Positions 1-50,028 of a stretch of DNA of 50,028 bases are shown in pieces (positions within the stretch are counted from its first letter, which is position 1; every line of letters starts with the position of its first letter). The translations under genes and the position numbers were made by a program. Location: sequence record SRR2962707_1575; one strand, written 5' to 3'. The notes beneath the pieces were generated by a model. It worked only from the letters and a program-made list of their open reading frames with translations, was not told the DNA's origin and did not search any database.

Positions 1-30
1 CTCATCGATAACAGAATGAATAAGGCGTAA
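1..30 (+). CDS. acs: 3' end of probable acetyl-CoA synthetase (partial, runs off window)
   Basis: Frame 1 reads LIDNRMNKA*, resembling the C-terminus of alphaproteobacterial Acs (..LIENRMNR); sits directly upstream of adk-DUF4212-actP. Only 9 codons are visible. Confidence 0.6.
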   Translation, partial: LIDNRMNKA

Positions 31-35
31 TCAGG

Positions 36-725
36 ATGCAAAACCCACAACAGACAACCGATATCGCCCCTGTCCTGATCCTTCTTGGCCCTCCGGGCGC
101 CGGGAAGGGCACGCAGGCCCGCAGATTGGAAACGGATTTTGGTTTGGTTCAATTGTCGACCGGTGATTTACTGCGGGCCGCTGTGGCCGCAGGCACCGAG
201 GCCGGCAAACACGCCAAAGCCGTGATGGAAGCGGGCGAACTGGTCAGCGACGACATCGTCATCGCCATTCTGCGTGATCGTCTGACCGAACAGGATACGG
301 CCAACGGCGTAATCTTGGACGGCTTCCCACGGACCACGGTTCAGGCAAAGGCTCTGGATAACCTGCTGGCCGAGACCGGGCAAAAAATCAACGCAGCCAT
401 AAGCTTAGAGGTAGACGACTCTGCGATGGTAACGCGGATTTCCGGGCGCTTCACCTGTGGAGCCTGCGGAGAAGGCTACCACGACAGCTTTAAGGCACCG
501 CGGGTTGAGGGCGTTTGTGACAATTGTGGCGGCCGCGATATGAAACGCCGGGCGGATGACAATGCTGCCACCGTGGCAAGCCGTCTGACCGCGTACCACG
601 CCCAGACGGCCCCCTTGATCACCTATTACGAGACCAAAGGCGCCTTGAGCCGCATTGATGCGATGGGCGCCATTGAGGACATCGCCGCCGGGCTTGGCGG
701 GATTGTTCAAAAGGCCACGGCATAA
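36..725 (+). CDS. adk: adenylate kinase (Zn-lid type)
   Basis: P-loop GPPGAGKGT, LSTGDLLR, ILDGFPRT; lid CGAC..CDNC; RRADD. Confidence 0.96.
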   Translation: MQNPQQTTDIAPVLILLGPPGAGKGTQARRLETDFGLVQLSTGDLLRAAVAAGTEAGKHAKAVMEAGELVSDDIVIAILRDRLTEQDTANGVILDGFPRTTVQAKALDNLLAETGQKINAAISLEVDDSAMVTRISGRFTCGACGEGYHDSFKAPRVEGVCDNCGGRDMKRRADDNAATVASRLTAYHAQTAPLITYYETKGALSRIDAMGAIEDIAAGLGGIVQKATA

Positions 726-786
726 GCCAGGGCCTGTGCTGCCTCTGGCAAATGGGGGCTTTCAGGAGGAAGAGGAGGACCCGCTC

Positions 787-1074
787 ATGGCGGATCAACT
801 ATCACAAGGTGCACAAAGTACTCAGGAGTCTGACAAAGGCTATTGGGCCGCAAATGTGCGCATCATTCTTATCAGCTTGGTCATCTGGGCTGTGGTGTCG
901 TTTGGCTTTGGCATCTTGCTGCGCCCTGCCCTGTCGGGCATCGCGGTCGGCGGCACCGATCTCGGATTTTGGTTCGCGCAACAGGGCTCAATCATTGTCT
1001 TTTTGGCGCTGATCTTTTTCTACGCCTGGCGGATGAACAAACTCGACCGTGAATACGGTGTAGAGGAGGAATAA
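787..1074 (+). CDS. DUF4212 small membrane protein (solute:Na+ symporter small subunit)
   Basis: YW..N, two hydrophobic helices, LGFWFAQQGS motif; GAGGAGG RBS before ATG 787; directly upstream of the SSS gene. Confidence 0.9.
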   Translation: MADQLSQGAQSTQESDKGYWAANVRIILISLVIWAVVSFGFGILLRPALSGIAVGGTDLGFWFAQQGSIIVFLALIFFYAWRMNKLDREYGVEEE

Positions 1075-1079
1075 GCGCA

Positions 1080-2864
1080 ATGGATCAGTTTACAATCAAC
1101 CTGCTGTTTGTCGGTGCGAGTTTTGCGCTGTACATCGGCATCGCGATTTGGGCCCGTGCGGGTTCAACCAGCGAATTCTACGCCGCCGGTCGCGGCGTTC
1201 ACCCTGTCACAAACGGTATGGCCACAGCGGCGGACTGGATGTCAGCGGCGTCCTTCATCTCGATGGCCGGTCTTATTGCCTTTACCGGTTATGACAATTC
1301 AACCTTCTTGATGGGCTGGACTGGTGGCTATGTTCTGTTGGCTTTGCTGCTTGCGCCATACCTGCGCAAATTCGGCAAATTCACCGTTTCTGAGTTCATC
1401 GGCGACCGATTCTATTCGCCAACAGCGCGGATTGTTGCGGTGATCTGTTTGATTGTCGCCTCGACCACGTACGTTATCGGTCAGATGACCGGTGTCGGCG
1501 TGGCCTTTGGACGCTTCCTTGAAGTGAGCAACACAACCGGTCTTCTTATCGGTGCTTGTGTGGTTTTTGCCTACGCGGTTTTCGGCGGCATGAAGGGTGT
1601 GACCTACACGCAGGTTGCCCAGTACTGCGTGTTGATCCTGGCCTATACGATCCCAGCGATTTTCATCTCGCTGCAACTGACCGGCAACCCGATCCCCGCG
1701 CTTGGCTTGTTTGGTGATCACGTTGCAAGCGGCGTGCCTTTGTTGACCAAGCTGGATGCGATCGTGTCTGAACTTGGCTTTAACGAATATACCACGCACC
1801 ACGCAGACACACTGAACATGGTATTGTTCACCTTGTCCCTGATGATCGGTACAGCTGGCCTGCCCCACGTCATCATGCGCTTTTTCACCGTGCCTCGGGT
1901 GGCAGATGCTCGTTGGTCTGCGGGTTGGGCCTTGGTCTTTATTGCCCTACTCTATCTGACAGCCCCAGCTGTTGGCGCCATGGCGCGCCTGAACATCACA
2001 GACATGATGTGGCCAAATGGCACAAACAGCGAAGCGGTTTCGGTTGAACAGATCGAAACAGAAAAGCGCTATGACTGGATGGCAACCTGGCAGAAAACTG
2101 GCTTGCTGGATTGGGAAGACAAGAACGGCGACGGACGCATCCAATACTACAACGATCAGGATGCAGACATGCAGGCCAAAGCGGCTGAGCAAGGTTGGAC
2201 CGGCAACGAGCTGACCAAGTTTAACCGTGACATCCTAGTTCTCGCCAACCCCGAAATCGCGAACTTGCCATCATGGGTCATTGGCCTTGTGGCGGCAGGC
2301 GGTCTTGCGGCGGCGTTGTCAACAGCGGCTGGTCTGCTTTTGGCAATCTCCTCTGCCGTATCGCATGACCTGATCAAAGGGTCGCTCAATCCGAAAATCT
2401 CGGAGAAGAACGAGCTTTTGTCAGCGCGTATTGCCATGGGTGTTGCGATTGCTGTCGCTACTTACCTGGGCCTGAACCCTCCCGGCTTTGCCGCACAGAC
2501 CGTGGCCTTGGCCTTTGGTTTGGCTGCTGCGTCGATCTTCCCGGTTCTGATGATGGGTATCTTCTCGACCAAGATCAACAATGTCGGCGCTGTTGCTGGT
2601 ATGTTGGCCGGTCTGACAGTGACTTTGCTCTATATCTTCTTGCACAAAGGTTGGTTCTTTGTTCCAGGCACCGCGTCCTTCTCGGATGCAGACCCGTTGC
2701 TTGGCACGATTAAGTCCACATCCTTTGGCGCAATTGGGGCTGCGATCAACTTTGCAGTTGCTTATGTTGTCTCCGGTATGACCAAAGAAACACCACAACA
2801 TATCAAAGACTTGGTAGAAAGTGTTCGTGTTCCACGTGGCGCAGGATCTGCGCAGGACCACTAA
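1080..2864 (+). CDS. actP: sodium:solute symporter, cation/acetate symporter ActP-like
   Basis: GMATAADWMSAASF, GTAGLPHV..RFFT, AAALSTAAGLL motifs; many TM segments; acs/DUF4212 context. Confidence 0.88.
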   Translation: MDQFTINLLFVGASFALYIGIAIWARAGSTSEFYAAGRGVHPVTNGMATAADWMSAASFISMAGLIAFTGYDNSTFLMGWTGGYVLLALLLAPYLRKFGKFTVSEFIGDRFYSPTARIVAVICLIVASTTYVIGQMTGVGVAFGRFLEVSNTTGLLIGACVVFAYAVFGGMKGVTYTQVAQYCVLILAYTIPAIFISLQLTGNPIPALGLFGDHVASGVPLLTKLDAIVSELGFNEYTTHHADTLNMVLFTLSLMIGTAGLPHVIMRFFTVPRVADARWSAGWALVFIALLYLTAPAVGAMARLNITDMMWPNGTNSEAVSVEQIETEKRYDWMATWQKTGLLDWEDKNGDGRIQYYNDQDADMQAKAAEQGWTGNELTKFNRDILVLANPEIANLPSWVIGLVAAGGLAAALSTAAGLLLAISSAVSHDLIKGSLNPKISEKNELLSARIAMGVAIAVATYLGLNPPGFAAQTVALAFGLAAASIFPVLMMGIFSTKINNVGAVAGMLAGLTVTLLYIFLHKGWFFVPGTASFSDADPLLGTIKSTSFGAIGAAINFAVAYVVSGMTKETPQHIKDLVESVRVPRGAGSAQDH

Positions 2865-2869
2865 ATAAT

Positions 2870-2944
2870 TGAGATGGCCGGGCCCTGTAATGGCCATCTC
2901 ACTCCCAGTCCCGCCCGGTTTCCCCCTGGGCGGGACACCTTTTC
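2870..2944 (+). terminator. two tandem hairpins after actP
   Basis: TGAGATGGCC(2870-2879)/GGCCATCTCA(2892-2901); GTCCCGCCCGG(2908-2918)/CTGGGCGGGAC(2926-2936) followed by a short T run. Confidence 0.6.
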
Positions 2945-2960
2945 AAAGAGGACCGTCTCA

Positions 2961-4787
2961 ATGACACTTCCACAAGACGAGCTTCTGCGTTTTCTCAGCG
3001 CTGTGCATCCTTACGATGCTCTGCCCAAAGACGTTCTGATCCGGTTGTTGACGCAAATCACACAGCGTCACCTGGAAATCGGAGAGCCAGTTTACACGTT
3101 CGGAGACGAGCTGGACGGTCTCTACATTATCCACCGCGGCGAGATTGAAGTCCGCGACGAAAACGATGAGCCCGTTTCCCTTTTGGGGCCTCGAAATTCC
3201 TTCGGTGAACGTGGATTGCTACGGGACGGGCTTGCCGCGACCACGGCTATTGCGCGCCGTGAAAGCCGCCTTTTGCTGTTGCCCAAGTCCGATATTCTGA
3301 CGTTGATCGATACGGACGGGGCGATGGCAAAGTTCTTTGACCGCTCCCGCAAACCGCGTGGGATTGGCAACGACCTTGCGACTTGTCAGGTCGACACGTT
3401 AATGGCCAAGACCCCCTTGACGACCACGTCCGACACAACAGTTCAGGATGCCGCCCGCCGGATGCGCGACGCCGGAGTTTCCTCGATTTGCATTGTAGCG
3501 CCAGACCAAACACTCGAAGGGATTGTGACGATCCGCGATATCTCGGGAAAAGTGGTGGCTGACGGCTTGCCGGGCACAACTGGCCTGACCCAAATCATGA
3601 CAAAGTCTCCGTTGACCTTGCCACCCTCTGCCATTGGGTCCGATGTTCTGCACAGTATGCTGGAACACGGCATTGGTCATATTCCCGTGGTCCAAGCCAA
3701 GCGGCTGGTTGGGATCGTCACGCAAACTGATCTGACCCGTTTTCAAGCCATAAGCTCAGCCGAGCTGGTCTCTGAAATCGCTCGTGCTCCGGATGCCAAA
3801 ACCATGGCTCGGGCCACCGCACGCATCCCGGACCTGCTTGTCCACCTTGTCGCCGCGGGCAACCGACATGAGATTGTTACCCGACTGATCACAGACATAG
3901 CCGATACCTGCACTCGACGCTTGTTAAGCCTGGCCCATGCTGAGCTGGGCCCTGCCCCGGTTCCCTACTTGTGGCTGGCCTGTGGCAGTCAGGGACGTCA
4001 GGAACAGACCGGCGTCAGCGATCAGGACAATTGTTTGATCCTTGACGATCAGGTGACGGACGCAGACATGGCCTATTTTCAGGATCTGGCGAAATTCGTC
4101 TGTGATGGGTTAAACACCTGCGGCTATGTTTATTGTCCCGGCGACATGATGGCGAGCAACCCAAGATGGTGTCAGCCCTTGTCGGTCTGGCGCGACTATT
4201 TCGGATCATGGATCAACAAACCTGATCCCGAAGCCCAGATGCTGGCCAGTGTGATGTTTGATCTCAGGGCCATCGGAGGCGCTTCTGAGCTGTTTGAAGA
4301 CCTGCAACAATTGACTTTGAAAGCTGCAAATACCAACTCGATCTTTGTCGCTCATATGGTCAGCAATTCCTTAAAGCACACGCCGCCTTTGGGATTACTT
4401 CGCGGGTTTGCCACCATTCGATCGGGCGAGCATAAAAACCAGCTTGATCTGAAACATAATGGAGTGGTTCCGGTGGTGGATCTTGGCCGGGTCTATGCTT
4501 TGCAAGCCTGTCTAGATGTCGTCAATACGCGCGCAAGATTAGAGGCCGCTGTCGCCGCGGGGGTATTGAGCGACTCTGGGGGCCGCGATTTGTTGGATGC
4601 CTATGACCTGATCGCTGAAATTCGGCTCGAGCATCAATGCAACCAGATCAAAAACAACGAGAAACCTGACAATTTCCTTGCGCCCGCAGATCTTTCAGAC
4701 TTTGACCGAAGTCATCTGCGCGACGCCTTTGTTGTGGTAAAGACATTGCAATCCTCGGTCGGTCACGGGCGAAGTATCATGGTTTAG
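2961..4787 (+). CDS. cNMP-binding / CBS-pair / DUF294 putative nucleotidyltransferase
   Basis: N-terminal cNMP-like domain (FGERGLL), two CBS domains, GSQGRQEQ..SDQDN nucleotidyltransferase motif, C-terminal DUF294_C (FDLR, DLKHNG); AAGAGGA RBS before ATG 2961. Confidence 0.9.
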   Translation: MTLPQDELLRFLSAVHPYDALPKDVLIRLLTQITQRHLEIGEPVYTFGDELDGLYIIHRGEIEVRDENDEPVSLLGPRNSFGERGLLRDGLAATTAIARRESRLLLLPKSDILTLIDTDGAMAKFFDRSRKPRGIGNDLATCQVDTLMAKTPLTTTSDTTVQDAARRMRDAGVSSICIVAPDQTLEGIVTIRDISGKVVADGLPGTTGLTQIMTKSPLTLPPSAIGSDVLHSMLEHGIGHIPVVQAKRLVGIVTQTDLTRFQAISSAELVSEIARAPDAKTMARATARIPDLLVHLVAAGNRHEIVTRLITDIADTCTRRLLSLAHAELGPAPVPYLWLACGSQGRQEQTGVSDQDNCLILDDQVTDADMAYFQDLAKFVCDGLNTCGYVYCPGDMMASNPRWCQPLSVWRDYFGSWINKPDPEAQMLASVMFDLRAIGGASELFEDLQQLTLKAANTNSIFVAHMVSNSLKHTPPLGLLRGFATIRSGEHKNQLDLKHNGVVPVVDLGRVYALQACLDVVNTRARLEAAVAAGVLSDSGGRDLLDAYDLIAEIRLEHQCNQIKNNEKPDNFLAPADLSDFDRSHLRDAFVVVKTLQSSVGHGRSIMV

Positions 4788-4825
4788 CGACGTTTCGGCC
4801 ACCAAGGCCAACGTCCGAGGGAGGA

Positions 4826-5332
4826 GTGGACATGTTCTTAGAACTCATCGCAACATTCATCGCAGGCATCGCTGCCGCAGGTGTCATCATGTTGATCAAC
4901 AAGATCACCGGCAATCACTTGCCGCGCTGGATCGTACCTGTGGTAGCCGGTCTTGCGATGTTGGGTATGACAATTTCCAGCGAATACAGCTGGTATTCCC
5001 GCACCAAAGCCGGATTGCCCCAAGGTCTGGCCGTGGCTCAGACGGTTGAGAACCGCGCGGTTTATCGTCCATGGACTTACGTGCTGCCTTACACCAACCG
5101 CTTTGTCGCTGTGGATCAACCTGCCACACGCACAAACACCGACGATCCCGCTTTGAAATTGGCTGATCTTTACTTTTATGGTCGCTGGTCAACCGTTCAG
5201 GCGGTCCAGGTGATGGTAAATTGCTCGACCGGGCAACGCGCCGACCCGATGGAAGGGACGACTGGCGCTCAGATCTGGCATGACGTAGGCTATGAAGACC
5301 CGATTGTCTTCACCGTTTGCGGAAAGGTCTAA
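4826..5332 (+). CDS. hypothetical membrane-anchored protein
   Basis: Two N-terminal hydrophobic helices then a soluble domain with 2 Cys; strong GGAGG RBS (start may be ATG 4832); abuts next gene. Confidence 0.75.
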   Translation: MDMFLELIATFIAGIAAAGVIMLINKITGNHLPRWIVPVVAGLAMLGMTISSEYSWYSRTKAGLPQGLAVAQTVENRAVYRPWTYVLPYTNRFVAVDQPATRTNTDDPALKLADLYFYGRWSTVQAVQVMVNCSTGQRADPMEGTTGAQIWHDVGYEDPIVFTVCGKV

Positions 5333-5333
5333 C

Positions 5334-6752
5334 ATGTTCGCTCATCTGAGCTTGCGCCTGCGTGTATTTCTTTTTTTCATCCTATTGGCCGTCGGCAGTG
5401 TCGTGTTGGTCTGGGCTGCGATGTGGCTTGGATATCAACGATCTACACAGGTCGGGGTATCTTCGGCCTTTGTCTTTTCGGCCATCCTTTCTGCGTTCCT
5501 GATCCTTGGCCTTGTCGCCGGAATCTGGTTGCTGTTTGACGAGAATGTCGCAAAGCCCATCAACCAATTGGCAGCTGATATGCGGGTTCGCGCCCATGCA
5601 GAGGTTTCCCAAAGCTTGGACGTTTCATCGGCGCGTTTTCTGGGCGATCTCGGCCCCGCCGTCGACGCGGTTACACGCCAACTCGGTGATACAACAATGG
5701 CCACAGCCAAAATGGTCGCTCAGGAAACCGAACGCCTGAAATCTGAGACGTCGCGCCTTACTGCCCTGCTGACCGAAATTCCCGTTGCCGTGATCCTAGT
5801 CAGCCCGACAGACCAAATTGTTCTGTACGATGGTCAAGCCGCCGAAGTGCTGTCTCAGGTCCACACTCCCCGTCTGAATGCCAGTATCTTTGACTATTTT
5901 GAGGCCAAGTCTTTTGGTGCAGCCCAGCGCAAACTGCAAAAAACCGGGATGGACGTGGCGTTCACAGCCCAAAGCGTTGATGGGGTTCAGTCTTATAGCG
6001 CTCATTTGCGCCCCATGGACGGCGGCGGCTACATGTTTGTGATCGACGACGCGGTTGCAAAGATTTCACCAAAAGAAGCCCGCCCACTTGTCTATGACTT
6101 TGACCTAATCGGCAAACCAGTTGGGCAGGTCTTAGAGAACACCCGCCTCAGCGATTTGTGCTTTGTGGTATTTGACACCGAAACCACCGGATTGTTGCCC
6201 CATAAAGACGAAATCGTTCAGATTGGTGCAGTCCGGGTCATCAATGGCCGTATCGTAGACGGTGAACAAATTGACCAACTGGTCGACCCAGGCATGCCGA
6301 TCCCCCCTTCTTCGACCAAGGTGCACGGGGTGACGGATGCTATGGTCGCAGGCAAACCGAAGATATCTGAGGCCGGATTGGCCTTTCATATGTTTGCCCA
6401 ACAATCCGTGATTGTGGCCCATAATGCCCCCTTTGACATGGCGTTTTTGCGCCGCCATGCCCGCGACATGGGGGTAAGCTGGGATCATCCGATTCTAGAC
6501 ACTGTGCTTTTGTCTGCAGTGTTGTTTGGCACATCAGAACGACACATGCTGGACACTCTGTGCGAACGTCTGGACGTCACGATACCCGAAGCGCTCCGCC
6601 ACACCGCTTTGGGCGACGCTCAGGCCACTGCAGAAGTTCTGGTCAAGATTTTGCCAATGCTCGAAGCCCGCGGCATGAAGACGTTGGGCGATGTTTTGGA
6701 ACAAACCCGTCAGCATGGCCGGTTGCTCGAAGACCTCAATAGCCCAAAGTAA
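5334..6752 (+). CDS. membrane-anchored PAS-like + DEDDh 3'-5' exonuclease (DnaQ-like domain)
   Basis: Two TM helices, coiled linker, PAS-like segment (EIPVAVILV..DQIVLYD), ExoI VFDTETTG, ExoII AHNAPFD, ExoIII HTALGDA. Confidence 0.88.
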   Translation: MFAHLSLRLRVFLFFILLAVGSVVLVWAAMWLGYQRSTQVGVSSAFVFSAILSAFLILGLVAGIWLLFDENVAKPINQLAADMRVRAHAEVSQSLDVSSARFLGDLGPAVDAVTRQLGDTTMATAKMVAQETERLKSETSRLTALLTEIPVAVILVSPTDQIVLYDGQAAEVLSQVHTPRLNASIFDYFEAKSFGAAQRKLQKTGMDVAFTAQSVDGVQSYSAHLRPMDGGGYMFVIDDAVAKISPKEARPLVYDFDLIGKPVGQVLENTRLSDLCFVVFDTETTGLLPHKDEIVQIGAVRVINGRIVDGEQIDQLVDPGMPIPPSSTKVHGVTDAMVAGKPKISEAGLAFHMFAQQSVIVAHNAPFDMAFLRRHARDMGVSWDHPILDTVLLSAVLFGTSERHMLDTLCERLDVTIPEALRHTALGDAQATAEVLVKILPMLEARGMKTLGDVLEQTRQHGRLLEDLNSPK

Positions 6753-6758
6753 CGGTGC

Positions 6759-7613
6759 TTAGGTGCGCGTCCGCGCCAGCGCCAAAGCACCGTCGACAGC
6801 GGAACCTTTGGCAGGTTCGACAACCATCTGCATGGTCTCGGGCAGATAAGACCAATAGGCCGCGCCAAGATCACCGGGCATGCAGATCGGCACGCCCAAG
6901 GTCCAGCCCAATTGCTCAAACGCTTGGGCGATCCATGTCCCGCCGCGTTGCATGATCACCTTGGCGCCTCGATCACCAACAGAGGCAGAGCCAATCACAC
7001 CAGAAGCCAGTTTTGAATATTCGCGCGGTGTGGCGTCGCGCGCGAATTCTACAATTGCCATGGCGCCACCGAACTCATCCAATATGGCTCTGGTCAGCGC
7101 TGTATGTTGAACCAGACCGTCATGCGCCCTTAGGGTGCGGCGCAACACTTCACGACCAAGCCACGCCGCTGACGCTTCGTCGCTGAGGGTTAGACCCCAT
7201 CCGCCGACACCGAACAGATCCTCGCCTTTTCGCTTTAGGACAAAACTATCTGTACTTAGCCCCGCGACGAAGCCATCTCGTTCGCCCAGCGCACCAACCG
7301 CCAAGGCACGCTTTTTGTCTTCGATTGTGGCGTGATTGAACGGCAGCGCCTGCAACAATATGGCGGCATCTTCATCTGTAACCAGTCCAGCAATGCCGAG
7401 ATAGGCTTGGGCGTCACACAGGTTGGCCAGCGTCGTCCCAGCCTTTTCTGCCAAAGACTGGCAGGCTTCGACAATAGCCTGGGCACATCCCTGCGGATCG
7501 GTCGAAAAATCCACGCCGCGCCCGATGAAATCAACGCGACGCCCCGGATCTGACCAAGCAACGCGACAGCGCGTTGCACCACAATCAATTCCTATGTGCC
7601 CAGAGTGAGTCAT
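6759..7613 (-). CDS. BadF/BadG/BcrA/BcrD ATPase family, N-acetylglucosamine/glucosamine kinase-like (divergent)
   Basis: GIDCGATRCR phosphate-1 loop, GIAG, GGWGLTLSDEASAAWLG, A..GAL C-terminus. Confidence 0.8.
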   Translation of the reverse strand: MTHSGHIGIDCGATRCRVAWSDPGRRVDFIGRGVDFSTDPQGCAQAIVEACQSLAEKAGTTLANLCDAQAYLGIAGLVTDEDAAILLQALPFNHATIEDKKRALAVGALGERDGFVAGLSTDSFVLKRKGEDLFGVGGWGLTLSDEASAAWLGREVLRRTLRAHDGLVQHTALTRAILDEFGGAMAIVEFARDATPREYSKLASGVIGSASVGDRGAKVIMQRGGTWIAQAFEQLGWTLGVPICMPGDLGAAYWSYLPETMQMVVEPAKGSAVDGALALARTRT

Positions 7614-7640
7614 GGCGCTTTCTTAGCGCGGTTTTCAGGG

Positions 7641-8912
7641 CTATGCGAGGGCTCTATTACCATTGTGAAGCCTACCCGCCCCGAGTGCACTTATTGCGAC
7701 CATTCCGGCTGCAATTGCCAAACAAAGTGCCACGCCGCCAAGCTGATAAGAGACACCCGACAAGACCGTGCCGATAAGGCGCCCTGCCGCATTCGCCATA
7801 TAGTAGAACCCGACGTCCATGCTGACCCGGTCCTCTTTGGTAAAGGCCAAAATCAGATAGGAATGCAGGGACGAATTGACCGCAAACAAGGCCCCAAAGA
7901 GCAATAGACCTGCGACAATTGACGTGGTGAGCCAAGGTGTCGGCTCTCTTGCCCACCAAACCAACGCCGCCAGCAAGGCCGGCACAAAGCTTAACATCAA
8001 AGCCCAGCGCCTTGCGTCACCGATGATGTCGGCCAGAGGGCGTGTATTGGCGCGCAGAAGCTTTGGAGCTGCGCCCTGCACCGCCCCATAGAGGATGATC
8101 CACCCCGCCATAAATACACCAATGGTGAAAAACGCCGTCCGGTTCCCGATTTCTGAACCGTCAGACAGCACTGCATAGAAATAGACCGGGATCCCGACCA
8201 CGAACCACACATCGCGGGCGCCAAAGAGAAAGACGCGGGAAAAGCTCAGCCAGTTTACATTCCGGTTCTTGGAAAACACTTCGCGGAATTTGGCATCTTT
8301 GCGCCCGGCCGGTAACCCCGCAGGCATCCGCAGAATTACCGCCAAAAGGATTGCCCCCAGGATAGCTGCCATCGCCCAGACGGCGGGCACAAATCCCAAA
8401 GTGCCCAGCAATGCCGCCCCTAACAGAAAGCCCAAGCCTTTGACCGCGTTCTTTGATCCCGTCAGAAGCGCCACCCAACGAAACAGGCCGCCTTGCCCTT
8501 TCGGGGCCAACAATTTGACTGCGCTTTTTGCACTCATCTTCGACAGGTCTTTTGCGACGCCAGACAAGCCTTGTACCAACATCACATAGGTCACCGACAA
8601 GCCAATAGCCCAGCTTGGGTCCAGTTGAGCAAGCGCCACCAAAGCGATCACTTGCAAGCCAAGCCCAACATAGAGCGTAGATGTCAGCCCAAATCGCGAT
8701 GCGATCCAGCCAGCGGATAAATTGGTCACAACTCCCGCGATTTCATACAGCACAAACAGATACGCCAGCTGCACCGGCGAATAGCCCAACGTATGAAAAT
8801 GCAGCAAAACCAACATGCGCAAAGCGCCGTCTGTCAGCATAAAAGCCCAATAGGCTGCTGTGACGGCGATATACGCCGCCAAGCCTTCGGGCCGCACATT
8901 GGCCTGTGTCAC
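7641..8912 (-). CDS. arsJ: organoarsenical efflux MFS transporter ArsJ
   Basis: [55 protein letters not shown] start overlapping the gap stop (GTGA). Confidence 0.93.
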
Positions 8913-9907
8913 AGGGAGGCTCCAACCATTTGCGCAACATCGGCCAAGCGGTTCGCATAGCCCCACTCATTGTCATACCAAGCATAGATCTTGGCCTGCG
9001 TACCGTTCACCACCATGGTTGACGGGGCATCCACGATCGTCGAGCGCGCGTCGTTGACATAGTCAGTTGATACGAGAGGCCGAGTTTCATAACCCAAGAT
9101 ACCTAGAAGGGTCGTCTCAGACGCCTCTTTGAAGGCAGCATTTATTTCTTCGCTCGTGGTCTCGCGGTTGAGTTCGAAAACACAATCCGTCAAGGACGCG
9201 TTCAGCAAAGGGACCCGCACCGCATGGCCGTTCAGTTTTCCCTTAAGCTCTGGATAGATCAGAGTGATCGCTGTGGCGGACCCAGTGGTCGTTGGAATTA
9301 GGGAATTCAAAGCTGATCGGGCGCGTCGCAGATCTTTGGCCGGGCGGTCCACAATTGTTTGTGTATTGGTCACATCATGGATCGTTGTCATAGATCCATG
9401 TTTGATCCCAAAGGTTTCGTGCAGAACTTTCACAACGGGCGCCAAACAGTTGGTTGTGCAGGATGCCGCCGTAATGATCCGGTGCACCGCCGGATCATAG
9501 ATGCCCTCATTCACGCCCATCACGATGTTTGCCGCTTCGTCTTCTTTCACAGGTGCCGAGACCACAACTTTTTTCACCCCGGCTGCGAAATAGGGCTCGA
9601 GCTTTTCAGTGGTTTTAAAGACGCCGGTGCAATCAATCACCACGTCGACACCTTCCAAAGGCAGATCTTCGATCTTGTCGGCATTGAAAACCGGCAAACG
9701 CGTTCCGTCAATCGTGAGAGACTCCGCGTCCGAAGAGAACTCAGCCTTCCACCGCCCATGAACGGTATCGAATTCCAGCAAATGTGCATGCATGGCCGCA
9801 TCGCCCACGGCATCATTCAAAAAGGCGATCTCTGCTCCCTTTTCCAGAAGCGGGCGCAAAGCAAGTTTGCCCATACGGCCAAGGCCATTGATTGCATAGG
9901 TCGTCAT
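8909..9907 (-). CDS. gap: ArsJ-associated glyceraldehyde-3-phosphate dehydrogenase
   Basis: [15 protein letters not shown] catalytic motif, WYDNEWGY; translationally coupled between arsR-arsC and arsJ. Confidence 0.93.
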
Positions 9908-10737
9908 TCTAATTCCTCGTGTTCAGACTGCGCGATGGCGTCAACTGCGGCTTGGACCGACATGCGATCCAATGTGCTAAAAGGCAGCGCGGCAAAGGCG
10001 GTAATCCGTCTTTGCAACGCGGTGTAAGTGTCTCGAAAAGCGCGATGAATGTCGCTGGCCTCGCCACTTGCGGCGGGGTCTGGCACCCCCCAGTGCCCAA
10101 TGACCGGCGCGCCGTTCCAAGGTTTGCTGTCTTCATTTGCGGCTTGGTTACATACCGTCAGAACGAAATCCATATTTGGCGCTTCTTCGCTCTGGAACTC
10201 CTGAACCGGCTTGGAGCTTAAAGACGACACATCATGTCCAAGGCTTTCGAGCAGCTCTAATGCGGCCGGGTTCGGTTCTGACTTTGGGGAAGTCCCTGCT
10301 GAATACACCATGAAGTTTCCGGCCCCCAAATCGCGCAGCAAACACTCGGCCAAAATCGACCGCGCTGAGTTTCCAGTACATAGAAACAAAACTTTGTATG
10401 GTTTTTGCGACGGCTCGCCTTGGGACTGCCAACGGGTGTCTGCGGAAAGATCGGAACGTCCGCTACAACAATCCTGAAACAAGAAGTCCGACAAGGCCTG
10501 AACTTCCTTCATGTTCACGCGGTAAAGCCGTGACGTGCCCTGCCGGATTTGAGTAATAAGGCCAACCCCAGTCAGCGCAGACAAGTAGACAGACAGGGTG
10601 CTGGGCTTAATGCCAAGTGACCCCGCGATTTCCCCAGCGGGTACCGCATTTGGGAACCGGCGGATCAGCAGTCGAAAGACCGACATGCGCCCGGCATGAC
10701 CCAAGGTGGTCAACTTATCAAGATTCTCTATTTCCAT
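9904..10737 (-). CDS. ArsR-family HTH fused to LMW-PTP-type arsenate reductase (ArsC) domain
   Basis: N-terminal ArsR HTH ending in DCC; C-terminal [13 protein letters not shown]-loop, SAGT, HWGVPDP. Confidence 0.88.
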
Positions 10738-10758
10738 ATTTCATGAATATACGAAATA
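10737..10758. promoter_or_regulatory. probable ArsR operator at the arsR start codon
   Basis: TATTTC-N10-GAAATA inverted repeat overlapping the first base of the start codon; no RBS, consistent with an autoregulated leaderless arsR (inference). Confidence 0.55.
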
Positions 10759-10861
10759 AAGAATATTGAAAGAGATTCCTAGCAAGAGAGACTGTTTTTT
10801 AATCAGTATTTTCCAACATCTCGGCAAAGGTGCATTGATCCCAAGCCGGAAACCGGCGCAC

Positions 10862-10880
10862 TTGCACATTTATTGTGCAA
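10862..10880. promoter_or_regulatory. NtrC-type binding site upstream of the Anbu operon
   Basis: Perfect palindrome TTGCACA-TTTAT-TGTGCAA containing TGCAC-N7-GTGCA, ~93 bp upstream of ATG 10973. Confidence 0.6.
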
Positions 10881-10972
10881 CCAAGCCAAGGGCAAAAAAA
10901 ATTGCCTTAGATTTAACCGATCCTTCACGGGATGCATTGCCGCTGAAAAATTACGCTTTAACATCTTAATTT

Positions 10973-12397
10973 ATGAACACGGATCAGCCATTTGACGAGA
11001 TGTGGGGCTCGGGTGAAGCACTTCGCGCCCCCTATGAGAAATTCCACAACTGGTTAGAGGACGAAAACCCTGCCCGGTTACGCGCCAAGCAACGTGAGGC
11101 TGAAGAGCTTTTCAGGCTCACTGGAATTACATTTAATGTTTACGGCCGCGCAGAGGCTGAGGAACGATTAATTCCATTTGATTTGATCCCACGCATCGTT
11201 TCAGGCAGCGAATGGAAAAAGCTGAGCCGCGGCATCGAACAACGCGTCCGAGCCATAAATGCGTTTCTTTATGACATCTATCACCGTCAGGAGATTCTGA
11301 AAGCCGGTCGTATCCCAAAGGAAATGATCAGCAACAACGACGCCTTCTTGCCTCAGATGATTGGCGTCTCACCTCCCGGCGGCGTTTATACTCATATCGT
11401 TGGCGTCGATCTGGTACGTACAGACGACAACCAGTTTTACGTATTGGAAGACAACGCACGCACCCCATCCGGCGTCAGCTACATGCTCGAAAACCGCGAG
11501 ACCATGATGCAGATGTTCCCTGAGCTGTTTTCGAAAAACCGTGTTCAACCTGTTCAAAACTATGCCCGTGATTTGCGACGGTCTTTGGCGGCTTGCGCCC
11601 CGGCCAGTACGGTTGGCACCCCCACTGTGGCAGTTTTGACGCCTGGGATATTTAACTCTGCCTATTTTGAACACGCGTTCTTGGCCGACCAAATGGGCGT
11701 CGAATTGGTCGAAGGTCACGACCTGAGTGTTCATGAAGGCCGCGTAGTGATGCGCACGACACAAGGCTTCAAGGCGATTGATGTGCTGTATCGTCGGGTA
11801 GACGACGAATACCTTGATCCATTGAACTTTGATCCATCCAGTATGTTAGGCGTTCCTGGCCTTATGGATGTTTATCGTGCCGGAGGCATCACCATTGCCA
11901 ACGCTCCGGGAACAGGCATCGCTGACGACAAAGCGATCTACAGCTACATGCCGGAAATCGTCGAGTTTTATACCGGTGAAAAAGCCATTTTGCAGAACGT
12001 GCCGACATGGCGCTGTTCTGAACCAGATGCTTTGGCCCATGTTTTGGATAATTTATCCGATCTCGTGGTGAAAGAAGTGCATGGCTCTGGTGGATACGGC
12101 ATGCTGATCGGGCCAACGGCCTCGAAGAAAGAAATCGCCGCCTTCCGCAAAAAGCTGATGTCAAAGCCCGGCAATTACATCGCGCAGCCGACACTTTCCT
12201 TGTCGACCGTACCGATCCTCACGAAACAAGGGCTTTCGCCACGCCACGTCGACTTGCGCCCCTTTGTTTTGGTCAGCCCTGCCGGTATTAATGTGACCCC
12301 AGGGGGTTTAACTCGGGTTGCCCTTAAGAAAGGGTCTCTGGTCGTGAATTCTTCGCAAGGCGGAGGCACCAAGGATACTTGGGTGCTGGAGGATTAA
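10973..12397 (+). CDS. circularly permuted type 2 ATP-grasp protein
   Basis: GITFNVY, PFDLIPR, LEDNARTPSGVSY, YRRVDD, GSGGYGM, HVDLRPF, VVNSSQGGGTKDTWV. Confidence 0.93.
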   Translation: MNTDQPFDEMWGSGEALRAPYEKFHNWLEDENPARLRAKQREAEELFRLTGITFNVYGRAEAEERLIPFDLIPRIVSGSEWKKLSRGIEQRVRAINAFLYDIYHRQEILKAGRIPKEMISNNDAFLPQMIGVSPPGGVYTHIVGVDLVRTDDNQFYVLEDNARTPSGVSYMLENRETMMQMFPELFSKNRVQPVQNYARDLRRSLAACAPASTVGTPTVAVLTPGIFNSAYFEHAFLADQMGVELVEGHDLSVHEGRVVMRTTQGFKAIDVLYRRVDDEYLDPLNFDPSSMLGVPGLMDVYRAGGITIANAPGTGIADDKAIYSYMPEIVEFYTGEKAILQNVPTWRCSEPDALAHVLDNLSDLVVKEVHGSGGYGMLIGPTASKKEIAAFRKKLMSKPGNYIAQPTLSLSTVPILTKQGLSPRHVDLRPFVLVSPAGINVTPGGLTRVALKKGSLVVNSSQGGGTKDTWVLED

Positions 12398-12399
12398 GC

Positions 12400-13341
12400 A
12401 TGCTAGGTAAAACAGCCAATGGGCTTTATTGGATGTACCGCTATATCGAGCGGGCCGAAAACACGGCGCGCCTCATTGAGACCGGCCAAAGGATTGCTTT
12501 GACCCGTTCCGGCGATGTTGACGGAGAATGGGCCTCTGTGATGCAGACCGCCGGTGTTCTTGAAGGTTACAACGCCCATAACGAAACCCTGTCAAAAGAC
12601 GCCGCCATTGATTGGATGGTCCGTTCTAAAGACAACCCGTCGTCCTTGATGTCGTCCATCTCAACTGCGCGCCACAACGCAAGAATGGTTAGAACCGCCC
12701 TTACCCCTGAAGTGTGGGAAGCGGTAAACGCCTGTTATATGCGCGTACAAGGCGCAACCAAGCGCAAAGTCAGTGAACGGGATCTGCCGGGTGTGCTGAA
12801 AATGGTGCGCCAGGGCACCGCCTTGGTACGCGGGGCCACTCACGGCACGATGCTGCGCAACGACATTTACAACTTCTGCCGGATTGGCACCTTTCTGGAA
12901 CGCGGCGACTACACTGCGCGCATTCTCGACGTAAAATACTATGTTTTGCTGCCGTCGTCTTTTTCCGTTGGGTCCAACATCGACAACGTGCAGTGGGAAA
13001 CCATCTTGTTATCCGTGTCCGCCCATGGTGGGTACCGCATGACATACGGCAATACGATCACCCCGCGCGATATCTCGCATTTCTTGATGCTCGACAAACG
13101 CATGCCTCGGAGCCTAAATTTCTGTGCGTCAAAAATTCGGGACAACCTGAAATACATTGAGGATGATTATGGGACGCAGACGAAATCTCATACCATCGCC
13201 AAAGGACTGGTCCAACGCTTCATGTCTCATGACGTGGATGCAATTTTTGATTACGGACTGCACGAGTACATTCAGGATATGGTCGCATCCCTCGGTGAGC
13301 TTGGTAAGCAAATCGAAATCGATTATCGCTTTTATGAGTAA
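12400..13341 (+). CDS. alpha-E domain protein (DUF403)
   Basis: ML..TA..LYWM.RY.ERAENTAR and second GTFLER..TARILDVKY repeat, PRSL. Confidence 0.92.
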   Translation: MLGKTANGLYWMYRYIERAENTARLIETGQRIALTRSGDVDGEWASVMQTAGVLEGYNAHNETLSKDAAIDWMVRSKDNPSSLMSSISTARHNARMVRTALTPEVWEAVNACYMRVQGATKRKVSERDLPGVLKMVRQGTALVRGATHGTMLRNDIYNFCRIGTFLERGDYTARILDVKYYVLLPSSFSVGSNIDNVQWETILLSVSAHGGYRMTYGNTITPRDISHFLMLDKRMPRSLNFCASKIRDNLKYIEDDYGTQTKSHTIAKGLVQRFMSHDVDAIFDYGLHEYIQDMVASLGELGKQIEIDYRFYE

Positions 13342-13344
13342 GTC

Positions 13345-14142
13345 ATGCATTTAAAAATCAATCACCGCACACATTACACGTTCGAGCAACCCATCCTGTC
13401 TGGTCTTCAACAATTGCGCGTGACGCCTAAGGTTTCTCATGGTCAGAAAATACTGAACTGGAAAACCAACATTACCGGCGGGGAGAGCCAATTAACCTTT
13501 GATGATCACCACAACAATCACGTCGAATTGGTCAGTCTGAACAAAGACATGACGGAAATTACAATCGATGTGGAAGGTGAGGTCTATGTCGAAGACAAAA
13601 CCGGAATTGTGGGCCCACACCATGGCCCCGCTCCGCTTTGGCTGTATATGAAACCAACGGCGCACACAAAACCCGGCCCCGGATGCAATGCGTTGATCAA
13701 ACAAGTCACCGCCAGTTCTGATCTCGAACAATTGCATCAGCTGTCGGCGATCATTCTAGAGGCCGTGAAATACAAAACCGGCATGTCCGACACGGATTGG
13801 ACGGCCGAGGACGCTATTTCACAGGCCGTTGGTGTCTGCCAGGACCACACGCACATTTTTTCGTCATGTGCGCGAAAGATGGGCTTTCCGGCAAGGTACG
13901 TCTCGGGGTATTTGATGATGGAAGACAGAGTCGACCAAGACGCGACTCATGCTTGGTCAGAGGCCCACATTCCAGATTTGGGCTGGGTTGGCTTTGATGT
14001 CTCAAACGGAATTGCACCGGACGGGCGCTATGTGCGCATGGCAACAGGACTTGACTATACTGAGGCTGCTCCGGTCATAGGAACAAGAGTAGGAGGCGCA
14101 GAAGAAGCGCTTTCGGTCGCCATACAAGTGGCGCAGCAGTAA
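13345..14142 (+). CDS. transglutaminase-like protein
   Basis: I.H.T.Y N-terminus; GVCQD (Cys), RYVSGY, HAW.E (His), GWVGFD (Asp). Confidence 0.93.
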   Translation: MHLKINHRTHYTFEQPILSGLQQLRVTPKVSHGQKILNWKTNITGGESQLTFDDHHNNHVELVSLNKDMTEITIDVEGEVYVEDKTGIVGPHHGPAPLWLYMKPTAHTKPGPGCNALIKQVTASSDLEQLHQLSAIILEAVKYKTGMSDTDWTAEDAISQAVGVCQDHTHIFSSCARKMGFPARYVSGYLMMEDRVDQDATHAWSEAHIPDLGWVGFDVSNGIAPDGRYVRMATGLDYTEAAPVIGTRVGGAEEALSVAIQVAQQ

Positions 14143-14153
14143 GAAAGACGAAG

Positions 14154-14885
14154 ATGACGTATTGTGTTGGGATGACCTTGAACCGTGGGCTTGTGTTCAT
14201 GTCGGATACCCGCACCAATGGTGGCATTGATAACATTTCAAGTTTTCGGAAAATGCGGTCGTGGGAAAACCCTGGGGACCGCATGATTACGATTATGACG
14301 GCGGGCAACCTTGCAACCACTCAAGCCGTCGTCAGTATGTTGGACGAACGCACAAAGGCAGCCGAGGACCGCAACCCAAGCATCATGCAAGCCCCATCGA
14401 TGTTTCAAGTCGCCCGCGAAGTGGCGGATATCTTGCGTGACATCATTCTTGAGCACCGAGATGGCGGACAACGCGCCGACAGTTCTTTCAACGCGACAAT
14501 CCTTTTGGGTGGTCAGATCGCAGGCGGCCCTCCCCGTCTGTTTATGATTTATCCAGAGGGCAACTTCATCGAAGCCGGTGAAGACACGCCTTTCTTTCAG
14601 ATTGGGGAAACAAAATACGGGCGCCCAATTTTGGTCCGCGCGTATGATCCGGATATGAGTTTTGAAGAGGCTGTAAAGCTCTTGCTTGTCAGTTTTGATT
14701 CCACAGTAAAGGCAAACCTGTCTGTCGGTGCGCCCTTTGATTTGCATTTGTATGAGGCCGACAGCCTGCACTGTGGTTTCGAAACGCGGATCGAACAGGA
14801 TGACGCCTATTTCAATACCATTTCCAAAGGTTGGGGCGATGCATTGAAAAACGCGTTGGACAGCCTTCCCGACTATGAAATCTGA
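14154..14885 (+). CDS. proteasome-type NTN peptidase (Anbu)
   Basis: N-terminal Thr (MTYCVG), SDTRTN.G.D, AGNLATTQ, IYPEGNFI, QIGETKYG; fourth gene of the ATP-grasp/alpha-E/transglutaminase operon. Confidence 0.93.
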   Translation: MTYCVGMTLNRGLVFMSDTRTNGGIDNISSFRKMRSWENPGDRMITIMTAGNLATTQAVVSMLDERTKAAEDRNPSIMQAPSMFQVAREVADILRDIILEHRDGGQRADSSFNATILLGGQIAGGPPRLFMIYPEGNFIEAGEDTPFFQIGETKYGRPILVRAYDPDMSFEEAVKLLLVSFDSTVKANLSVGAPFDLHLYEADSLHCGFETRIEQDDAYFNTISKGWGDALKNALDSLPDYEI

Positions 14886-14910
14886 ACATCTGTCACTGAC
14901 CTGATGACAC

Positions 14911-14940
14911 CCATCTTCACCGAAGATGGCGTTTCCTTTT
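14911..14940 (+). terminator. probable intrinsic terminator of the Anbu operon
   Basis: CCATCTTC-acc-GAAGATGG followed by T-rich tail. Confidence 0.5.
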
Positions 14941-15056
14941 GTGGATTGTCTTGCTTACGCATCGCATGACTCACGGATGATATGGTCAGCCTTTTTCAAG
15001 CTAAGGTGAATTACACCCAAGCTTGAAAACTATTGATACAAAACCGGTATTTGCTG

Positions 15057-16544
15057 CTATTTTGCCTCAGCCTTTACCATTTCAGCCAGATCTTTGATGG
15101 TCGATGACACGCCGTTTTGAAGAAATGCGGTCAGATCAGCTTCCACCAACCCTCTGAAATCTCTATTGGAAGTCAGTTCTTTCGGGAAGATCTCAGACAA
15201 TCCAAATAGGGCATTTACAATGTCCTCAGACGACGTGACGTTTTTCAATCTATCGGTAATCTGATCCTGCCTTGGATCGCGCAGATCATAGGCTTCGCCG
15301 TTGTCATGGACACCCTGACAATAGCGCATCCAAACCGCGACGACGAACGCAAAGGGCGCCAAAGACTGTCCACTTTCAATGGCGGACAAAGCAGGGGCAA
15401 TAATGCGTTGAGGCAGTTTTTCAGAACCATCCATCGCAATTTGATAGGTTTGATGCGCGATTGTCGGATTTTCAAATCGTGCCACCAATGAGTCTGCGTA
15501 TGCCGCTAAATCCATCCCGTCGAGCGGGTCCAGCGTATTGGCCGCCGCGGCTAAGTGACGACGCACCAGAACCGCCAAATTCTCATCCGCCATAACATCG
15601 CTGACAAATCGACGTCCCGACAAAAAGCCGGCATAGGCCAACATCGTATGCGCCCCATTCAGCATCCGCAGCTTCATGTTTTCATATGGGGCGACATCCG
15701 CCACAAAAAGCGCACCTCCCGCTTCCCACTTTGGACGTCCGGTTGGGAAATGATCTTCGATGACCCATTGAGAAAACGGCTCTGTTTCGATGGCCGCCAA
15801 ATCCGTGCACCCTGTCATCGCAGCCGCGTCGCTCAGCGTTGCATCGGTTTTCGCCGGCGTAATCCGATCCACCATAGTTGACGGAAACGCCACGTTCTCT
15901 GCGATCCAGCGGCCAAGATCCGGATCTTGTCGCGTTGCAAAATCAAAAACCCCATCCCGCAGAAACTTGCCATTTTCCGGGAGGTTGTCGCAGCACAAGA
16001 CTGTGAAAGGCGGGATATTAACCGCGCGTCGGTTGGCCAGAGCGGCGACTAAAACCCCCAATGCTCCCACGGGATTGTCGGGCGTCTTCAGATCAGAAGC
16101 GACTGCAGGATGCTCCATATCCGCGCGCCCGGTGCTGCGCTCAATGCCGTAGGCTTTTTCTGTAACGGTCAAACTTACGATACGTATGTTCGGCTTGGAC
16201 AACAGGTCCAACAATGGCTTGGCCTGACCTTGAAGCGCAATAACCTCAGCAATCGACCCAATCACACGCCCTGAACTCGTTGGGTCGGCCCGTTCAATCA
16301 ACGTGTAAAGGCCGTTCTGCGGGTTCAACTCTTCAGCCGCCGTTGGACTGCGTAAACTCACCCCGACAATACGCCAATCACCCCCCGTCGCGCTAAGAGC
16401 ATCATCGGTATAAACCGCTTGGTGGGCCTTGTGAAAAGCGCCGACGCCTAAATGAACAATCCCGACGTCATGCTGATCAGGTTGGTAAGACGGCGTCTGC
16501 ACGCCCTCTGCCACGTCTTCGACAGACGTTAATCGCATGTCCAT
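15057..16544 (-). CDS. uxuB: mannitol dehydrogenase family, D-mannonate oxidoreductase (fructuronate reductase)
   Basis: IVHLGVGAFHKAHQA, SLTVTEK, CCDNL, FPSTMVDRITP, KLRMLNGAH, QIAMDGS.KLPQR; immediately downstream of uxuA. Confidence 0.88.
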   Translation of the reverse strand: MDMRLTSVEDVAEGVQTPSYQPDQHDVGIVHLGVGAFHKAHQAVYTDDALSATGGDWRIVGVSLRSPTAAEELNPQNGLYTLIERADPTSSGRVIGSIAEVIALQGQAKPLLDLLSKPNIRIVSLTVTEKAYGIERSTGRADMEHPAVASDLKTPDNPVGALGVLVAALANRRAVNIPPFTVLCCDNLPENGKFLRDGVFDFATRQDPDLGRWIAENVAFPSTMVDRITPAKTDATLSDAAAMTGCTDLAAIETEPFSQWVIEDHFPTGRPKWEAGGALFVADVAPYENMKLRMLNGAHTMLAYAGFLSGRRFVSDVMADENLAVLVRRHLAAAANTLDPLDGMDLAAYADSLVARFENPTIAHQTYQIAMDGSEKLPQRIIAPALSAIESGQSLAPFAFVVAVWMRYCQGVHDNGEAYDLRDPRQDQITDRLKNVTSSEDIVNALFGLSEIFPKELTSNRDFRGLVEADLTAFLQNGVSSTIKDLAEMVKAEAK

Positions 16545-16545
16545 T

Positions 16546-17775
16546 TCAGGCGGCCCCAGCAGTATGAGACAACGCTGCCATGATTCCACGCAGCTCTGCC
16601 AACCCTTTCAGGCGGCCAATTGCTGGATAGCCTGGCTGCGCTTTACGATTCAGATCGTCAAGAATGTCTTGCCCATGGTCAGGACGGAAAGGAATTGAAC
16701 TATCAGCTCGCCCCGCCGCACGCCGTTTCGCTTCTTCATCCAACACTGCATGAACCAACGCCACCATATCTGTATCGCCGCCAAGATGTTCTGCCTCGTG
16801 AAAGGAGCCGCGAACGTCATTCGAATCTCTTAATAAATCCGGCTCGCGCGTTACGTTGCGCAGGTGCAAAAAGTGGATTCGGTCGCCAAGGCGACGCACC
16901 ATACCCGGCAGATCATTATCCGATCTTGCGCCTAGCGATCCAGAACACAAAGTAATGCCATTGGATGGCAGATCCACAGCTTCAACAAGCATGCGATAAT
17001 GGTCTTCCGTCGACATGATCCGAGGCAATCCTAACAATGGAAAGGGTGGATCATCCGGGTGGCAGCACAGGCGCATCCCCAGCTCCTGCGCAACCGGTGC
17101 AACTTCTTCTAGGAACGCGAACAGATTTTCACGCAATCCCGCTTCTGAAAGTGTGGCGTATTCGGCCAAATGCAGGCGAATGTCGTCCAAAGAAAAGGAT
17201 TCTGCGGCGCCGGGCAATCCATGCACAACGTTTCCGGCCAACACTTTTTTCGCCGCCTCGCCCATGCCTTCAAAACGGCGCCCTGCTTCGATCAGAAGAT
17301 CCTGAGAATACTCCTCAACAGCTGCTGTCCGTTGCAAAATATGAACGTCAAAGGCAACGAAATCCGCGATATCAAAGCGCATACAGGTCGCCCCGTTTGG
17401 CAGGCGGTAAGCAATGTCCGTCCGGGTCCAATCCAATACAGGCATAAAGTTGTAACAAATAACCTCTATGCCAGCCGCAGATAGATTCCGCAGACTTTGT
17501 TTGTAGTTGGCAACATGCGTACGCCAGTCACCTTTTTGCTTCTTAATGTCCTCAGACACAGGAAGGCTTTCTACGATTTCCCAGGCCAATCCCGTCGACT
17601 GACCTTCGGGTGTCAGGGCGATTTCAGCTTGCCGCTTCTCGATTTCTTCCAGACTCCAGACATCTCCAGTTGGAATGTGATGCAGTGCTGAGACCACCCC
17701 CTCCACACCAGCTTGACGCATATCGCCAACGGTCACCTGATCTTTCGGCCCGAACCACCGCCATGTCTGTCTCAT
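16546..17775 (-). CDS. uxuA: mannonate dehydratase
   Basis: MRQTWRWFGP, CYNFMPVLDWTRT, HPDDPP, HLRNV, RPDHG, PGYPAIGRL. Confidence 0.96.
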   Translation of the reverse strand: MRQTWRWFGPKDQVTVGDMRQAGVEGVVSALHHIPTGDVWSLEEIEKRQAEIALTPEGQSTGLAWEIVESLPVSEDIKKQKGDWRTHVANYKQSLRNLSAAGIEVICYNFMPVLDWTRTDIAYRLPNGATCMRFDIADFVAFDVHILQRTAAVEEYSQDLLIEAGRRFEGMGEAAKKVLAGNVVHGLPGAAESFSLDDIRLHLAEYATLSEAGLRENLFAFLEEVAPVAQELGMRLCCHPDDPPFPLLGLPRIMSTEDHYRMLVEAVDLPSNGITLCSGSLGARSDNDLPGMVRRLGDRIHFLHLRNVTREPDLLRDSNDVRGSFHEAEHLGGDTDMVALVHAVLDEEAKRRAAGRADSSIPFRPDHGQDILDDLNRKAQPGYPAIGRLKGLAELRGIMAALSHTAGAA

Positions 17776-17853
17776 TCTCTTTCCTTTGCCTTGCGCCGAC
17801 GTTCTTCCGTCAGCCTCCCTAGCTTACATTTCCTATAACGGTTTACAATACGG

Positions 17854-17882
17854 TTGACTAGTATGGAAGTATGGCGCATAAA
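17854..17882 (+). promoter_or_regulatory. candidate promoter/operator in the uxuA-gntR divergent region
   Basis: TTGACT(17854-17859) -35-like, tandem AGTATGG repeats (17860-17866, 17868-17874), CATAAA 17 bp downstream. Confidence 0.4.
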
Positions 17883-17902
17883 AGCGGCAGGGAGGACGAG
17901 AG

Positions 17903-18604
17903 ATGACAGTAAAACGCGGATTTTCTTGGGATTTAGATCATGCAATTGCGATCGGCCCACAGCTGCACCGAATCCTTCGTGAAAGAATCGTCAGCAATGA
18001 TCTCTCACCAGGTCAGAAGATTTCTGAAACTGAACTCTCCAAAGCTTATGCCATCAGCCGCCAACCTGTTCGTGAAGCCTTTATTAAACTGGCGGAAGAA
18101 GGCCTGATCGACGTACGCCCTCAGCGCAGCACCGTGGTGCGGAAAATTGACTTTGATGCCGTTCTTGATGCCCGGTTTGTCCGCGAAGCCATCGAGGCCG
18201 ACATTGTTAAATTGGCTTCGGAACGGTCCGATCCTGTCATTGTTGCCAAGCTGCGCGCGCAGCTAGTCGAGCAACGGCGCGTTGCGAAGGAGCAGCCGCT
18301 GAATTTCATTCAATTGGACGAGCTGTTTCACCGCACCCTTGCCGAAGCCGCCAACAAAACAAATGCCTGGAGCTTTATCGAAAGCTTAAAGGCCCAGATG
18401 GACAGGGTTCGCTATCTCAGCTTGAGCCACTTCCCCATCGACAAGCTTATCGAGCAACACGAAGAAATCGTTGAAGGTATTGCAAAAGGAAACGTCTCAC
18501 AAACAGAGACAGCTCTGCGCCATCACCTACACGAAATTTTAAAGGATCTGCCTGCCATTCAGGCAGCCAATCCCGCCTATTTCAACGGAAGCGTTGGAAG
18601 ATAA
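17903..18604 (+). CDS. GntR/FCD transcriptional regulator, RspR(YdfH)-like
   Basis: ISETEL..SRQPVREAFIKLAEEGLI.VRPQRST HTH; FCD domain (D..FH, EQH). Confidence 0.9.
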   Translation: MTVKRGFSWDLDHAIAIGPQLHRILRERIVSNDLSPGQKISETELSKAYAISRQPVREAFIKLAEEGLIDVRPQRSTVVRKIDFDAVLDARFVREAIEADIVKLASERSDPVIVAKLRAQLVEQRRVAKEQPLNFIQLDELFHRTLAEAANKTNAWSFIESLKAQMDRVRYLSLSHFPIDKLIEQHEEIVEGIAKGNVSQTETALRHHLHEILKDLPAIQAANPAYFNGSVGR

Positions 18605-18637
18605 CGAACGACAATCAAGTGAAGCCTGGAGGAAAAA

Positions 18638-19615
18638 ATGACTTTCACTAAAAAGATTGCGGCCCTAATTGCCGCCGGCGTTGCCGCCCAATTCATCGGT
18701 GGTGCTGCCCTAGCGCAAGACATGACACTTAAACTTGGCCACCTGGCCAATGAGTCCAACCCTTGGCACAAGGCTTCCGTTAAATTCGGTGCAGAACTGT
18801 CTCGTTTGACTGACGGCCGCATTGCCGTAGAAGTTTTCCCAAACGAGTCTTTGGGAAAAGAGATTGACCTGATTAACGGTATGCAGCTTGGCACCGTGGA
18901 CATGACAATCACAGGTGAAAGCCTGCAAAACTGGGCGCCTTTGGCCGCTCTTTTGGCTGTGCCTTATGCCTATAAATCTATCGAGCACATGGATGAAGTT
19001 GCCAGCGGCGAAATTGGCGACCAAATCAAAGCTCAGATCATCGAAAAAGTTCAGATTCGCCCCATTGCACACTTTGCACGTGGCCCGCGCAACCTGACTT
19101 CGAACCGCGCCATTCCAAGCCCGGATGACCTGAACGGTTTGAAAATGCGCGTACCAAACGTGCCATTGTTCGTGGACGTTTGGAAATCACTGGGTGCGAA
19201 CCCCGGCCCAATGGCGTTCTCAGAAGTGTTTACATCGCTGCAAAACGGCACAATCGACAGCCAGGAAAACCCCCTTGCTTTGATCCGTTCCGCCAACTTC
19301 AACGAAGTTCAAAGCCACGTAAACCTGACCGAGCACGTTCGTTCGTGGATCTACCTGACAATCGCAGAATCAACCTGGAACAAATTGTCGGCAGACGATC
19401 AGGCTGCGGTTACACAGGCGGCTGCACTGGCTCAGGCCTATGAGCGTGGCTTGTTTGAAGCGTCGATAGATGCTGACCGAGCCTACCTTGAATCAAAAGG
19501 CATGACCTTTGTTGAAGTCGATGGCGCGGCCTATGCAGCAAAAGCAAAAGACGCTGTTCTTGCTAACGTAAGCGATGAAATCAAGCCTATCGTTGACGGC
19601 CTGTTCGCTCAGTAG
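18638..19615 (+). CDS. dctP: TRAP transporter substrate-binding protein
   Basis: Signal peptide, GLKMRVP, EVFTSLQNGTIDSQEN; GGAGG RBS. Confidence 0.94.
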   Translation: MTFTKKIAALIAAGVAAQFIGGAALAQDMTLKLGHLANESNPWHKASVKFGAELSRLTDGRIAVEVFPNESLGKEIDLINGMQLGTVDMTITGESLQNWAPLAALLAVPYAYKSIEHMDEVASGEIGDQIKAQIIEKVQIRPIAHFARGPRNLTSNRAIPSPDDLNGLKMRVPNVPLFVDVWKSLGANPGPMAFSEVFTSLQNGTIDSQENPLALIRSANFNEVQSHVNLTEHVRSWIYLTIAESTWNKLSADDQAAVTQAAALAQAYERGLFEASIDADRAYLESKGMTFVEVDGAAYAAKAKDAVLANVSDEIKPIVDGLFAQ

Positions 19616-19640
19616 GCGCAATAAGCCTAGATAACTACGT

Positions 19641-19672
19641 CAGGCACCTCACTATCAAGAGGTGCCTGTTTT
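19641..19672 (+). terminator. hairpin between dctP and dctQ
   Basis: CAGGCACCTC/GAGGTGCCTG 10-bp stem followed by TTTT. Confidence 0.65.
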
Positions 19673-19702
19673 CGCTTTAGCCCCAAACTTTCAGGTAAAA
19701 AA

Positions 19703-20242
19703 ATGTCGGTTTTGATAAACCAGTTTTCGCAAATATGCCGTGTGCTGACCGGGATATCATTTTCAGTCCTTATCGTTGCGGTATTGATCCAAGTGATCTC
19801 ACGGACCTGCACATCCTCTGAAATCTGGATGACTTGGTTTTCATACACCTGTTTTTCCTCGCCTGTCTGGACAGAAGAATTAACGCGTTATGCATTGCTG
19901 TTCATGGCCGCCTTTGGCGTTGGCTTGTCGCTAAGAAGCGGTGACCTCGTCAATGTTGATGTGGTTTGTGAAAGCCTGCCGGGCAAAGCACCTTGGGTGC
20001 TTCGGCTGCTATCGGCAACGTTGGGCTTTATGGTCTGTGCCTTGTTGATCATGCCTGCCTGGAAATATGTCTCCATCGGGAAGATGCAAACCTCTCCGGC
20101 CTTGTCCGTCAGAATGGACTTTATTCATGCCTCGGTATTCGTGCTGCTGATCCTGCTCGCCGTGTTCTTTTTGTTGCGCATTCTTGGCATGCTTTCTGGC
20201 CAAGAAGACGGCCTCCCCCATCGTGAAATGGAAGATGTTTGA
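19703..20242 (+). CDS. dctQ: TRAP transporter small permease
   Basis: Four TM segments, QV..R and WTEELTRY motifs. Confidence 0.92.
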   Translation: MSVLINQFSQICRVLTGISFSVLIVAVLIQVISRTCTSSEIWMTWFSYTCFSSPVWTEELTRYALLFMAAFGVGLSLRSGDLVNVDVVCESLPGKAPWVLRLLSATLGFMVCALLIMPAWKYVSIGKMQTSPALSVRMDFIHASVFVLLILLAVFFLLRILGMLSGQEDGLPHREMEDV

Positions 20243-21519
20243 TGGAAGTCTATGTACTCATTTCTGTATTCATCATTGGTTTGGTGATTGGCGTCCCTGT
20301 TGCGGTGACATTGGGCCTTGCGTCCATGGCCTACCTGTTTTTGACAGGCATCCCCTTTGTGGTCATGCCGCAAAAAATGTACGCGGGTATGGACGTCTTT
20401 GTGCTGCTCAGCATTCCGGGGTTTATCCTGGCTGGTAATCTAATGAACCAAGGGGGCATCACCGAGCGGATCATTCGCTTTGCCAATGCGATGGTCGGTT
20501 GGGTTCGAGGCGGCCTGGGGTTGACCAACATCGCCGCCTCCATGCTTTTTGGCGGCATCACCGGAACAGCTGTGGCCGATGCTGCGTCGATTGGGGGCGT
20601 AATGATCCCCGGAATGAAGAAAGCCGGTTATCCAGCCGATTTCTCTGCCGCAGTCACCGCCGCCTCTTCGACAGTTGGTCCGATTATCCCGCCCAGTGTT
20701 CCAATGATTATCGTTGGCGCGCTTTCTGGGATTTCCGTTGGGAAAATGTTCCTTGCCGGTGCGATCCCCGGAATTCTGATGGGTGTCGCAATGATGGTGA
20801 CCTGTTATGTCATCTCGCGTCGCCGTAACTTTCCGCGCCAAGAATGGCAGGGGTTTTCAGAGTTGGCGCGGTCCTTCTCATCCGCGTTCTGGGCGCTTGC
20901 TATGACAGGGTTGATCATCTACGGCCTGCTTAGTGGTCTCGCGACACCGACAGAAACGGCCGTAATTGCAAGCGTTTACGCCTTTGTGGTCGGAGCCTTC
21001 GTCTATCGCGATCTCAAAATTCCAGCGCTGCCCAAAATTGTAGTCGACAGCGCAGTGTCTGCTGCGGCGATCCTTGTTCTGGTGGGCTTTGCCAATGTAT
21101 TTGGCTGGATCCTTGTTTCTGAGCGTATCCCGCAGGCCATCGCCAGCGGCGTTCTGTCGATCACGGACAACAAATTCTTGGTGATCCTTATCATCAACCT
21201 GTTGCTGCTGTTCGTCGGCATGTTCATGGAAACCATCGCCGCCCTGATCATTCTGTTCGTCCCCTTACTGGCCTTGGCCCAAGGTGTGGGTGTTGAACCC
21301 CTGCATTTTGCAACCTTTGCCGTGCTCAACCTGATGATCGGACTGACAACCCCTCCAGTCGGCGTTTGCCTGTTCGTCTGCGCCAACATTGCCCGCCTGC
21401 CCCTCGCTCCTGTGGTCAAGGCGATTTTGCCTTTCCTACTGACTAATATCGTGGTGCTGTTCATGGTGTCGTTCATACCGGCACTGGCCACCTGGCTTCC
21501 CAATCTTCTCTTACCCTAG
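20242..21519 (+). CDS. dctM: TRAP transporter large permease
   Basis: IPGFILAGNLM, GTAVAD, GPIIPPS, GLTTPPVG; start overlaps the dctQ stop (TGATG). Confidence 0.94.
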   Translation: MEVYVLISVFIIGLVIGVPVAVTLGLASMAYLFLTGIPFVVMPQKMYAGMDVFVLLSIPGFILAGNLMNQGGITERIIRFANAMVGWVRGGLGLTNIAASMLFGGITGTAVADAASIGGVMIPGMKKAGYPADFSAAVTAASSTVGPIIPPSVPMIIVGALSGISVGKMFLAGAIPGILMGVAMMVTCYVISRRRNFPRQEWQGFSELARSFSSAFWALAMTGLIIYGLLSGLATPTETAVIASVYAFVVGAFVYRDLKIPALPKIVVDSAVSAAAILVLVGFANVFGWILVSERIPQAIASGVLSITDNKFLVILIINLLLLFVGMFMETIAALIILFVPLLALAQGVGVEPLHFATFAVLNLMIGLTTPPVGVCLFVCANIARLPLAPVVKAILPFLLTNIVVLFMVSFIPALATWLPNLLLP

Positions 21520-21528
21520 GCCCATCCA

Positions 21529-22575
21529 ATGAAAACACGACTCTGCCGCCTTCATGGCCAACATGACATTCGTATCGAAACCGCCGAGGTTTCCTCTCCC
21601 GAAACCGGTGAAGTGCTTGTTCAGCTGGGGGCTGGCGGCATCTGCGGCTCTGATCTGCACTATTATCAGGACGGTGGTTTTGGCCCGATCCGGGTCAAAG
21701 AACCCATCGTTCTGGGGCATGAAGTGTCAGGAACCATTCTCGCACTTGGCGACGGGGTTAGCCGCCTGAGTGTTGGTGACAAAGTGGCCTTGAACCCCAG
21801 CCGCCCCTGCGAAGACTGCAAATTCTGCGATGACGGCGTGTTCCAGCATTGTCTGAATATGCGCTTCTTTGGATCGGCCATGCGGTTTCCCCACGAGCAA
21901 GGCGCTTTCCGGGACAGAATGGTGGTGCGCGCGGCGCAGTGTTTGCCGGTTGGTCCCGACACGAGCTTGGCCGAAGCCGCCTGCGCAGAACCTTTGGCCG
22001 TTTGTCTTCACGCCATGAACCAAGCGCCTGATCTGAAGGGAAAGTCTGTTCTGGTCACTGGAGCCGGACCAATTGGTGTGTTGTGTACAGCGCTTGCCGC
22101 CTATGCGGGCGCAAAAGAGGTGGTTGTCACAGACTTGCAAGATGCCACCTTGGCCGTTGCGGGCAAAATGGGGGCAACCCAGATTATTAATGTGGCGACC
22201 AACTCAGACCAAACTGAGCCATTCATGGCGGACAAAGGTCATTTCGATGTTGTCTTTGAATGCTCGGCCGCCGCGCCAGCCATCAAAACGGCGATCAACG
22301 CTGTCCGTCCACGCGGTACAATCGTTCAGGTTGGTGTTGCTGGCGATGTCGCCCTGCCCCTCAATTTCCTGGTCAGCAAAGAGATCCGTTACTTGGGATC
22401 GCAACGCTTTCACGCGGAATTCGCAGTCGCCGTTGACCTGATCAACCACCGTAAGATTGATGTCCGTCCGATGATCACCGACACCTTCCCGCTGGAAGAG
22501 GCCCTCGCGGCGTTTAAAGTGGCCGGTGATCGCAGCAAAGCCGTCAAGGTTCAGCTCGCCTTTGCCGAAGCTTAA
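21529..22575 (+). CDS. idnD: Zn-dependent sugar-acid dehydrogenase, L-idonate 5-dehydrogenase-like
   Basis: GICGSDLHYY, LGHE, structural Zn CxxCxxC..C, FFGSAMRFPH, GAGPIG. Confidence 0.75.
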   Translation: MKTRLCRLHGQHDIRIETAEVSSPETGEVLVQLGAGGICGSDLHYYQDGGFGPIRVKEPIVLGHEVSGTILALGDGVSRLSVGDKVALNPSRPCEDCKFCDDGVFQHCLNMRFFGSAMRFPHEQGAFRDRMVVRAAQCLPVGPDTSLAEAACAEPLAVCLHAMNQAPDLKGKSVLVTGAGPIGVLCTALAAYAGAKEVVVTDLQDATLAVAGKMGATQIINVATNSDQTEPFMADKGHFDVVFECSAAAPAIKTAINAVRPRGTIVQVGVAGDVALPLNFLVSKEIRYLGSQRFHAEFAVAVDLINHRKIDVRPMITDTFPLEEALAAFKVAGDRSKAVKVQLAFAEA

Positions 22576-23522
22576 GACGTAAACTCTCCACAAAGCGCGG
22601 TTGAAAGAAATGTCAGCCGCGCTTGTTCCGTCAGATCCAGACTTAAGACATGGTGCAGTTTGGCATAGGCCGCCTCGACCGTCATATCGCCCCCGTTCAG
22701 AACACCGTTATCGCGAAGAACTGCACCGGCCGCATAAGCCCCCGGCGCCATCCCGCCCTCTGGACATTGACTGACCGCAACAATTGGCACGCCCTGCGCT
22801 TGGGCGTGTTTCAGCGCTTCCTGAAACCCCGGTGAACTAGGGGCAGTTCCTGACCCAAAGCACCGCAAGACCACTCCATCACTGTGGCGGATCACTGCTG
22901 CGAACAAATCTTCCGGCAACCCTGGAGCCACGGAAAGAACTGCCACATTTCTCGACTTATATCTGTGGCTTATGAAATCTTCCGCAGCCCGTTTTGGCGA
23001 CACATCAGCAGGGGACGCACGAAAGGCATCAAGGTCCGAAGAATGAATTTTGCGCACGCGGGCCCCATGCATCAATCGACCCGAAAATTGCAACCAAACC
23101 CCCGCTTCCGCGTGGGTCGCGGCTTGTAAGGCATCAACCAAATTGACCCGACCGTCGCTGTCAGTCACCGTCAGCGGTCGCATTGACCCAGTAAGCACGA
23201 CGGGCTTTTGAAGCCCCGCCAAGGCAAAGCACAAAGCAGCAGCCGTATAAGCCATTGTGTCCGTCCCATGTGTCACCACAAACCCGTCATACTGATCGCA
23301 GTGTTGACCGATGATCTGCGCCAACCGATCCCAATCTAAAGGCGTTGCCTCTGCACTATCAATCAACGGGGACAATGTCTTGATGTCGATCTGCCCCTTG
23401 AAATCACCGCTGTCCAAAATGTCTTGAACACAAGTTTCCACGATGCCTACGCCCGGCGCAAATCCGGCATCGGTGTCCTGCATCCCAATGGTGCCACCTG
23501 TATGAATGAGTAACAATGACAT
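22572..23522 (-). CDS. ansA: L-asparaginase (cytoplasmic type I)
   Basis: HTGGTIGM and HGTDTM catalytic Thr motifs, VVLTGS, SQC, DMT.EAA.AKL; no signal peptide. Confidence 0.88.
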   Translation of the reverse strand: MSLLLIHTGGTIGMQDTDAGFAPGVGIVETCVQDILDSGDFKGQIDIKTLSPLIDSAEATPLDWDRLAQIIGQHCDQYDGFVVTHGTDTMAYTAAALCFALAGLQKPVVLTGSMRPLTVTDSDGRVNLVDALQAATHAEAGVWLQFSGRLMHGARVRKIHSSDLDAFRASPADVSPKRAAEDFISHRYKSRNVAVLSVAPGLPEDLFAAVIRHSDGVVLRCFGSGTAPSSPGFQEALKHAQAQGVPIVAVSQCPEGGMAPGAYAAGAVLRDNGVLNGGDMTVEAAYAKLHHVLSLDLTEQARLTFLSTALCGEFTS

Positions 23523-23808
23523 AAAATTTTCTTTCGGCTGAGGGTCTTGTCGCGTCAGACTTTGGATGGGTTATCTCTTAGTCTTGTGATGTCATCCACA
23601 GTTTTTTACCCTTGGGAAACACAAAATTTTGGTCCCCATGACCTGCGGAGCGACTTGCATATCGGGGCGCTTGTCCTGAAAGTGTCACGTAAGCACAATC
23701 GCAGAATTTGGAGTGACCCGCCACGCGGCCGAGCAGGTCTGTTACTCAGCCAGTGTCCTCTTTCGCAACCGGCTGTTGGCTAACCCAAAATCGTCAAAAG
23801 GAGCGCGC

Positions 23809-24738
23809 ATGAATAATTCCAAGGAACTCAAGGACAACCTCCGCCGCAAAGTTGTGCTGCTGGGGGGTATGCCGCCCGACATGGTACGGATTCTTAGTGA
23901 CGGGTTTGAATTGCTGGACGAAACCGCCGTCGAAACGCTTAGCGAACACGACCGTGCCTCCCTGACGGTTGGCTTGACCACCGCCATGCATGGAGCGTCG
24001 CGCGAGAAAGTGTCTCGCTTCCCTGGCCTGAAAACAATTGTGAGCATTGGCGCGGGACAGGACAAGTTTGACCTGCCTTGGCTGTCCTCCAATGGGATCA
24101 CGGTCATGACGACACAAGATGTTATGACAGAAGATACCGCTGAATTTGCTGTGGGATTGGTTTTTGCCGCCTTGCGCAAAATTGTCTTGAATGATCGTTG
24201 GGTCCGTCGCGGCGATTGGGAAACTAAGGGCAGACCTGGACCTGGGCGCCGAATTTCCGAAACAAAAATCGGTATTGTCGGTTTAGGTCGTATTGGCGGG
24301 CGAATTGCAACGAAACTGTCTGGATTGGGGGCAGCGATATACTACACCAGCCGCACCCAAAAGGACGTCGATTGGCAGTTCATTCCTGACATCAATGATT
24401 TGGCAAAGCAAGTTGACGTACTGATCTTAAGCTGTGTTGGTGGGGCGGAAACTCGTGGGATTGTTGACAAGATTGTTCTTCAAAACCTTGGAAAAAAGGG
24501 ATTTCTTATCAATGTCGCACGCGGCTCCGTTGTCAACGAAGCTGACTTGATTAATGCCTTGGAAACCGAAGGAATTGCCGGGGCCGCCTTGGACGTGTTC
24601 GAGAACGAACCCGCTCCTGACCCCCGGTTCTTTGCCATTGAGAACTGTATTTTGGAACCCCACAGCTCTGTCTTCACGTCCGAAAACCGCCGGGACCTTG
24701 CGGCTGAACTGGTGAGACTTCTAAGAACCAGCCCATAA
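23809..24738 (+). CDS. D-isomer-specific 2-hydroxyacid dehydrogenase
   Basis: GLGRIG, INVARG, LDVFENEP, PH; AAGGAG RBS before ATG 23809. Confidence 0.88.
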   Translation: MNNSKELKDNLRRKVVLLGGMPPDMVRILSDGFELLDETAVETLSEHDRASLTVGLTTAMHGASREKVSRFPGLKTIVSIGAGQDKFDLPWLSSNGITVMTTQDVMTEDTAEFAVGLVFAALRKIVLNDRWVRRGDWETKGRPGPGRRISETKIGIVGLGRIGGRIATKLSGLGAAIYYTSRTQKDVDWQFIPDINDLAKQVDVLILSCVGGAETRGIVDKIVLQNLGKKGFLINVARGSVVNEADLINALETEGIAGAALDVFENEPAPDPRFFAIENCILEPHSSVFTSENRRDLAAELVRLLRTSP

Positions 24739-24761
24739 AAGTCACATCATTGACTTTTATG
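24734..24761. repeat. perfect 11-bp AT-rich inverted repeat (operator or hairpin)
   Basis: CATAAAAGTCA-catcat-TGACTTTTATG overlapping the stop of the upstream gene. Confidence 0.6.
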
Positions 24762-24879
24762 ATGAGCTGGTTCAACATAGAAAAATCACAGGTCAATGCG
24801 ACCTTGTACAATCTCAGATTTACCGACCCACGCCCTCCTTGTTTGGCGTTGTGGCGCAATTCAAGGCGGACAGGCCGAT

Positions 24880-25749
24880 ATGCCGATCACGGACGTTATG
24901 ATCATCGAAGCGACCAAGGAACTCTATTCCCGCTCTCTGAGAAAAGTACCAGAAGACGCCAAGGCCGCGATTTCTGCTGCGATGCAGACCGAGAGCAACG
25001 AAACCGCGCGGCAAACTCTGGAACTTCAACTGAGAAGTGCGCAATTGGCGGAGAAAAAAGACAGTTTCGTATGTTCCGACAGCGGGTTCCCGACCTATTT
25101 CGTGAAGGTCGGCAGCGAGGCGCAGTTGGCTTGCGACTTTAAGAAATCAATCAGACAGGGCTATGAGACTCTGGTCGACACCATTGAGCCGCCCTTGCTA
25201 AAGCACGTGACCAACCCGATAACACTTGAGCGCGGATACCACGGTAAAGACATGCCTATCGTGTCCTATGACTTTGAAAGCGGTGCGGATTATGTCGAAA
25301 TGGTCTGTTCGCCAAAGGCACTTGGTTCAGGGCGATGGGCCGCGTTAGAGCTTTTTACATTCCCCTCATTGGAAGAGATCGAAACGTACATTCTGGACGT
25401 CGCGATAAAGGCCGGCGCACAGCATTGCCCACCCGTTATTATGGGCGTTGGAATCGGCGGCAGTTTTGATCACTGCGCCAGTCTTGCCAAGAAACAAACG
25501 CTGCGCCCGATCGGCACAAAAAACGCGGATCCAACATTGGCCGCGATGGAAGAGCGCCTGACCAAAGCGGTCAACGGGCTTGGCTTTGGGCCTATGGGCA
25601 CCGGCGGGGACACGACGGTTCTTGGCGTCCATGTTGATTTTTCGAGCGGTCACGGGTTCACCCCCGTTGCTGTATGTTTCAACTGTTGGATCAACCGCCG
25701 TGCCCGTGTGCGTATGTGGGGAGATGGCCGGATGGAGTGGTCCGAATGA
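24880..25749 (+). CDS. Fe-S hydro-lyase, fumarate hydratase class I / tartrate dehydratase alpha-subunit family (divergent)
   Basis: Three cluster Cys (CSDSG, HCPP..GVGIGG, NCW), LGFGPMG.GG..T. Confidence 0.85.
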   Translation: MPITDVMIIEATKELYSRSLRKVPEDAKAAISAAMQTESNETARQTLELQLRSAQLAEKKDSFVCSDSGFPTYFVKVGSEAQLACDFKKSIRQGYETLVDTIEPPLLKHVTNPITLERGYHGKDMPIVSYDFESGADYVEMVCSPKALGSGRWAALELFTFPSLEEIETYILDVAIKAGAQHCPPVIMGVGIGGSFDHCASLAKKQTLRPIGTKNADPTLAAMEERLTKAVNGLGFGPMGTGGDTTVLGVHVDFSSGHGFTPVAVCFNCWINRRARVRMWGDGRMEWSE

Positions 25750-26375
25750 GTATTCAAGAACACGATCTGGCGCTTCCCTTAACCGACGACGCCGTCCGGG
25801 ACCTGAATGTTGGCGACATTGTCTACATAACAGGAGAAATCTTTACCACAGCAGGCATTCCAACCCATGAGCGTCTGTTGAAATGTCTGGACGAAGGTGA
25901 ACCCCTGCCGTTTGACATGAAGGGCGGTGCGCTTTTCCACTTAGGTAGCCTGAACGAAGAAGCCGAAGATGGCTCGCTCAGCATTATCTATATGAACCCG
26001 ACGACCAGCACGCGCTTTAATGGCCATATGCCAAAGCTGATTCCGGGGTTGGGGCTGCGGGCAACCGGTGGCAAGGGCGGTCTGGATGCGGCCTGCGCCC
26101 GTACCATGGCCGAAAATGGCTGTATCTATTTGTCCTTTTTGGGGGGCGGCGCGCCGATCATCACCTCGGGCATTCGCAAAGTCACGGGGATCGGCTGGCC
26201 CGAGATGATATCGCACTATAGAATCGTGCGGATCGAGGTTGAGCGACTTGGCCCTTTGACCGTGGGAATCGACGCACATGGCAATAGCATTTACGATCAG
26301 ACGTCTCAAAACGCACAAGAGCGGCGCAGCGCACTCCTTGCTGAAATGAGAGCATCACGCGAAGCCGCAGAATGA
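25746..26375 (+). CDS. Fe-S hydro-lyase beta-subunit family (divergent)
   Basis: L.VGD.V..TG, PTTS.R, GKGG, GPL.V.ID.HGN; ATGA overlap with alpha subunit. Confidence 0.85.
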   Translation: MSIQEHDLALPLTDDAVRDLNVGDIVYITGEIFTTAGIPTHERLLKCLDEGEPLPFDMKGGALFHLGSLNEEAEDGSLSIIYMNPTTSTRFNGHMPKLIPGLGLRATGGKGGLDAACARTMAENGCIYLSFLGGGAPIITSGIRKVTGIGWPEMISHYRIVRIEVERLGPLTVGIDAHGNSIYDQTSQNAQERRSALLAEMRASREAAE

Positions 26376-26553
26376 ATTTCCTTATAAATTCAACTCTCTA
26401 AATCAATATTTTCCCTGACACCATAGCATAGACTCCAGACCTAAATTTATCTTGCATGCGAAAATAAAAGGTATAAAGTTATATTTCTAGCTTATTGATG
26501 GCGGCAGAAAATATCAGCCGCCGCATCTGCACGAAATTGGGAGGATTAACATA

Positions 26554-27546
26554 ATGTCGAATATCTGGAATGGCATCAGCCGGACGATCGCGACGGGTCT
26601 TGTCTGCGGTTTGGCTGTCTTGTCAGCTGGCGCCGCTGCGGCTCAGGACTATCCGAGCAAGCCGGTTACACTGGTTGTTGGCTTCCCACCCGGTGGATCT
26701 ACGGACGTCGTCGCACGTATCCTCGCAGAACATATGACAGATACTTTGGGCCAGCCCGTTTTGGTCGAAAATCGCCCCGGTGCTGGTGGCACGGTCGGTA
26801 TTGGACATGTCGCATCCTCTGATCCTGATGGCTACACTCTGGGTGTGAGCGGCGTTGGGGCTTCGATCCTGATCGCGGCTCTTGGACGGGAAACCGGCTA
26901 CGACATCGACAAAGACCTGGATGTCATCGGAGTGATGGGCACGCTCGGTCTGGTGATTGCCGGCCGTAATGGTTTGGAAGCGCAAACCCTGCCCGAGCTG
27001 ATGCAATTCGCCAAGGACAACCCTGAAGGATTGACCTATGGCAGCTCTGGTGTTGGTACTCCCGGTCATCTGGCGATGGAGTATCTCAAAAGCGTCGCGG
27101 GCGTTGAAATGCTGCATATCCCTTATAAGGGCAACACGCCACTAATGAATGACCTGATGGGCGGGCATGTCGATATTGCCATGCTGACTACTCCGGGTGC
27201 GGCAGAGCAGGTGCGCGCCGAAGCCATTCAACCCTTCGCGGTCTCCTCGCCGGATCGGTCACCGTTAATGCCTGATGTTCCGACCGTGATCGAAGGCGGG
27301 TTCGAGGGGTATACAGCAACGTTGTGGAACCTACTTGTAACGCCCAAAGGCACCCCAGCGGATGTACAGGAAAAACTGTCCGCTGCTCTGAATGCCGCGA
27401 TGCAAGATGCCGATGTTCTGGAATCTTATGCCTCCAAAGGTCTGGCACCGACATTGACGTCGCCAGCTGAGGCAGGTCAATTCTTGGTAGATGTACGCGA
27501 GAAATGGAAAGGGGTTATCCAGGCCGCTGGTGTTCCCACCAAGTAA
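26554..27546 (+). CDS. tctC: tripartite tricarboxylate transporter substrate-binding protein (TctC/Bug)
   Basis: YPSKPVTLVVGFPPGGSTD, ENRPGAGG, HIPYKG; signal peptide; GGGAGG RBS. Confidence 0.92.
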   Translation: MSNIWNGISRTIATGLVCGLAVLSAGAAAAQDYPSKPVTLVVGFPPGGSTDVVARILAEHMTDTLGQPVLVENRPGAGGTVGIGHVASSDPDGYTLGVSGVGASILIAALGRETGYDIDKDLDVIGVMGTLGLVIAGRNGLEAQTLPELMQFAKDNPEGLTYGSSGVGTPGHLAMEYLKSVAGVEMLHIPYKGNTPLMNDLMGGHVDIAMLTTPGAAEQVRAEAIQPFAVSSPDRSPLMPDVPTVIEGGFEGYTATLWNLLVTPKGTPADVQEKLSAALNAAMQDADVLESYASKGLAPTLTSPAEAGQFLVDVREKWKGVIQAAGVPTK

Positions 27547-27565
27547 GAAAATACGGTATAAAAGG

Positions 27566-27590
27566 GGGCGGCTTTAGCCGCCCTTCTCTA
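27566..27590 (+). terminator. hairpin between tctC and tctB
   Basis: GGGCGGC-ttta-GCCGCCC stem-loop followed by a pyrimidine run. Confidence 0.55.
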
Positions 27591-27610
27591 TTTAGGAACA
27601 GGGAACACCC

Positions 27611-28060
27611 ATGAATATCGTATCGCTTCGGCTAGTCGTTGCCGCGATCTTGGCAATGATCGGTGTGATCGGATTGACGATCGGATTAAGTTACGACTTT
27701 GGCTCTGCCCGCAGAATGGGCACTGGATATTTCCCGGTTTTACTATCTGGCATTCTGCTTTTGCTGGCGCTGACCGAGGGTGTGACTGCCATCCTGAAAC
27801 CAGAGGCGGAAAAACCTGATCCAGTCGACTGGCGCCCCCTGTTTTCCATTCTTGCAGCGGTCGCGGCCTTCGCCATTACAATCCCCTTTTTGGGTTTGAT
27901 CCCGGCTTTCCTTGTTGTCGTTGGTCTCTCTTCTTTGTCTGAGGTCGGGTATGGCTGGAAGCCAGCACTGGCGTTGTCACTGGTGAGCTGTATCGTCGCC
28001 TGGCTGCTTTTCTCACAACTTCTGGGCATGACATTGCCACTCTTTAGCTGGAGGTTCTGA
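27611..28060 (+). CDS. tctB: TTT transporter small membrane subunit
   Basis: G...RMG.GYFP motif, hydrophobic helices, LF..LLG..LP. Confidence 0.88.
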   Translation: MNIVSLRLVVAAILAMIGVIGLTIGLSYDFGSARRMGTGYFPVLLSGILLLLALTEGVTAILKPEAEKPDPVDWRPLFSILAAVAAFAITIPFLGLIPAFLVVVGLSSLSEVGYGWKPALALSLVSCIVAWLLFSQLLGMTLPLFSWRF

Positions 28061-28065
28061 GAACC

Positions 28066-29583
28066 ATGTTTGAAAACATTCTCATGGGGTTTGCGACAGC
28101 TTTTACACTGGTGAACCTGTCTTACTGCTTTCTTGGTGTCTTTCTCGGAACATTTATCGGCGTTCTGCCGGGTCTTGGCTCTTTGGCGGCCATCTCGATG
28201 CTGCTGCCGTTGACGTTTTATCTGGAACCGACGACCGCCCTGATTATGCTGGGTGGCATCTACTATGGCGGTGAATATGGCGGGTCTATCGCGTCGATCC
28301 TGCTAAACCTTCCCGGAACGCCTTCGGCTGCGGTCACGTGTCTGGACGGCAACCCAATGGCCAAGCAGGGACGCGCAGGCGTGGCCCTCTTCGTCACCGC
28401 GATTGCTTCTTTTGTCGGTGGGTCTGTTGGCATCGTGGCCCTAATGGCTTTCGGGCCTGCAATCGCTCAACTCGGGCTCAAATTCGGACCGGGCGACTAC
28501 TTTGCCCTGATGTTACTCGGGCTTGTTGCAGCGGTTACCGTAGGTGGTGGGTCGGTAATCAAGGGGCTGATCATGGTTGTTCTGGGTCTGCTGCTGGGCA
28601 CTGTAGGCACCGATGTCACCACCGGAGATTTTCGCTATACCTTTGGCCTGCTTGAGCTTCGTGACGGGGTTAGCCTTGTTGGTATTGCCATGGGTTTATT
28701 TGGAGTCGCCGAAGTTGTCAGCTCTATTAAGGGCTCGAAAACCCGCAAAGTCACCGAAAAAATCTCGGCGCGCAATATGCTGCCGACCCGCGCTGATATG
28801 CGCCGTACCATTGCGCCCATGACGCGTGGTAGCACCATCGGCGGCTTTCTCGGCGCCTTGCCCGGTGCCGGCACGGTCATCGCGGCCTTTCTCGCGTATG
28901 CAACAGAAATTCGGTTCGCCAAAGACAAGTCACGTTTTGGGAAAGGCGCGATCGAAGGCATTGCCGCCCCGGAATCCGCAAATAACGCCGCTGCGCAAAC
29001 CGCCTTTATCCCGACATTGACCATCGGCATTCCAGGAAGTGCGACTATGTCAATTATGCTGGGCGCGTTGATGATCCATGGCATCACACCCGGTCCGTTG
29101 CTGATTACCGATCACCCCACCATTTTCTGGGGTCTGATCGCCAGCTTTTGGATCGGGAACCTGTTCTTGCTGATCCTGAACATCCCGTTGATTGGACTTT
29201 GGGTCCGCGTGCTACAATTCCCTTACAAATACATCTACCCGGTTGTGATCGCCCTTATCTGCATCGGCGTGTTTTCAATGCGGACAAGTGCCTTTGACGT
29301 GAGCCTTGTCGTGATATTTGGCGGGCTTGGCTACCTTTTGCAAAAGGCGGGATATTCCCCTGCTCCGTTGATCCTTGGTTTCGTTCTTGGCCCAATGCTC
29401 GAAGAGAATTTGCGCCGCTCGATGCTTATGGCGCGCGGCGATGCCATGCGGTTGATTTCAGACCCGTTGACGGGAACAATTTTGTCCTTGTCGGCGCTGC
29501 TTCTGGTCTGGGCTTTAGTGGGAGGCATACGTAATCTGGTTGCCGCGCGCAAAACTGACAAGCTGCCATCCGGAGAAGCCTGA
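28066..29583 (+). CDS. tctA: TTT transporter large membrane subunit
   Basis: G.LPGLG, YGGSI.SILLN.PG, DG.PMAKQG, APESANNA, P.L..GIPGS. Confidence 0.94.
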   Translation: MFENILMGFATAFTLVNLSYCFLGVFLGTFIGVLPGLGSLAAISMLLPLTFYLEPTTALIMLGGIYYGGEYGGSIASILLNLPGTPSAAVTCLDGNPMAKQGRAGVALFVTAIASFVGGSVGIVALMAFGPAIAQLGLKFGPGDYFALMLLGLVAAVTVGGGSVIKGLIMVVLGLLLGTVGTDVTTGDFRYTFGLLELRDGVSLVGIAMGLFGVAEVVSSIKGSKTRKVTEKISARNMLPTRADMRRTIAPMTRGSTIGGFLGALPGAGTVIAAFLAYATEIRFAKDKSRFGKGAIEGIAAPESANNAAAQTAFIPTLTIGIPGSATMSIMLGALMIHGITPGPLLITDHPTIFWGLIASFWIGNLFLLILNIPLIGLWVRVLQFPYKYIYPVVIALICIGVFSMRTSAFDVSLVVIFGGLGYLLQKAGYSPAPLILGFVLGPMLEENLRRSMLMARGDAMRLISDPLTGTILSLSALLLVWALVGGIRNLVAARKTDKLPSGEA

Positions 29584-29638
29584 TCGCCTGCGTAACATGG
29601 GTGAAAACGCCATTTTGGCGAAATAATGGGAGTGCACT

Positions 29639-30862
29639 GTGGCTGGATCAATGTCGCATATCAAGGTTCTGGATCTAAGCCGTGTTTTCGCCGGTCCCTG
29701 GGCGGGTCAGATGTTGGCCGATTTTGGCGCTGAAGTCATCAAGGTCGAACATATTTACGGCGATGATGTCAGAAGAATGGGTGTCCCTCATCTGGACGCC
29801 GATGGCGAAAAAACCGGACTGACATCGTCTTTTCTGTCGATGAATCGCGGCAAACGTTCCTTGGCGGTCGACCTGTCCAAACCCGAGGGGCAAAAGATCG
29901 TTGCGGATCTTGCCGCACAGGCTGATGTGCTGATTGAGAACTTTAAGGTCGGCAACATGGCCAAGTTCAATTTGGATTTCGAAACGCTTTCCAAAGTGAA
30001 TCCTAAGCTGGTCTATTGCTCTATTACCGGATTTGGACAAACCGGGTCTCGAGCGCATTTGCCAGGCTACGACCCGATCTTTCAGGCCATGACCGGTGTG
30101 ATGAGCATTACGGGTGTGGCTGACGGTCAACCTGGGGCCGGGCCAAATCTGGTTGGCTATTCGATTTCGGATATTAACGCCGGCTATTATGCGGTGATTG
30201 CCATTTTGGCTGCGCTGAACAACCGGGACGCGGGCGGAGGGTCCGGCCAGCACTTGGATATTTCACTATATGATACCCAGGTGCATGCCGCCTCTCATGT
30301 TGCGATGAACTACCTCTCTAATTCCAGTGTTCCGACCCGCAACGGAACCGCGTCTCAAATCACATGTCCCTGGCAGGTGTTCGATGGTTTAAACAAACCA
30401 ATTATGATTGCTGTTGGCAACGACGCTCAGTTTGTGCGCCTTTGCAAATTGCTGGACTGCGTCGGGGTGTCAGAGGACATCCGGTTTTCCACCAATCTTG
30501 AACGCGTGAACCACAAGGAAATACTTATTCCCCTTCTCGCCGAACGCATTGCCAAATGGCCTGTCGAGGACTTGCAGGAAGCGCTGGAAGCGGTCGGCAT
30601 CGCCGCCGGTCCGATCCTCGGTTTTGACGATGTTTTGCAGAGTCAGCAGTTCAAAGAACGTGGCCTCGGGCGAAAAGTTCAACATCCGCGTGTCGGGGAA
30701 CTGGATGTGATCGCCAACCCTATTGTTTTCTCAGAAACCCCAAACGTATATGACAAAGCCCCGCCAGAGCTTGGGGCCGATACTGAGTGGGTCTTGTCGC
30801 AACAACTGGGCCTGACAGACGAAGATATCGCGACCCTCAAGGCGCAGAAAATCGTCGTTTAA
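29639..30862 (+). CDS. class III CoA-transferase (CaiB/BaiF)
   Basis: VLDLSRV.AGP, GAEVIKVE, NRGKRS, ENFK, SITGFGQTG, GYD, conserved Asp in ISD; start may be ATG 29651. Confidence 0.92.
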   Translation: MAGSMSHIKVLDLSRVFAGPWAGQMLADFGAEVIKVEHIYGDDVRRMGVPHLDADGEKTGLTSSFLSMNRGKRSLAVDLSKPEGQKIVADLAAQADVLIENFKVGNMAKFNLDFETLSKVNPKLVYCSITGFGQTGSRAHLPGYDPIFQAMTGVMSITGVADGQPGAGPNLVGYSISDINAGYYAVIAILAALNNRDAGGGSGQHLDISLYDTQVHAASHVAMNYLSNSSVPTRNGTASQITCPWQVFDGLNKPIMIAVGNDAQFVRLCKLLDCVGVSEDIRFSTNLERVNHKEILIPLLAERIAKWPVEDLQEALEAVGIAAGPILGFDDVLQSQQFKERGLGRKVQHPRVGELDVIANPIVFSETPNVYDKAPPELGADTEWVLSQQLGLTDEDIATLKAQKIVV

Positions 30863-30871
30863 TGCCGCAGC

Positions 30872-30964
30872 GCGTATCCTCACATCAAAGTACCGGTGGG
30901 GGCATTTTCCAGCGACAATCGTCGTCAACAGTTCAATATGCACCTCATTCTGTACGCTTATGAA
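30872..30964 (-). pseudogene. possible degraded LysR substrate-binding-domain fragment
   Basis: Reads FISVQNEVHIELLTTIVAGKCPHRYFDVRIR, with the same F..(26)..D.xxR spacing as the intact LysR at 34771; short and unverified. Confidence 0.25.
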
Positions 30965-31043
30965 CTGCTGCCGCCCCGTAAAGGGGTGATTTTTACGTGA
31001 CCTCGACTTTGCAGAAATGGACTAAGCGGCCGGGTAACTTCTT

Positions 31044-31652
31044 TCAGTCCTTCAAAACCGGGCGATGCATTTCAAAAACATCATCGACGATTGCATAATC
31101 CATATATCCCAGCCGGGCCAATGGGCGCAGACGTTTCACATCGACGATACCATCAACAATAACGTCGTCCGATATATGAATGCCGACGACTTCCCCAAAC
31201 ATGACCTCAGACACCGCCTTCGTCCCGTCTCGGGCGGTCAAAGCGACGACTTTATTGAGCACGCATTCTAAAGCGACCGGCGAAGCCGCAACCCGTGGCG
31301 CCGAGACATTGCGACACTCGGCCTTCTTCAAGCCAGCAAGATCAAATTCGTCAACTCCGGCGGCCACTGGTGCCGACGAAAGGTTAAGTGCATCACGTAG
31401 CTCCGCCACAGCCATGTTCACAACAAATTCGCCGGTTTCTTCGATATTCGTCTGACTGTCTTTGCGACCCGCAGATGAGAACATCACAAAGGGTGGTCGT
31501 CCTGAAACCGCGTTGAAAAAGCTATAGGGTGCGAGGTTCGCGGTGCCATCCTTTGACAGGCTGGAGATCCAACCAATTGGACGTGGCGCAACCAATGCAT
31601 TGAAAGGATTATGGGCCAAACCATGGGTTTCGGATCTGGGATCGTAAAACAT
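31044..31652 (-). CDS. flavin reductase-like FMN-binding protein
   Basis: PRPIGWIS, NLAPYSFFN, KDS..NIE.TGEFVVN, LARLG..Y; AAGGAAGG RBS. Confidence 0.9.
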   Translation of the reverse strand: MFYDPRSETHGLAHNPFNALVAPRPIGWISSLSKDGTANLAPYSFFNAVSGRPPFVMFSSAGRKDSQTNIEETGEFVVNMAVAELRDALNLSSAPVAAGVDEFDLAGLKKAECRNVSAPRVAASPVALECVLNKVVALTARDGTKAVSEVMFGEVVGIHISDDVIVDGIVDVKRLRPLARLGYMDYAIVDDVFEMHRPVLKD

Positions 31653-31740
31653 TCTGCGCAACCTTCCTTAAATTAACCCTATTAAACTATGTTTATATCT
31701 TTAATACTGCTTTGCAACGAAGATTGCCTTGGAGGCCGAC

Positions 31741-32199
31741 ATGCTAACCCTCGAAACCCCTCAGGCATTTTCACAGTACACCGGCCAAACGCTTGGACCA
31801 ACGGATTGGCGCAGCATCTCACAGAGCGAAATTTCCAGCTTTGCCGATCTGACCGGGGATGATCACTGGATTCACGTCGATCAGGCGCGCGCGGCAAGAG
31901 AGAACCCGGGCGGACGCACCATCGTTCATGGCCTGTATGTCCTATCGTTGATCCCTAAATGGCAGCGTCAGCTTTTCCAGATCAAGCGGCGCGGCGCTGG
32001 TCTGCTATATGGCTCTGACAAGGTCCGTTTCATTCGCCCCATAACTGTCGGCAGCCCTATCAGATTAAGTCAGGTGATCACCGATGTCGCCCCTCATAAA
32101 AAGGGCACACGGATTGCACTGAGGTCGGTGATCGAAACCGAAAAACCCGAATGCGTCGCCTTGGTCGCAAACAACATTCTTCTAATTGCTGACGCATAG
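31741..32199 (+). CDS. MaoC-family (R)-specific hydratase/dehydratase
   Basis: FADLTGDDHWIHVD hydratase-2 motif, TIVHG, YG.DKVRF..P; GGAGG RBS. Confidence 0.9.
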   Translation: MLTLETPQAFSQYTGQTLGPTDWRSISQSEISSFADLTGDDHWIHVDQARAARENPGGRTIVHGLYVLSLIPKWQRQLFQIKRRGAGLLYGSDKVRFIRPITVGSPIRLSQVITDVAPHKKGTRIALRSVIETEKPECVALVANNILLIADA

Positions 32200-32232
32200 A
32201 ATACGACAATTGACCATGTAAGGACGGACGTT

Positions 32233-33321
32233 TTGACGATGGGAACTGATGAAAGCACCGAAAATATCCGAATGCTCATCGAAAGTGCGGGCGCTGTTGT
32301 TCCCGTTGATGGAGCGCTCACTCGGGTTCGGGCTGCGCGCCACCAAGGCCCCGGTTTTGAGCAAGAGATTTGGACAACCATTGCCGAAATGGGTTGGCTG
32401 GCCTTACTGTCCGACGAAGACGCAGGCGGTCTTGGTCTTGGCATGCGCGAAGCCACGGCGCTTTGTTCGGAATTGGGGCGTGGGTTGGTACCTGAACCCG
32501 TAATCTCTGCCCTATTCGCAATTCGCTTGATGGAACACGCAGGCGCATTGCCAGAAGACGCATTAACCGGCGAAACCGTCATGCTCGCCGCTTGGCAGGC
32601 ATCTCCGATAAAATTGAATGCCACAAAAGGTGTGATGGTTCAGGACAGCGCTCTATTTGGTACAAAAGTGGCTGTCGATGGGGGTATGGGGGCGGATCAG
32701 TTTGTTGTAACCACGGATCATGGGGTCGCGCTGGTGCCAACAGAGGCTGCCGGCATGACGATCAAACCACAACAAATGCATGACGGTACGGTTTGCGCTG
32801 AGATTGATTTTCAAGACGTGCACGCCGACATTTTACCCTGTCCCGGGATACAAGATGCCCTCGACGAAGCTGTGTTGATGCACGCAGGGTACCTTCTTGG
32901 TGTCTCAGAACGCGCTTTTGAAATCACTCTGGATTACCTGCGCGTCCGTCAGCAATTTGATGTCGCAATTGGCCGCTTTCAAGCGTTGCAGCACCGGGCG
33001 ACCGAAATCAAAGTTCAATTGGAACTGGCCCGAGCCGCCATCGCCGCCGCGGCCGCTGCCGTGGACCTAGAGAAAGAAAAAGTGACGACCCGAATGGCCA
33101 TTTTACGCTCCCGCCACCGCGCGGGCAGCCTCGCCCGCCTCGTTGCCCGTGAAGCAATCCAAATGCATGGGGCCATTGGGTATACGGATGAGGCTGACAT
33201 CGGTCTATTTGCCCGCAAGGCCATGGTGGCCGCCGGGCAATTTGGCGTAGAATCCGAGCTGCGTTCCACTTATATGGCGCTGCACGATGCTGCACCCAAA
33301 AATGCAAAGGTGACCGCATGA
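32233..33321 (+). CDS. acyl-CoA dehydrogenase, short (beta-type) subunit
   Basis: GGLGLG, YL..R.QF...IG.FQALQH, AIQMHGAIGYT.E; start TTG 32233 or ATG 32239. Confidence 0.88.
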   Translation: MTMGTDESTENIRMLIESAGAVVPVDGALTRVRAARHQGPGFEQEIWTTIAEMGWLALLSDEDAGGLGLGMREATALCSELGRGLVPEPVISALFAIRLMEHAGALPEDALTGETVMLAAWQASPIKLNATKGVMVQDSALFGTKVAVDGGMGADQFVVTTDHGVALVPTEAAGMTIKPQQMHDGTVCAEIDFQDVHADILPCPGIQDALDEAVLMHAGYLLGVSERAFEITLDYLRVRQQFDVAIGRFQALQHRATEIKVQLELARAAIAAAAAAVDLEKEKVTTRMAILRSRHRAGSLARLVAREAIQMHGAIGYTDEADIGLFARKAMVAAGQFGVESELRSTYMALHDAAPKNAKVTA

Positions 33322-34502
33322 CGATTTCTCCACCATTTGTTGCCGATCACCCAGCTCATCCCGATTTCAACGCCCTGTCAGATGACACCTTCCGTTGCAT
33401 CGTCCAGGCGTTTGTAACCCAACACTATCCAGAAATTCCGCGTTTCGCGCAGCGTCGTTTGCGCTGGCCTGAAGTGAAACCTTGGTACGCCATTTTAGCC
33501 CAACACGGCTGGATTGCCCCGACCTGGCCGCAATCCCTTGGCGGCATGGGATTAGAGGCGGCAAAGCATTTGATCCTTATCGAAGAATTTGAACGGCATG
33601 GCTGTGCGCGAGTTCATGACATTGGCACCGTCATGTTGGGACCGTTGCTCATGCAATACGGCACGCAAGCGCAACAGGACCACTATCTGCCACGCATTCT
33701 GCGAGGCGAAGACATCTGGGCTCAGGGCTATAGTGAACCAGGCGCGGGATCAGACCTTGCCGCCCTGCGCACCGAAGCTATTCGGGATGGTGACTCTTGG
33801 CGCATTACGGGACAAAAAACATGGATCACCCTTGGCGCAGATGCCAATATGATCTTTGTCTTGGCGCGGACAAATAAAACAGTGCGCAAGCAGGCAGGCA
33901 TCAGTTTTTTGATTGTCCCGATGGATGCTGAAGGTGTGACGCTCCGCCCGATCGAGAACCTTGAAGGCCACGCAGAGTTTTGCGAGATCTTTTTTGATAA
34001 TGTTCAGATTCCAGTGGGCAACATTGTTGGCGACGTGGATCAGGGCTGGACAATGGCAAAGGCCCTTTTGGGGCACGAACGGGTCTTTATTGGTGCACCA
34101 CGATTGTCTGCTAATGCAATCGCGCGGCTTGAGTCAACAGCGCGGAAAAACGGCCTTTGGGACGATCCCGCATTTCGCGACAGATTCGCGGTTTTGTCGA
34201 TGGATCTTGCCGACTTAACCGATCTGTTTGAAACCTATGTCCAACGCCTGAGCGACGGAGCCACGATTGGGGCGGATGTCGGAATGCTCAAAATATTTCA
34301 AAGCGAACTGTACCAGCGTATCTCTGAAGAAATGATGATGATCAGCGGAAGTCTGGCAGGACTAAAGATTGCGGACGACGGTGACCGGCAACACGACGCC
34401 TCAGGCACCTACCTTGCGGCGCGTCCCACCACAATCTTTGGCGGCTCGACAGAGGTGATGCGCAATGTTTTGGCACGAGGTAGCCTGAACCTGCCCAAGT
34501 AA
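33318..34502 (+). CDS. acyl-CoA dehydrogenase, catalytic (alpha-type) subunit
   Basis: WAQGYSEPGAGSDLA, GQKTW, GW..A..LL.HER, TIFGGSTEV; ATGA overlap with the previous ACAD. Confidence 0.92.
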   Translation: MTISPPFVADHPAHPDFNALSDDTFRCIVQAFVTQHYPEIPRFAQRRLRWPEVKPWYAILAQHGWIAPTWPQSLGGMGLEAAKHLILIEEFERHGCARVHDIGTVMLGPLLMQYGTQAQQDHYLPRILRGEDIWAQGYSEPGAGSDLAALRTEAIRDGDSWRITGQKTWITLGADANMIFVLARTNKTVRKQAGISFLIVPMDAEGVTLRPIENLEGHAEFCEIFFDNVQIPVGNIVGDVDQGWTMAKALLGHERVFIGAPRLSANAIARLESTARKNGLWDDPAFRDRFAVLSMDLADLTDLFETYVQRLSDGATIGADVGMLKIFQSELYQRISEEMMMISGSLAGLKIADDGDRQHDASGTYLAARPTTIFGGSTEVMRNVLARGSLNLPK

Positions 34503-34511
34503 ATCCAACAG

Positions 34512-34535
34512 GTGCTGAGTGTTCTTGCTCAGCAC
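34512..34535 (+). terminator. hairpin after the ACAD pair
   Basis: GTGCTGAG/CTCAGCAC 8-bp stem; weak T tail. Confidence 0.4.
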
Positions 34536-34770
34536 GTTCGGAACGGCGCCCGTCACCTACCGCTTTCCCCAGTTGCGCAAACGTCTGGTCCAAGTTCTGT
34601 GGCTGGTTTGAAGCTCTTTCCGGGGTGCTGCCCTCAAATATCGCAATTGATACTCAGGAACGGCAGCGCTCTTCCTGATGTGACACAAGGACCGCAGCGA
34701 CCTTGCCATTGATATAACATTCCTAGAGAATGAGTGAGAATTTTAATCATCTACGAAGTAGGGCTTTAGA

Positions 34771-35649
34771 ATGGATCTCCTCGTTGCGATGCAAAGCTTT
34801 GTTGCTGTGGTGCAAGAAGGTTCGATGAACGCTGCCGCACGCAAGCTTGGTGTCTCGGGTGCGCTGGTGGGACAGCGGGTTGCGGCGCTGGAAACACGGC
34901 TCGACACCCGCTTGCTTAGTCGCACAACACGCCACCAATCCCTGACAGATTTTGGCGCAACTTATTTCCAGCAGTCTTTGGACATCCTCGAAATGGTCGC
35001 CATGTCCGAAGGTCAGGCAGCTGCACAGCAAACAACCCCGCAAGGGAAATTGCGGATCACAGCACCAGTCAGCTTTGGCAGCGAAGCCCTTATGCCCGCT
35101 TTACAGAAATTCACCGAACTGGCCCCCAACGTTGAGCTGGACATCAATCTTTCAGACCAGAATCTGGAATTCGTTTCAGAAGGCGTTGATGCGGCTTTTC
35201 GCGTTGGCACATTAGAAGACAGCGCCTTGGTGCGCAGACGTCTGGCACCCTACCGCATGATGGTCTGCGCCGCGCCGGCCTATCTTGCGACATATGGCAC
35301 GCCCTTGCATCCGGGCGACCTTAGCACTCATAAGGCCGTCGGTTTTGCCCGAAGTGCCCTGCGCCCTTGGCGTTTCACCCAACACGCAACGACCCACGTT
35401 TGGACGCCCAAGACCTCAATCGTTGTGAATTCAGGCCAAGCGTTGCGCGTCGCCGCCTGTGCAGGGCTTGGGGTGGTCATGCAGCCCAAAGTTCTGCTGG
35501 CACAAGATGTCCGCGCCGGAAAACTGGTGCAGCTGTTCGAAGAATGGACCGTGCCAGAGCCACCAATGGCCCTGCTCTATCACCGGGACCGCCACATGCC
35601 GCTTCGGCTTTCTGCGTTTATCGAATTTGCCCTGAGGGAATTCGCCTAA
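34771..35649 (+). CDS. LysR-family transcriptional regulator (CrgA/DmlR-like)
   Basis: MD....M..F..VV..GS...AA, LE.RL..RLL.RTTR...LT, G.LRITAP. Confidence 0.93.
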   Translation: MDLLVAMQSFVAVVQEGSMNAAARKLGVSGALVGQRVAALETRLDTRLLSRTTRHQSLTDFGATYFQQSLDILEMVAMSEGQAAAQQTTPQGKLRITAPVSFGSEALMPALQKFTELAPNVELDINLSDQNLEFVSEGVDAAFRVGTLEDSALVRRRLAPYRMMVCAAPAYLATYGTPLHPGDLSTHKAVGFARSALRPWRFTQHATTHVWTPKTSIVVNSGQALRVAACAGLGVVMQPKVLLAQDVRAGKLVQLFEEWTVPEPPMALLYHRDRHMPLRLSAFIEFALREFA

Positions 35650-35773
35650 AAGCGGCAAATCCGCGCCTCTGAAGGCGCACACATAAATGAATCGGTTCTC
35701 CCCAGCCAAGCGTCTTCCAGACGCCAATCGGATCTGCACAGCCCCACGCCACAGACGCAGAGCTGAACCACAT

Positions 35774-36571
35774 TTAGACAAGCGTGGCGTCGACCCATTT
35801 TTTGATATCCAGCGCCACTTGCTCTGGATGTTCATCGGGCAATGCATGGCTGGCATCATCGACCGTGACCAAGGTGACGCGCCCCGGAAATTCGCGCACA
35901 TAAAAATCGCGGGCATCACTTGGGCGGAATGGATCCTGTAACCCAACCAGATCCAAAATCGGCGCGCTCCCACTGCCCCACCAGCTATCCCGCTCCGTCC
36001 GGGTCCGGGCAGATCGTTGCGTGTGAACCAAGTCTCCGTCCCACCCGGTCAGATAGGGTCGAGGGTCATTTCCGGGTGCAAAAAAGGCCATTTGCAAGGC
36101 CGCCAAACGATCCGCCTCTGACTCATCCGGGGACATGGCAAGGTTAATCGCTTCCGAAAGCTCTTTTGGCCAGCTTCCCCCGCCCGCCGCAATTAGAACC
36201 AAACCGTCGATCAAATCCGGCCTGTCTTGTGTCAAGGTTCTGGCGATCCAACAACCATAGGCGTGCCCCGCAACAAGACATCCATTTGGCCGGGGTTCGG
36301 CTTCTATCACGGCTGCGGCATCGGAGGCCAGATCATGAAAATCGATGTCCTTTGTCGGTCCTACAGAAGTTTCTCCCCCCCGTGGCCAAGGTAAAAGCAC
36401 CCGCATGCCTGCCTGCGCCAAAGCCTCGGCCAGCTCTTCAAAATCGTCTGGCCCGCGTCCGGTTGAAGCAATCAAGCATATCGATGGGCCGGTAAAAATG
36501 GCAGGCTCAACCACGGCATATGTGATCCGGGCCTGGCCGTTTTCTATTTGTTTGATGGTCTCGAATGACAT
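35774..36571 (-). CDS. alpha/beta-hydrolase-fold protein lacking the nucleophile Ser (GHAYG)
   Basis: PRG.., D...LA.D, GHAYG elbow, G.QD, ASHAL..E.P. Confidence 0.82.
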   Translation of the reverse strand: MSFETIKQIENGQARITYAVVEPAIFTGPSICLIASTGRGPDDFEELAEALAQAGMRVLLPWPRGGETSVGPTKDIDFHDLASDAAAVIEAEPRPNGCLVAGHAYGCWIARTLTQDRPDLIDGLVLIAAGGGSWPKELSEAINLAMSPDESEADRLAALQMAFFAPGNDPRPYLTGWDGDLVHTQRSARTRTERDSWWGSGSAPILDLVGLQDPFRPSDARDFYVREFPGRVTLVTVDDASHALPDEHPEQVALDIKKWVDATLV

Positions 36572-36611
36572 CTCTGCCCCTGTTCGCTTTTCGGTGAAGG
36601 ATTAAAAGTGC

Positions 36612-37574
36612 TTACGTGAGCACGCGACGTGGATCGCCATCAAGCCACCCAGAGACGCCATCCACAACGCCCCGAAAATAGACCTGATAGTTTTCTTGAG
36701 TGACATAGCCGATGTGGGGCGTTGCCAGAACATTCGGTAAGCAGCGAAACGGATGCTCTTTGGGCAAAGGCTCTTGATCAAAGACATCCAGAACGGCCCC
36801 GGCTTTCGGGTTTTCCGTCAGCCGTCGGATCAGTGCATTTTGGTCCACCAACGGCCCCCGAGCCGTGTTCACCAACACCGCGTCTGACCGCATTGCTCCA
36901 AGCATTTCAGCGGTTACAAACCCCTGTGTCGCTTCTGTCAGAGCAAGCTGAATTGTCACGACATCGCTCGTTTCAAACAAGGTCTCGAGAGATACAGACC
37001 GGATACCAAGCTCAGCTGTTCGCGCTTCTGCATCGGTCCGGGTCCACCCGCAAACATCCATGCCGAAAGCTAGACCATAGCGGGCCATGCGCGTGCCTTG
37101 GCGCCCCAGCCCAACAATGCCAAGCCGCCGCCCTTCCAGACTTCGGCCAAGCCCGATTTGCCATGGGCCACCATCACGCAGGTTGGCCAGCTCTTCTGGA
37201 ATGTTTCGCATAAAGGCCAACAGCCCAGCCCAGGCAAGTTCCGCAGCCGCCCCCCGGCCGTATTGCGTGCCGCAGACAGTAATCCCCAGCTCTTTGGCTG
37301 TCACAAGATCAATACTGCGATTGCGCATGCCAGTTGTGATCAAAAGCTTCAGGTTCGGAAGTCGGCGCAACAACGTTTCGGGAAATGGTGTCCGCTCGCG
37401 CATAGCAACGATGATTGTACAGTCGAAAAGCGCGTCAACGAGGCTGTCTTCGTCGCCCAAATGTGTCTCGAAACGGCGGAGTTCAACACGGCCATTCAAC
37501 CCGGACCAATCCGCACATACATCCGCGACTTTCTGGTAATCGTCTAGCACGGCACAGATGGGCAGGTCTGACAT
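36612..37574 (-). CDS. D-isomer-specific 2-hydroxyacid dehydrogenase (PGDH-like subgroup)
   Basis: LDDYQ, MRERTPF, TTGMRN.SID, GLGRQG, NTARG, DVFDQEP, TPHIGY. Confidence 0.9.
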   Translation of the reverse strand: MSDLPICAVLDDYQKVADVCADWSGLNGRVELRRFETHLGDEDSLVDALFDCTIIVAMRERTPFPETLLRRLPNLKLLITTGMRNRSIDLVTAKELGITVCGTQYGRGAAAELAWAGLLAFMRNIPEELANLRDGGPWQIGLGRSLEGRRLGIVGLGRQGTRMARYGLAFGMDVCGWTRTDAEARTAELGIRSVSLETLFETSDVVTIQLALTEATQGFVTAEMLGAMRSDAVLVNTARGPLVDQNALIRRLTENPKAGAVLDVFDQEPLPKEHPFRCLPNVLATPHIGYVTQENYQVYFRGVVDGVSGWLDGDPRRVLT

Positions 37575-37598
37575 GGCAAGGGTTACCCTTAGAACACG

Positions 37599-37631
37599 AA
37601 AAAGCCGACCGCGCCTTTTGGCACGGTCGGC
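37599..37631 (-). terminator. intrinsic terminator/hairpin after tctC (minus strand)
   Basis: Minus strand GCCGACCGTGCC-aaaa-GGCGCGGTCGGC then TTTTT; the single mismatch is a U-G pair only in the minus-strand RNA. Confidence 0.75.
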
Positions 37632-37640
37632 ATAGTCTAC

Positions 37641-38591
37641 TTACTTCTTGATGCCGGCCGAGTCAGCAATACCCTGCCACTTGGTCAGCTCGCGATCCAC
37701 TTGGTCAGAGAACTCTGCCATTGTGGTCCCATTCAACGTCCAATCAAGCGGTGTCACCGTGTCGATGAACTTTTGGTTGGCCAAAGCTTCGTTGATATCC
37801 GCGTTGATCTGAGCTGTGATCGCTGGATCTGTACCTGCCGGGGCAAAAACACCCAACCACTGCTTGATTTCAAGATCGTCATAGCCCAATTCTGCGGCAG
37901 ACGGGACATCTGGCAGAACCGCGATACGCTCATTGCCTAGAACGGCCAACGGACGCACTTTGCCTGCTTCGATGTTCTTGCCAGCCGAACTTACGCTGGA
38001 ACCATAGATGTCAGTTTCACTGCTAAGGATCGACACAACAGCGGGGCCGCCCCCTTTGAAGTGAACAACATCAACATCCGCACCACTGTCGGCGATGAAT
38101 TTTTCCATCGCAAAGTGCGTTGTCGTTCCCAGACCCGCCGTCGCGGCGAATTTCGGGCTTTCTTTACTGGCCTCAATGAAATCTTCCAACGTGTTGTAAG
38201 GAGAGTTCGAATTGGTGATCAGAACAAAGGAGACGTGCCCCACATTGACGATCGGCACCAGATCCGTGCGCGAGTCAAATGGTAGATCAGGGTTAATTGC
38301 CGGTGCAGTCACAAAGGCCGACGACGTCATCAAAAGTGTATGACCATCATTTGCCGCTTGCGAGACATAGGCTGTCCCGATCATCGAGCCCCCACCCGGA
38401 CGGTTATCAACCACGACAGGTTGACCCCATTTCTCTTCCAGATATGGCGCTAAATGGCGTGTGAAGACATCGGTGTTCCCTGACGGTGAATAGGGCACCA
38501 CAATTGACACTGGTCCGGTTGGAAAGTCAGCCGCCATTGCTGGAACGGCTAATCCCATTGCGGTCAGGGCCGCTGCGATAATTCTCTTCAT
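37641..38591 (-). CDS. tctC: TTT substrate-binding protein (TctC/Bug)
   Basis: Signal peptide, FP..PV.IVVPYSPSG.TD, DNRPGGG, HFKGGG; GGAGG RBS. Confidence 0.92.
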   Translation of the reverse strand: MKRIIAAALTAMGLAVPAMAADFPTGPVSIVVPYSPSGNTDVFTRHLAPYLEEKWGQPVVVDNRPGGGSMIGTAYVSQAANDGHTLLMTSSAFVTAPAINPDLPFDSRTDLVPIVNVGHVSFVLITNSNSPYNTLEDFIEASKESPKFAATAGLGTTTHFAMEKFIADSGADVDVVHFKGGGPAVVSILSSETDIYGSSVSSAGKNIEAGKVRPLAVLGNERIAVLPDVPSAAELGYDDLEIKQWLGVFAPAGTDPAITAQINADINEALANQKFIDTVTPLDWTLNGTTMAEFSDQVDRELTKWQGIADSAGIKK

Positions 38592-38622
38592 AGTTTTCCT
38601 CCTTGAGATATTTTGTCGTTTC

Positions 38623-40137
38623 TTATGTCGTAGATGTGCGATCCGCCCGGCGCTTACGATTGCCTTCAGAGCTCCAAACGCTCCACAAAAGGATCAAACC
38701 GGTAAGCGTCATGATCACGGCGCTGAGAGGACGATCAAAGAACGTCATGAAGTCTCCTCGACCGAGCAACATGGCGCGACGGAAGTGCTCTTCCATCAAG
38801 GGCCCCAACACGAACCCCAACAGCATCGGCGCCCCTGGAAAGCGAAAGATGCGCATCGCATAGCCCAAGGCTCCAAAGGTAAAGACCATCCAAACCGTGA
38901 TTGCCGAAAAGCTTGCGGTGTACGCGCCGATGCAGATGAACAGCAGAACAGACGGGTAAAGAATATGATAGGGAATGGTCAGCATGCGCACCCAAACACC
39001 AATCAACGGAATGTTCAGAAGCAATAGGATGATATTGCCCACCCAGAAGCTCATGATCAGTCCCCAGAACAGTTCTGGTTCGTCGGAAATCAATGTCGGA
39101 CCCGGGGCAATCCCGTGGATCATAAGCGCGCCCAGCATCAGCGCCATCGTAGCACTGCCTGGAACACCAAGGCTTAGCGTCGGAATGAAGGCTGTTTGAT
39201 CCGCTGCGTTATTCGCCGCTTCGGGCGCCATAATGCCTTCGATGGCGCCCTTACCGAACTGCTCTGGCGTCTTGGATAGTCGTTTTTCGATCGCATAGGA
39301 CAGGAATGCCGCAATCGAAGGCCCGGTGCCGGGGAGCGTTCCAAAGAAAGACCCCATCGACGCGCCCCTTAACATTGGAAACCAAGACCGGCGAACATCA
39401 TCTTTTGTCGGCTTAATCGCCTTCAGTTTTACGCTTTCGGGATCGATATCCGCGGCTTTGACACGACGGACAGACATGATGATCTCAGCGACCCCAAAGA
39501 CGCCCATCGCCAGAGCAATTAAGCTAACACCTTCCAAAAGCCCCAAGGATCCAAATGTGAACCGCGCCGTCGCCGTCTGAGAATCCATGCCGACCAGCCC
39601 AAAAACCACGCCGAGCGTCATCATGGCCAGACCTTTAATCGCGGACCCTTCGGAAATGGTCGAGGCCGCTACCAACCCCATTAACATCAGCGCAAAATAC
39701 TCCGCCGATCCAAATCGCAACGCGTATTCCGCGATAATCGGGGTAAACAGCGTTAGCAGAATGATACCGAACGTCGCTCCAAAGAATGACGCAACCGTGG
39801 TCATGAACAACGCGACACCGCCCCTGCCCTGACGGGCCATCGGGTATCCATCCAGACACGTCACGGCGTTGGCCGGCGTCCCCGGAATGTTGAGGAGAAT
39901 AGACGCTGTACTCCCGCCGTAGGTCGTGCCGTACCAAATGCCCGCCAGCATGATCAGGGCTGTTGTCGGTTCCAGGTTAAACGTCAGTGGAAACAGCATT
40001 GATATTGCTGCGAGAACACCAACACCGGGAATGACCCCAACAAAGGTGCCAAGCAAAGCGCCCAAAAAGCAGTAAAAGAGGTTGGTCAGACTAAGCGCGA
40101 CGCCCAGACCAAGACCGAGGTTACCAATTAATTCCAT
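38623..40137 (-). CDS. tctA: TTT large membrane subunit
   Basis: GVIPGVG, YGGSTASILLNIPG, DGYPMARQG, APEAANNA; TAATG overlap with tctB. Confidence 0.94.
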   Translation of the reverse strand: MELIGNLGLGLGVALSLTNLFYCFLGALLGTFVGVIPGVGVLAAISMLFPLTFNLEPTTALIMLAGIWYGTTYGGSTASILLNIPGTPANAVTCLDGYPMARQGRGGVALFMTTVASFFGATFGIILLTLFTPIIAEYALRFGSAEYFALMLMGLVAASTISEGSAIKGLAMMTLGVVFGLVGMDSQTATARFTFGSLGLLEGVSLIALAMGVFGVAEIIMSVRRVKAADIDPESVKLKAIKPTKDDVRRSWFPMLRGASMGSFFGTLPGTGPSIAAFLSYAIEKRLSKTPEQFGKGAIEGIMAPEAANNAADQTAFIPTLSLGVPGSATMALMLGALMIHGIAPGPTLISDEPELFWGLIMSFWVGNIILLLLNIPLIGVWVRMLTIPYHILYPSVLLFICIGAYTASFSAITVWMVFTFGALGYAMRIFRFPGAPMLLGFVLGPLMEEHFRRAMLLGRGDFMTFFDRPLSAVIMTLTGLILLWSVWSSEGNRKRRADRTSTT

Positions 40138-40586
40138 TAGAAGGGCCACCGAAACAGGGGCACTTGCAGGCCCAGTCCAAACTTGAAGACGCCCGGAGCA
40201 ATCAAGCAAAGCGCAAGGCTCAACAAAGCGACACTTGCAGGCTTGACCCGCAATTCAGCGAGCGAAGAAATAATAACAATCCCCAGAATTGCCGGGATCA
40301 TTCCGAAGGGCGCGATCAAAAGCGCAAAAGCCGCCACGCCGCCCAAAACAAAAAGCGGGGACCAAATGCGAATATCAGGTCGATGTCCTTCGCGGCGGAA
40401 AGATTGAATGACCAGGATGAGACCTAAGATCGCCAAGAGGCCGCCAAGACCTGCCGGAAACATTCCCGGCCCCATGCGGCTCATGGTGCCAAGCGAGTAG
40501 TTGCTGATAGCAATTCCTGAGACCGCCCCACCGGCCAGAATGAGCAAAGCTCCTCCCACTGTATCAGTGTAGTCGAACTTATACAT
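40137..40586 (-). CDS. tctB: TTT small membrane subunit
   Basis: Y.LGT..RMGPGMFP motif, hydrophobic helices; GGAGG RBS. Confidence 0.9.
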   Translation of the reverse strand: MYKFDYTDTVGGALLILAGGAVSGIAISNYSLGTMSRMGPGMFPAGLGGLLAILGLILVIQSFRREGHRPDIRIWSPLFVLGGVAAFALLIAPFGMIPAILGIVIISSLAELRVKPASVALLSLALCLIAPGVFKFGLGLQVPLFRWPF

Positions 40587-41044
40587 ACCTCCCCCTTCTG
40601 CGCAGACCGGGCCACATCAAGATAGGACGTGGATATTGGTTCTTTCGAACGCGCATCAATCTCGTTATTTAAATCATTAACATAGCTTTTGCACAAATAA
40701 ACGTTTTTTTTCGTTCACGCGGCAAAAAATTGGAAAATCCTCCATTCCCCCTCCCACGAAAGCCGTGAATACTGGATTCATTTGATCAACCATTGCGCTC
40801 CCTGACGCCCACCAAAAGTGTAGCTTTGTTTTTCACACATAAAACCTATACATATGATTTTAATTGCGCTATCCCTGCGGTGGGACGCGCGTGTAAATGT
40901 CTAAACTCCGACTAAAAACCGTGTCAGATCGAATTTCAAATTGCCTGCTCAGATGTGGGCTCAGCGGGAGCACCGAGCAGCATTTCGAACAATCAAGCGG
41001 CGCGACCTGTGCCGTCGAAAGTCTGCCGTTCACGGAAAGCCATT

Positions 41045-43156
41045 ATGACCAGAGTTGACCCGACCAAGACACCTTCAACCGACGCGCCAGACCCTTTTGC
41101 AAAGGGCAAAGTCAGCTTTGAGATGCACGCAGATATTGCGGTGCTGACCATCGACAATCCCCCTGTGAATGCAGGGTCATATGCGGTTCGGAAAGGGATA
41201 CTGACAACGCTGAACCAAGCAATATCCCACCGGGCCCGTGGCGCCATTCTAATGGGTGCCGGGCGATGCTTTGTTGCCGGTTCCGATCTCCGGGAATTTG
41301 GAAAACCCCTCGCTCATCCCGAGCTCCCCGATGTCATACGGGCCATCGAAGCCGCTCCTTTTCCCGTCGTTGCAGCCTTGCATGGCGTCGCTCTCGGCGG
41401 AGGGTTAGAGCTCGCACTTGGATGTGATTACCGAATCGCTGCGACTGACACCAAACTTGGATTGCCCGAGGTGTCGCTCGGCTTTGTTCCCGGGGCCGGT
41501 GGGACACAACGGCTGCCCCGGCTTGTCGGCATTAGCAAAGCGATTTCCATGATCTGCGACGCGTCGCGTATTCCGGCAAGCCAGGCCCTTTCACTGGGCC
41601 TTGTCGATGGCATTTCAGAAAAAGATTTACTGACGGATGCCATCTCATTCTTGAACAAAACCCCCCGCCCCAAAAGGCTCGCCATAGAACAAAGTCCAGC
41701 CAGTGAGTCTCTGGACCAGGTCAAAGCAGCTGAGGGGCGCGCACTTAAAAGAGGAAAAGGACGGCCCAATGTGGTCGAAGCGATCAGACTAATCAACGCG
41801 TCCGACACGGACGCCAAGACCGCACTTGCCGACGAACGTCACGTTTTTCAAACCCTGCGCCTGAGCGCGGATGCCTTTGCCTTACGCTACCTCTTCTTTT
41901 CCGAACGCCGCGCCGGGTCGGTTGACGGGCTTGATTTGAAACTGGCGGAAAAACCGAAGAAGATCGGCGTGATCGGTGGCGGCACAATGGGTCAAGGCAT
42001 TGCTCGTGCATTTTTAGCATCGGGCTTCCCCGTCACAATGATGGAGCGGGATCAGGGCGCGCTGACCCAAGCGACGGAAAAAATAGAAGAAAGTTTGACC
42101 GCCAGCGTCAAAAAAGGACGATTGTCGCAAGACGCCTGTGACGCCAGACTGAATGCATTGAACGGCGCCCTGAGCTTTGACGACTTGTCTGACTGCGATC
42201 TGGTCATTGAAGCGGTCTTTGAAGACATGACCGTCAAAAAAGACCTATTGGCAGGTTTGGAAAAGGCCTTATCGCCGGACACCATCATTGCCACAAACAC
42301 CTCCTATCTTGATATCGACGAAATGACGTCTGATCTGACCACGCCAGAGCGGGTTTTGGGTCTGCACTTCTTTAGTCCGGCCGACATCATGCCTCTTTTG
42401 GAGGTAGTACGTGCAGAAAAAACGTCCCAAGCCACTCTGGCGACAGGATTAAAACTCGTCCGCACACTGAACAAACAACCTGTGGTCTCTCGTGTCGCAG
42501 AAGGGTTTATCGGCAACCGTATTTACAATGCCTACCGCCGCCGCTCAGAAATGCTTGTTCTAGATGGCGCATCCCCCGACGCTGTGGACCAAGCCGCTCA
42601 GGCCTTTGGTTTTGCGATGGGGCCATTCCTAGTGTCTGATATGTCTGGGCTGGATATCGCCTGGGCCATGCGAAAACGGCAAGCCGCCCACCGTGACCCC
42701 AAAGCCAGATATGTGACCATTGCCGATCGCCTCTGTGAGGCCGGACGGCTTGGCCGCAAAACAGGCAAAGGTTGGTACGATTACCCCGACGGAAAACCGC
42801 AGGTGTCTAGCGATGTTGCTGACCTTATTGCCCAAGCCCGCGCTGAAGCCGACGTAACCCCTGCCTCCTTTGATACAGACATGATTCAACGGCAGCTTTT
42901 GGCGGCCATCGTAAACGAAGCCGCGCTTTTACTGGATGAAGGTGTTGCTCAAAGGCCCTCTGACGTTGATGTGACGTTAACCAATGGCTATGGCTTTCCG
43001 CGGTGGCGCGGCGGGCCGCTTTATTGGGCATCCAAACAAGATCCCGCCGCACTGGCAGCAGACCTGGACCTTTTGGCCAAGGGTGTTGGGCATGGCCACC
43101 GCAAAGGTCCAGTTCGTCGGATCCTCGATCTACTCGATCTGTCCAGCGAAGGCTGA
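41045..43156 (+). CDS. bifunctional enoyl-CoA hydratase / 3-hydroxyacyl-CoA dehydrogenase (FadN/PimF-like)
   Basis: DNPPVNA, AGSD, ALGGGLE, GLPEV..G..PGAGGTQRLPR; GGGTMG, EAVFE, TNTS, GLHFF.PA, GFIGNR. Confidence 0.92.
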   Translation: MTRVDPTKTPSTDAPDPFAKGKVSFEMHADIAVLTIDNPPVNAGSYAVRKGILTTLNQAISHRARGAILMGAGRCFVAGSDLREFGKPLAHPELPDVIRAIEAAPFPVVAALHGVALGGGLELALGCDYRIAATDTKLGLPEVSLGFVPGAGGTQRLPRLVGISKAISMICDASRIPASQALSLGLVDGISEKDLLTDAISFLNKTPRPKRLAIEQSPASESLDQVKAAEGRALKRGKGRPNVVEAIRLINASDTDAKTALADERHVFQTLRLSADAFALRYLFFSERRAGSVDGLDLKLAEKPKKIGVIGGGTMGQGIARAFLASGFPVTMMERDQGALTQATEKIEESLTASVKKGRLSQDACDARLNALNGALSFDDLSDCDLVIEAVFEDMTVKKDLLAGLEKALSPDTIIATNTSYLDIDEMTSDLTTPERVLGLHFFSPADIMPLLEVVRAEKTSQATLATGLKLVRTLNKQPVVSRVAEGFIGNRIYNAYRRRSEMLVLDGASPDAVDQAAQAFGFAMGPFLVSDMSGLDIAWAMRKRQAAHRDPKARYVTIADRLCEAGRLGRKTGKGWYDYPDGKPQVSSDVADLIAQARAEADVTPASFDTDMIQRQLLAAIVNEAALLLDEGVAQRPSDVDVTLTNGYGFPRWRGGPLYWASKQDPAALAADLDLLAKGVGHGHRKGPVRRILDLLDLSSEG

Positions 43157-43223
43157 GAACACTAGAATAGCCTGTTCGCCATGCGGAACGTCAGGCCTGC
43201 TATTTCCCAAAGGGAGTGAAAAC

Positions 43224-43889
43224 ATGAAACTTCACTGGTCACCAAGGTCGCCATTTGTGCGCAAAGTAATGATCGTTCTGAACGAAACCGACCTGCTGGC
43301 AGAGGTTGACTGTGTACGTTCTGTCGTCGCGATCAGCCAACCGCCAAACAAAGCACTGATGCAGGAAAATCCCCTGAACAAAATCCCAACTCTCATCACA
43401 GATGACGGGTTGGTTTTGTTCGACAGCCGCGTCATCTGTGAATTTCTCGACATGAAGGCTGGGACAGGCGTTTTCCCGTCTGATCCGGAAAGGCGCCTTA
43501 AACATCTGAGATGGCAGGCTTTTGCAGATGGGATGACGGATAACCTGTTGCTATGGCGCACAGAGCTTACCCGCCCGACCGGACCATGGGACGCCGTCAC
43601 AAGTGGCTGGCTGGCCAAAGTCAGGGGCACCATGGCCCTGCTTGAAAGCGAAGCAGATGAACTGAACGACGATCCCTTTGGGATTGGGCATGTCGCGCTG
43701 ATCTGTGCTTTGGGACAAATGGATTTCCGCTGGCCAGACTGCCAATGGCGGGATCATTTTCCAAAACTGGCTGCGCTGGAGAAAGAGCTATCCCAAAGAC
43801 CCTCTGTCATTGCCTCCCCAAAGGCCATTGATGACGACGAGGCCAGCAACAACCTGACGGCTTCGCTGCTGAGTTTCGATGATCTTTGA
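43224..43889 (+). CDS. glutathione S-transferase family protein
   Basis: SP.SPFVRKV, NPL.KIP.L, FDS.VICE; GGGAG RBS before ATG 43224. Confidence 0.9.
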   Translation: MKLHWSPRSPFVRKVMIVLNETDLLAEVDCVRSVVAISQPPNKALMQENPLNKIPTLITDDGLVLFDSRVICEFLDMKAGTGVFPSDPERRLKHLRWQAFADGMTDNLLLWRTELTRPTGPWDAVTSGWLAKVRGTMALLESEADELNDDPFGIGHVALICALGQMDFRWPDCQWRDHFPKLAALEKELSQRPSVIASPKAIDDDEASNNLTASLLSFDDL

Positions 43890-43967
43890 CATGGAGGGCA
43901 ACGCCGTTGGCATACGCTTTAGTCGACGAAGCTTTCACCTAAACGCGTCGGTCCGGAACTGGCAGAG

Positions 43968-45008
43968 ATGAAGCAGATTGCAACCATCGTCGGGCTCTAC
44001 CTGTTTGCCACGCCCTTTGGCTGTCTGCTGAACTGGCTTGGCGTCCCGCTGGCCTGGATGATCGGGCCTATGATTGCCACTGCGACACTGGTCAGTTGCG
44101 GGTTTGTCCGTCAGAAAATCCCGACCAATACCCGCCCATTTGGTCAGATCGTGGTCTCAACCTTTGTCGGCGCTCATTTTTCCCCCGAAGCCTTTCATGC
44201 CCTTTCACAAACTGCACCACTGGTCATCGGAATATGCCTGTTCACTTTAGTCGGCGCGCTCTTTGTTGCTCAACTCCAGATAAGGATATTTGGCACGGAC
44301 CCTGTCACCGCCATTCTGTCGGTCGTGCCAACATCCCCGGTTGAAGCGGGCATATTGGCCGAACACCACAAGGTCTCTCCGACGCCGGTGATTTTTTCGC
44401 AAACCATGCGCATCGCCATGGTCGTCCTTGTGGTGCCGTTTATGCTGTTTTTGGTAAATGGCAGCGCCGCGACTACAGCCCTTGAGCCTCAAACCGCCGC
44501 GACGGACCTTGGCGGACTGTGGATTATGATAGGCGGTGCGATTGCTGGGGTTGTCGTATTCAAACGCTTTCGACTGACAAACCCCTTTTTCTTGGGCCCC
44601 CTATTGGCGTCCTCGACGCTGGCGGCATGGGGATATCAGACATTTGTCATTCCAAATGAGGTCTTATACCTCGCGCAGCTTGTCCTTGGCACATGGCTAG
44701 GCTCATGTTTTCGCCCCGAACTTTGGCGCTCAGGTAACAGCGTTATCTCGTCGGTTTTTCTAAGTTCCTCATTGCTGATCCTGATGTGCTGGACCGGGTC
44801 GTTTCTGATTTCCTTGGTGGTTGAAGTGCCACTTTCAACGTTAGTCCTTGGTGCAGCGCCGGGCGGCGCAACCGAGATGGCACTGACGGCGGGGATACTG
44901 GGCCTGGACGTCGCCTTTGTGACCGTCATCCACCTCGCTCGGATTTTCATTATTATGCCAAGCTTGAACAGAATTGTCCGGTTGTCCCAAAAAAACTCCG
45001 CCCAGTAA
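43968..45008 (+). CDS. AbrB-family duplicated membrane protein
   Basis: P..WMIGP / P.FLGP internal duplication, Q...G..G, APGG..EM, H..R; ~10 TM. Confidence 0.85.
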   Translation: MKQIATIVGLYLFATPFGCLLNWLGVPLAWMIGPMIATATLVSCGFVRQKIPTNTRPFGQIVVSTFVGAHFSPEAFHALSQTAPLVIGICLFTLVGALFVAQLQIRIFGTDPVTAILSVVPTSPVEAGILAEHHKVSPTPVIFSQTMRIAMVVLVVPFMLFLVNGSAATTALEPQTAATDLGGLWIMIGGAIAGVVVFKRFRLTNPFFLGPLLASSTLAAWGYQTFVIPNEVLYLAQLVLGTWLGSCFRPELWRSGNSVISSVFLSSSLLILMCWTGSFLISLVVEVPLSTLVLGAAPGGATEMALTAGILGLDVAFVTVIHLARIFIIMPSLNRIVRLSQKNSAQ

Positions 45009-45027
45009 TTCGACACCTTTCACATAT

Positions 45028-45058
45028 AAAAAAAGGGGCAATACAAAATTGCCCCTTT
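45028..45058. terminator. bidirectional intrinsic terminator between convergent genes
   Basis: AAAGGGGCAAT-acaaa-ATTGCCCCTTT, preceded by an A run (T tail on the minus strand). Confidence 0.8.
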
Positions 45059-45095
45059 GGTCGTGAAATCCAGAAAATCTAGTGCTTACAGACCC

Positions 45096-45860
45096 TTACT
45101 TGAACACAGGCGGACGTTTCTCTCGGAAGGCCGCCATCGCTTCGAGCGAGTCTTCGGATGTCGAAAGGGCCTTTGTCTGGCCCTGCTCAAACCGATAACC
45201 ATCGTAGATCGACAAGTCTTCTGTCACCTGAAACGATTTTTTTGCCGCGCGTATGGCTGACGGGCTGGCCTTGGCAATATCCGCCGCGATCTCCTGTGCC
45301 GTTGCCAGAAGCTCCTCCGGAGCGGTGCACGCGGACGCGACGTTCATGCGATACAGCTCTTCACCGTACATGCGCCGCGCTGTGTAGATCAAAAGGCGCG
45401 CATCCGATTCACCAAAATGTCGGCGTACATGGGCGACGCCTCCTGCCAAACCGACCCTGACCTCGGTCATCTGAAGAAAACCTTTTTCAGACAGCACCAG
45501 AATATCACAGCACAATGCAGTCACGCAGCCAGCCCCAATCGCGGCCCCGTTCACAGCAGCAATGATCGGTTTAGGGCATTCCAAAAGACAGTCAAAGCTG
45601 GCCCGGACCCGCCGATTGTGCCCGGTATAGTGACCGGGCTCTTGCGTTGGACGCTCTGACAAATCTGCGCCCGCTGAAAAGGCTTTCCCTTCCCCAGTTA
45701 GCACAATTGATCGGACATCGTTGCGATCACCCAACTGATCGATGACGGTCACCAGCTCTTCGCGAAAAGCATTATTTTGCGCATTCACAGGAGGGCGGTT
45801 AATTGTGATCGTCGCTACAAAATCCGTTACATCCAGATTCAACGTGCTGTAATTGCCCAT
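45096..45860 (-). CDS. enoyl-CoA hydratase/isomerase family protein
   Basis: NRPPVNA, FSAGADL, AAVNGAAIGAG, EV.VGL, AFREKRPP.F. Confidence 0.9.
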   Translation of the reverse strand: MGNYSTLNLDVTDFVATITINRPPVNAQNNAFREELVTVIDQLGDRNDVRSIVLTGEGKAFSAGADLSERPTQEPGHYTGHNRRVRASFDCLLECPKPIIAAVNGAAIGAGCVTALCCDILVLSEKGFLQMTEVRVGLAGGVAHVRRHFGESDARLLIYTARRMYGEELYRMNVASACTAPEELLATAQEIAADIAKASPSAIRAAKKSFQVTEDLSIYDGYRFEQGQTKALSTSEDSLEAMAAFREKRPPVFK

Positions 45861-45913
45861 TAATTCTTGCCTCTTACGTCAAAACTCTTCTTATTCATCA
45901 ATTGCCGACCAGA

Positions 45914-46555
45914 TCACGACGTCGTCGATGATGGCATTTGCGCCAACGCGTCGCGCGATCCGGGCAAAGAAACTTCATATCCTGAAGGCAACGGAACCCG
46001 GTGTACGTTCAATGTCATGGCCACCATTGAGTAATACCCAATTACCGATGTTAGCTCGACAACTCCGACTTCCCCCCAAAGGGCGACAATGGCGTCATAT
46101 ACATCATTTTCCACATCACCAAATTGGACCAATTGCTGAGAATATTCATAGACTTTTTGCGCGTCAGTATCGCCTTCAAAGTCAGGCACATCACAGCGAC
46201 GGATCGCATCGACGATTTTAGGCTCAAGCCCGGCCGCGTCGGCATCTTTTGCATGGATTGCCCATTCCAGGTCACTGTTCCAGCGCCGGGCCGTCACAAT
46301 AATCGCCAACTCGTTCAGCCGGGTTGGGATCGACGTCTCAAATCGAAGCACCTGCCCCAAACGTTGCCAGCGGTCGGCAAGGACGGGGTTATGTAATGCC
46401 GCCCGCAAAGGTCCAACCAACGTGCGGCGTGGGCCAGAAACGATCTGTTCATAGACCTCTTTCTGCGCCGGGTTCATCGTTTCAGGTTCAGGAAAACTGA
46501 TCCTTTTTCTTGTCTCGGTGTCGCAAGCTTCCTCGGATTGGATTTGATTGGTCAT
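45914..46555 (-). CDS. carboxymuconolactone decarboxylase / AhpD-like family protein
   Basis: ELAI..TAR.W....EW..H, EL..V.GYY.M.A..LN; GGAG RBS before ATG 46555. Confidence 0.82.
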   Translation of the reverse strand: MTNQIQSEEACDTETRKRISFPEPETMNPAQKEVYEQIVSGPRRTLVGPLRAALHNPVLADRWQRLGQVLRFETSIPTRLNELAIIVTARRWNSDLEWAIHAKDADAAGLEPKIVDAIRRCDVPDFEGDTDAQKVYEYSQQLVQFGDVENDVYDAIVALWGEVGVVELTSVIGYYSMVAMTLNVHRVPLPSGYEVSLPGSRDALAQMPSSTTS

Positions 46556-46559
46556 GTTC

Positions 46560-47744
46560 TTACTCTCCAAGATCAAGTGCATCGAGAATGTCTTGCGTGT
46601 GCTGCCCCAAGAGCGGTGGGGCTGTGTCAAAGCTAAGGGGGGCATTCGCAAAATTCAGAGGTGACACAACCTGAGAAACCGTGCCGCTCAGAGGATGAGG
46701 AATATCACGTAGCATCTTGCGATGAATAAGCTGGGGTTCTTCAAAAACCCGGTCGACTGTGTTGATCGGGCCGGACGGCACACCAGCTTTGGCAAACAGA
46801 TCCACCCATTCCGTGATCGTCCGATCGGCCAAGGCTTCTTTCAAAATCGCTTCCAACTCATCAAGGTTATCCACCCGGGCCGCGTTAGTTGCGAATTTCT
46901 CGTCATCGGACAAGGCATCCCTCCCGATGACACCCGCAAACCGACGGAATTGTTCATCATTCCCAACAGCCAGAACAATATACCCATCAGACACAGGATA
47001 GACGTTCTGCGGTTGAATATTGGGATGACGATTTCCGCGACGCACCGGCGGATTTCCAGACACCAAATAGTTCATTGCCTGGTTGGCCAGCATCGCAGCC
47101 GAAACATCCAGCATCGCCAAATCAATGTGATCCCCCTTCCCCGTTTCGTTGCGGTTGGAAAGGGCGGACAGAACGCCAATCGCGGCATACATCCCGGTCA
47201 TAATATCCACGATCGGCACGCCAACTTTTTGCGGCCCGCCACCGTCAACATCATCCGGCAATCCGGTGACGCTCATTAAGCCACTCATCCCTTGGATCAT
47301 AAAATCATAGGCCGCTTCTCCCGCTTTTGGCCCCGTCAGACCAAATCCGGTAATCGAGCAGTAAATCAGCTTTGGATTAACTTTGGAGATTTCAGAATAC
47401 CCAAGCCCCATGCGATCCAACGTGCCGGTTTTGAAGTTTTCCAGCAAAATGTCAGATTTTGCGGCCAAAGCACGAACCGCGGCCTGGCCTTCGGCACTCT
47501 TCAGATCCAGCTCAACAGATTTTTTGCCGCGGTTTACAGACAGGTAGTATCCGGCTTCTTTGGTTGGGTTGCCGTCTTTGTCTTTCAGGAACGGAGGCCC
47601 CCAGCGGCGCGTATCATCACCGGCGCCACTGCGTTCAACCTTGATCACTTCGGCCCCGAGGTCCGCCAAAATCTGGCCGCACCATGGACCGGCCATGATC
47701 CGGCTCAGGTCTAAAACACGTATATGCGAAAGCGGACCCGGCAT
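46560..47744 (-). CDS. class III CoA-transferase (CaiB/BaiF)
   Basis: VLDLSRI.AGP, GDDTR.WGPP, NRGKKS, ENFK, YDF.IQ, IVD..TG; AGGAGG RBS. Confidence 0.93.
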   Translation of the reverse strand: MPGPLSHIRVLDLSRIMAGPWCGQILADLGAEVIKVERSGAGDDTRRWGPPFLKDKDGNPTKEAGYYLSVNRGKKSVELDLKSAEGQAAVRALAAKSDILLENFKTGTLDRMGLGYSEISKVNPKLIYCSITGFGLTGPKAGEAAYDFMIQGMSGLMSVTGLPDDVDGGGPQKVGVPIVDIMTGMYAAIGVLSALSNRNETGKGDHIDLAMLDVSAAMLANQAMNYLVSGNPPVRRGNRHPNIQPQNVYPVSDGYIVLAVGNDEQFRRFAGVIGRDALSDDEKFATNAARVDNLDELEAILKEALADRTITEWVDLFAKAGVPSGPINTVDRVFEEPQLIHRKMLRDIPHPLSGTVSQVVSPLNFANAPLSFDTAPPLLGQHTQDILDALDLGE

Positions 47745-47811
47745 CAAAGAGCCTCCTTATTTTTGTTGTCATTCTGGAGCGTTACGGTTGTGCGCAAGGT
47801 CGTCAGGATGT

Positions 47812-48612
47812 TCATAAAATTGATCTCAAAAAGTTTAAGAGAGCCACGTTAAACGCTTCTGGCCGCAGAAAACATGGGACATGACCGGCCTTGTCGATCA
47901 CCTCAAACCGGACGTTCGGGATTGCTCCAAACTGTCGGCGCATTGCATCTGGCATGGCCCCATCATCCGCACCGGCCATAGCTAGAAAAGGTAGGGAAAT
48001 CTCGGAAAGAACATAGGAATAATCGTAGCTCTGGAGTGCAAAGCTGGCCGAAGCAAAGCCTTCGACACGGGTTGCCGCAATCATATTCGCAAGATCCGAA
48101 ACCACTTGGGCATCAGCTGCCTCCCCTGGCAGCCACCGCCCGGCGATACTTTTGGAAAGATCAGTCAAACCAGAAGCGCGCGCCGTCTCTCGCAAATCAC
48201 GCCAAAAAGCCTCGCGGCCCTCTGCGCTTTTGGCAACTCCGTCCACAGCGACAAAGGCCTGAAACCGTTCCGGGGCACGCGCAAATGCGGCAAGCCCGCT
48301 GGGAACCCCCATCGACAAACCAACAAAGATACATCTGTCGACACTAAAGGCGTCCAGAATGGCCAACACGTCCGCGCCATAATCGTCGAAACTCATCTCA
48401 CCCTCAGCCAGGCCAGAGCTGCCATGGCCGCGTTGGTCATAACGCAGAACCGAGACAAGTTGCGTCAAAGCCGCAATCTGGCCGTGCCAAATATTCAAAT
48501 CGGTCAAAACGGAGTTTGACATCAGCAACACTGGCGACCCTTCCGGACCAGCATCAAACTGAGCATTCAAATACCCACCTTGCGCAAGCGTCACATGATT
48601 AGTCTCGACCAA
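47812..48612 (-). CDS. alpha/beta hydrolase, 3-oxoadipate enol-lactonase (PcaD)-like
   Basis: SNS..TD...W, RYDQRGHG.S, GLSMG nucleophile, G.DD, AGH; GGAGG RBS before TTG. Confidence 0.8.
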   Translation of the reverse strand: MVETNHVTLAQGGYLNAQFDAGPEGSPVLLMSNSVLTDLNIWHGQIAALTQLVSVLRYDQRGHGSSGLAEGEMSFDDYGADVLAILDAFSVDRCIFVGLSMGVPSGLAAFARAPERFQAFVAVDGVAKSAEGREAFWRDLRETARASGLTDLSKSIAGRWLPGEAADAQVVSDLANMIAATRVEGFASASFALQSYDYSYVLSEISLPFLAMAGADDGAMPDAMRRQFGAIPNVRFEVIDKAGHVPCFLRPEAFNVALLNFLRSIL

Positions 48613-49218
48613 AGTTCCACCTCCACGACCTCAGCGATTGGCACAGGTACCAACGCTCTCCAGGGCATCAAAGCCCCCTTAATTTCATGCAAAGAGAAAG
48701 GCTACGAAAGGCAGCTCAACCGGGTCAGCATCTGAAAAAATCCAAGGCTCACCGTCCTATGCATTCATAGGAATCTAAATGGCTAAATCCATAAAGTCAA
48801 TTTTATACTTTAATAAAGCTTGATATCAGTCGCCAGGCCCGTCCCTTGGCGCGCGACAGTCTTGATCGGTGCGGTTTGAAAACCCGCCTAAAGATTCCCT
48901 CGCGCCGACCCAAACCTCACTCTTGCTTTAAAGGGCTTTCTACGGCGACGCCGCCAACAGAATTCAATTCGAGACGCGACACCTACAAAAACACAGCTAT
49001 ATGATCCAAGTGAATTGGACCACCCTACCCAAAGATCAACGCCGGAGCTTTGACCCGTTCAAGCGGGGCCGTCATAGCAGGCAGCGGATCAAGACCAAGG
49101 CACGTTTCCTTAAGGAAGGATCACCGAGCTTGTTTTATGGCCTGCGCCACATCATACTTCCGCAATACTGAGCAACACCGCAACCAAGTGAAGCCGAACG
49201 CAACCCGGAGGTTTTGGC

Positions 49219-49746
49219 ATGGAAAACATTGAGATCGAGTTGTGCAAAACCATGCCATCCAAAGACGACCTAAACGGCATCCTCGCTCAGTATTATGCGC
49301 CTATTATTCAGCGCATGACCAGGATGGGTTTCGGCATCGATCCAGCCGCCCCTAAAAGCGCGCTCGCCGAATTTTGGGCAAATTCGGACGACTACCTTCC
49401 ACCAAATGGCTGTTTGGTCCTCGCGCGTAATGATGCAGGTGACATCGTGGGCTGCGGAATGATGAAACGCCTCGATCAATTCACCGGCGAATTGAAACGG
49501 GTCTTTGTGGTCGAAAGCGCTCGGGGCACAGGCACCGGAAAAGCACTTATCGAAGCACGCGAAAACGCTGCGCGGGACATGGGGCTGAAGCGTTTGATCG
49601 CAGATACGCTCACACCGAATGTTGAGATGCGGTCACTCTATCCAAAATTAGGGTTCGTCGAATTGGATGACCCAATTGAAACGACAACCTACAAAGACCA
49701 GCCCATGCTGCGCCCGCACCTGCACTATTTCTCGAAAGACCTTTAA
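49219..49746 (+). CDS. GNAT family N-acetyltransferase
   Basis: ELKRVFV...ARG.G.G acetyl-CoA motif, LY.KLGF; GGAGG RBS. Confidence 0.88.
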   Translation: MENIEIELCKTMPSKDDLNGILAQYYAPIIQRMTRMGFGIDPAAPKSALAEFWANSDDYLPPNGCLVLARNDAGDIVGCGMMKRLDQFTGELKRVFVVESARGTGTGKALIEARENAARDMGLKRLIADTLTPNVEMRSLYPKLGFVELDDPIETTTYKDQPMLRPHLHYFSKDL

Positions 49747-50028
49747 AAGCCGACCTGAGTTAAGTTGTTCAGCAAGCGATGGCTTAAAGAAGTCCATAAC
49801 CTCTGCTTTGCCACGCAGATCTCAGGTGCGTCCTCGTGTAAATTGCCACGCAATCAAAACGACCAAATCTACCCGATCAGTCCCCACAAGTCCGTCCACG
49901 CACTCGCTTCTGCGTCGGGCTCGAACCGCTCCTGCAAACGAGTCCTCCACAAACGGTCTCACATGACCGACAACCCAAGAGACCAACCTCAAAGAGTTCC
50001 GCATGTCATTGAATTTCACTTGGGAATT

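What the first reader, a model, noticed from the sequence alone, without database searches (positions are those of the whole stretch)
2961..6752. Candidate writer/eraser signalling module in the acetate operon: AMP-sensing nucleotidyltransferase plus membrane PAS-exonuclease
Seen: after acs-adk-DUF4212-actP come a cNMP/CBS/CBS/DUF294 protein with an intact GS..R.E....DQD motif, a small membrane protein, and a 2-TM/PAS-like protein whose output is a DEDDh nuclease rather than a histidine kinase. Known: the GS..DxD motif belongs to the pol-beta/GlnD/GlnE nucleotidyltransferase superfamily, CBS pairs bind adenine nucleotides, and DUF294 plus exonuclease genes often flank actP, but I know of no established mechanism. 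Inference: DUF294 adds NMP to a protein or RNA (or makes a small nucleotide signal) in response to AMP from Acs, and the exonuclease domain removes it under membrane/PAS control, tuning acetate uptake.
Basis: partly seen in the sequence, partly recalled or inferred. Interest (0 to 1): 0.72.

Follow-up and report, generated by a model that had tools for sequence, protein, structure and literature searches.

The report
Nucleotide writer/eraser pair beside carboxylate transporter
Behind a small-organic-acid transporter in a marine-type alphaproteobacterium lie two intact, widely conserved enzyme genes, one predicted to have the fold of enzymes that tag proteins with AMP and one a membrane-anchored exonuclease-type hydrolase; together they likely switch the transporter off and on, a pairing already noted in print but whose chemistry I found untested.

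Summary
P0001 (2961-4787) is cNMP-CBS-CBS-DUF294-DUF294_C with invariant GS/DQD residues. Its model matches GlnE and DrrA best (Z 24-27). P0003 (5334-6752) is 2TM-HAMP-PAS-DEDDh with all catalytic residues intact. In a phylum sample 74 of 81 DUF294 genes have a DEDDh gene beside them or fused (72 on a strict count), and 57 of 59 DUF294 genomes carry an ActP/VC_2705-like symporter.

The cNMP pocket is degenerate. The small membrane protein follows the transporter, not the nuclease. P0003 descends from a pseudo-histidine-kinase chain; the dead kinase and its receiver gene were lost, apparently once.

In published P. putida mutants, loss of the exonuclease mimics loss of the symporter on pyruvate and loss of the transferase does not, which fits an inhibitory writer and an activating eraser. 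Neither mutant has a defect on 20 mM acetate, and both are impaired on propionate, where the symporter mutant is not.

Best reading: reversible protein NMPylation of the symporter (0.4). The enzyme pair is known but uncharacterised, and this scan found it before on other DNA.

The parts
1..30 (+). last 9 codons and stop of acs (acetyl-CoA synthetase); the rest lies outside the window
   Evidence: translation matches the C-termini of acs-like ORFs upstream of adk in related loci; the name acs rests on that position and on recall
36..725 (+). adk, adenylate kinase
   Evidence: PF00406 E 1.5e-55; TIGR01351 above cut-off; present in 23 of 29 close loci
787..1074 (+). DUF4212 small subunit of the sodium/solute symporter
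   Evidence: PF13937, TIGR03647; family shown to be needed for transporter function in 10.1101/072470
1080..2864 (+). VC_2705-family sodium/solute symporter (not ActP proper); likely C2-C3 carboxylate or D-alanine importer and the likely regulated target
   Evidence: TIGR03648 817 bits over cut-off 321; ActP models below cut-off; family substrates lactate and D-alanine
2870..2936 (+). two GC-rich hairpins (2870-2901, 2908-2936) between symporter and NTase; possible partial terminator or mRNA-stabilising element
   Evidence: RNAfold of the gap gives -44.9 kcal/mol; similar hairpins in most of 13 related gaps inspected by eye, no shuffle control; not called by the terminator scan
2961..4787 (+). 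P0001, 608 aa: cNMP-binding fold (degenerate pocket), CBS pair (adenosyl motif intact), GlnE/DrrA-like nucleotidyltransferase DUF294 + DUF294_C; predicted writer
4832..5332 (+). 167-aa membrane protein: N-terminal helical hairpin plus beta domain with two invariant cysteines, weakly Protein-E-like; likely accessory of the symporter rather than of the nuclease
   Evidence: model pLDDT 92.7; best fold match 3zh5 Z 7.7, weak; 10 of 10 homologues lie just downstream of a TIGR03648 symporter, 6 directly behind it
5334..6752 (+). P0003, 472 aa: 2TM with a ~15-aa outer loop, HAMP/coiled coil, PAS-like domain, YDF linker, intact DEDDh domain (D281 E283 D368 H423 D428); predicted eraser
6060..6090 (+). 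approximate junction where about 210 aa of pseudo-histidine-kinase (DHp + CA) present in longer relatives are missing
   Evidence: alignment gap; two separate BLAST blocks against L021; tree

Best explanation
The DUF294 protein is predicted to be a GlnE/DrrA-type enzyme that likely attaches a nucleotide (probably AMP) to the neighbouring carboxylate symporter or its small subunit and so would turn uptake down, and the membrane-anchored DEDDh protein likely removes the tag and would turn uptake back on. Shown here: domain layout, intact and conserved catalytic residues of both enzymes, tight linkage and occasional fusion of the two, near-obligate genome co-occurrence with ActP/VC_2705-like symporters, and descent of this exonuclease from a pseudo-kinase chain. 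Inferred: the CBS pair reads the adenylate pool (Acs makes AMP and Adk recycles it in the same operon), so that uptake would follow energy charge; the substrate is a protein side chain, by analogy a tyrosine; the writer is inhibitory; the 2TM-HAMP-PAS part holds the eraser at the membrane and may gate it. In this lineage the phosphorelay input seen in relatives (receiver plus dead kinase) is gone.
For: Fold: the top three of 48,161 representative chains are GlnE N-terminal domain (Z 27.1, rmsd 3.5, 314 aligned), GlnE adenylylation domain (Z 25.8, 3.0, 308) and DrrA (Z 24.3, 3.6, 299) (same order); that all three act on protein-tyrosyl-AMP is recalled. Pairing: a DEDDh gene lies within 2.5 kb of 72 of 81 DUF294 genes and is fused in 2 more; 25 of 28 sequence clusters have such a pair; in three loci with two pairs, each exonuclease sorts with its own transferase. 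Transporter link: 57 of 59 DUF294 genomes against 13 of 91 others have the symporter; 54 of 55 against 11 of 34 among genomes of 3 Mb or more. Symporter within 4 kb for 51 of 81, acs within 5 kb for 24 of 81; 4 of the 30 without a symporter call have a BCCT gene nearby and 1 another SSS gene. Transferase tree distances correlate with symporter distances (rho 0.65, 58 loci). Genetics: in P. putida the exonuclease mutant, like the actP-I and yjcH mutants, is impaired on pyruvate and the transferase mutant is not (PMC9927547; 10.64898/2026.09.07.749794). DUF4212 is cofit with a nearby RNase T-domain gene in Shewanella and P. stutzeri (10.1101/072470). Recalled, no call: DnaQ hydrolyses the aryl ester pNP-TMP and a 3'-5' phosphodiesterase removes AMP from glutamine synthetase, so the chemistry is feasible.
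Against: No activity, nucleotide or target was shown here or in the papers found (searches). On propionate both the exonuclease and the transferase mutant grow less well while the actP-I and yjcH mutants do not, which a simple antagonistic switch on that symporter does not predict. No defect on 20 mM acetate. Both papers with phenotypes speculate on expression or mRNA instead. I found no cytoplasmic tyrosine specific to DUF294-linked symporters. 13 of 70 symporter genomes lack DUF294. Deep tree distances of transferase and exonuclease correlate only weakly (rho 0.16). Kinship inflates all counts: 20 of the 81 transferases form one cluster. The closest solved relatives of the nuclease domain are DNA exonucleases (PolC, DnaQ), and I know no DEDDh enzyme shown to de-nucleotidylate a protein. 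The P. putida and Shewanella enzymes are taken as homologues from the papers' domain descriptions, not from an alignment here.
Confidence: 0.4

Rival explanations
1. Same writer/eraser chemistry, but the tagged protein is soluble, most likely Acs or another acyl-CoA synthetase (as GlnE acts on glutamine synthetase); uptake phenotypes are indirect.
For: Same fold and pairing evidence. acs and adk head this operon. Propionate phenotypes of both mutants without a symporter phenotype. 10.64898/2026.09.07.749794 suggests pathway control by protein modification.
Against: acs is near only 24 of 81 DUF294 genes. Acs is essential on acetate, yet neither mutant has an acetate defect. The eraser is membrane-anchored here.
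Confidence: 0.17
2. The pair makes and destroys a small nucleotide or nucleotidylated metabolite (a dinucleotide or similar) that allosterically gates the transporter.
For: The superfamily includes small-molecule and second-messenger NTases, and some DEDDh enzymes cut dinucleotides (recalled). It fits the epistasis-like pattern equally well.
Against: No small-molecule or cyclase NTase appears in the top 50 fold matches, although CBS and cNMP rows crowd that list. No conserved receptor gene was seen in the loci.
Confidence: 0.15
3. The pair tails and trims an RNA 3' end (for example the symporter mRNA at the hairpins after it) and so sets transporter expression.
For: DEDDh proteins are nucleases by family. 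[quoted passage not shown] Conserved hairpins follow the symporter gene.
Against: The transferase fold is GlnE/DrrA-like, and no CCA-adding or poly(A) polymerase is among the top 50 matches. Membrane anchoring and kinase-derived control suit a membrane target better.
Confidence: 0.15
4. The exonuclease is a generic DNA nuclease or spare proofreader and the linkage is incidental.
For: Sources name it DNA polymerase III epsilon; best PDB sequence hits are PolC and DnaQ.
Against: It fails the dnaQ and PolC cut-offs. 5 of 5 related genomes have a separate true dnaQ. 74 of 81 linkage including fusions. Carbon-source-specific phenotype, and no role in using DNA as food.
Confidence: 0.05

Closest known systems
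PP_0354/PP_0353 of Pseudomonas putida KT2440, Pflu5625 of P. fluorescens, PA3233/PA3232 (COG2905 protein plus RNase T-like exonuclease of the CrbS/R = MxtR/ErdR regulon)
   Same: cNMP-CBS-CBS-nucleotidyltransferase next to a DEDDh gene, linked to actP/yjcH-type transport genes; function unknown, nucleotidylation proposed
   Different: Here the exonuclease is fused to 2TM-HAMP-PAS rather than standing alone as in most gammaproteobacterial-type loci, the symporter is VC_2705-family, and adk and an extra membrane gene are in the operon. No CrbS-like kinase gene was seen in the first 14 kb of the window; the rest was listed but not annotated.
GlnE (glutamine synthetase adenylyltransferase), GlnD, DrrA AMPylase domain
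   Same: NTase core plus helical C-terminal domain (Z 24-27), GS-x-DxD motif; DUF294_C is grouped with GlnD/GlnE C-terminal domains (PMC3710099)
   Different: Only 11-14% identity. Sensors are CBS and cNMP folds instead of PII or ACT. The proposed eraser is a separate DEDDh hydrolase, where GlnD uses an HD domain and GlnE a second NT domain (recalled). No target is known.
Long form: 2TM-HAMP-PAS-pseudo-histidine kinase-DEDDh with stand-alone receiver, often beside an SLC5-fused kinase; works like DivL-DivK (comparison taken from an earlier scan note, recalled biology)
   Same: Same N-terminal part (36% identity) and nuclease (57%), same operon position
   Different: The window protein lacks the ~210-aa dead kinase and has no receiver gene: receiver beside 26 of 29 long forms and 0 of 24 short forms.
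DUF4212 + VC_2705-family symporters of Shewanella amazonensis and Pseudomonas stutzeri (lactate, D-alanine)
   Same: Same two Pfam/TIGR families; cofit with a nearby RNase T-domain gene
   Different: Substrate of the window's transporter is untested; it carries an additional 167-aa membrane gene found in 10 of 72 genomes searched.

Membership tests
COG2905 / DUF294 signalling nucleotidyltransferases | cNMP-binding, CBS pair, DUF294, DUF294_C in one chain | tested here: met
   all four Pfam families above their cut-offs; the COG2905 label itself is from PMC9973855 and recall
COG2905 / DUF294 signalling nucleotidyltransferases | intact pol-beta motif G-S ... D-x-D | tested here: met
   G342 S343 D354 Q355 D356 invariant in 69 of 69 and in about 110 of 111
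GlnE/GlnD/DrrA protein nucleotidyltransferases | NTase core plus helical C-terminal domain | tested here: met
   Z 27.1, 25.8, 24.3 over 299-314 residues
GlnE/GlnD/DrrA protein nucleotidyltransferases | transfers NMP to a protein tyrosine | not testable with these tools
   no assay; no target-specific tyrosine found by alignment
GlnE/GlnD bifunctional enzymes | removing domain in the same chain | tested here: not met
   P0001 has no such domain; 2 of 81 homologues carry a fused RNase_T domain
CBS (Bateman) adenylate sensors | G-h-h-T/S-x-x-D ribose-binding motif (motif recalled) | tested here: met
   G187 97%, T190 97%, D193 94%; second site D257 69%
CBS (Bateman) adenylate sensors | AMP as the specific ligand | not testable with these tools
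   fold matches include AMP-, ADP-, ATP- and SAM-bound CBS pairs at tied Z
cAMP/cGMP receptors | phosphate-binding cassette Glu and Arg (motif recalled) | tested here: not met
   FGE present, but the Arg position is Ala93 here and Arg in about 26% of homologues; Glu83 in 35%
DEDDh exonucleases | D, E, D, H, D catalytic set | tested here: met
   D281 E283 D368 H423 D428
DnaQ proofreading subunit / PolC | score above family cut-off | tested here: not met
   TIGR01406 108 vs 222.7; PolC 151 vs 873; separate dnaQ in 5 of 5 relatives
Sensor histidine kinases | 2TM-HAMP-PAS input | tested here: met
   weak, seen only through the family profile
Sensor histidine kinases | DHp with phospho-His and CA domain | tested here: not met
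   absent in P0003; in long relatives the segment is homologous to true kinases (E 8e-17 to 7e-7) but no aligned row shows the H-box His (mostly D or E)
ActP cation/acetate symporter | equivalog cut-off | tested here: not met
   TIGR02711 152 vs 1099; NF006903 187 vs 750
VC_2705-family symporter with DUF4212 subunit | TIGR03648 and TIGR03647 above cut-off, adjacent | tested here: met
   817 vs 321 and 114 vs 26
Haemophilus Protein E-like beta fold (membrane protein 4832-5332) | structural match | tested here: inconclusive
   top hit in both searches but weak: Foldseek E 0.097, Z 7.7, rmsd 3.1, 92 aligned

The most novel reading that the evidence does not exclude
A secondary transporter is switched by reversible AMPylation: a CBS-gated GlnE-like enzyme tags the symporter complex according to energy charge, and a DEDDh 'exonuclease', recruited to the membrane on a sensor-kinase scaffold, acts as a protein de-AMPylase. 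That would be a new activity for the DEDDh family and a new way of controlling carbon uptake in about 40% of the sampled Pseudomonadota. The 167-aa protein would be an unrecognised third subunit of VC_2705-family symporters.
Probability: 0.3. Interest if true: 0.85.

Novelty: new variant of a known kind. Interest (0 to 1): 0.5.

Why it matters
The family is large (5,461 cluster representatives at E<=1e-10; 59 of 150 sampled Pseudomonadota genomes). It has been predicted to signal by nucleotidylation since 1999 (cited in PMC5715377), with no substrate found in my searches. The pattern assembled here gives one cheap test: the double mutant should rescue the exonuclease mutant. If the reading is right, it adds post-translational control of carboxylate uptake in roseobacters and pseudomonads, and a protein-directed activity for thousands of genes now mislabelled 'DNA polymerase III epsilon'. 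The window's copy is itself ordinary within its clade. What it adds is the evolutionary step (loss of dead kinase and receiver together) and the reassignment of the small membrane protein to the transporter.

Tried and rejected
No whole genome is held for the window, so genome-level tests used relatives. Complex prediction (symporter + DUF4212 + membrane protein) was not available, so no binding claim was tested. The ESM Atlas gave no answer. Sequence search of the PDB with the DUF294 profile gave nothing below E 0.03, and with the membrane-protein profile nothing meaningful. Looking for a target tyrosine across 77 symporters found only tyrosines shared by all or confined to one subfamily; DUF4212 has an invariant Y19, but nothing links it to modification. 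N-termini of 41 stand-alone exonucleases are richer in Trp (4.0% vs 0.8%) and Arg/Lys than their cores, hinting at membrane binding, but I ran no outside control and do not rely on it. The promoter/terminator scan was at shuffle level. Loss of cNMP in 18 of 21 transferases beside long exonucleases is mostly one sequence cluster, so it was rejected as independent evidence. 'DUF294' hits in two preprints were DUF2946. Aravind and Koonin 1999 is not held. One search was void (wrong year bound). The 150 proteins were not scanned for architecture. Rows dropped before counts: 17 weak PF10335 hits (E>=7.8e-6, long ORFs, probably GlnE/GlnD) and the centre genome G001. L098 (apparent chimera with acs) and L028 (frameshifted) were left out of the pseudo-kinase profile but remain in the 29 long forms. 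17 near-duplicate loci and most stand-alone exonucleases were left out of the tree. Two of the 72 'adjacent' exonucleases (L136, L137) are opposite-strand genes that look like ordinary RNase T, hence the strict count of 72 of 81.


Full report
Observation. The window opens with the last codons of acs (nt 1-30), then adk, DUF4212 and a sodium/solute symporter, all on +. The symporter passes TIGR03648 (VC_2705 family) and fails the ActP models. Next come P0001 (2961-4787), a 167-aa membrane protein (4832-5332) and P0003 (5334-6752). The next gene is convergent. The sequence is alphaproteobacterial: the closest named locus is Pseudoprimorskyibacter insulae at 72% identity. All 29 close loci keep symporter, transferase, membrane protein and exonuclease in order.

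The writer. P0001 is cNMP-CBS-CBS-DUF294-DUF294_C. Across 69 aligned homologues the invariant residues cluster in the catalytic half: G342, S343, R346, D354, Q355, D356, C392, G394, K498, R510, R526. The AlphaFold model (pLDDT 90.7) matches the two GlnE domains and DrrA ahead of everything else among 48,161 chains (Z 27.1, 25.8, 24.3). That these act on protein-tyrosyl-AMP is recalled. The first CBS motif is nearly invariant, while the cNMP pocket lacks its arginine. An adenylate ligand is therefore likely, cAMP is doubtful, and AMP specifically is not shown.

The eraser. P0003 has two membrane helices with a very short outer loop, a segment whose family profile matches VicK HAMP-PAS (E 1.4e-5), and a DEDDh domain with all five catalytic residues. 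It is not the replicative proofreader. Longer relatives (29 found) carry about 210 more residues between PAS and nuclease. A profile of that insert alone hits true histidine kinases from the same loci (E 8e-17 to 7e-7; HisKA and HATPase_c confirmed for one), but the H-box histidine is replaced, mostly by Asp or Glu. A stand-alone receiver lies beside 26 of 29 long forms (25 by filter, plus L025 seen) and 0 of 24 short forms. The three long forms without it have an eroded or missing DHp. On a tree of 49 nuclease domains the 19 short forms are one clade (97/91) nested among long forms, with stand-alone exonucleases outside. So the window's protein most likely arose by one deletion of the dead kinase, with loss of the receiver. 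One tree of about 220 columns, midpoint-rooted, supports this; no clade test was run.

Pairing. In 150 Pseudomonadota genomes, 59 have a strong DUF294_C hit. I fetched the surroundings of all 81 such genes. A DEDDh gene lies within 2.5 kb in 72 and is fused in 2 (fusions); two of the 72 look like ordinary RNase T. The seven without are L076, L091, L098 (apparent chimera), L112, L120 (contig end), L124 and L134 (a Cache-PAS-DUF294 receptor). By cluster, 25 of 28 have a pair. Nearest neighbours agree between the two trees in 67 of 78 pairs, but deep distances correlate weakly (rho 0.16). Transferase and symporter distances correlate better (0.65). Shared descent inflates these figures.

Transporter link. 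57 of 59 DUF294 genomes have an ActP/VC_2705-like symporter, against 13 of 91 others; the contrast holds for genomes of 3 Mb or more. Locally the symporter is within 4 kb of 51 of 81 genes and acs within 5 kb of 24 (regions reach only about 6 kb each way). Four of the remaining 30 have a BCCT gene nearby and one another SSS gene. PMC3412718 (one passage seen) notes a DUF294-dnaQ operon in Bacilli.

The small membrane protein. It models as a helical hairpin plus a beta domain with two invariant cysteines and resembles Protein E only weakly. In 72 genomes chosen for having symporter or DUF294, 10 carry it, always just downstream of a TIGR03648 symporter. Six follow the symporter directly, and in G114 the DUF294 gene is on another contig. 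It was not found in the genomes that pair a long exonuclease with an ActP-type symporter. It more likely serves the transporter. Binding was not tested.

Literature. PMC9927547 (passages and sections 7, 8): the P. putida exonuclease mutant and the actP-I mutant are impaired on pyruvate, the CBS-protein mutant is not, and none is impaired on 20 mM acetate; a 5 mM acetate fitness defect is cited second-hand. 10.64898/2026.09.07.749794 (passages and section 20) repeats this, adds that both enzyme mutants but not the transporter mutants are impaired on propionate, and suggests energy sensing with protein modification. PMC5715377 (passages): Pflu5625 is a CrbR target without phenotype, predicted to act by nucleotidylation, citing Aravind and Koonin 1999, which I could not read. 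10.1101/072470 (passages and section 42): DUF4212 symporters carry lactate or D-alanine and are cofit with a nearby RNase T-domain gene; the gene label there is ambiguous and the supplements were closed. PMC9765439 (passages): PA3232-PA3235 are induced on propionate. PMC3710099, PMC9973855 and PMC9870897 were seen as passages only. My searches found no biochemical study; subscription journals are mostly outside the library.

Mechanism. The simplest model covering fold, linkage and the pyruvate and cofitness data is an inhibitory NMP tag on the symporter complex, written under CBS control and removed by the membrane-held DEDDh domain (0.4). The propionate data, the lack of an acetate phenotype and the absence of any DEDDh precedent known to me keep the rivals alive: a soluble target such as Acs (0.17), a small nucleotide signal (0.15), RNA tailing and trimming (0.15), an incidental nuclease (0.05).

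Novelty. The enzyme pair is known and uncharacterised. This scan has reported it on other genomes, including the same layout and the long pseudo-kinase form. I rate the window's form a variant of that known kind. The open question is old and now cheap to test, hence interest 0.5.

Noticed in passing
window 7641-10737 (-): Arsenic resistance cassette: ArsR-arsenate reductase-like fusion, ArsJ-associated GAPDH and ArsJ; the last two pass their NCBIfam cut-offs. Known system.
   Followed up: partly
window 6759-7613 (-): BadF/BadG-family kinase, N-acetylglucosamine kinase-like but below cut-off; found near this operon in only 1 of 29 close loci.
   Followed up: partly
window 10973-14885 (+): Four-gene run that by recall resembles the circularly permuted ATP-grasp / alpha-E / transglutaminase / peptidase operon; no NCBIfam hit at 1e-15, not scanned in Pfam.
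   Followed up: no
window 2870-2936: Twin GC-rich hairpins between symporter and transferase, with similar hairpins in most of 13 related gaps.
   Followed up: partly
L134:3907-6468: Cache-PAS-DUF294 membrane receptor form of the transferase with no DEDDh neighbour; weak N-terminal DUF6915 hit.
   Followed up: partly
L131:6000-8117, L133:4323-6467: RNase_T-CBS-CBS-DUF294-DUF294_C fusions: writer and proposed eraser in one chain.
   Followed up: yes
L101, L106, L115: Two divergent transferase-exonuclease pairs back to back; each exonuclease groups with its own transferase.
   Followed up: partly
window 2786-2864 and homologous symporters: Both symporter subfamilies found beside DUF294 mostly end in a short Gly/Ala-rich tail with a terminal His; role unknown.
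   Followed up: no
L076, L085, L086, L088: DUF294 genes with a BCCT transporter gene nearby instead of an SSS gene.
   Followed up: no
L098:1442-3841; L028:7593-12371: L098 looks like a chimeric join of the sensor-exonuclease with acs; L028 has frameshifts in transferase and exonuclease. Probably assembly errors.
   Followed up: no
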